The translations under genes and the position numbers were made by a program. Shown in pieces: positions 1 to 64,000 of a stretch of DNA of 64,000 nt (the first letter of the stretch is position 1; each line of letters opens with the position of its first letter). A model generated the notes under the pieces. That model was given only the letters and a program-made list of their open reading frames with translations. It did no database searches and was not told where the DNA came from. The stretch is from Anaeramoeba ignava BMAN. Taxonomy: Eukaryota; Protista; Anaeramoebae. The stretch covers positions 558,001 to 622,000 of the forward strand of contig JAPDFW010000059.1 in NCBI GenBank assembly GCA_028826165.1, in the 5' to 3' direction.

Positions 1-12707: not shown

Positions 12708-15700
12708 TTATAATACAATATCATCATTTCGATCCCATTTTTGATTATTAGCAGGATTTCTTAATCTTTTACCACCAAGAACTAAAGGGGTAAAATAAGA
12801 TTCAGGATAAGCTTCCAAAATAGTCCAAGGATCAATTTGACGAGGATCATGAAGAGTTGGCTTATTAATTTTAATAGGCAAAGTAATAAGATTATCTTTG
12901 CGATCAGGATTTGGAATACCATAAGCAATTTGGAAAAGAAGATCAGAAGAAGTGTCTTTCATAAAAGAAGAGTTAGTGAACATATTTTGTTTAACATAAG
13001 GAAGAACTTTGCGGATTCTATCTCGATGAATGTGACCAAATTGAAGAGAATTAAAATAATTCCACAAATCCCCGTTTTTTTCTTTCAAAATTCTTGAGGA
13101 AGATTTGTCATCTTGCAGTAAAGTTTTGGATGTAATGGAAGTGATTGATGTGAAAACATCCAAGAAATAATTGAATAAATTCTCGCATTCAAGTTCGTGG
13201 ATTTGTGAGACAAGAGAAAGAATATGGAGTAGATTATGTGCAAGTTTAAACGCAGAAATTGCGAGATTAGTTCTTTCCTGAGATTGCAATCCTGAGAGTA
13301 CGCGAGACTCGCTAAGAAAAGAACAGAACCAATTAAGAAGTCTTATTCTTAAATGTGCTGATGATAAAAAATTTTTTGCTGCGAGTTTTCCGCTTGAATG
13401 AAGTTCTGTTAGTTTTTCTAATTGGGAAAGTAAAGACATGAAAAGATAGCTATAATCAGCATCTTTTTCTTGCAAACAAACTTCTAATATTTGGGATAAT
13501 GCATCCCCAATTGTTTGTGCTGCACAAAATGAAGGTGGCTTAAGTGCATTTTCTAAATCGCTTAGCCATTTGATAATTTTGTCGAAAAGTTCCTTTCGAA
13601 TATTTTTTCCCAATTCAAATCGAATAAATAAACTTGTGTAACTTGGTCGATCTAAAATACGTTCTAGGATTGCATTTGCGAATTCTGCATAAAGATCTTG
13701 TTGTAATTGCAGAATGTCGCCTCCTTTTGTTGTATTTGATTCATTTTTGATTATATCTTTTTGGTATTCAAGAAGTAGTTGTAATTCTAATGAACATAAT
13801 GAAGTTGTCCATATTGTTGTTCTATTAAGTACAGCATTGATTTTTGAGCAGAGTTTATTTCGTACGAATGATTTTTTTTCATTTTCATTTTCATTTCCAT
13901 TTTCATTTTCATTTTCATTTTCATTTCCATTTTCATTTCCATTTTCATTTTCATTTTCATTTTCATTTTCTAAATTTTCTTTTTCTAAATTTTCTTCATC
14001 TTTCATATCTTTAATATCTTTAATATCTTCTTCATGCTTTTCAGGTATAATCGCTTTTCTGACTAAAGCAAAAAGTTTCAATTTTGATAAAAACGATTCA
14101 TCAAGTTTATTCAACTCGGAATGAAGTTCAGAAGCATTGAAAATACATGCATGACGGAAATTATCTTGATTAGTAATTTTTACTAACGTGCTTTTCAGTA
14201 AATTAATTAAATTTTGCAAATTGATTTGGTTTTGATTTAAATTTTCATTTTCATCCTCATTTAAATTTGCTTTAAAAATTCCTTCAAATTTCATTAATAT
14301 TCTCCATAAAGATGTTAGCAATGAAAATAAAACTCCTGGCATAATTTGGAATCTTGTTGTTATCAATGTAATTGAGGTGTATTGGTTATTCTCAAGTTTT
14401 TCTGTTGATTCTGAAAGAAGTGAAACAAGAAAATCTAAGCAAAAAGCAACTCTTTCTTTTGAAACTTGTGAATATGATTCAATTAATTTTTTTGACTCAG
14501 TTTCAAGACATTCTTGGAAAACACCAGCTATTACTTGGTTGATATTTACCATTCCTAATGATATTATTCTCAGTAAAAAATCTGTAAATTGGGCAACTAA
14601 TTCTCCAGTAAATTTTTCAAACACCATCACCTGGTTTTTGAATACATATAGTAATATTTGGTCGTGATGAATTCGAGATGATGAGAGGAAATTCAATTCA
14701 CGGAAAATTTGGATGGCAATATATAAATTAACTTCTCTTGAATTAATTTTGGTGATAAAACTGGAATAAAATATAAAAAGATCGTTCAATGTAAAAGTAT
14801 TGCTATGAGTCAAAAAGAAATTTGAAAACTCTTTGATCATATTCTGTGAATTGATGTTGGGTAATTGCGATACTAATTGTGATATGTTTTGGTTTGCTTT
14901 TGTTTGTTGATTTTGTGATTTGCGGATATTCTTGCCGAAATCAAAGCTTTTGAAGTGTTTTGATTTTGCTAAATTGGTTGTTTTTGAATCAAGAATTTTG
15001 TTGATTTTTCTTTTGATCATTGAATCAATTGAGTTGTTTTCCAAAAGATGGTTTAAATATTGTGTGATTTCTGGGAAGGAATGATATTCTGTGCAAATAA
15101 AACGGAAGCATTCTATAATCATTGATTTAAGATCTAGGATATTCATTGGCAAGTTGTTTGGAGTTATATTTGTGTTTATATTTGGTTCTTTTTCAATTTC
15201 ACTCTTCTTGATAAGTGCCATTAAAAGTTCAACAACTTTCCCACGAAGAACAAATACTCCTCGATATTTCTGCATAAGTTCCACAAGCTGCTTTTCAAAT
15301 CCTATTGTATTTTCAAACAGCCAAAGAAGTTCATCTATTAATCTTTGATAATCATTTGATATTTCCAGAAGTAAAATTTCATTTCTAACAACAATCCCAT
15401 CTTTTTCGAATTGAGATTTTTCACTAAATAATAAAAAAAATAAGTTTGTTAAAGAAAAAATATTTTTTTTTTCAAGACGATTTGATTTACATATTATTAT
15501 GAACAAATTCCACAATTCGAGTATTAATTTGATCAATATAAAAAGGAGAGTTAAATTGATTAAAATGATTCAATAAAGTATGGAAATCTTCTCCTGAGTT
15601 TAAAAACCTCAAAGCAAGTTCTTCTCCCTTTCGGATTGCCTCTCTTTCGTTCTGTATTGCTTCTTTCAAGTGTTCTCTTTCTAGAAGAACCATTTTATGA

Positions 15701-18076
15701 ATAAAATCCTTAGATTCAAAACCACCAACAGTTGGGATCATTTTAAAAAAAAGGATTCTTTTTTGTGCCAATTTGTCTTGTTGTTGTTTTTGAATACGAA
15801 ATAGCCCTAATGAAATCAGTCTTCGGGAATATAAATTATGAGAGAATAAATCGGTGCGAATAAATTCACCGAAAAGCTCTTCGATTCTTTTCTCTTCCTT
15901 TACAGAAGGAGAGTAACTATCAAGAAAATTCAACAACGGTTTTTGGAGAATGAAAAAGGAATCCTGTTTGGAATAATCGAAAAAAGGATCTTTTTGTTGG
16001 CGGTATTGCGCATATTCTGTTAGAACCTTAATAGCAATGCTATTTCGATAAGGAATGTATCTGAATCGAGTCACGACCCATTCGCAGATGATTGAAACAA
16101 ATCTGAAATCGTCTGAATTTTCTTTTTGTACTAAATTGATGCTATTTACTGATTTATCTTGCTCCTCGTTTGATAAAATGCCAAATTCTTGTGGACATCC
16201 TTGGAAATTATTGAATCCTTTGCTTTGGAATAATTGATAATATTTTGCCTCTCCTTTTTCAATTAGCGCATCAAGGGATTCCACAAGAGAGCATTCGTCA
16301 AAGAAATTAAGATGAGAATTCTGATAAAGAATATCAGCTCTCTGTATTAAAATCGATAGCATTGAGGAATCAAGTTGAAATATTTGTTTTGGAAAAATGG
16401 TGAACAAGATTTCTGAAAATGTTTTGATTTTCATGAGATTTTCAACTCCAACAACAGACAAAGCATCAAATGCATGATAAATTGAATATTGTAATACTGA
16501 AAATATTTGTTCGAAAAATTTTAGTCTTTGGGATGTGATATAAAAATGGCTCTGAGTATCTTGTTCATTTTCATTTGCGCTTTCATTTGCACTGTTTTCA
16601 AAACCTTCTTGTTCAATGTCCATATTTTTTTCTGCTTGGTCATTGCTATTATTTTTTTGTGCATTGGGAATTCCTTTTGTGATTATATTTCTTGCTGCAA
16701 AATTGATTTTATTGCTTTGTTTCTGTTGGTTGAGGAGGTTATTTTTGCCGAAATTCTTTGTTCTTTTTCCTGTTATTTCTTGATTTTCCATTTTGGAAAA
16801 ATTTGAAACTTCTTTTACAAGTTTGTTTTGAAATAAATGCAAATTGTGCTGTTCTATTAGTGATAATTTTTTTAAGCAGACATTTATAAATCCATCAAGA
16901 AGAATGAAATTTTCACAAATAAAGTCTAAAGTATTTAAAAAAATAAGCATTAAGGCAGAGTTATTTTCATCAGAAGAAGAATATCTAAATAATTGTATTA
17001 TTTCTTTCAAAAACAGAAAACGATCCAACATCCCATTTTGGAAGCAATATATTGCCATTTTAAATATGTATTGCCATTTTCTTTTAAATAATTTAAGAGG
17101 ATCTGAAGAAAATTGATTTTGAGGGGATATTTGGGTCTTTTTGTGTTTCAGCTTTTTTTTTTTTTTTTTTTTGAAATATAAATAATTTTTAAAATATAAA
17201 TAATTTTTAAATAATTTTACAATTTGTATTTATATTTGTATTTATATTTGCATTCGCATTTGTTCTTGTTTCTAAATTTTGAAACGGATTCTTTTTTAAA
17301 TATTCCTGAATATATTCAACAAGTTTTAAAGTCCACTGTTTATTTCTTTTATTTTGATTTAAAAAATCTTGTTGTTTTCTTCCAAGCTCCTGAAGATAAG
17401 TAACCTTTAAGATCCAAACAGCACGAAGAAAGGGGACTTCATTATCCACAAACTCTTCAAGCAAATCAAACCCTCGTTGAAGAGATTTGATTGGAATTTG
17501 CTTTGAAAGCTCTGCAAGTGTGCATTTTCCTGCAAGTTTTTTGGTAAACGCAAGTTGGTCTTCTCCACTTAATAAAACTCGCATCTTTGGAAACCTTAAA
17601 AACGGTTGAGATTCTTTACGCAATTTCTCAAGAAGCATCTTATCTCGTAATTCCTTGCGCGCTTTCTCAACTTTCTCAAATCCCTTTTGGATATTTTTCT
17701 CAATTTCTTCGACATTTTGACTTATTTTTTTAATTGCGCTTGAAAATTGATCAAAATTTGTTGGAAATGTAACTTCAAATCCTTTTGGCATCAATGAATA
17801 TTCTTGTTCTGATGGTGCTGGAACAGGATAGAAGTCCGGAAATGAAAGATCTTTGCTCAATGGCTTCATTTGTGGCGGCGGTTTTAATTTGAATGGCACT
17901 AATCCTTTTGTTCTTTTTCTGTTTGATCTTGTTATTGTTGGTCGTTTTTCTTTTCTTACTTCGTATTTCCCACTTTTTTGTGTTGTGTATCCTTGATTTG
18001 TTATGTTTTGATGTTGTATATCCATTTTTTGAGTTTTTGGTGTTGTTTTATTACTTCTTAATCTTTTTGTTTGCAT
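12708..18076 (-). CDS. MED12: Mediator complex subunit 12
   Basis: N-terminal PPPQMKPL...PDFYP, Med12 domain LAELSKQIP...LLEEF...VPFLRAVWILKVTY, FGEFIRTDLFSHNLYSRRLISLG, and C-terminal IDPWTILEAY. Introns about 17152-17220 (phase imperfect) and 15424-15490. Confidence 0.85.
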
Positions 18077-18390
18077 TTTTATTTATGGAAAAAAAATGAA
18101 AATGAAAAAAATGAAAAAAAATAAAAAAAAATTTAAAAAAAATTTTAATTACGTAAAAGTCAATAATTTTTTAAAATTCAAATCTTTTTTTTTTGTCCAC
18201 TTTTTTAAAATCAAAAAATCCATTTTTAATTTTTAATTTTATAAATGAATTTAAATTTAATTTTAAATTTAATTTTGATTTTGATTTTAATTTTGAATTT
18301 TGAATTTTAATTTTAATTTTAATTTTAATTTTAATTTTAATTTTAATTTTAATTTTAATTTTAATTTTAATTTTAATTTAATTTTAATTT

Positions 18391-21104
18391 TCATTTTGAT
18401 TTATTTTCGTTTTGATTTTCTTTGGGAATTATTTTCGTAAAATTTCTTATTTCTTTAGATAAAGGTGAACAAAAGTTTTCATTCCAAAGAAATTCAGGAA
18501 TTGTTTTTAAATCAACTCCTTCCTTTTGTAATGAATAAAGAATATTTTTATATTGATGTTGTTTATCTTTAATTGCTTTTCCTAAAATGATAATTAAGTT
18601 TCTTAAATTAGATTGAATTTCAGGAGGAGAATAATTAAAATCTGGATTTTTTAAAATTTTTCTTAATTCCATTTTTTGGTTTTGAATAAATTTATGTTCT
18701 TTTTTAAGAATTGAAAGAAGGTGTTTCATTCTTGAAATTTTTGTTTTGTTTTCAATACTTTTTGTTCGTGATTTTGGATCATCATTACTAATTTTATTAA
18801 AAATTTGAATATTTACTGGAAGAGAAAATGAATCATTTCCTTTAACAACAGCAGAATTAAAAGGTAAATTAATTCCTTGTAATTCTTTTGAAATTTGATT
18901 TTTTATATTTTGAATTTCTTTTTTAAAGATATTTTCTTCTAAATTTGGATTTGAATTTGGATTTGGATTTAAATTTAAATTTGATTTTGAATATAAATTT
19001 GAATTTGATTTTGAATATAAATTTGAATTTGATTTTGAATATAAATTTGATTTTGATTTTGAATATAAATTTAAATTTGATTTTAAATTTGAATTTGTTT
19101 GTGAATTTGAATTTGGTTTTGATTTTGAATTTAATTTTGATTTTAAATATAATTTTGAATTTGATTTTGAATTTGATTTTCTTTGTGAATTTGCTTGTGA
19201 TTTTGAATTTGAATTTGTTTGTAAATTTATTTGTGAATTTGAATTTGATTTTCTTTGTAAATTTGCTTGTGATTTTGAATTTGAATTTGTTTGTAAATTT
19301 GTTTGTGAATTTGCTTGTAAATTTGTTTGTGATTTTGAATTTAAATTTGTTTGTGAATTTGTTTTTAAATCTTTTCTATTTTTAACTTGAATACTTCTTA
19401 TTCTTTGATGTGATTTTCGATGATTTTTATACCTTCTATGATTTCTATGCTTTCTATGATTTTGATTTCTTATTTTATAATTCAATTTATAAATAGAATT
19501 CCTAATTTCTTTTAAATTATTCAAAGATTCAATTTCTAAATTTGTTTGTTGTTGATCTAGCTCGCTCAATTTATTAACTTCATTTAAAAGATGACCAATT
19601 TCATTATTTTCATTATTTTCTTTTGTTAAATTTTCAAATTTTTGATTTAATTGATTCATTTTATCTAAAATTTGTGCCATTTCTTTTGTACAAAAACTTT
19701 CTTGTTTTTGATCTCCAAAATCTTGGTTTTTTTGAATTGCTTTTAAATGTTTATATTTAGAATTATAATAATCCCTTTCTTTTTGAATTTTTTGCATATT
19801 TGATCTTAAATGTGATAAAGCTTGAAAAATAGCTAAAAGAATAAATTAAAAGAATAAATTAAAAAAAAATAAATGAATTAAAAATTTTATATTTTTTTTT
19901 TACCTAAAGATGTTGAATTATTATCTAAATTTTTATATGAATGATTATTTTTTTGATTTTCATTTATAAATTGATTTTGATTTTCATTTTCATTTTGATT
20001 TTGATTTTGATTTTGATTTTGATTTTGATTTTCATTTTGATTTTGATTTTGATTTTGATTTTCAATTTCATTTTGATTTATAAATTGATTTTGATTTTGA
20101 TTTTCAATTTCATTTTGATTTTGATTTTCATTTTGATTTTGATTTTGATTTTGATTTTGATTTTGATTTTCATTTTGATTTTCATTTTGATTTTGATTTT
20201 GATTTATAAATTGATTTTCATTTTGATCTTGATTTTGGTTTTGATTTTGATTTTGATTTTGATTTTGATTTATAAATTGATTTTGATTTTGATTTTGATT
20301 TTGATTTATAAATTGATTTTGATTTTGATTTTGATTTATAAATTGATTTTGATTTTGATTTTGATTTTCAAATTGATTTTGATTTTGATTTTGATTTATA
20401 AATTGATTTTGATTTTGATTTTCATTTTGATTTTGATTTTGATTTATAAATTGATTTTGATTTTTATTTTGATTTTGATTTATAAATTGATTTTGATTTT
20501 GATTTTCATTTTGATTTTGATTTTGATTTTCATTTATAAATTGATTTTGATTTTCATTTATAAATTGATTTTGATTTTGATTTATAAATTGATTTTGATT
20601 TTGATTTTGATTTTGATTTTGATTTATAAATTGATTTTGATTTTGATTTTGATTTATAAATTGATTTTCATTTATAAATTGATTTTCATTTATAAATTGA
20701 TTTTGATTTTGATTTTGATTTTCAAATTGATTTTCATTTATAAATTGATTTTGATTTTGATTTTGATTTTCATTTTGATTTATAAATTGATTTTCATTTA
20801 TAAATTGATTTTGATTTATAAATTGATTTTGATTTTGATTTTGATTTTCATTTTCATTTATAAATTGATTTTGATTTTGATTTTGATTTATAAATTGATT
20901 TTGATTTTGATTTTGATTTATAAATTGATTTTCATTTTCATTTTCTGAAGAATCACTAAAAAATACTTGATTATCTTCTAAATCATTTAAAGCAACAGTT
21001 GAAGAAGAAAAATTATATAGATTTTGTTCATCTTGTTCAAATGAATTTTGAAAATAATGTTGAAAATAATTTTGATTTTGATTTTGATTTTGATTTTGAT
21101 TCAT
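18391..21104 (-). CDS. CEP57/translokin-like coiled-coil protein with a very long N-terminal NQ repeat
   Basis: Intron 19833-19903 joins the two ORFs in frame, giving AIFQALSHLRSNMQKIQKERD (cf. CEP57 [20 protein letters not shown]). LPFNSAVVKGNDSFSLPVNIQ resembles IPFVAGKSTSPSHAVVANVQ. The C-terminal helix MKHLLSILKKEH...AIKDKQHQY resembles the CEP57 microtubule-binding domain. Confidence 0.55.
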
Positions 21105-21324
21105 TTAAAAAAAAAAATAAGAGAAAAAGAAAATAAAAATGTTTTTGATTTCAATTTTAATTGTTTTTTTTAAATTTTTTTTTTGATCGTTTTCAATGTC
21201 AATTATTTCTAAAAAAATGACATTTCATTTCTATTAAAAAAAAAGGAAAAAAATGAAAAAGTTTTTTTTTAAAATTCATTTTTTTCATTTTTTCATTTTT
21301 TTCATTTTTTTTTTCAATAATTTA

Positions 21325-21844
21325 ATGGATGAATTAACTCAAGATGAACAAAATAGAATTGATTCACTTCAAAAATCAATAAAAGAAATTGAAATACAAG
21401 TTGAAGGATTAATAAAAAAAGCAAAAGAAGTTGAAGAAGAATTAACGCCACTTGAAAAAGCAGAACTTGATACAACAATTGCATATATTATAACAAGTTT
21501 ATTTTATATTTATTTAAAAACACAAGGAATTTCAACTCAAGATCATCCTATAAAATATGAACTTGAACAAGTTAAATTATATATGAATAAAGTTCATGAT
21601 TTAGTTGAATTAAATAAAAATAAATTCCTTAAAGTTGATGTTGAAGCAGCAAAAAGAATAATTCTTCATTCAACTCAACAAATTAATTCACAAAAAAATG
21701 GTAAAAAAATTTTTCGAAAAGAAAAAAAAAATATCAAAATTTATTTTTTTATTTTTTTTTATCTTAGAAAAACATATTAAACCTAAATCTCCATCTCCAA
21801 TTAAAAAGCAAAAAATTAAAACTAAAAAAAATTCTCGTAAATGA
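21325..21844 (+). CDS. C1D: C1D/Rrp47 nuclear exosome cofactor (Sas10/Utp3/C1D family)
   Basis: LTPLEKAELDTTIAYIITSLFYIYLKTQGISTQDHPIKYELEQVKLYMNKV...VDVEAAKRIILHS. Intron 21701-21767. Confidence 0.88.
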
Positions 21845-22048
21845 TTTGATCAAATTTGATTAATTTTAAATTTTTTTTTTTTGAAAAATTTTTGATTAAA
21901 TTATTTAGAAAAATAAAAAATAAAAAATAAAAAATATAAAAAATTAAATGTCTTAAATGTTTTAAATGTTTTTTTTTTATTTGGAAAAAATTTTTTTCAA
22001 ATTTTTTTTTTCATTTTTTTCCTTGTTTTTTAATTTTCAATTTTTAAA

Positions 22049-25000
22049 ATGAGTCAACCAAAAGATTCACAATTAACTCCAGTAAAACAAATTATAAAAC
22101 ATTTTTTATAATTTATTTCTATAATTTTTTTTTTCTTTTTGATAGAAACTTAGAAAACAACAAAGAAAAGAACAAAAAGAAAAAGAAAAAAAAGAAAAAA
22201 AAGCCAAAAAAGAATTAGAACGAAGAAGAAAAGAACAACAAAAACGCGAAAAAAAACAACAAAAAGCAAATTCAAAAAAATTTTCAACATTAAAAAGTCA
22301 AAGTGTAAAAAAAAATATAAAAAAATATTTTAAATTAAAGTCTCGAAAAAAATTCATTTTGTATTTAAATTTTGTTTCTTTTTAAAAACAATAGACAACA
22401 ACAATAACAAAAAATTTAGATTTAGATTCAACTTCCAATCAAGACAAACCAAAAGTTTTTACTAGTTATCAAGAAGGACAAAATCCTGAAATTGATTTAA
22501 TTAAAAAAGAGCTTATTGAAAAGAAAAAAATGCAATCAAAAACAAATTTAAATGAAAATTTAACTGAAAATTTAAACTGAAAATTCAACTGAAAATTCAA
22601 CTGAAAATTCAAAAGAAAATTCAAAAGAAAATTCAAAAGAAAATTCAAAAGAAAATTCGAAGGAAAATTTAAATGAAAATTTAAATGAAAATTTAAATCA
22701 AAATAAAATTGAAAATCAATTTAAAATAGAAAGTCAACAACCTCCAACTCCTCCAAGAGAATTATCAAAATCTCACTTAAATCAAGAAATTTCAAATGAT
22801 AAAAATAATTTAGAAAATCAAAATGAAAATCAAAATGAAAATCAAAATGAAATTGAAATTGAAAATCAAAATGAAATTGAAATTGAAAATCAAAATGAAA
22901 ATCAAAATAAAATTCAAAATGAAAATTCTCAACAAAAAATTAAAGATTCTGATAGTGAATTATCAAAATCAGAAATAGAAGATACTCCACAAGAAACAGA
23001 AGATGAAGATATTGGTGTTCCTAAAACAGAATGGCTTGCTTATTTTATGAGAAAAAATCCAGATATTTTGAGATTGAAAGAAAGAGCTCGAGTTTTAACA
23101 CAAGAAGAAACGTAAAATCAAAATCAAAATAATATTAAAATTAAAATTAAAATTAAAATTAAAATTAAAATTAATATTAAAATTAAAATTAAAATTAAAA
23201 TTAAAATTAAAATTAAAATTAAAATTAAAATTAAAATTAAAATTAATATTGAATTTAAAATCAAAATTAAAATTAAAATTAAAATTAAAATTAAAATTAA
23301 AATTAAAAATTAAAATTAAAATTAAAATTAAAAAATTTAAAAATTTAAAAAAAAAAAATTAAAATTAAAATTAAAATTAAAATTAAAAATTAAAAATTAA
23401 AATTTAAAATTAAAATTAAAAAAATTAAAATTAAAATTAAAATTAAAATCAAAATTAAAATTAAAATTAAAATTAAAATTAAAATTAAAATTAAAATTAA
23501 AATTAAAATTAAAATTAAAATTAAAATTAAAATTAAAATTAAAATTAAAATTAAAATTAAAATTAAAATTAAAATTTAAAATTAAAATTAAAATTAAAAT
23601 TAAAATTAAAATTAAAATTAAAATTAAAATTAAAATTTAAAATTAAAATTAAAAATATATAAGATATGGGAAGCTTTGTGAAATTGCATATACAGAATCT
23701 AAAGAAAGTTTATCATCTCGAGTAATTTCGCAGCTTTTAATGAATTATTTCTATCAAAACAAATTTTATAAAACATTAAAAGCTCTTGAATCAGAAACAA
23801 AATATCCATTTGAAATTCATTATAACAAAAGTTATTTAAAACCATTAGTTTGTGTTTCTATACCAACAATGGATCATTTATGGGATCATCAATACCCAAC
23901 TCCAACTGATTTGGATGATGAACTTGAAGATCCAGAAGTTTTTATTACTGAAGATTTTTTCAGGTAATTTTTTTAAATTGAAAATTTTTTTAAATTGGAA
24001 TTTTTTTAAATTGGAATTTTTTTTTAAAAAAAGTGGAATTGATTCTCTTCATGATGTTTCTGTTTGGGATGAACCTCCAGATAATGAAACAAATATTCTT
24101 TATTCAGAAGATAAAAGTAAAAATTAGAAAATTATTTTTCTTCTTTTAAAAATTAAAATTATTTTTCAATTTTTAGATGAATTAAAAGCTGCTACTCTTA
24201 ATAAATTAATTCTTAAATTAGTTCCAGAAACAGAATTGGAACATGATTTTCGAATTATATTTTTATCAACTTATCAATCTTTTACAACACCATATATGTT
24301 ATTATATAAATTAATTCAAAGGTAAATTAAAATTAATATTAAAATTGAAATTGAAATTGAAATTAAATTAAAATTAAAATTAAAATTAAAATTAAAATTA
24401 AAATTAAAATTAAAATTAAAATTAAAATTAATATTAAAATTAAAATTAAAATTAAAATTAAAATCAAAATTAAAATTAAAATTAAAATTAAAATTAAAAT
24501 TTAAAATTAAAATTAAAATTGAAATTAATATTAAAATTAAAATCAAAATTAAAATTAAAATCAAAATTAAAATTAAAATTAAAATTTGAAATTAAAATTA
24601 AAATTTAAATTAAAATTAAAATTGAAATTAAAATTAAAATTAAAATTAAAATTAAAATTAAAATTAAAATTAAAATTTAAAATTAAAATTAAAATTGAAA
24701 TTAATATTAAAATTATAATTAATATTAAAATTAATATTAAAATTAAAATTGAAATTAAAATTAAAATTAAAATTAAATTTTAAATTAAAATTAAAATTAT
24801 AATTAAAATCAAAATCAAAATTAAAATTAAAATTAAAATTAAAATTAAATTTAAAATTATAATTAATATTAAAATTAAATATTAAATATTAAATATTAAT
24901 TAGATATAATGTACCAAGATTACCAGATTTATCTTTTGAATCATATCAAACAAAGAAAAATTGTATCAAACTTCAAGTATGCAATATAATAAGATTTTGG

Positions 25001-26318
25001 GTGAAAAGCCACATTTCAGATTTTGATGAAAGACTAATTCAACAATTATTAGAGTTTATTAATAATGAACTTCCTAAAGATTCTTTTGTTGAATTTGCAA
25101 CAAATATTCGTAATTTGATTTCTAAAAAATTATCTCCAAAAGAATTAAGACAAAGAGATGATCTTTCAAAAGCTCCTGAACCAAAAGTTCCTAAAAATAT
25201 TTTTAGTAAAACTTTATCTTTTCTTGATATTGATCCTGAAGAAATTGCTAGACAAATTACAATTATTGATTGGAAATTGTTTTCTTTAATTCAAGTATAT
25301 ATTAAGATTATATTCAAAATTAATTTTTATCCGATTTTAATTTTTAATTTTAATATTTAATTTTAATTTCAATTTTAATTTTAATTTTAATTTTAATTTT
25401 AATTTTAATTTTAATTTTAATTTTAATTTTAATTTTAATTTTAATTTTAATTTTAATTTTAATTTTAATTTTAATTTTAATTTTAATTTTAATTTTAATT
25501 TTAATTTTAATTTTAATTTCAAATTTTAATTTTAATTTTAATTTTAATTTTAATTTTAATTTTAATTTTAATTTTAATTTTAATTTTAATTTTAATTTTA
25601 ATTTTAATTTTAATATTAATATTAATTTTAATTTTAATTTTAATTTTAATTTTAAATTTTAATTTTAAATTTAAAGGATAAAGAAATACTCACTTTATCT
25701 TGGCTAAATCCAAGACACAACCATGAATCATCAAACATTTTAGCATTTCTTCATCAAAATGACAAAATTCGAAATTGGGTTTGTTGTTTAATTTTAAGCT
25801 TTGAAAATCAACGACAACGGTCAAAATGCATAACAAGATTAATAAAAGTATCAGAACATTTATTAACATTACACAATTATAGTTCACTTTTAGCAATTTT
25901 CTCAGGATTTTTATCAGCATCAATAGCAAGACTCCAAATCACATGGAGCGAAGTGAACAAAAGAAACAAAGAAACACTTGAACATTTACTTCAATTAGGA
26001 AGTTCTGCATCATTTTATGAAAACTATCATAATAAACTTCGCGAATCAGAATTGCCTTGTGTTCCTTCTCTTAAGGTTCATTTGGAAGAGATTGAACGCA
26101 TTAATTCCCAAAATCCTGATCTTATTGGTCAAATGATTAATTTCCAAAAAAGATGCTCTTTTTATAGAGTTATTTCTCAATTAATGAAATATAAAGATAA
26201 AAATTATGTTTTACAACCTGTTTATCAAATTGCTGTTTTGTTTAATCAATTTCCTTTTGAAACAGAAGAAAAATTATTTGAAAAATCACTTAAAGTTGAA
26301 CCAAAAAGTTCAAATTGA
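22049..26318 (+). CDS. RasGEF with LisH, REM and CDC25 domains
   Basis: About 8 exons (introns approx. 22082-22145, 22305-22394, 23112-23663, 23965-24033, 24117-24175, 24322-24903, 25295-25676). LisH: VISQLLMNYFYQNKFYKTLKALESE. REM: IKAATLNKLI...FLSTYQSFTTPYMLLYKLIQRY. CDC25: DIDPEEIARQITIIDW, PCVPSL, INFQKR, SLKVEP. Confidence 0.88.
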
Positions 26319-26662
26319 ATTTAAAATTTAATTGAATAATTTAATTGAAAAATTTAATTGAAATTGAAATTTAATTTAATTGAATTGAATAATTTAATTG
26401 AATTTAAAATTTAATTGAATAATTTAATTGAAAAATTTAATTGAATTGAAAATTGAAAAAATTTTCTTCTTTTTAAAATCTCTTTTTTTTTTTTACTTCA
26501 TTTTTTTTTAAAAGAAAATCAATCAATTCCAAAAAATGGAAAATTGTTTTTTTTTTTTAAAATTCCCAAAAAAAAATAAGAAAGAAAACTTCTTTCTTTT
26601 CTTTTTTTTTCCTTTCTTTTCTTTTCTTTTAAAATTTAATTAAAAAGAAAAAGTAAAAAAAA

Positions 26663-27134
26663 TTATTTCTTTTGTTCTTGTTCATTTAAAAAATTTTGAA
26701 TATTATCAAAAACTTTTTTTGCATTTTGAAATTCTTGAGAATCAATAATTGATTGTTCTTCAATTTCATCCTAAATTTTAAATTAAATTTTTAATTGAAA
26801 TTTTTAATTGAAATTTTTTAATTGAAATTTTAATTGAAATTTTAATTTGATTTTAATTGAATTTTTTAATTTAAATTTTTAATTTTACAAGTAATTTTTT
26901 TAAATCAGAATGATAATGTTTTAATCTATTAATACAATCTGGTATCATTAAAAGTGTTTCTTGAAGAACTTCTTCTTGTTTTTTTATTTTTGCTGAATCT
27001 TCATTTGCTTTTTTTAATTTTTCAATTACTTGTATTTGTTCTTGTGCTTCTTTATCATAATAATTTTTATCCTTTAAAAGTCTGTTACAAGCTGATGATT
27101 TAATATTTAATTGTTTTAAAATTTGTTTAGACAT
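26663..27134 (-). CDS. TBCA: Tubulin-folding cofactor A
   Basis: LKQLNIKSSACNRLLKDKNYYDKE...IKKQEEVLQETLLMIPDCINRL. Intron 26771-26888. Confidence 0.92.
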
Positions 27135-27412
27135 TTAAAAAAAAAGAAGAAAAAAATGAAAAAAATGAAAAAAAAAAAATTGGAAATTCGAAAAAAAAAA
27201 AACTTAAAAATTTGACTTTGAAATTTAACTTTCAATTTAAAATTTAAATTTGACTTTGAATTTAAAAATACATTTGAAATTAAAATTAAAAATTAAAATT
27301 TAAATTTATTACAAAAATAACTTGGAAAATTGAAATTAAAATTTTTTCTTTTTTCCTTAATTCTTAATTCTTAATTTTGTTATTTTTGTAAATAATTTCT
27401 TTTAAAAAATCT

Positions 27413-27473
27413 TTGTGGCCGTATTTCAGAAAAGTTCATAAATTAAAATTTACTTCCCGCAGTAAAACCACAT
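27413..27473 (-). ncRNA. Candidate structured RNA hairpin (unclassified)
   Basis: GC-containing island in an AT-only spacer. The minus strand folds as UGUGGUU/GGCCACA, GGGAAG/CUUUUC and UAAAUU/AAUUUA with an internal loop. G-U pairs work only on the minus strand. Confidence 0.35.
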
Positions 27474-27963
27474 TATTTAAATTTGATTTTATTTAAAATA
27501 AAATTATTTCAAATAAAAAAAAATGAAATTCTTTTTTAAAATTTATTTTTTTTATTTCAATCTAAAAAACTTTTTTTTTTTAAAATTGAATTTAAAATTG
27601 AATTTAAAATTGAATTTAAAATTGAATTTGTTTTTGAATTTAAAATTGAATTTAAAATTGAATTTGTTTTTAAATTTAAAATTGAATTTGTTTTTAAATT
27701 TAAATTTAAAATTGAATTTAAAATTGAATTTGTTTTTAAATTTAAAAATTTAAAATTGAATTTGTTTTTAAATTTAAAATTGAATTTAAAATTGAATTTG
27801 TTTTTAAATTTAAAATTGAATTTAAAATTGAATTTGTTTTTAAATTTGGTTGAAAAAAAAATGAGTAAAAAAGGAAAAAGATTGAAAAAAAAAATTCTAT
27901 TTTTTGGATTGATTTTTTTGAATTGATTGATTTTTTTGGATTGATTTTTTTGGTTTTCATTTT

Positions 27964-30094
27964 TTAAAACATTGTTGGTAAATGTGCTTCAGATCTAGGA
28001 TTTTTTAATTTTTCAAGATTTTTCATAATTAAATCATATAAAACAGCATAATCTTGAGCCATATCTCGATATGTAATTTGAAGATTAAAAATTTGGTCTT
28101 GATCAAGTTCATATAAACTATTGAATTACAAATTAAATTATAAATTAAATTATAAATTGAATTATAAATTAAATTATAAATTAAATTATAAATTAAATTA
28201 TAAATTAAATTATAAATTAAAATATAAATTAAATTATAAATTAAATTATAAATTAAAATATAAATTAAAATATAAATTAAAATATAAATTAGATTATAAA
28301 TTAAATTATAAATTAAATTATAAATTAAAATATAATTGAAATATAATTGAAATATAAATTGAAATATAAATTGAAATTATAAATTAAATTATAAATTAAA
28401 ATATAAATTAAATTATAAATTAAAATATAAATTAAATTATAAATTAAAAAATTATAAATTAAATTAAATTATAAATTAAAATTATAAATTAAATTATAAA
28501 TAAATTAAATAAAATTATAAATTAAAAAATAAATAAAAAAATAAATAAAATTATAAATAAAAAATATAAATAAAATTATAAATAAAAATATAAAATAAAA
28601 TTATAAATAAATTATAAATTAAAAATAAATTAAAATTAAATTATAAATTAAATTATAAATTAAAATTATAAATAAAATTAAAATAAAAATAAATAAAATT
28701 ATAAATAAAATTATAAATTAAATTATAAATTAAATTATAAATAAAATATAAATAAAATTATAAATAAAATTATAAATAAAATTATAAATAAAATTATAAA
28801 TTAAATTATAAATTAAATTATAAATTAAAATATAAATTGAAATATAAATTGAAATATAAATTAAATTATAAATTAAATTATAAATTGAAATATAAATTGA
28901 TTTATAAATTGAAATATAAATTGAAATATAAATTGATTTAGAAATTGATTTAGAAATTGATTTAGAAATTAAATTTATTTTAAAGAAATGGAATTATACC
29001 TTCTTTTATAATCTTCAATTTCTGGGTGTTTTTTCACTTTACATAATAATTTAGCTCGAGTTAAAAAATATTTAGTAACTGTTTCAAAAAGGAAAAGTCC
29101 ATTTTTTTCAACTCGGCTAATTTCACTAAGAACTTCTTCTTGAACTCCAACTCCAAAATTATTTCCATCTGATATTTTCGGAATATTTAACTGAATATAT
29201 TGCTTTACAATTCCTAACATTTCAGTCATATCTAATGCTTCTTTTTTGAGTATTTGATAAGCACTTAAAACTTCCTAAAAATTTTAAATTTTAATTTTAA
29301 TTTTAATTTTAAATTTAATTTTAAATTTGACTTTAATTTTAATTTTAATTTTAATTTTAATTTTAATTTTAATTTTAATTTTAATTTTAATTTTAATTTT
29401 AATTTTGATTTTAATTTTAATTTTGACTTTAATTTTAATTTTAATTTTGATTTTAATTTTAATTTCAATTTTAATTTTAATTTTAATTTTAAATTTTAAT
29501 GTTAATTTTAATTTTAATTTTAATTTGAATTTAAATTTTAATTTTAATTTTAATTTTTAAATTTTAATTTTAATTTTAAATTTTAATTTTAATTTTAATT
29601 TTAATTTTAAATTTTAATTTTAATTTTAATTTTAATTTTAATTTTAATTTTAATTTTAATTTTAATTTTAATTTTAATTTTAATTTTAATTTTAATTTTA
29701 ATTTTTAATTTTAATTTTAATTTTAATTTTAATTTTAATTTTAATTTTAATTTTAATTTTAATTTTAATTTTGATTTTAATTTCAATTTCAATTTTAATT
29801 TTAAATTTATCAAAATCTATATACTGAATTGCATTGCTGATCTTCTTCTATTAATGATTCTTTTTTTCTTTTTTTTTGATTGTCTTTTTGTTTTGTTTCT
29901 GTTTGCTTTAAATATTTTTCAACTTCTTCTTTCCAATGTAAATCTTTTTGACTTGATTTATAATTTGGATACATTTTCTCATTACTTGTAAGTTCGATAA
30001 TTTTATTTGGAATTTTCTCATGAATAATTTCAAAAGCTTCTTTTTTAGTATTTCTGAATAATTTTTGAACTTTAGAATCAAGTTGAATATCCAT
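27964..30094 (-). CDS. PSME3: Proteasome activator PA28/11S (PA28gamma-like)
   Basis: Exons 30094-29825, 29274-29000 and 28117-27964. IQLNIPKISDGNNFGVGVQEE activation loop, KHPEIEDY, and C-terminal LYDLIMKNLEKLKNPRSEAHLPTMF. Confidence 0.9.
28121..28960. repeat. 12-bp (ATAAATTAAATT-like) minisatellite filling PA28 intron 2
   Basis: Direct tandem degenerate repeat within intron 28118-28999. Confidence 0.9.
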
Positions 30095-30354
30095 TTTAAA
30101 ATGAAAAAAATGAAAAAATGAAAAAAATGAAAAAAAATTTTTTTGTTTTTTTTTTTTTAATTTTTTTTAATTTCATTTTTTTCTTTTCTTGTTCACAAAA
30201 AAAAAAATTAAAAAACAAATTAAAAAAAATTTTTTTTTTGTTAAATTCCAAATCCTTTTCAATTTTATTCTTTCTTCCTTTATTCCTTTCATTTTTTTAT
30301 ATAAAAATAAACACAAAAAAGAAATTATCTTTCAATTTCAAAAAAATAAATTAA

Positions 30355-31307
30355 ATGAACAAGAAAATAAATCAAAATCAAAACGAAAATCAAAATAAAA
30401 GTCAAAACGAAAATCAATTTCAAAATCAATTTCAAAATCAAATTGAAAATCAAATTGAAAATCAAAATCAAAATCAAAATCAAAATCAAAATAAAAATAA
30501 AAATAAAAATCAAAAGAAAAATCAAAATCAAAAGCCATCACAAAATCAAATTAAAGATCTTGCTCGATTTGAAATTTATGTTCGCAAAAGATTACAAATG
30601 AAAATAAAAAGAAGAAACACATTTTTAATTTTGCTTACTTTAATTTTCTTAATAAATATTTATTGCTTATGGTTTATTAAAGCAAAATGTTCCAAAGTAA
30701 TTTAATTTGCAAATTAAAAATTTTTCTAAAAAAATTTTTTTCTTCTTTTTTCTTTTTTCTTTTTTGGTTTTTTTTTTTTAATCATTTAGCATTGGATTTT
30801 ATGTCCATTTCATTTAATTATTTTTGCTTCTTTTTCATCGATCTTAATTTATCTCATTTTAACTGGGAAATTAAAACGGAAAATTAAATCGGGTCAAATG
30901 TAGAAATTTATAATTAAATTTAAAACAAAATTTAAAACAAAATTTAAAACAAAATTTAAAACAAAATTTAAAACAAAATTTATAACAAAATTTATAACAA
31001 AATTTATAATTAAATTTATAATTAAATTTATAACGAAATTTATAACAAAATTTATATCAAAATTTATAATTAAATTTATAACAAAATTAAATTAAATTAA
31101 ATTAAATTAAATTAAATTAAATTTATAACAAAATTAAATCAAATCAAATTAAATTAAATTTATATCAAATTTATATCAAAATTTATAATTATTTTTTTGT
31201 TTTTATAATTTAGTTATATTCATAGAATTAATCAAGTTTTGCGGAATTTAAATATTTTTTATATTGAAAAGCGTGGAAAACTTGCTCGTTTACCTCGTCG
31301 TGATTAA
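30355..31307 (+). CDS. Putative CNEP1R1/TMEM188 (Spo7-like) nuclear-envelope phosphatase regulatory subunit
   Basis: Three exons. DLARFEIYVRKRL (cf. DLKAFERRL), two hydrophobic TM segments, and C-terminal YIHRINQVLRNLNIFYIEKRGKLARLPRRD (cf. [22 protein letters not shown]). Confidence 0.55.
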
Positions 31308-31548
31308 ATATTTATGTGCAAAAGAGAATTAAATTAATCAAAAATTATAATCAAAATGAGGAAAAAAAATAGAAATGATTTTTTTTTTGAACTTTTTAAT
31401 CCAAAATTTTTTAACCATTTTAACAATTAATTTTGTGAATATAATTTTTTTATTTTTTAATTTTTTTTTGTGGAAAGAAAAATCAAGTAAAAAATTAATT
31501 ATAAAGATATTTTTAAAATCCCATTTTTTTTTTTAAATTTTTGATTTT

Positions 31549-31940
31549 TTAATTTAATAAAGCATTTTTTAATGCAACTAAATTTTCATTAATTGGTTCT
31601 TCAAAATCTAATTTTCTATTTCCATTTGGATATTCAGTTTCATCAAATTCACCAGGTTTACAACATTGAAGAGTCATTCTAAGTCGATGAAACTATTTTA
31701 TTTTAGAAAGAAAAATTTGATTAAAAAATTTTTGACGTTTTTTATTTATAAAAAGAATTGATTAATTTTTACAATTTTTGAATAAAGTTTATCACAAATC
31801 CAATTAAATTTTTCTATTTTTATAACTAAAGATTGTTTTGCGTTTGTATTTTCAAAATTTGATTCACAAGTTTCAATACAATCTTTAAAAATTTCTGTAA
31901 CAATTTTTTTAACTTCTTGTATATCAGTTCTAATATCCAT
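31549..31940 (-). CDS. Small hypothetical helical protein (weak resemblance to MED29/Med2)
   Basis: Two exons (intron about 31693-31772) join in frame. IEKFNWICDKLYSKI resembles MED29 LEEFYALCDQLE. Confidence 0.35.
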
Positions 31941-32062
31941 TTATAAATTATTTTTTATTAAAAAAGAAAAATGAAAAAAATGATTTCTAATTTGCAAAAA
32001 AAAATTTATTTTTAAAAAAACAAAAATTAAAAAAAAAGAAGAAAACAATTTTTTATCAACAT

Positions 32063-33450
32063 TTGAAATATAAATTGAATTATAAATTAAAATATAAATT
32101 GAAATATAAATTGAATTATAAATTGGAATATAAATTGAAATATAAATAGAATTATAAATTGAAATATAAATTGAATTATAAATTGAATTATAAATTGAAA
32201 TATAAATTGAAATATAAATTGAAATATAAATTAAATATAAATATAAATATAAATATAAATATAAATAAAATATAAATAGAATTATAAATTGGAATATAAA
32301 TTGAATTATAAATTAGAAATATAAATTGAAATATAAATTGAAATATAAATTAAAATATAAATTGAAATATAAATTGGAATATAAATTGGAATATAAATTG
32401 AAATATAAATTGAAATATAAATAGAAATATAAATTGAAATATAAATTGGAATAGAATTATAATTATAAATTGGAATATAAATTGAATTATGAATTGGAAT
32501 ATAAATATAAATTGAATTATAAATTGAAATATAATTATAAATATAAATTGATTTATAAATTGAAATATGAATTGAAATATAAATTGAAATATGAATTGAA
32601 ATATAAATTGAATTATAAATTGGAATATAAATTGAATTATAAATTGAAATATAAATTGAATATAAATTGAATTATAAATTAAAATATAAATTGAAATATA
32701 AATTGAAATAGAAATTGAAATATAAATTGAATTATAAATTGAAATATAAATTGAAATATAAATTGAAATATAAATTGAAATATAAATTAAAATATAAATT
32801 GGAATATGAATTGAAATATAAATTCAAATTATAAATTGGAATATAAATTGGAATATAATTATAAATATAATTAGAATTATAAATTGAAATATAAATTGAA
32901 TTATAAATTGAATTATAAATTGAAATATAAATTAAAATATAAATTGAAATATAAATATAAATATAAATATAAATTGAAATATAAATATAAATATAAATTG
33001 GAATATAAATTAAATTATAAATTGGAATATAAATTGAAATATAAATTGGAATATAAATTGGAATATAAATTAAAATAAATATAAATTGAAATATAAATTG
33101 AAATATAAATTGAAATATAAATTGAAATATAATATAAAATATATAGAATTATAAAAATTATAAATTGAATTATAAATTGAAATATAAATTGAAATATAAA
33201 TTGAAATATAAATTGAATTATAAATTGGAATATAAATTGGAATATAAATTGGAATATAAATTGAAATATAAATTGGAATATAAATTGGAATATAAATTGG
33301 AATATAAATTTAAATATAAATTGAAATATAAATTGAATTATAAATTGAATTATAAATATAATTATAAATTGAAATATAAATTGAAATATAAATTGAAATA
33401 TAATTATAAATTGAATTATAAATTGGAATATAGATTGAAATATAAATTTA
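32063..33450. repeat. 12-bp (TATAAATTGAAA-like) minisatellite, about 1.4 kb, intergenic
   Basis: Direct tandem degenerate repeat. It produces spurious YKLKYKLE ORFs. Confidence 0.92.
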
Positions 33451-33465
33451 TAAATAGATTTATAT

Positions 33466-34824
33466 TTAGTTGTGATTGTTATTATTTTGATCATCATTTT
33501 TGTTCTTTTCATCAGATAAATTACTTAAATTTTCTTTTTCTTTTTCTTTTTCTTTTTCATCTTCATCTAATTTTAAATTTTGATTATTAATTACAATATC
33601 CTTTCCAAATCTTAAATTTGATTTAGAAGAAGTAGATTCTATTTTTTGAGATTGAGTTAAATCAAATGAATCAGAAGAAAAAAACTTTGAAGGAGAAGAA
33701 ATTTTTTCATTCAATTCAAAATGAAATCTTTTGAAAAAAGAAGGGGAAGTAATTGGCCTTTTTGAATCCAAATTCTTTTCAATGAACTTGAGTTCCAAAT
33801 CAAGAGATTCAAGAGATAAATTATGGGAAAAGTGAGAAAGAAGTTGGTGATAATATTTGGAATTTTGAGAATGATCAGAATAATTTTGGGAAGTATTCAA
33901 GGATTCAAAATCAGGAAAACAGAAAAACGGTTTTTTTTCGGGTGATAAATAATCATGATTAGAATTGAATTTTTTGAGTTCTTCATGATCGTCAAAAAAA
34001 CGGCGATCGATTTCATCACCAGATTCGATATGATCAAAAGGAGAAGAATAAAAGTCGTTGATGTCATCAATAATACTTGAATCATTATCATAATCATCAT
34101 CATCATTATCATCATCGTCATCATCATCTTCATCATCCTCAATATTTTGATCCTGTTCAATTTCTCTTTCGTCATGTTGCTTTTTTTCGTTTTCTTTTTG
34201 TTCGAGATCTTTTTGGATTTCCGTTAAAATTTTTTCACTCAAAACAATACGGATTGTTGGGTGATTTTTAATAAATTTGCCAGTCCAAAGCCAAGAAGGG
34301 ATTGAATTAGGGATTTGAATTTTGCTCCGAAATTCCTCGACAAATTGCTTTTCGTCAGTGCTTTCTCCACCTCTTTTGGAGTATCTACGGAACTCAAAAA
34401 AAATAGAGGAAGAGCTCCAGTTTTGTAGTTTGCGCAAACACATTATAATTAATCCGGTGTTGTTGATCCCGTTTAAACAATGAATATAAATTGGAAAGTT
34501 TTTTGGATCGATTAAATACTCCAGATTTTTTGCTACTTGTCTTGATGAAAAGACTACTGATTCGTCATATTTTGGTGTTTCTACAAAAATGCTAGTGATT
34601 TTTTGTTGTTTGCAAAATTCCGTTAATTCTTTTGTTGGTTCTTTTGGTGTTAATGATAATATTGTTTTTAGTCGTAATCTTTTTAGAAACCGAAAGTTGT
34701 TTGGTGTTGGATATGCTCCTCTATATACTCCTTCTTCCACTATTGCAAATCGAAATGGTGGAATTAATAAGTGAAATTTGTTGTCTTTTGGTTGATGTGA
34801 TTCTTGTAAGTTTTTGTCTGTCAT
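33466..34824 (-). CDS. OCA6/SIW14-family (PFA-DSP) phosphatase-like protein
   Basis: LIPPFRFAIVEEGVYRGAYPTPNNFRFLKRLRLKTILSL, PIYIHCLNGINNTGLIIMCLRKLQNW, EFRRY, IPSWLW. Confidence 0.85.
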   Translation of the reverse strand: MTDKNLQESHQPKDNKFHLLIPPFRFAIVEEGVYRGAYPTPNNFRFLKRLRLKTILSLTPKEPTKELTEFCKQQKITSIFVETPKYDESVVFSSRQVAKNLEYLIDPKNFPIYIHCLNGINNTGLIIMCLRKLQNWSSSSIFFEFRRYSKRGGESTDEKQFVEEFRSKIQIPNSIPSWLWTGKFIKNHPTIRIVLSEKILTEIQKDLEQKENEKKQHDEREIEQDQNIEDDEDDDDDDDNDDDDYDNDSSIIDDINDFYSSPFDHIESGDEIDRRFFDDHEELKKFNSNHDYLSPEKKPFFCFPDFESLNTSQNYSDHSQNSKYYHQLLSHFSHNLSLESLDLELKFIEKNLDSKRPITSPSFFKRFHFELNEKISSPSKFFSSDSFDLTQSQKIESTSSKSNLRFGKDIVINNQNLKLDEDEKEKEKEKENLSNLSDEKNKNDDQNNNNHN

Positions 34825-34919
34825 TTTATTTTTATTTTTGTTTTTGAAAAAATGAAAAATTGTTTTTTTATTTTTTTTTCATTTTTTTCTTTCATTTTTT
34901 TTTTTTGAAGATAAAAGAT

Positions 34920-37900
34920 ATGTCAAGAACACAAGGTTTTTTTTCAAAATAAATACAAATAAACACAAATAAAAACATAAACATAAATAAAAACACAAAC
35001 AAAAACACAAACAAAAACATAAACAAAAACAAAACACAAATAAAAATAAATAAAAACACAAATAAACACAAATAAAAACATAAATACAAATAAACACAAA
35101 TAAAAACACAAATAAATACAAATAAAAACACAAATAAAAACAAAAACACAAATAAATAAAAACAAAAACATAAAAATAAACACAAACAAAAACAAAAATA
35201 TAAAAACATAAATAAATACAAAAATAAAAACAAAAATAAACATAAACATAAACATAAACAAAAACATAAACAAAAATAAAAACATAAATAAAAACATAAA
35301 TAAAAACATAAACATAAACACAAATAAATACAAAAAAACATAAATAAAAACACAAAAATAAAATTCATTATTTTTTATTTTATTTTAGCCGAAATCCAAG
35401 AAATTGAATTCAGTTTGAGACAACCAAAAGAAATCAAAAGAAAACCAGCAATTAAACATGTTATTTCCTTAATGACAGCTGGAAGAGATGTTTCAGCTTT
35501 GTTTTCACCACTTCTTTCATGTTTAAATACTAAAGACATTGAAATCAAGAAGTTAATTTATCTTTACTTAATGCATTATGCAAAATCTAAACCTTCTTTA
35601 GTTGAACAAGCTTTACAATTTATAGTTGTTGTAAATAATTAAAATTAAAATTCAAATTAAAATTAAAATTAAAATTAAAATTAAAATTAAATTTAAAATT
35701 AAAATTAAAATTAAATTAAAATTAAAATTAAAAATTAAAATTTAAAATTAAAATTAATATTAAAATCAAAATTAAAATTAAAATTAAAATTAAAATTAAA
35801 ATCAAAAATTAAAATTAAAATTAAAATTCCAAATTAAAATTAAAATTAAAATTAAAATTTAAAATTAAAATTAAAATTAAAATTAAAAATCAAAATTAAA
35901 ATTAAAATTAAAATTAAAATTAAAATTAAAATTAAAATTAAAATTAAAATTCAAATTAAAATTAAAATTAAAATTAAAATTAAAATTAAAATTAAAATTA
36001 AAATTAAAATTAAAATTCCAAATTAAAATTAAAATTAATATTAAAATTAAAATTAAAATTAAAATTAAAATTAAAATTAAAATTAAAATTAAAATCAAAA
36101 ATAAAATCAAAATTAGAATTAAAATTAAAATTAAAATTAATATTAAAATTCCAAATTAAAATTAAATTTAAAATCAAAATTAAAATTAAAATTAAAATTA
36201 TATAGGATGTTAATGATCAAAATCCTTTGGTTAGAGCTCTTGCTTTAAGAACAATGGCAAGTATTCGAGTTGAAAAATTTACAACTTTTTTGATAGAACC
36301 ATTAAAAGAAGGACTTAAAGTAATTTATTTTTTATTCCTAAAAAAAATAATTTATATTCAAACAAAAAAAAAAAACAAAAAACAAAAAACAAAAAACAAA
36401 AAATAAAAAACAAAAAACAAATAGGATAAAGATCCTTATGTAAGAAAAACAGCAGTTCTTGCTGTTGCTAAACTATTTGATATAAATCCTGAACTTGTCA
36501 AAAAGCATGGATTTGTTGATCGTTTAACAAAGTTACTTTCAGATTCAAATTCTATGGTAGTTTCTAATACTGTTGCAACTTTAATGGAAATTAGTAATGC
36601 AAGTCCAGAACCAGTTTTTCAAGTTACAAAAGAAAACGAGAAATATATAACATCAGCAATTAATGAATCAACAGAGTAATTTATAAAAATTAAAATTAAA
36701 TAAAATTAAATAAAATTAAAATTAAAATTAAAATTAAAATTAAAATAAAAATGAAAATTAAAATTAAAATTAAAATTAAAATTAAATTAAAATTAAAATT
36801 AAAATTAAAATTAAAATTAAAATTAAAATTAAAATTAAAATTAAAATTAAAATTAAAATTAAAATTAAAATTAAAATTAAAATTAAAATTAAAATTAAAA
36901 TTAAAATTAAAATTAAAATTAAAATTATTCAGATGGGGCCAAGTCTTCCTCTTGGAAAGCTTGATGGAATACCAACCTCCATCACCAAAAGAAGCTGAGA
37001 AAATCATTGATCGAGTAGTTCCTCGGTTATCACATAAAAACTCTGCAGTTGTATTGTCATCAGTGCGTTTAATCTTAAAAATGTTCACATTTATCGAAGA
37101 AAAAGAAATCATTCTTCAATTTGCAAGAAAAATGGCACCATCTTTAGTCAGTTTAATGGACAACAATCCCGAAGTTCAATATGTCGCACTTCGAAATATC
37201 AATTTATTTGTTCAACGATTCCCAAAACTATTAATCAAAGATGCAAAAGTATTTTTCTGCAAATACAAAGATCCAGTTTATATCAAAATGGAGAAAGTTG
37301 ATATTCTTGTGATGCTTGCAACGAATTCAAACATCAACGAATTACTGATTGAATTTACAGAATACGCAAAAGAAGTGGATGTTGATTTTGTGCGTAAATC
37401 AGTCAATGCAATTGGGAAATGTGCAATCAAACTTTCCAAAGCAGCACAAGCGTGTGTGAAAGTATTGATAGAATTAGTGAAGACAAAAATCAATTACATT
37501 GTTCAAGAAGTTATTATTGTTGTTCGGGATATTTTCCGAAGATACCCAAATCAATACGAGAGTATCATTGGAGTTTTATGCGAGAATTTACAAAGTTTGG
37601 ATCAACCCGAAGCAAAGGCTTCCATGGTTTGGATCATTGGAGAATATTCAGATCGAATTGACAATGCCGATGAGCTTTTGAAGGCTTTTCTGTTTAATTT
37701 CCATGAAGAAGATCCAGAAGTGCAACTTCAATTATTGACATCCTCAGTGAAATTATTTCTTTCAAAACCAGACGAAGGACAAGAAATTCTAGAGCAAGTT
37801 TTATCAACAGCAACAAACGAATCGGACAATCCCGATCTGCGTGACAGAGCTTTTATGTACTTTCGGCTCGTGGATGCTGGTTTTGAAGAAGCAAACAATA

Positions 37901-39253
37901 TCATTTTAGGAGAAAAACCCTTAATTGATACTATTTCTTTCAAATACGATTCCAAATTGCTCGGTAAACTTTTATCCCAAATCTCAACGCTTTCTAGTGT
38001 GTTCCATAAATTGCCTGAAACTTTTATTAGTGGTGCTAAGGTTTTTGCCCAAGAGGATGATGATAATTCTAATGATGAAGATGATGGTGGAATTTTGCAA
38101 GTTCAAGAAAAAGAAAAAGAAAAGAAAATTGAAAGAGAAAAAAAGAATGAAATGGAAACTCAACAAATTGGTCAGTTGATTAATTTTGCAGATAGTCAAC
38201 CACCACCTATAGTGAAAACTAAATCCATTCCTCAACAACGGAATGATTCTCCTGATCAAGAAATGTTTGAAATGGAGATAGCACAACGAAATGATGTAGA
38301 TACTAAATTTATAACAAATTTGGGATGATAAAATATTTAATTTAATATTTAATTTAATATTTAATATTTAATATTTATTTTGAATATTTAATTTATTTTA
38401 ATATTTTATATTTATATTTAATTTAATATTTAATTTAATATTTTAATATTTAATTTAATATTTTATATTTATTTTAATATTTAATATTTAATTTATTTTA
38501 ATATTTAATATTTAATTTATTTTAATATTTAATTATTAATTGATATAAAAGGAAGTAATTGTTGATAAAGAAGAAATCATTGATGAAGAACGGGGAAAAG
38601 GAATGATAGTAAGCGCAGCATTTCGGCGACGAGAGCAACAAATCTACTTTGATCTTACAATCAGCAATCGAACATCATATCCATTTGGGAAGCTTGCAAT
38701 GGTATTCAACAAGAATTTATTTGGGATGAAACCAAATGCTCAAGTACCGATCACTGGAATCATGCCCGGACAAACAACAGAATGCAGCGTTGTCTGCCCA
38801 ATTATTCAGTCGCATAAATTACCCGCAAATGAAGCTACACTTGAAGTTCAAATTGCAATTAAGAATTTCGAAGTATTTTATACTCAATGCACTTCGCCAA
38901 TGAATATTTTCTTCACAGAAGACGGAAAAATTGAAAAAAGAAACTTTTTAAATCATTGGAAAGCAATTAGTGATGATGATGAACGAATCAAGGAAATCCA
39001 AGGTTTATCTGAAACTAATCCCGATATTTTGAAAATGAAACTTGCAAACTTGAATATCTTCTTTATTGCCAAAAGACAAGAAGGTTCTATTGATATTCTT
39101 TATTTCTCTCTTAAACTTGTTAATTCCGTTATTTTCTTGATAGAATTGAGTATTGACCAGGAAAATCAATCTTGTCAATTGGCAACTCGTTCTCAAGATA
39201 CTTCTTTGATTCCTCTTTTTGAAGAATTTATGGAGAGATTTTTAACAGATTAA
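34920..39253 (+). CDS. AP-1/AP-2 complex beta subunit (beta-adaptin)
   Basis: Exons 34920-34935, 35389-35630, 36206-36319, 36425-36675, 36933-38295 and 38552-39253. VISLMTAGRDVS, KKLIYLYLMHYAK, NPLVRALALRTM, WGQVFLL, EYAKEVDVDFVRKSV, DNPDLRDRA, plus the appendage domain. Confidence 0.93.
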
Positions 39254-39459
39254 ATTTTTTCTTTTTAAAAACTAAATTCAAATTTTTTTCTTCTTTTTTC
39301 TTTTTTTTTTTCTTTTCTTTTCCAAAATTAAGACAGAATCGATTAGAACCGATTAATTAATTTACTTTTTTTCTTCTCAAATAAAAAAAAAGCAAAAACA
39401 AAATTTTATTTTTCATTTCATTTTTCATTTTATTTTTCATTTTATTTTTATTTTAAGAA

Positions 39460-40337
39460 ATGTTCCAAAATACAGAACTTTGTAATTGATATTCTCTTTT
39501 TTTTTTTTAAAAAATTAAAAATTTAAAATTTAAAAATTATGTTAGATTTACAACAGCAGAAAAGAGAGCAATCAATAGGAAATAAATCTGTTTCATATTG
39601 TATGACAATAATTTGTATTGGAGCTTTTATTGGTCCATCACTTGGAGTTGCTTATAAAGATAAAGATATTGTAAAATTAAAAAATTAAAAAATTAAAAAA
39701 ATTCCAAATTAAAAAATTAAAAAAATTCCAAATTAAAAAATTAAAAAATTAAAAGGGATGTTCAAAACCTCTTTGGAATTGGATTTTGGTTTGCAATATT
39801 GTTTTTGCAGTTTCTCTTTTCTCTTCTATTATTATTCCTAATAGTTGGGCGAAATTTAAAATTGGATTTCAAATTATTTCAAATTTATTCCTTTTAGCTT
39901 GGTCAATAATTGGAATAGTTTGGGCAACAAAATGTGTAAAAAAATTAATTTAAAATTTTTAAATATCAAATAAAATTTTGTTCCACTTTTTTTTGGAATT
40001 AATTTAATTTGAATCGATAAATATTTTAAATAGAAAGATGAATGTGGAAAATTATATGAAGTTGCTTTGGGAGATTCAATTACAGTGCTTGTTTTAATGT
40101 CTCTTACTTTTTTTGTTATTTGTTGCTGTGTTGTTTGTTGCTTGCCACTTATAAATGATATCAATGCTATTGGAGATAATTCTTCTGAGGGTTTTATGAG
40201 GTAAAAAATAAAGAAAAACACAAATTTCAATTTTGGAATTTTTAAGAATTTTTATTTTTATTTTTATTTTTATTTTTATTTAAAAAAGTTTACTTTTTTT
40301 AGCGATCTTTTTTGGATTAATGGCTGGGAACAATTAA
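39460..40337 (+). CDS. Small four-TM membrane protein (TMEM272-like, or the TM module of RING ligases without the RING)
   Basis: Five short exons joined by GT-AG introns give GCSKPLWNWILV, FLLAWSIIGIVWATK, ECGKLYEVA and CCCVVCCLPL. The 3' end is uncertain. Confidence 0.5.
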
Positions 40338-40384
40338 GTAGAAAAAAAGAAAATGGATTTGAATTTATTTTCAAAAAGGAAAAT

Positions 40385-41440
40385 AACAAAAAAATTAATA
40401 AAATCAAATTAAAAATATTTTATTCCACTTTTTTTTGAAATAAAAAATAAATAAAATTAAATATAATTAATAAATAAATTAATTTAAAAAAATAAATAAA
40501 ATTAAATTAAAACAAAATAAATTTAAATTATTAAAAGAATAAAATTAAAACAAAAAAATTAATAAAATTAAATTAAAAATATTTTATTCCACTTTTTGAA
40601 ATAAAAATAAATTAAAATTAAATATAATTAATTAATAAATTAATTTAAAAAAAATAAAATTAAATCTAAATAAAATTAAAAATAAAAATAATAAAAATAA
40701 TGGATAGTAAAGGGAATAAAAATAAAATCAAATTAAAAATATTTTATTCCACTTTTTGAAATAAAAATAAATCAAAATTAAATATAATTAATAAATAAAT
40801 TAATTTAAAAATAAATAAAATAAAAATTTTTTGAAATTATTAAAAGAATAAATTCAAAAAAAAAAATAAAAATAAAATTAAAAATATAAATAAATAAAAA
40901 TAAAATTTAAAAATAAATAAAATTAAAATTTTAAAATAAAATTAAATTATTAAAAGAATAAATTTAAAACAAAAATTAATAAAATCAAATTAAAAATATT
41001 TTATTCCACTTTTTGAAATAAAAATAAATTAAAAATTAAATATAATTAATAAATAAATTAGTTTAAAAAAATAAATAAAATTAAATTTAGAATAAAATTA
41101 AATTATTAAAAGAATAAATTTAAAATAAAAATTAATAAAATTAAATTAAAAATATTTTATTCCACTTTTTTTTTTGAAATAAAAAAATAAATTAAAATTA
41201 AATATAATTAATAAATAAACTAGTTTAAAAAAATAAATAAAATTAAATTTAGAATAAAATTAAATTATTAAAAGAATAAATTTAAAATAAAAAAAATAAT
41301 AAAATTAAATTAAAAATATTTTATTCCACTTTTTTTTGAAATAAAAAAATAAATTAATTTAAATATAATTAATTAATAAATTAGTTTAAAAAAATAAATA
41401 AAATAAAATTCAAAATAAAATTAAAATAAAAATAAAAAAA
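40385..41440. repeat. ~160-bp tandem array (6 cores) immediately 3' of tRNA-Ala
   Basis: Core AAATTAAAAATATTTTATTCCACTTTTT at about 40424, 40587, 40747, 41005, 41160 and 41324. Confidence 0.88.
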
Positions 41441-41445
41441 AATAA

Positions 41446-41517
41446 TGGATAGTGAGGGAATCGAACCCCCGGCCTCTTGTATGCGAAACAAGCGTTGTAC
41501 CACTCAACTAACTACCC
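41446..41517 (-). tRNA. tRNA-Ala (CGC)
   Basis: GGGTAGT/ACTATCC acceptor with G3:U70, D arm GTTG/CAAC, anticodon arm CTTGT-TTCGCAT-ACAAG, TTCGATT T loop, followed by an oligo-T terminator. Confidence 0.95.
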
Positions 41518-41677
41518 CAAAATAAAATAAAAAACTTTTATTTTTTTTTTTCTTAATTTTTTTTTTTCAAAATATTATTTTTTATATACTTAATTAATTT
41601 TCTTTTTTTATTTAAAATTAATTAAAAAATTTTTTTTTCATTTTTTCTATTTTTCTAAAACTAAAAATTTCATTCTC

Positions 41678-44600
41678 ATGCTTCAAAATTGTTTTAAATT
41701 TGCAATTAAAAAAGAAAATCAAATAGCAAACCAAATAACCAAAAAAATAACAACCGAAATTGATTCAAGACTAAGAAAATATTTTGAGATCAAAGAAGAA
41801 GTACAAAATTCACTTAAAAACAAAAAACCAGTCGTAGCACTTGAAACAACAATTGTAACTCATGGGATGCCTTATCCTAAAAATGTTGAAATAGCTCAAG
41901 AAGTTGAGCAAATTGTGAGAGAAAATGGAGCAACTCCTGCAACTATTGGAGTTATTAATGGAAAAATTCATGTTGGAATGACTAAAAATGATCTTGAATT
42001 CCTTGCTCAACAACGTATTCAAGGAAATGTTACGAAAGTTTCAAGAAGAGATTTATCCTTTGTTGTTTCTCAGAAGAAAAATGGTGGTACAACTGTAAGT
42101 GGTACAATGATGATTAGTCATATGGCTGGAATTCCTGTTTTTGTTACTGGTGGAATAGGTTTGAATCTTTTCTCTTTTCTTTTCTTTTTGAGATCAAAGT
42201 GGATCAAATTTTTCCATTTATTTTGATTTAATTTGAATTTTAATATAATTTTGATTTAATTTTAATATAATTTTGATTTAATTTTAATTTAATTTTGATA
42301 TAATTTTGATATAATTTTGATTTAATTTTGATTTAATTTTGATTTAATTTTGATTTAATTTTGATTTAATTTTGATTTAATTTTGATTTAATTTTAATAT
42401 AATTTTGATTTAATTTTAATATAATTTTGATTTAATTTTAATATAATTTTGATTTAATTTTAATTTAATTTTGATTTAATTTTAATATAATTTTGATTTA
42501 ATTTTGATATAATTTTGATTTAATTTTAATATAATTTTGATTTAATTTTGATTTAATTTTGATTTAATTTTAATTTAATTTTGATTTAATTTTAATTTAA
42601 TTTTGATTTAATTTTAATTTAATATTGATTTAATTTTGATTTAATTTTAATTTAATTTTGATATAATTTTGATTTAATTTTAATTTAATTTTGATTTAAT
42701 TTGGATATAATTTTAATTTAATTTTGATTTAATTTTGATTTGATTTTGATTTAATTTTAATTTGATTTTGATTTAATTTTGATTTAATTTTGATTTAATT
42801 TTGATTTAATTTTGATTTAATTTTGATTTAATTTTGATTTAATTTTGATTTAATTTTAATATAATTTTGGTTTAATTTTAATTTAATTTTAATTTAATTT
42901 TGATTTAATTTTGATTTAATTTTGATTTAATTTTGATTTAATTTTGATTTAATTTTGATTTAATTTTAATATAATTTTGATTTAATTTGGATTTAATTTT
43001 GATTTAATTTTGATTTAATTTGGATTTAATTTTGATTTAATTTTGATTTAATTTTAATTTAATTTTGATTTAATTTTGATTTGATTTTGATTTGATTTTG
43101 ATTTAATTTTAATATAATTTTGATTTAATTTGGATATAATTTTAATTTAATTTTGATTTAATTTTAATTTGATTTTGATTTAATTTTGATTTAATTTTGA
43201 TTTAATTTTGATTTAATTTTGATTTAATTTTGATTTAATTTTGATTTAATTTTGATTTAATTTTAATATAATTTTAATATAATTTGGATTTAATTTTGAT
43301 ATAATTTTGATTTAATTTTAATTTAATTTGGATTTAATTTTAATTTAATTTTGATTTAATTTTGATTTAATTTTGATTTAATTTTGATTTAATTTTGATT
43401 TAATTTTGATTTAATTTTGATTTAATTTTGATTTAATTTTGATTTGATTTTGATTTAATTTTAATTTAATTTTGATTTAATTTTGATTTAATTTTGATTT
43501 AATTTTGATTTAATTTTAATTTAATTTTAATTTAATTTTGATTTAATTTTGATTTGATTTTGATTTAATTTTAATTTAATTTGGATTTAATTTTGATTTA
43601 ATTTTGATTTAATTTTGATTTAATTTTGATTTAATTTTAATTTAATTTTAATTTAATTTTGATTTAATTTTGATTTAATTTTGATTTAATTTTGATTTAA
43701 TTTTGATTTAATTTTGATTTAATTTTGATTTAATTTTGATTTAATTTTGATTTAATTTTGATTTGATTTTGATTTAATTTTTTAATTTAAATTTGATTTA
43801 ATTTTAATTTAATTTTAATTTAATTTTAATTTAAATTTAATTTAATTTAATTTTAATTTAATTTTAATTTAAATTTAATTTAATTTTGATTTAATTTTAA
43901 TTTAAATTTGATTTAATTTTGATTTAATTTTGATTTAATTTTGATTTAATTTTGATTTAATTTTGATTTAATTTTAATTTAATTTTGATTTAATTTTAAT
44001 TTAATTTTGATTTAATTTTAATTTAATTTTGATTTAATTTTGATTTAATTTTAATTTAATTTTGATTTAATTTTAATTTAAATTTAATTTAATTTTGATT
44101 TAATTTTGATTTAAATTTAATTTAATTTTGATTTAATTTTGATTTAATTTTAATTTAATTTTGATTTAATTTTGATTTAATGTTGATTTAATTTTTGATT
44201 TAATTTTGATTTAATTTTGATTTAATTTTAATAATTTTGATTTAATTTTAATTTAATTTTGATTTAATTTTAATTTAATTTTGATTTAATTTAATTTTGA
44301 TTTAATTTTGATTTAATTTTGATTTAATTTTGATTTAATTTTGATTTAATTTTAATTTTGATTTAATTTTTTGATTTAATTTTAATTTAATTTTGATTTA
44401 ATTTTGATTTAATTTTGATTTAATTTTAATTTAATTTGGATTTAATTTTGATTTAATTTTGATTTAATTTTGATTTAATTTTGATTTAATTTTGATTTAA
44501 TTTTGATTTAATTTTGATTTAATTTTAATTTAATTTTGATTTAATTTTGATTTAATTTTGATTTAATTTTGATTTAATTTTGATTTGATTTTGATTTAAT

Positions 44601-45380
44601 TTTGATTTAATTTTGATTTGATTTTAATTTAATTTTGATTTAATTTTGATTTAATTTTGATTTAATTTTGATTTAATTTTGATTTAATTTTGATTTAATT
44701 TTAATTTAATTTGGATTTAATTTTGATTTAATTTTGATTTAATTTTGATTTAATTTTAATTTAATTTTAAGGTGGTGTTCATCGAAATGCTGAAATTACA
44801 ATGGATATTTCAGCAGATCTTATGGAATTAATGCGAACACCAATATGCGTAGTTTGTGCAGGAATGAAATCAATTTTAGACATTCCAAAAACATTAGAAT
44901 TTCTTGAAACAAATGGTGTTCCAACAGTTGGATATCAAGTAAAGAATTTCCCAGCTTTTTTTGTTCATGATTCTGGATTTCCTTCTTCTTGTCGATTAGA
45001 TGATCCAAAATCATGTGCTCAATTAATCAAAACAAATTCAAATCTTGGGATAAAAAGTGGAATTTTAATTGGTGTTCCTGTTCCTAAAAAATATGAAACT
45101 GAAGGTGTTATGATTGAAAATGCGATTCAAAAAGCTATTCAAGAAAGTCAGAATCAAAAAATTTCAGGTAGAGATTTAACTCCTTTTCTTTTAGCAAGAG
45201 TAAACGAATTAACTCAAGGAAAATCTCTTCAAACAAGTAAAATTTATTTATTTGGAAAAATTTTTTAATCTTATTAATTTAATTTTTAATCAAAAATAAA
45301 AAAATAAAAAAGATACACATTTGATCAAAAATAATGCGAAAATTGGAGCTCAAATTGCAGTTGAACTTTCAAAACTTTAA
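41678..45380 (+). CDS. psuG: Pseudouridine-5'-phosphate glycosidase (PsuG/IndA family), standalone
   Basis: Exons 41678-42158, 44772-45236 and 45313-45380. PVVALETTIVTHGMPYP, KVSRRD, GGTTVSGTM, TGGIGGVHR across intron 1, DISADL, GMKSILD, TPFLL, NNAKIG. Confidence 0.93.
42225..44770. repeat. 10-bp (TTTGATTTAA)n tandem array filling PsuG intron 1
   Basis: About 2.5 kb of near-perfect 10-mer, roughly 250 copies. Confidence 0.95.
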
Positions 45381-45460
45381 AAAAAATAAATCTTCTTTTT
45401 CTTTTTCTTTTTCTTTTAAATAAAAAAAAAAAATTTAATAAAAAATAAAAATAAAAAAAA

Positions 45461-45568
45461 CGACGCGAACAGGATTTGAACCTGTGCTCCCAAAGGGAAG
45501 TAGATTTCCATAATTTTTAAAATTTAAATTATTCTAGTCTACCGCCTTAACCACTCGGCCATCGCGTC
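45461..45568 (-). tRNA. tRNA-Ser (AGA) with a 26-nt intron at 37/38
   Basis: GACGCGA/TCGCGTC acceptor, G73, A box TGGCCGAGTGG, anticodon arm GTAGA-CTAGAA|intron 45506-45531|A-TCTAC, long variable arm TTCCCTTTGGGAG, TTCAAAT T loop. Confidence 0.95.
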
Positions 45569-45649
45569 TTAATTAATTTTTTTTTTTCTTTTTCTTATTT
45601 TTTAATTTCAAAAAATTTTATTATTTATATTAAAATATTTTTATTTTCT

Positions 45650-48600
45650 TATTTATTTTTTTATTTAATTTATTTAATAAATATTTTAAAATAAAATTAA
45701 ATAATAATTAATTAATATTTATTAATAAATCTTTTATATTTAATTATTTAAAATAATTTCATTATTAAATATAAATTAATTATTAATTAAAATAATTAAA
45801 TAATTAAATTAAAATATTTTTATTCCACTTTTTATTTAATTAATATTTTAAAACAAAATTAAATAATAATTAATTATTATTTATTAATAAATATTTTATA
45901 TTTAATTATTTAAAATAAATTCCACTTTTTATTATAAATTAATTATTAATCAAAATAATTAAATAATTAAATTAAAATATTTTTATTCCATTTTTATTTA
46001 ATTAATATTTTAAAACAAAATTAAATAATAATTAATTATTATTTATTAATAAATCTTTTATATTTAATTATTTAAAATAAATTCCACTTTTTATTATAAA
46101 TTAATTATTAATCAAAATAATTAAATAATTAAATTAAAATATTTTTATTCCACTTTTTATTTAATAAATATTTTAAAATAAAATTAAATAATAATTAATT
46201 ATTATTTATTAATAAATCTTTTTATATTTAATTATTTAAAATAAATTCCACTTTTTATTATAAATTAATTATTAATCAAATAATCAAATAATTAAATTAA
46301 AATATTTTTATTCCACTTTTTATTTAATAAATATTTTTAAAATAAAATTAAATAATAATTAATTATTATTTATTAATAAATCTTTTATATTTAATTATTT
46401 AAAATAATTTCATTATTAAATATTTATAAATTATTAATTAATTAATCAAAATAATTAAATTAAAATATTTTTATTCCACTTTTTATTTAATTAATATTTT
46501 AAAATAAAATTAAATAATAATTAATTATTATTTATTAATAAATATTTTATATTTAATTATTTAAAATAATTTCATTATTAAATATTTATTAAATTATTAA
46601 TCAAATAATTAAATAATTAAATTAAAATATTTTTATTCCACTTTTTATTTAATTAATATTTTTAAAATAAAATTAAATAATAATTAATTATTATTTATTA
46701 ATAAATCTTTTATATTTAATTATTTAAAATAATTTCATTATTAAATATTTATTAATTATTAATTAAATAATTAAATAATTAAATAATTAAATTAAAATAT
46801 TTTTATTCCACTTTTTATTTAATAAATATTTTAAAAACAAAATTAAATAATAATTAATTATTATTTATTAATAAATATTTTATATTTAATTATTTAAAAT
46901 AAATTCATTATTAAATATTTATTAATTATTAATCAAAATAATTAAATAATTAAATTAAATTATTTTTATTCCACTTTTTTTATTTAATTAATATTTTAAA
47001 ACAAAATTAAATAATAATTAATTAATATTTATTAATAAATCTTTTTATATTTAATTATTTAAAATAAATTCCACTTTTTATTATAAATTAATTATTAATT
47101 AAATTAATTAAATAATTAAATTAAAATATTTTTATTCCACTTTTTATTTAATAAATAATTTTAAAATAAAATTAAATAATAATTAATTAATATTTATTAA
47201 TAAATATTTTATATTTAATTATTTAAAATAAATTCATTATTAAATACTTATAAATTATTAATTAAAATAATTAAATAATTAAATTAAAATATTTTTATTC
47301 CACTTTTTATTTAATAAATATTTTAAAATTAAATTAAATAATAATTAATTAATATTTATTAATAAATATTTTATATCTAATTATTTAAAATAAATTCCAC
47401 TTTTTATTATAAATTAATTATTAATCAAAATAATTAAATAATTAAATTAAAATATTTTTATTCCACTTTTTATTTAATAAATAATTTAAAACAAAATTAA
47501 ATAATAATTAATTATTATTTATTAATAAATCTTTTATATTTAATTATTTAAAATAAATTCATTATTAAATATAAATTAATTGTTAATTAAATAATTAAAT
47601 AATTAAATTAAAATATTTTTATTCCACTTTTTATTTAATTAATAAATATTTTAAAATTAAATTAAATAATAATTAATTAATATTTATTAATAAATCTTTT
47701 ATATTTAATTATTTAAAATAAATTCCACTTTTTATTATAAATTAATTATTAATTAATTAATTAAATAATTAAATTAAAATATCTTTATTCCACTTTTTAT
47801 TTTAATAAATATTTTAAAATAAAATTAAATAATAATTAATTAATATTTATTAATAAATATTTTATATTTAATTATTCAAAATAAATTCATTATTAAATAC
47901 TTATAAATTATTAATCAAAATAATTAAATAATTAAATTAAAATATTTTTATTCCACTTTTTAATTTAATAAATATTTTAAAAATAAAATTAAATAATAAT
48001 TAATTATTATTTATTAATAAATCTTTTATATTTAATTATTTAAAATAAATTCATTATTAAATACTTATAAATTATTAATTAATTAATTAAATAATTAAAT
48101 TAAAAATATTTTTATTCCACTTTTTATTTAATTAATATTTTAAAAATAAAATTAAATAATAATTAATTATTATTTATTAATAAATATTTTATTTTTAATT
48201 ATTTAAAATAAATTTCATTATTAAATATTTATAAATTATTAATTAATTAATCAAAATAATTAAATTAAAATATTTTTATTCCACTTTTTATTTAATTAAT
48301 ATTTTAAAATAAAATTAAATAATAATTAATTATTATTTATTAATAAATATTTTATATTTAATTATTTAAAAATAATTTCATTATTAAATATTTATTAATT
48401 ATTAATCAAATAATTAAATAATTAAATTAAAATATTTTTATTCCACTTTTTATTTAATTAATATTTTTAAAATAAAATTAAATAATAATTAATTATTATT
48501 TATTAATAAATCTTTTATATTTAATTATTTAAAAATAAATTCATTATTAAATATTTATTAATTATTAATAAAAATAATTAAATTAAAATATTTTTATTCC

Positions 48601-49545
48601 ACTTTTTATTTAATTAATATTTTAAAATAAAATTAAAAATAATAATAATTAATTATTATTTATTAATAAATCTTTTATATTTAATTATTTAAAATAAATT
48701 CATTATTAAATATTTATTAATTATTAATCAAAATAATTAAATAATTAAATTAAAATATTTTTATTCCACTTTTTATTTAATTAATATTTTAAAACAAAAA
48801 TTAAATAATAATTAATTAATATTTATTAATAAATCTTTTTATATTTAATTATTTTAAAATAAATTCCACTTTTTATTATAAATTAATTATTAATCAAATA
48901 ATCAAATAATTAAATTAAAATATTTTTATTCCACTTTTTATTTAATAAATATTTTTAAAATTAAATTAAATAATAATTAATTAATATTTATTAATAAATA
49001 TTTTATATTTAATTATTTAAAATAAATTTCATTAAATATTTATTAATTATTAATCAAATAATTAAATAATTAAATTAAAATATTTTTATTCCACTTTTTA
49101 TTTAATTAATATTTTAAAATAAAATTAAATAATAATTAATTATTATTTATTAATAAATCTTTTTATATTTAATTATTTAAAATAAATTCATTATTAAATA
49201 TTTATAAATTATTAATCAAAATAATTAAATAATTAAATTAAAATATTTTTATTCCACTTTTTATTTAATAAATATTTTAAAATAAAATTAAATAATAATT
49301 AATTAATATTTATTAATAAATATTTTATATTTAATTATTTAAAATAAATTCATTATTAAATATTAATAAATTATTAATCAAAATAATTAAATAATTAAAT
49401 TAAAATATTTTTATTCCACTTTTTATTTAATTAATATTTTAAAATAAAATTAAATAATAATTAATTATTATTTATTAATAAATCTTTTATATTTAATTAT
49501 TTAAAATAAATTCCACTTTTTATTATAAATTAATTATTAATTAAA
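45650..49545. repeat. ~163-bp satellite array (about 23-24 units) immediately 5' of tRNA-Ser
   Basis: Core AAATTAAAATATTTTTATTCCACTTTTT recurs at about 45823, 45986, 46148, 46311 ... 49252 and 49415, spaced about 163 bp apart. Confidence 0.95.
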
Positions 49546-49687
49546 TTGTTCTTTTTTTTTGTTAATTTAATTTAATTTAATTAAATAAAAAAGGAAAAGA
49601 AAAAAAATTTTTTTTTCAAATTTTTATTTTTCATTTTTCAATTTATAAAAAAAAAAAAAAAAAAAAAAAGATTTATTAATAAATAAA

Positions 49688-50780
49688 ATGGTAAGTGTAT
49701 TTTAAAAAAAAAAAAGTATTAACGCATAGAATAATTAAAATTTAATATTTAAAAAAAATTAATTATTAAAAATAGACAGACGAAATTCCAGAAAACACAC
49801 CAACATTCAAGATTATTTTAGTTGGAGATGGAGGAGTTGGCAAAACAACATTTGTAAAAAGACATCTTTCAGGAGAGTTCCGTAAAGAATATATTGGTAA
49901 GTTGATTAAAAAAAAAATAAAAAGGAGAAAAAAAAAAAGAAAATAAATTAAAAAGGAGAAAAAAAACTGATTAAACAAAATTAATATAAATCAAATACAA
50001 AAATAGCAACTGTTGGAGTTGAAGTTCATCCACTTGTTTTTTACACAACAAAATGCCCAATCTGCTTTAACGTATGGGATACAGCAGGACAGGTAATAAA
50101 AATAAAAATAAAAATAAAAATAAAAATAAAAATAATAAAAATAAAAATAAAAATTAAAATAAAAATAAAATAAAAAATTTTAACAGGAAAGATTTGGTGG
50201 ACTTAGAGATGGATATTATATTGAAGGTGATGCTGCTATTATTATGTTTGATGTAACTTCTCCTGAAACTTATGGAAATGTTCCTGTTTGGTATAGAGAT
50301 ATTGTTCGTGTTTGTGAGAATATTCCTATGGTTCTTTGTGGTAATAAGGTTGATGTTAAAGACAGAAAAGTTCGTGCTAAGCAAATCTCTTTCCATCGTA
50401 GAAAGAATATTCCTTATTTTGATATTTCTGCTAAATCTAATTATAACTTTGAAAAACCTTTCCTTTATCTTGCTCGAAGACTTTTAGGGTTTGTTATTTA
50501 TTTTATTATTTAATTAGAATAATTTTTCATTCCTTTCTTGTTATTTCAAAATTTTTTTATTAATTTTTCATTCCTTTCTTGTCATTTCAAAATTTTTTTA
50601 TTAATTTTTTCATTATTTTTTATTTATATTTTTAGTGATCCAAATTTAACTCTTGAAAAAGCTCCTGCTTTAGCCCCTCCAGTTGTAGATCTTGATCAAG
50701 AAGCTATGATTGCTAATGAGAAGGAATTGAAAGAGGCTCAGAATTATGAACTTCCTGATGAAGATGAGGATAATTTTTAA
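49688..50780 (+). CDS. RAN: Ran GTPase
   Basis: Exons 49688-49690 (ATG only), 49776-49896, 50007-50092, 50187-50488 and 50636-50780. [57 protein letters not shown], acidic tail LPDEDEDNF. Confidence 0.97.
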
Positions 50781-51206
50781 GTTTTCTTTCTTTTCATTTT
50801 CATTTTCATTTTCGTCTTCAATTTCAATTTCAATTTCTTTTTTTTTTTTTGGAAATTTTCTTTCTAGAAATGATTTAGGTTTAAATAATTAAAAATAATT
50901 GATTCTTTTTCTTTTCTCTCAACTCGATGAGTTTTATATTTCTCTTCTTGTTGCTTTTTTTTCTTGTTCCGTTTTTTTTTTCTTTCTTTTTTTTCTTTTT
51001 TTTCTTTTTGATTTTGATTCTTTATGCAAATCAGAATCTAATTCATAAACAAAATAAACAAGTTAAAAAAAAAAATAAATAATAAATGATTTTTTAATTT
51101 TATTTTATCTTTTTTAAATTTTAAATAATTATAAAAAAGAATAAATAAAAACAACAAATAATATCCAAAAAAAAAAAAAGAATTCATCTTTTATTCTTAA
51201 TTCATT

Positions 51207-53314
51207 TCATTTTAATTTCATTTTTAATTTAATTTCATTTTCAATTTCTTTCCAAATTTGATTAAAATAATCAACATCTCCAAACTTTAAACGAACATGA
51301 AAGATATGTTCTAAAACAAGAGAACGATTTTTACAATTAGAATTTTGATCAATTTGAATTGTAAAAATAATATTTTTATTGTTAACACGAATAATAAATT
51401 CATTAGGATGAGAATAATTAAAATGAAGAGAATCTAAATAAGATTGTAATTTTGATAATAATAAAAAATGAGGCATTTGAATTTTATAATGAAGACTTGA
51501 AGATGAACTTTCTGGAGGTGAAAATCTTGTAAAAGTAAGTTGATTTTCTGTTGATTTTGTTATTGGTTTTGGATCCAACTGGATATTTGTTTTTTTTTGT
51601 GTTAAATTTTTTTGTTTTTCTTTTGATTTGCTAAACCAGCTTCCAAACCAACTTTTTTTTGGACTTCTTGAAGATTTTGTGCAATTTTCTTCGAGAGAAT
51701 ATAGTCCAATTCTATGGAATTGAGGTGTTTTTGATGTTTGTTTTTCAATTTGCTTTGATTTGTGATTTTTTTGGTTTTTCTTTGCTTTTGTTGTTTTTGA
51801 TGTTTTAATTTCAATTGGTGATGATTTTTTGAAATTATGAATTTTTGAATCAGAAGGAATTTCTTGCTGAAATCCTAATGTTATATCAATCCATTCTGTA
51901 TCAGGAATTGGATCTGTATTTTCTTTCTTGGTTAAATTGTCTTCTGTATTTGTAAAAATGAGATTTTCATGAAGTACTTGAAAATCATCTTCTGGAATTT
52001 TTGGAGGTGCTGATTGGTTTGGTTTTGGGTTAAGTTTCCACCAATCATTTAAGTCATTGAAATCATTTAAGTCATTTAAATTTTGATTAAATTTTTCATC
52101 TAAATTTGACTTTTCATTTAAATTTAAATTTAGATTTAATTCTAAATCTAATTCTGATTCTACTTTTTCTTTTGATTTATTATTGGATTTTAATTTTTCA
52201 TCCCTAAATCTCATTTTCTTCTTAAAAAGATAATACAACACTTTTTGAAGATTCATTTCTTCATTTGTTAAAGAATATCTAAGGTTTACAGGATTATGAA
52301 ATCCAAGTGATTGTAAATGGGAAAATATTTTATTATCAATATGATCAACATCGATTTTTAACTGAATATTCTTGAGTGATATTGAACTTTCTGGTTGTCG
52401 GTAATTTTTTGGAAGATTTGATGTAAACCATGGATGTTTTTTGATTTCTGGAATTGTTATTCTTTTTTGTGGATCAACAGTTAACATTTTATTAATTAAA
52501 TCTTTTTGTTCAAATGTGAAAAAACTTGGTGTTGTAAATTTTCCTATTGTGATTTTTTCTAATAATCTTTGAATATTTATATCTGTAAATGGTAAATTTC
52601 CTGAGAGAAGAACATAGAGAATGATTCCACAACTCCATACATCTGAAGAGCGTCCTTCATATAACATTCCCTTGATTAAATTTAAATATAAATTTTGAAT
52701 TATAAATTTTAAATATAAATTTTAAATATAAATTTTGAATATAAATATAAATATAAATTTTAAATATAAATTTAAATTATAGAAACTTTGGCAATTTCAG
52801 GTGAAATATAATGAGGAGATCCACAAGAAGTTTTAAGCAAATTATTTTCACAAGTCATTCTTGCTAAACCAAAATCAGCAATTTTAACATTATAATTATC
52901 ACTTAATAATAAATTCTCAGGTTTTAAGTCTCTATGACAAACAAAATGATTATGACAATAATCAAGTCCCCAAATAATTTGTTGAAAAAAACTTAACGCT
53001 TCTTCATTTGTTAAACTTGAACGTTTTGATAAATAACCAAATAAATCTCCATAATTTAAATGCTCCATAATTAAATATAAATTTTTTGATGTTTCAAACA
53101 CATCGTATAATTTTAATACATGTGGATGATCTAATAATCTTAAAATTGCTATTTCTCTTGCTATTTTTTTAGCATAACTTCCATTTGTTTTCATCTTTTT
53201 TTTGGATAGTATTTTAATTGCTACTTCTTCTCCTGTTTGTTTATGTGTTCCAAGTTTTACTTTTCCTGAACTTCCTTCTCCAAGTGTTTTTCCAATTATA
53301 TAATTCCCAATCAT
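51207..53314 (-). CDS. BRSK/SAD/GIN4-like CAMK-group Ser/Thr kinase
   Basis: IGNYIIGKTLGEGSSGKVKL, HRDLKPENLLL, DFGLA, LKTSCGSPHY, YEGRSSDVWSCG, and the PKKSWFGSWF motif. Intron 52671-52786. Confidence 0.9.
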
Positions 53315-53737
53315 TTAATTTTTTTTAATTTAATTTTTAATTGATCGAATTTTTAAAAAGAATAAAAGAATAAAAAGAATAAAAAGAATAAAAAAATGAA
53401 AAAATGATTTTTAATTTTTTAATTTAATTTGTTGTTTTTTTGTTAATTTCTTTTTCTATTTTTATTTCCGCCGATTAAATTTTTTTGAATTAAATTTTCG
53501 AATTAAATTTTTTTGAATTAAATTTTTTTGAATTAAATTTTTTTGAATTTTCCAATTAAATTTTTTTGAATTAAATTTTTTTGAACTATCCAAATAAATT
53601 TTTAATTGAAAATGTTTTTGTTTGTTTTTTGTTTTTGTTTTTGTTTTCAATCAATTTTTTTTTTATATATTTTTTTTTATCAAAAATCAAAAAAAAAAAA
53701 TCATTTTAAAAAAAAAAAAATATTATTTCAAACAAAT

Positions 53738-56074
53738 TCAAAAAAATTGTGATTGAAAAGAATTAAACTTTTGTGAAAATTCATTTTGATAAGAATTAGG
53801 AATTCTTCGTTTATAGATTAGATTCTTAACAAAAGATTCAGCAAAAGGAGAATGATAATGTAAAAGAAAGCTATTATTTTCGTAATTAAAATTTTGACTT
53901 TGATTTCGACTTTGATTGAAATTTGAATTTGTTTGATTGTTATATTGAGAGGTGACAAAGTCATCATTTCTATGTGAACGTGAAGGAAAAGATATAAAAA
54001 TCTTAAGCCATTCTCGACATTGATATAATTCTCTTTTGGAATAATTTGTAATTTTTTTAACTGCATCGTAAGAAAAATATAACGACAAAGCAGAAGCGGC
54101 AAGTAAACTTGGATAAAAATTCAAAGAAAAAGGATCCAAAATAGCCAAATGTATCAATTGCATAAGATCATGATACAAATCGACTGGGAATTTGATGATG
54201 TGAAGCAATTTTTTTGTGCAAAGATTTTGGTTTTGACTTTTTGAAGTGCAGAAAAAAGAAAGAACTTGATCCAAATGATGTTTTTTGGGATGGAATTGAG
54301 AATACTGAATGAACAAATCAAAACTTCCTTTTTTGACATAATGTTTAGGAAATTGAATAGATTCCCAAATCCAGCAACTATAAAAAAGATAGAGCGAAAT
54401 CCAAGTGTTTGCAGTAATTGCTAAAAGAGAATAATTGAGTTTTTTTAAAATCTCAATTTCCATTTGGATCACGTCTTCTTTCTGGAATTTCTGCTTGAAA
54501 TTTTTGCAGATTGTCACAATCGAAATCGGATAAACCTCCTCAAGTTTCGATGCAATGACTAAACTTGTTGTTGCAATTAGCAACAGCTGAAATTGCTTAG
54601 ATCCAATTTTTTGGAATGTGGAAAGATAACGGTCGTAAATGTTGACAGCTAAAAGAAATGTTTCCATTTTCAAATCAAATTGACATGAAATTCGGGAAAT
54701 TGTTTCTAGTGTTGTCACACGAGACATTTCATTGAGCTGAAGTCGGTAGAGATAGTTTGGATCGGCTTGAAATTTTGCTTCTGTATCAAACATTGTGAAT
54801 CTTAATTGTTGAAATAATTCACTTTCAGTTGAATTTGCCTCTATAACATCGCTAGGTTGTTCTTGAGCAAGAGTATCATAACAAGAAGATAGAGGTGAGT
54901 ATGTATTCTTCGGTGATGTGACATGTCGGTTGATGTTTAGGTGGTAACTGTCAAATGTGTATTTTGGGAAATGTGTCGGATTTCTATTACATGAAGTCAT
55001 TTGTGATTGAAAATCAGGTGGAGGAAATTTTGACTTTGAAGGAAAAGAAACATGCGACATAAATATAGAATTGACACGTGGTAAATTATCAAAATCCGGA
55101 TCTGAATTCGGATGTGAATGAGAATCTGAATCTGGACTAAGTGAATTATCAAGAATGTAATTGCTTTGAGTTATTTTTCTATTCAATGCCATTTTGTGAT
55201 TCATATTTATTCGATCATTCAACACCAGTTTATTGTTCACTATCATGTTATTATTCAATGCCATGTTATTATTTGATGTCATGTTATTATTCACTGTCAT
55301 TTTATTATTCACGATCATTTTTCCATTTTTTTTCATCTTCATTTCTTGATCTATTTTCATTTTTTCATTTCTGATCCTTCGCTCTTGTTCTTCTAAATCA
55401 AGTGAATTTGATCCATACCAAATTCTCCCATTTGGATATGAATTCGCCATTTGTTTTCCTTCAACCATAAAATTCGCACTGTTATTTTTATCAGAAACAA
55501 ACCCAGGAAACGACAAATAATTTGGTTGCAACATTGTCAACTGATTTTCTTTGCAATTTTGCAAAAAATTAAAATCTGTTGATTTTTGGGTCGAATTATA
55601 TGGTTTATCAACAAAAGGAAAAACAAAAAATTGGTTTAAATTATAAGCATAATTAAGTGAGTCATGAGAATTGTAAACAGAAGAATGAGAAGGATAAGTA
55701 AAGCAATCAGCCTGAATAGGCTCATTAACATTGATTCGTTGATTTTGTGAGCGAATATCTTGATTTCCATTTCTATAATTATAATTATAGTTATAATTAC
55801 AATCATAATCATAATCATATGAATTTCCATATGAATTTCTATATATATAACCTCCTTCTTTATTGTTTTGAATGGTGTTATTGTTTTTAATTTCTAATCT
55901 TTCTTCTTCTTCTTCTTTTCCTCCTTGTTTTATACTGGACTTCTTTGATCCAAATGCCGTTTGTTTATTTCTTATTAACGGCTTGTGATATGGATAATTG
56001 ATCTGCTGAGATAATGGCATTTTGACATTGAAAAGAAAAGTGTTGTCAATGTCACTGCGATTATAACTCAGCAT
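53738..56074 (-). CDS. Cyclin (cyclin E-like) with a long N-terminal extension
   Basis: ETFLLAVNIYDRYL, LLIATTSLVIASKLEEVYP, MEIEILKKLNY, TANTWISLYL, LIHLAILDPFSLNFYPSLLAASAL. Confidence 0.85.
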   Translation of the reverse strand: MLSYNRSDIDNTFLFNVKMPLSQQINYPYHKPLIRNKQTAFGSKKSSIKQGGKEEEEERLEIKNNNTIQNNKEGGYIYRNSYGNSYDYDYDCNYNYNYNYRNGNQDIRSQNQRINVNEPIQADCFTYPSHSSVYNSHDSLNYAYNLNQFFVFPFVDKPYNSTQKSTDFNFLQNCKENQLTMLQPNYLSFPGFVSDKNNSANFMVEGKQMANSYPNGRIWYGSNSLDLEEQERRIRNEKMKIDQEMKMKKNGKMIVNNKMTVNNNMTSNNNMALNNNMIVNNKLVLNDRINMNHKMALNRKITQSNYILDNSLSPDSDSHSHPNSDPDFDNLPRVNSIFMSHVSFPSKSKFPPPDFQSQMTSCNRNPTHFPKYTFDSYHLNINRHVTSPKNTYSPLSSCYDTLAQEQPSDVIEANSTESELFQQLRFTMFDTEAKFQADPNYLYRLQLNEMSRVTTLETISRISCQFDLKMETFLLAVNIYDRYLSTFQKIGSKQFQLLLIATTSLVIASKLEEVYPISIVTICKNFKQKFQKEDVIQMEIEILKKLNYSLLAITANTWISLYLFYSCWIWESIQFPKHYVKKGSFDLFIQYSQFHPKKHHLDQVLSFFCTSKSQNQNLCTKKLLHIIKFPVDLYHDLMQLIHLAILDPFSLNFYPSLLAASALSLYFSYDAVKKITNYSKRELYQCREWLKIFISFPSRSHRNDDFVTSQYNNQTNSNFNQSRNQSQNFNYENNSFLLHYHSPFAESFVKNLIYKRRIPNSYQNEFSQKFNSFQSQFF

Positions 56075-56444
56075 TTTTTTTAAGCTAATTTTTGATTGTG
56101 AATTTTTTTTTTAATAAAAAAAAAAAGAATTAAGGAATAATAAACGGGAAAAAATAAGATCAAATTAAATGTAAAAAGATTCAAGTTGATTTTATTATTA
56201 ATATTGATTAAATAAATTAAAAAAGAAAAAGAAAAATTTCCACTTACGAATTAAATTTTTTAAAGTTTGTTTTTTAAAAAAAAAAGAAAAAAATAAAAAA
56301 AAAAAAAATGAAAAAAAAAAATATTTTTTTTATTAATTAAAAAAATTAAAAAGGAGAAAAATTATAAATAATTAAAAATTTTTACTCATTTTTTTTCTTT
56401 TTTTCTTTTTTCTTTTTTAATTAATTAAATAAAATAAAATAAAA

Positions 56445-58856
56445 ATGAATAGAGCTCTTTTGAATTGGTTTTATTTTTTTTTAATTGGAACAATAAATAA
56501 TTTAGGTTATGTTGTAGTTGGAAGTGCTGCTCAAACAATAGCAGACCATTTTAATAAAAGATCTTTAATTGGGTTAATTCCTTGGTAAATATTAATAATA
56601 AAATTGAATTAAAATTGAATTAAAATTGAATTAAAATTGATTAAATATTTAATTAAATAATCAGAATCTAAAATTGAATTAAAATATGTTTGAGAATTAA
56701 TTAAATATTAATTGAATAATCAGAATCTAATATTAAATTAATATTTAATTAATTTAATAGGGCAAATGTTGGTTAGTTTTGGAAAAAAAAACACATCTAT
56801 AATCTATTTTTATTGTTTAAAAGAAAATCAATTTATAAAATTTTTCAAATGATTAGGTTTTGGTTTTTTTGCAAGAAGTATTAATGCATTTTTACTTGAG
56901 AATGTTGCTTATAAATATCGAGTTTTTGCAAATGGGATTATTGCTATTTTAGGAACTATTGGTGTTGCTTTATCTCCTTCTTTTGCTTTTTCAATTTGTT
57001 CTATTGTTTTAATTGGTTGTTCTAGTTCTTTTGGAGAATCAGTTTTCTTGTAAATATTCAAATACAATTTAACAAATATATACAAATTAACAAATATATA
57101 ATTTAACAAATATATAATTTAACAAATATATAATTTAACAAATATATAATTTAACAAATATATACAATTTAACAAATATACACAATTTAAAGAGGTTTTA
57201 TGAAAAATTATAAAAATAATCTTGATGCTTGGTCAAGTGGGACAAGAGGAATGGTAAATTCAAAAATCAAAATCAAAATCAAAATCAAAATGAAAATCAA
57301 AATCAAAATCAAAATGAAAATCAAAATCAAAAATCAAAATCAAAATCAAAATCAAAATCAAAATTAAAAATTAAAATCAAAATCAAAATCAAAATCAAAA
57401 TCAAAATCAAAATCAAAATCAAAAATCAAAAATCAAAATCAAAATCAAAATCAAAATCAAAATCAAAATCAAAATCAAAATTAAAATTAAAATCAAAATC
57501 AAAATGAAAATCAAAATCAAAATCAAAATCAAAAATCAAAATCAAAATCAAAAATCAAAATCAAAATCAAAATCAAAATCAAAATAAAAATAAAAATCAA
57601 ATCAATATCAAAATCAAAATCAAAATCAAAATCAAATTCAAAATTAAAATCAAAATCAAAATCAAAATCAAAATTAAAATCAAAATTAAAATCAAATTTA
57701 AATTGGAAATTGTGAAAAATTCATTTTTAAGGCTGGAGTTGGTGGTTCATTAATATATTTAGCATTCGTAGCAGCAGATTTAACAACTCGACAAATTTTT
57801 TTATTGTTACTTCCATCAATCGGAATTTATTGGCTTGCATATTTTTTAATTAAACCTATTAAACAAAATCAAAAAGAAAATGAAAATGAAAAAGAAAATC
57901 AAAATGAAAAAGAAAATCAAAATCAAAAAGAAAATCAAAATCAAAAAGAAAATCAAAATCAAAATCAAAATCAAAATCAAAATCAAAATGAAAATCAAAA
58001 TCAAAATCAAAATCAAAATGAAAATGAAAAATTAATTAATTCAAAAATTCAATTCCAATCTGATTTGGAAGAAGACGAATTAAAACAAAAAATATCACCA
58101 ATTAATATTGATTTGAATCTTTCTTCAGATTACCCAAATCCTGAAAAAAATCAAGAAGATGCATTATCTTTGGATTTAAATCAAAAAGAATTATTAAGTG
58201 AATTTGATCAAGAAAATGATCAAAATAAAGAAAAATCAAGAAAAATTGAAGAAAGAGAGCCATTAATACTAAAAAAAATCAAAGAAGATGAAGAAAATAT
58301 TGATCAAGAAAATAATGCAGAACATCAAAAGGAAAAAGGAAGAATTTTAAGATGTTTAAAACTTGTTTTAAGATTCAGTATTCAACTTGCTGCTGTTTAT
58401 TTTTTTGAATATGTAATTTCTGTTGGTTGTAGTGACCGCGCAGAACACAAAGGATTTGATAAATCAGGTCAATGGGTTGTTCGTAATTCATTTGCAATCC
58501 TTTCATTTTGTTATCAATTTGGAGTTCTTCTTTCAAGATCTTCGTTGAGATTATTCAAAATTAAAAAAATCGAAATTTTAACAATTCTTCAAGGAATCAA
58601 CATGGTTCTATGGATTTTACAAGATCGATATAAAGTTGTTAGTATTTGGATCCAATTTGTTGCAATGCTTTATGTTGGTTTACTTGGTGGAGCAACTTAT
58701 GTTAATGTTTTCCACTTGATTTTAACTGATGATAGAATAAAAGAAGAAGATAAAGAACTTTCTGCTAATATTACTGCTATTTTTATTACTCTTGGAATCA
58801 CTCTTGCTTCAATATTTATTTTATTAATGGATGCAACTTTTCTTAAGCATGATTAG
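56445..58856 (+). CDS. CLN3: Battenin/CLN3 (BTN1)
   Basis: Exons 56445-56584, 56761-56771, 56857-57049, 57193-57253 and 57732-58856. FFLIGTINNLGYVVVGSAA, SSSFGESVFL, AWSSGT, VYFFEY, YQFGVLLSRSS, GLLGGATYVN. Confidence 0.92.
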
Positions 58857-58968
58857 TTTGTATCTCACTTTTTCTTTCAAAAAAAACAAACTTTCAAAAA
58901 ATTTTTTTTTCTTCACACTTTTTATTTTTCATTTTTCTCTAAATAAAATAAAATAAAATAAAATAATT

Positions 58969-61236
58969 ATGCAAGAAATTAAACAAATTAATTTCTATCT
59001 TGATTTGGATTTAAATTCTTTTTCTTTCCCTTATCCAATAAAATTGAATTTAGAAAGAACCAAATTTACAAAAGCAAAATTTGGAAAACTAATGGAAAAA
59101 CTGAAAAAAGATCAAAGAACAGAAATTCTTGAATTAGGATATTGCAATTTGAAAGCAGAAGACATAATTTTATTAGCAGAAATGCTGAAGGAAAACACTC
59201 AACTCAAAAAAATCAATTTGAACAACATTCCAATAGGTTCTGAAGGAATAAAACATATTTCAAATGGATTGAAAAACAACAAAACACTTACTTATTTAGG
59301 ATTGTGGCTAACAAAAATGGGAGATGAAGGAACAAGTCATCTTAGTGAATTATTAAGGGAAAATCAAACCATTCAATGTCTCAATATAGGATATAATGAA
59401 ATAACTCATAAAGGAATGGAGATTCTGTTTGATTCCTTATCAAAAAACACCACTTTAACTAAATTGGATCTTCTTTTGAATGAATTTGATGAAAACGGGA
59501 TGAGACATCTTTCAGAATTCATCAAAAATAGCAACACTTTACAGAAACTCAACTTGATAACTTCAGGTTTAAACGATGAATTAATCAAAATTTTTTCTGA
59601 TGGTTTTATATTCAATAAAGCAATTTCCAAATTGCAATTTCTTGATAATGAAATTGGAACAGATGGAATCAAATATCTTTGTAATGCCTTGAAGAACAAC
59701 ACAACATTGAACAATTTAGTCCTTGGAAGAAATAACATCAATGATGAAGGAATCAAGTATATCGCAGAATTGCTGGAATCAAACCAAATTTTATTGGATC
59801 TAAATCTTCATTTGGCTGATTTCACTTCCGTTGGAGCTGAATTTCTTGGCAAATCCTTATCTCAAAATAGCACACTCAAAAAGCTCTCAATATCATACAT
59901 AAAAATCAAGGACAAAGGAATGTCTACTTTTATTCGTTCCTTAAAACTCAATAATTCTCTTGTTGAATTAGATTTGGCAAATACTGGAATGAAAGATGAA
60001 AGTGCAAAAGAAATTGCAGAATATTTAAAATTAAATACTTCTCTTCAAAAACTGGATATATCAATGAACAAATTTGAGAATTCAGGCTATTTGATTGGAG
60101 AAGCTCTTTCTCAAAACTCCACTCTGAAAAGTCTTAATTTAAATTCTTCCCAAATTTCTAATAAAGCTTCTTATTCTATTTTGAATTCTCTCAAAACAAA
60201 CACATCTCTTGAATATCTTAAAATGTCTGGTTGCCAAATTGATAAGGCATCTTTTCAATGCTTGCTGGAAATGTTGAAACAAAATCACTCATTGAAAATT
60301 TTATCTATCGAAAATCCAGATATTTTCCCAGATGATCATTTCAAATTTATCCAAGAATCAATCAATGAAAATTCAAGTTTAATCAAATTCAAATTTTCCA
60401 ACAAAAAGAAAGAAAATGAACAATTATATAAAAAACTATTAATGAACAAAGTAATATTTATAAATCATTTTTTTTTTGATCAATCCAAATCCAAATCCAA
60501 ATCCAAAAAAAACACTTATTCCAAAAATATTTTTTTTCTGAATTTTTCTTTGAAAAAAATGAATTAGGAATATCAAGATTGTTTTATTAAAGATATGGAA
60601 AGATTATTTGTAAATGCAGAAATGACTGACTTAGAACTAAGTACTCTTGATGAGAAAATTTTGGTTCATTCATTCATTTTCAAAATGAGATTAGGAAATA
60701 CAATGTTGAATAAACTAATAGAAGTTGCAAAATCAAAAACGGAACAAATTACGAGGCATTTTTGCAAGTGGATTTACACAGGATTTGTAATAAATCAACA
60801 ATTCCAACAAGATGTTTTTGAATTTGCCCAAGAAATTGGAATGAATGAACAAGAATTTGAGTCAAAATCATTTAAAAAAGGGTTAATTAATGATCTTATT
60901 AAATCATATTCTAATCAAGAAATGAATGATTTTAAAATTTTTGTTGGCGAAAATGAATTTGTTGAAGCCAATAAAGGTATTTTATTTGCAAGAAGTGGAT
61001 TATTCCGTTCTATGTTTTTGAGTGTGAAAGATTCTTCAAATCAAGTCCATGATTACAATAATAAATCAAAACAATCAATTCAAGAATTTATTAAATTTCT
61101 TTATTTTGAAGAAATTGATTCATCAACTCCATTAAATATTTTACAAGAAATGTCTGAAATGGATGATTATTATCAATTAAGTGAACAAACTTCATTTGGT
61201 TTAATTATTTCTCAAATGATTCAATTCAAAAATTAA
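58969..61236 (+). CDS. RI-like leucine-rich-repeat protein with C-terminal BTB/POZ domains
   Basis: 28-aa LRRs (LKNNTTLNNLVLGRNNINDEG). Intron about 60451-60567. BTB segments VHSFIFKMR and ANKGILFARSGLFRSMFLSVKDSSNQVHDY. Confidence 0.88.
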
Positions 61237-61511
61237 AAATAAAAATTAAAATCAAAATCAAAAATAAAATCAAAATGAAAATTAAAATTAAAATCAAAAT
61301 TAAAATTAAAATGAAAATTAAAATTAAAATGAAAATTAAAATTAAAATCAAAATGAAAATTAAAATCAAAATTAAAATTAAAATAAAATTAAAATCAAAA
61401 TTAAAATTCAAAATTAAAATTAAAATTAAAATTAAAATTAAAATCAAAATTAAAATTAAAATTAAAAATTAAAATTAAAAATTAAAAATCATTTTTCATT
61501 TTTTTTCAAAA

Positions 61512-63329
61512 ATGAATGAATTTTTATTTTTCGAAATTTTATTTTTGGAAGAAATGAATATCCAAAAATTTAAATCAAAAATGAAAATGAAAATGAAATG
61601 AAATGAAATAACAAAACCAATTCAATTTAAATTTGAAAATGAAAATGAAAATGAAAATGAAAATGAAAAACAAATTAAACAAATTTCATCAGGAAATAAT
61701 TCAACAATTTTCCTTTTTAAAAATGGAAAAGCAATAGAATATTTAAATGAAGAAGATTCAAATCAAAATCCTGAAAAAATACAAATTGAAGAAAATATTC
61801 AAAAAGTAACTGTTGGTGGTCTAAATGAAGCTATTTTAACAAAAGAAGGAAATGTATTTGCCAAAGGAAATGATATTAATACAAATAATCCAAAAGAATT
61901 TATCAATATTTCATCATTAATTGAAGATACAAATGATAGAATAATTCAAGATATTGTTTCTGGATATAGTTCAATTTATTTATTAACTTCAAATCAAAAT
62001 GTTTATGGAATTGGTTCAAATCAATATGGTCAACTTGGTTTTGATTCTGAAACACTTGAAGGAACAGAAAAACTAATTTTAATGATGAAAAATGTTTCTA
62101 AAATATTTTCAGGAATTGATTCAGCTCATATTTTTCTTTTAAATTCAAATCAAGAATTATTTGGATGTGGTGATAATAGTTCTAGTCAAATTGGATTAGG
62201 AAAATCAAGAAAAGAAGAAGAAAGTATCCAAAAATTAACCAAAATCCAAAATATTCCAAAAGGTAAAATAATTTATATTCAATGTGGAAGTATTCATTCA
62301 ATAATGTTAATTGAAAATGAAGATGAAAATCAAAATCCAAAAAGAAAACTTTATTCATGTGGAGATTATCTATATAATGGACTTGGCGAAGATGAAAATG
62401 CTTATGAATTTACTGAAATCAAATCATCTTTATTTGAAAATGATGATAATATTATTGATTTTTCTGTTGGATATACTCATACTTTGATTTTAACATCAAA
62501 AGGGAAACTAATAGTATTTGGAGATAATTTTTATGGTCAATTAGGAACTGGAGATACAAAAAATCAATTAATTCCAATTCAAATTGAACTTCCTAAATTA
62601 AGATTTAATGAAAATATTTCTAATTATTATCTTTCTTGTGGTTTTGATAATTCATTTATTTATTATTCTCTTCCTTCTTTTTCCAATCTTGAAGAAGATT
62701 TGATAAAATTATTTGAAAGAAAAGAATTTTGTAATATTTCATTTAAAACCGAAAATGGAGAAATAATCAAAGCTCATAAATTAATATTGAAATATAGATT
62801 AAATCAAAATCAAAATGAAATTGAAAAACTTCAAAAAATTATTTCAAATAAATCAATTAAAGAATCAAATCAAATATTTGAAATGATTTATTCAAACAAT
62901 TCCAAAATAAATCCAAAATTATATTCAGAAATTAAAGAAATTATAAATTCCAATGAAAAAATAGAAGAAACAATGAAAAGAATTTATTTAAATGAAAATG
63001 AAAATGAAAAAGATTTTATTATTGAAAAAAAAGAAAAACAATATAAATTTCCTAAATTAATATTAATAATGAGAAGTGAATTATATCGAGGAATGTTTTT
63101 ATCTGTTACAGATGATACTTCTAATAAAGTTACAGATTATAGTGAATTAAGTAATAAATCATTTCAATTATTTGAATATTGGATTTATTCAAATCAAATT
63201 AAAGATGAAATTGAAATTACACAAGAAATAATTGAAGAATTAGAAATTGGAATTGATTATTTTCAATTAAATCAAACAAATCCAAATTTATTAGATTTAT
63301 TAATTAACAAATTTAATAATCAAAATTAA
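61512..63329 (+). CDS. RCC1-repeat + BTB/POZ protein
   Basis: RCC1 repeats GSNQYGQLG, CGDNSSSQIGLG and FGDNFYGQLGTGD. BTB segments AHKLILKYR and LIMRSELYRGMFLSVTDDTSNKVTDYS. Frameshifts in the first ~100 nt. Confidence 0.85.
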
Positions 63330-63780
63330 AATTAAAATTAAAATTAAAATTAAAATCAAAATTAAAATTAAAATTAAAATCAAAATTAAAATTAAAATTA
63401 AAATTAAAATTAAAATTAAAATTAAAATTAAAATTAAAATTAAAATTAAAATTAAAATTAAAATTAAAATTAAAATTAAAATCAAAATTAAAATCAAAAT
63501 CAAAATCAAAAATTAAAAATTAAAATCAAAATAAAAATTTAAATTAAAATTAAAATTAAAATTAAAATTTAAATTCCAATTAAAATCAAAATTAAAATCA
63601 AAATTAAAATTTAAAATTAAAATCAAAATCAAAATTAAAATTAAAATCAAAATTTAAATTCAAATCAAAATTAAAATTAAAATTAAAATTAAAATTAAAA
63701 TTAAAATTAAAATTAAAATTAAAATTAAAATTAAAATTAAAAAATCATTTTTTCATTTTTTCATTTTTTTCTTTTCAAAA

Positions 63781-64000
63781 ATGAATGAAATTTTATTTTT
63801 TGGAAGAAATAAATATCCAAAACTTATCAAAAATAAACCAGAAGATATAACAAAACCAATTCAATTTAAATTTGAAAATGAAAATGAAAATGAAAATGAA
63901 AATGAAAAACAAATTAAACAAATTTCAACAGGAAATTATTCAACAATTTTCCTTTTTAAAAATGGAAAAGCAATAGAATATTTAAATAAAAATGATTCAA
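63781..64000 (+). CDS. RCC1-BTB paralog, tandem duplicate (runs off the window)
   Basis: MNEILFFGRNKYPK...ITKPIQFKFENENEN...KQIKQISTGNYSTIFLFKNGKAIEYLN is near-identical at DNA level to 61610-61750. Confidence 0.85.
   Translation, partial: MNEILFFGRNKYPKLIKNKPEDITKPIQFKFENENENENENEKQIKQISTGNYSTIFLFKNGKAIEYLNKNDS

What the first reader, a model, noticed from the sequence alone, without database searches (positions are those of the whole stretch)
40385..49545. tRNA-anchored cassette: [160-bp array] - tRNA-Ala - PsuG - tRNA-Ser - [163-bp array], with a shared core
Seen: two different tandem arrays each abut a tRNA gene. Both have a period of about 160-163 bp and carry the same ~27-bp core, AAATTAAAA(A)TATTTT(T)ATTCCACTTTTT, in the same orientation. 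They bracket a gene for pseudouridine catabolism. All other repeats in the window are 6-12-bp microsatellites, so these long units are a distinct class. Known: tRNA-linked repeat arrays occur in Entamoeba, tRNA genes act as chromatin barriers at S. pombe centromeres, and Dictyostelium TRE elements target tRNA flanks. Inference: this may be an undescribed tRNA-associated repeat system, such as a binding-site array, a boundary or centromere element, or the relic of a tRNA-targeting element.
Basis: partly seen in the sequence, partly recalled or inferred. Interest (0 to 1): 0.8.

Follow-up and report, generated by a model that had tools for sequence, protein, structure and literature searches.

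The report
Satellites flanking tRNA genes, shared box
In the anaerobic amoeba Anaeramoeba ignava most tRNA genes, and also the 5S and U6 RNA genes, sit next to tandem repeats about one nucleosome long, and most of these otherwise unrelated repeats carry the same 15-letter box, which suggests an unknown DNA-binding factor or repeat-making process tied to RNA polymerase III genes.

Summary
Array A (40385-41445, about 160 bp x 6.5) abuts the 3' end of tRNA-Ala(CGC). Array B (45669-49546, 163 bp x 24) lies upstream of an intron-bearing tRNA-Ser(GGA). They bracket a PsuG gene and share a core on the same strand.

The pattern is genome-wide. The 13-mer TATTCCACTTTTT occurs 2985 times in 42.8 Mb, against 3 for the reversed control. 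It lies within 400 bp of the tRNA at 25 of 40 tRNA loci chosen without regard to it, where about 1-2 are expected. Across 31 arrays only TTTATTCCACTTTTT is shared; the spacers are unrelated.

5S genes carry 2-3 boxes starting 25 bp past the gene. U6 is flanked by 148-178-bp arrays with a second over-represented box, TTTATCCGATTTT. Upstream arrays carry copies of tRNA nt 1 to 15-32 and downstream arrays carry nt 54-74, so they grew by local duplication that breaks inside the gene.

The link is not exclusive: box arrays also fill an intron and Pol II intergenic regions. I found no sign of a tRNA-targeting element or a centromere.

Best reading: flank-derived satellites seeded at Pol III genes, punctuated by a protein-recognition box of unknown function. 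The scan had already noted tRNA-abutting repeats in this genome. The shared box and the 5S/U6 extension are new here.

The parts
40385..41445 (+). Array A: about 6.5 AT-rich units of 160-162 bp, six exact cores TATTCCACTTTTT on the + strand, directly abutting the 3' end of tRNA-Ala
   Evidence: TRF; core positions 40421, 40585, 40745, 41002, 41158, 41322; sequence
40695..40720 (-). Degenerate copy of the last ~16 nt of tRNA-Ala (from the 3' half of the B box to the 3' end) inside array A. It marks a duplication whose breakpoint lay inside the gene.
   Evidence: Read from the sequence. Exact 18-21-nt 3' fragments of the same kind occur in the tRNA-Ala(TGC) arrays L033 and L034.
41446..41517 (-). 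tRNA-Ala(CGC)
   Evidence: ARAGORN; Rfam RF00005 at 67.7 bits, at G000:C1:599446-599517
41678..45380 (+). Pseudouridine-5'-phosphate glycosidase (PsuG/IndA family) gene. Exons 41678-42158, 44772-45236, 45313-45380. Searched exon by exon; the exons were not joined.
   Evidence: PF04227 hits on exons 1 and 2; splice sites and exon 3 read from the sequence
42227..44768 (+). 11-bp minisatellite (TTTGATTTAAT x 232) that makes up almost the whole first intron of psuG. It is not part of the core-bearing family.
   Evidence: TRF score 4148
45461..45568 (-). tRNA-Ser(GGA) with a 26-nt intron
   Evidence: ARAGORN with introns allowed; the bacterial-mode run missed it
45669..49546 (+). Array B: 23.8 units of 163 bp with two alternating subtypes (325-bp higher-order repeat). 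It has 22 exact cores, plus 8 second cores AATTCCACTTTTT in one subtype. The + strand has almost no G. The array fills the space between tRNA-Ser and the Ran gene promoter.
   Evidence: TRF; core list; GC skew -0.98; Ran gene start read at 49688; Ras-family hit

Best explanation
Arrays A and B belong to a genome-wide family of AT-rich satellites in Anaeramoeba ignava that form preferentially in the flanks of RNA polymerase III genes (tRNA, 5S rRNA, U6).

Shown: each array is built from local flank DNA by repeated tandem duplication. Breakpoints often lie inside the gene, near the end of the A box on the 5' side and within or near the B box on the 3' side. Units are mostly 143-178 bp or two or three times that. 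Arrays are copied together with the gene when tRNA genes duplicate. Arrays of unrelated sequence share one 15-bp box, TTTATTCCACTTTTT, usually once per unit.

Inferred: the box is the recognition site of a sequence-specific DNA-binding factor. Duplication is triggered when replication stalls at the factor-bound Pol III gene, and possibly at the bound box itself. The stalled strand re-copies roughly one nucleosome or Okazaki-fragment length of flank. What the bound factor does is not known. It could phase nucleosomes or insulate beside Pol III genes, act as a terminator or fork barrier like the reiterated boxes that flank rRNA genes, or merely favour array growth.
For: - Enrichment. 2985 exact 13-mers against 3 for the reversed control. 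7657 at up to 1 mismatch against 337. The core lies within 400 bp of the tRNA at 25 of 40 loci picked only by tRNA score, in 18 of about 29 tRNA families, P about 1e-22 to 1e-30.
- Pol III-wide. Two diverged 5S families both keep 2-3 sense-oriented boxes starting 25 bp past the gene. U6 is flanked by 148-, 161- and 178-bp arrays.
- Only the box is shared. 15/15 identity between arrays whose spacers align at the 66-75% noise level of A/T-only DNA.
- Local origin. Upstream arrays carry tRNA nt 1 to 15-32, downstream arrays carry nt 54-74, and the U6 array carries the 3' part of U6. Window 40695-40720 is one such fragment.
- Period. The main spacing mode is 150-169 bp (108 of 327 spacings), with a second mode at 315-329. 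Genome-wide there are 959 core pairs 143-173 bp apart, control 0.
- Co-duplication of tRNA plus array among paralogous loci.
- Core-bearing arrays are longer than coreless ones (median 1448 vs 628 bp, p = 0.005).
- A second box, TTTATCCGATTTT, occurs 937 times against 0 and is shared by the U6 array and a tRNA-Gln array.
Against: - The box is not confined to Pol III genes. Arrays lie in an intron (L041), a divergent Pol II promoter (L047) and an intergenic microsatellite (L053). Of 4 arrays on contig C1 outside the window, only 1 has a tRNA.
- At least 6 of the 40 tRNA loci carry a tRNA-adjacent long-period array without the core, and 13 of 40 loci have no abutting long-period array.
- The box has no fixed side, distance or orientation relative to tRNAs. 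This fits poorly with a polar barrier or a promoter element.
- The units show no 10-bp nucleosome-positioning periodicity, so 'nucleosome length' rests on the number alone.
- One-mismatch copies outnumber exact ones about 1.5 to 1, so conservation is not absolute.
- No binding protein, expression, chromatin or cross-species data could be obtained.
Confidence: 0.6

Rival explanations
1. Neutral genome churn. Pol III genes are fragile sites where tandem duplications arise. The box has no function. It descends from one ancestral flank that spread with tRNA gene duplication and is kept similar by homogenisation within arrays.
For: Arrays carry passenger gene fragments with varying breakpoints. Arrays turn over between paralogues: L025/L026 and L040/L037 differ in having the core. 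Some arrays lack the core. One-mismatch variants are abundant. The genome is saturated with micro- and minisatellites.
Against: Spacers of arrays from different tRNA families have diverged to the noise level while the 15-mer stays identical, in a genome with strong drift toward A/T. Homogenisation within one array cannot keep arrays at different loci alike. The box also occurs beside 5S genes and in introns unrelated to tRNA flanks. Singletons are far above chance.
Confidence: 0.2
2. Relic of a mobile element that targets tRNA or Pol III genes (as TRE5/TRE3 or DGLT-A do in Dictyostelium, or Ty3 in yeast). The box would be its terminal sequence, later amplified into arrays.
For: The strong Pol III-gene association. 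The box also occurs as dispersed single copies. One pogo-like DDE_1/Tc5 transposase ORF lies next to a tRNA-Lys array in L021.
Against: No fixed distance, side or orientation relative to the tRNA. No reverse transcriptase or integrase among the ten largest ORFs near tRNAs. Units are A/T-only DNA with no coding capacity. The transposase in L021 lies outside the segment shared by the paralogues, and its end carries no box. The arrays contain pieces of the host gene.
Confidence: 0.07
3. A dispersed chromosomal element: repeat-based (holo)centromere units or replication origins, with the box playing the role of a CENP-B box or an origin consensus.
For: Nucleosome-length units with one conserved short box per unit. 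Arrays are dispersed along the contigs listed, about 8 on the 1.8-Mb C1 and 3 on the 0.84-Mb C2.
Against: Many arrays are only 0.3-2 kb, sit in introns or promoters, and vary in period from 36 to 480 bp. They track Pol III genes rather than being evenly spaced. There are no chromatin data.
Confidence: 0.05
4. Assembly artefact: the arrays are mis-assembled low-complexity DNA.
For: Raw reads could not be examined. Array lengths in a long-read assembly can be wrong.
Against: The same architecture recurs at more than 30 loci on many contigs. It shows unit-to-unit variation, higher-order subtypes, embedded gene fragments and diverged paralogous copies.
Confidence: 0.02

Closest known systems
Entamoeba tRNA gene arrays with intergenic short tandem repeats (Tawari et al. 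2008, PMC2652664)
   Same: An AT-rich amoeboid protist in which tRNA genes, and some 5S genes, are embedded in tandemly repeated DNA. The repeats differ between loci and their function is unknown. Neither a matrix-attachment nor a telomere role has been confirmed there.
   Different: In Entamoeba the tRNA gene lies inside the repeated unit, almost all tRNA genes are arrayed, and the arrays make up over 10% of the genome. No common box is mentioned in the passages read. Here the gene is usually single and the repeat is its flank. Units are about 160 bp rather than microsatellite-like short repeats. Unrelated arrays share a 15-bp box. The lineage is unrelated (Anaeramoebae, Metamonada-related).
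Alpha-satellite with the CENP-B box (own knowledge)
   Same: Nucleosome-length tandem units with a short conserved protein-binding box in otherwise divergent units.
   Different: Here the arrays are short, numerous, dispersed and tied to Pol III genes. No centromere evidence exists, and no binding protein is known.
Human minisatellite families sharing a 10-15-bp core (Jeffreys et al. 1985, own knowledge)
   Same: Many loci with different repeat units share one short core, which is thought to be a recognition signal that promotes unequal exchange.
   Different: That core is GC-rich and has no gene-class association. Here the core sits in A/T-only DNA and is enriched 10-40-fold beside Pol III genes.
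Reiterated terminator / fork-barrier boxes flanking rRNA genes (Sal box/TTF-I, Reb1; own knowledge)
   Same: Short boxes repeated just downstream, and sometimes upstream, of a highly transcribed non-coding RNA gene. The 5S genes here have 2-3 sense-oriented boxes beginning 25 bp past the gene.
   Different: Those boxes are polar and serve Pol I genes. Here the orientation relative to tRNAs is mixed, arrays reach 38 copies, and the factor is unknown.
tRNA-gene-targeting retroelements (Dictyostelium TRE5/TRE3, DGLT-A; yeast Ty3; PMC5006619, PMC5911963 seen by title and abstract only)
   Same: Repetitive DNA concentrated within a few hundred bp of tRNA genes in a compact genome.
   Different: Here there are no element ORFs, no fixed offset or orientation, and the units derive from host flank and gene fragments.

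Membership tests
Entamoeba-type tRNA gene arrays | The tRNA gene(s) lie inside the tandemly repeated unit | tested here: not met
   In the window and at most loci one intact tRNA abuts an array of gene-free units. Only a few loci (L019, L030, L035, L040) repeat tRNA plus array twice.
Entamoeba-type tRNA gene arrays | Nearly all tRNA genes of the genome are arrayed | tested here: not met
   13 of 40 tRNA loci have no abutting long-period array.
tRNA-targeting retrotransposon relic (TRE/DGLT-A/Ty3-like) | Fixed distance and orientation relative to the tRNA gene | tested here: not met
   The nearest core lies 25-434 bp away, upstream or downstream, sense or antisense.
tRNA-targeting retrotransposon relic (TRE/DGLT-A/Ty3-like) | Element-encoded reverse transcriptase or integrase, or their remains | tested here: not met
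   The ten largest ORFs near tRNAs: four RCC1-BTB genes, a Na/Ca exchanger, one pogo-like DDE transposase, three with weak or no hits, and no RT or integrase. This is only a sample.
Satellite DNA with a protein-binding box (alpha-satellite/CENP-B-box type) | Head-to-tail units of about nucleosome length | tested here: met
   Periods of 160-163 bp in the window. The main spacing mode is 150-169 bp across loci. 959 pairs lie 143-173 bp apart genome-wide.
Satellite DNA with a protein-binding box (alpha-satellite/CENP-B-box type) | A short box conserved among otherwise divergent units | tested here: met
   TTTATTCCACTTTTT is invariant in the consensus of 31 arrays while the flanks are not conserved.
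Satellite DNA with a protein-binding box (alpha-satellite/CENP-B-box type) | A protein binds the box; centromeric location | not testable with these tools
   No ChIP, EMSA or cytology is available.
Minisatellite family with a shared core | Different loci with different unit sequences share one 10-15-bp core | tested here: met
Minisatellite family with a shared core | Copy-number hypervariability between individuals or strains | not testable with these tools
Extra-TFIIIC / B-box arrays (S. pombe IR and COC sites) | Match to the B-box consensus GGTTCGANTCC, including G53 and C56 | tested here: not met
   The box shares only ATTCC with this species' B boxes (GGTTCGATTCC and similar) and lacks the GG and the C-G.
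Reiterated terminator/fork-barrier boxes flanking RNA genes | Boxes repeated just downstream of the gene in one polarity | tested here: inconclusive
   Met for 5S: sense orientation, first box 25 bp past the gene in two diverged families. Not met for tRNAs, where polarity is mixed.

The most novel reading that the evidence does not exclude
TTTATTCCACTTTTT, and perhaps the second box TTTATCCGATTTT, is the site of a dedicated DNA-binding factor that marks Pol III genes. The factor would organise phased nucleosome arrays or fork/transcription barriers beside them. That would be a Pol III counterpart of the CENP-B box in centromeric satellite or the Sal/Reb1 boxes at rRNA genes. Its binding would itself drive the growth of nucleosome-length satellites.
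Probability: 0.25. Interest if true: 0.8.

Novelty: new variant of a known kind. Interest (0 to 1): 0.62.

Why it matters
Pol III genes are known as chromatin boundaries, replication-fork pause sites and safe havens for mobile elements. A genome in which most of them are flanked by nucleosome-length satellites sharing one short box has not, to my knowledge, been described. The Anaeramoeba genome paper that I searched has no occurrence of 'tRNA', 'satellite' or 'tandem repeat'.

The gene fragments in the arrays record where duplications break, next to the A and B boxes. This gives a natural readout of replication-transcription conflict at TFIIIC-bound genes. The box is a concrete 15-bp handle for finding the factor by EMSA, pull-down or ChIP.

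Entamoeba shows a similar puzzle in an unrelated lineage, so the comparison may explain why AT-rich amoebae build repeats around tRNA genes.

Tried and rejected
The test therefore rests on a sample, and the converse (the share of arrays that adjoin Pol III genes) on few loci. The listing omits minus-strand hits beyond 385 kb on C1 (seen), so I raised my background estimate from 1.5% to 3-5%.
3. 10-bp A/T periodicity in the units: none. Only 5.5- and 12.25-bp sub-periods typical of this genome's microsatellites appear.
4. Orientation of the box relative to neighbouring Pol II genes: no clear bias, using crude ORF calls.
5. Within-array conservation of the box against the rest of the unit: uninformative. 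Arrays are 92-97% homogeneous and my unit cutting was anchored on the box.
6. Metagenome scan for two boxes 139-169 bp apart: one hit, a GC-rich contig with an unrelated short-period repeat tail.
7. Cross-species check: the A. flamelloides beta-adaptin locus (26 kb, L079) has no tRNA, array or box. Synteny is not kept, so this says nothing either way.
8. Rfam scan of box arrays without a tRNA: no hidden RNA gene at E up to 1.
9. Box derived from a tRNA: no tRNA contains it. The nearest is GATTCCAG in tRNA-Thr.
10. The pogo-like transposase next to L021 as the source of the box: its end carries no box.
Full report
**What is in the window**

The window is G000:C1:558001-622000 of a 42.8-Mb, very AT-rich assembly. 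A 525-aa ORF at 36751-38328 is 100% identical to the NCBI protein 'beta-adaptin-like protein b [Anaeramoeba ignava]', which sits on a contig of 1,800,926 bp, the length of C1.

TRF finds array A at 40385-41445, with periods 160 and 162. It finds array B at 45669-49546, with period 163, 23.8 copies, 92% matches and a 325-bp higher-order period.

tRNA-Ala(CGC) lies on the minus strand at 41446-41517. With introns allowed, ARAGORN also finds tRNA-Ser(GGA) on the minus strand at 45461-45568. Array A therefore touches the 3' end of tRNA-Ala. Array B begins 100 bp upstream of tRNA-Ser and runs to about 140 bp before the start of a Ran GTPase gene.

Between the two tRNAs lies a three-exon PsuG gene. 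PF04227 matches exon 1 at E 6e-53 and exon 2 at E 8e-61. I searched the exons separately and did not join them. Its first intron is a 2.5-kb 11-bp minisatellite.

No other array with a period of 100 bp or more exists in the 64 kb.

**The core is a genome-wide motif**

The 13-mer TATTCCACTTTTT occurs 2985 times (1547 +, 1438 -) against 3 for the reversed control. At up to one mismatch it occurs 7657 times against 337.

It sits in many arrays of different period and also as single copies. Genome-wide there are 959 pairs of exact cores 143-173 bp apart and 254 pairs 53-78 bp apart, with controls of 0.

I anchored on the 10-mer ATTCCACTTT and built one consensus per array for 31 arrays with at least 3 copies. 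Conservation extends only to TTTATTCCACTTTTT. Everything outside it is A/T with no positional signal, apart from a weak TTAAAATATTTT just upstream in many arrays.

Consensus units of arrays from different tRNA families align at 66-75% identity. That is the noise level for gapped alignment of two-letter DNA. The box itself is 14-15 of 15 identical in every pair.

**Association with tRNA genes**

I fetched about 2 kb on each side of the tRNAs that scored highest in an Rfam scan of the genome. These 40 loci were chosen without reference to the motif.

- The exact 10-mer lies within 400 bp of the tRNA at 25 of 40 loci. That covers 18 of about 29 tRNA families once paralogues are grouped.
- From the density and span of core clusters on C1, a random point has roughly a 3-5% chance of this. 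My first estimate of 1.5% was too low because the listing omits minus-strand hits beyond 385 kb.
- The binomial probabilities, computed at p = 0.025, were 1e-30 for loci and 1e-22 for families. They remain vanishingly small at 5%.
- At 27 of 40 loci an array with period of at least 40 bp, at least 2.5 copies and TRF score of at least 200 lies within 200 bp of a tRNA.
- Periods cluster at 143-178 bp and at two or three times that. The spacing between successive cores peaks at 150-169 bp (108 of 327) and again at 315-329 bp.
- Arrays lie upstream or downstream, and the box is sense or antisense. There is no rule.

**Pol III genes in general**

Five of six 5S rRNA loci carry 2-3 boxes in sense orientation just downstream. 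The sixth locus is cut by a contig end. In two 5S families whose downstream spacers differ (24-bp versus 31-bp box spacing), the first box starts 25 bp after the gene in both.

The single U6 gene has a 161-bp array downstream, a 148-bp array upstream and a 178-bp array farther upstream. The downstream units carry a different box, TTTTTATCCGATTTT, and the second unit duplicates the 3' end of U6 with its terminator.

That second box also occurs in the 322-bp array upstream of tRNA-Gln(CTG). It is over-represented on its own, with 937 copies against 0.

**How the arrays arise**

Short BLAST of each tRNA against its own locus finds gene fragments inside the arrays at 10 of the sampled tRNA loci, not counting a probable chance 14-nt match to tRNA-Ser in the window. 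Of these, 9 are informative.

- Upstream arrays carry tRNA nt 1 to 15-32. These are Trp, Gln(TTG) at three loci, Thr, Gly and Gln(CTG).
- Downstream arrays carry nt 54-74. These are the two Ala(TGC) loci.
- The degenerate tRNA-Ala 3' piece at window 40695-40720 is of the second kind.

The repeated unit therefore often ends inside the gene, close to the A box on one side and the B box on the other. This shows that the arrays grow by local tandem duplication of the flank.

I infer, but have not shown, that the trigger is stalling of replication or repair synthesis at the factor-bound gene, followed by re-copying of about one nucleosome or Okazaki-fragment length.

Paralogous tRNA loci share tRNA plus array at 76-97% identity, so the arrays persist and are copied with the gene. 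Arrays with the box are longer than those without (median 1448 vs 628 bp, Mann-Whitney p = 0.005). This comparison uses windows truncated at about 2 kb on each side.

**Limits of the tRNA link**

Of the eight other core clusters on C1 that I could read, four are arrays and four are single copies.

- One array abuts tRNA-Val (L059).
- One array fills an intron (L041).
- One array lies between divergent Pol II genes (L047).
- One array punctuates a 12-bp intergenic microsatellite (L053).
- Two of the four single copies are in coding-like DNA.

No Rfam family matched any of these loci at E up to 1 except the tRNA-Val gene.

Some tRNA-adjacent arrays of 144-152 bp have no box. Other first-reader notes on this genome describe similar satellites in introns and at promoters; I have not checked them. 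The box family is thus strongly enriched at Pol III genes but is not specific to them.

**What the box is not**

- It is not a B box. It shares only ATTCC with this species' GGTTCGATTCC-type B boxes, and no tRNA contains it.
- It does not mark a retroelement. The ten largest ORFs near tRNAs include four RCC1-BTB genes and one pogo-like transposase whose end lacks the box, and no RT or integrase.
- The units show no 10-bp positioning periodicity.
- The box shows no clear orientation bias relative to neighbouring Pol II genes.

**Comparison with known systems**

The closest system is the Entamoeba tRNA gene arrays with intergenic short tandem repeats, whose function is also unknown. They differ in that the gene is inside the repeat unit, and the passages I read mention no shared box.

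In how it may work, the system resembles three things known to me from the literature rather than tested here: a satellite with a protein-binding box (alpha-satellite and the CENP-B box), minisatellite families with a shared core, and the reiterated terminator or fork-barrier boxes at rRNA genes.

A term search of the Anaeramoeba genome paper found no occurrence of 'tRNA', 'satellite' or 'tandem repeat'.

An earlier follow-up in this scan (s1-689314) had already concluded that most tRNA genes in this genome abut such repeats and that some repeats copy part of the gene. My sample agrees. New here are the shared 15-bp box, the second box, the extension to 5S and U6, and the enrichment figures.

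**What could not be done**

- Read-level confirmation.
- A whole-genome proximity test.
- A cross-species test. The only A. flamelloides locus I reached has no tRNA.
- The metagenome scan gave one unrelated hit.

**Verdict**

This is a new variant of a known kind of tRNA-linked repeat organisation, with an unexplained conserved box that is directly testable.

Noticed in passing
window 41518-41600 and 45569-45650; loci L002-L040: tRNA genes share an upstream element. ATAAGAA, within a run such as AAAAATAAGAAAAAA, lies 29-44 bp upstream in 25 of 45 tRNAs, and 29 of 45 carry it somewhere in the 100 bp upstream. Its reverse complement occurs there 0 times. TATAAATAAT often lies near -60. This looks like an upstream Pol III promoter element.
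   Followed up: partly
window 42227-44768: The first intron of psuG is almost entirely a 2.5-kb array of an 11-bp unit (TTTGATTTAAT x 232). It splits the Pfam domain at profile position 118/120.
   Followed up: partly
L001 (G000:C104:286000-294000) and L036 (G000:C93:541700-547300): Clusters of 8 tRNA-like genes that share nearly the same acceptor and T arms but carry different anticodons (Gln, Asp, Met, Glu, Trp; Glu, Asp, Gly, Val). In L036 an antisense core lies 25 bp downstream of three of them (74 bp for a fourth). Earlier notes read such clusters as tRNA-shaped Y RNAs or drifting tRNA-Glu copies.
   Followed up: no
genome-wide; window 25326-25338: A second box, TTTATCCGATTTT, occurs 937 times against 0 for the control, mostly in small clusters. 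It is shared by the U6 downstream array and a tRNA-Gln(CTG) upstream array.
   Followed up: partly
L071-L076 (G000:C56:141-150 kb, C87, C77): 5S rRNA genes recur about every 4 kb. Each is next to DNA with a 132-bp (44-codon) coding-like repeat.
   Followed up: no
tRNA genes may often neighbour these genes.
   Followed up: no
L021:2-1444 (minus strand): A pogo-like transposase ORF (DDE_1, HTH_Tnp_Tc5) lies about 250 bp from a tRNA-Lys(CTT) array. This is the protein family from which CENP-B derives. No link to the box was found.
   Followed up: partly
L078 (Ga0065711_1065879:5000-5783): A 63% GC metagenome contig ends in an AT-rich tail of short TTTTCATTCC-type repeats that happens to contain the core. 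It looks unrelated, and possibly chimeric.
   Followed up: no
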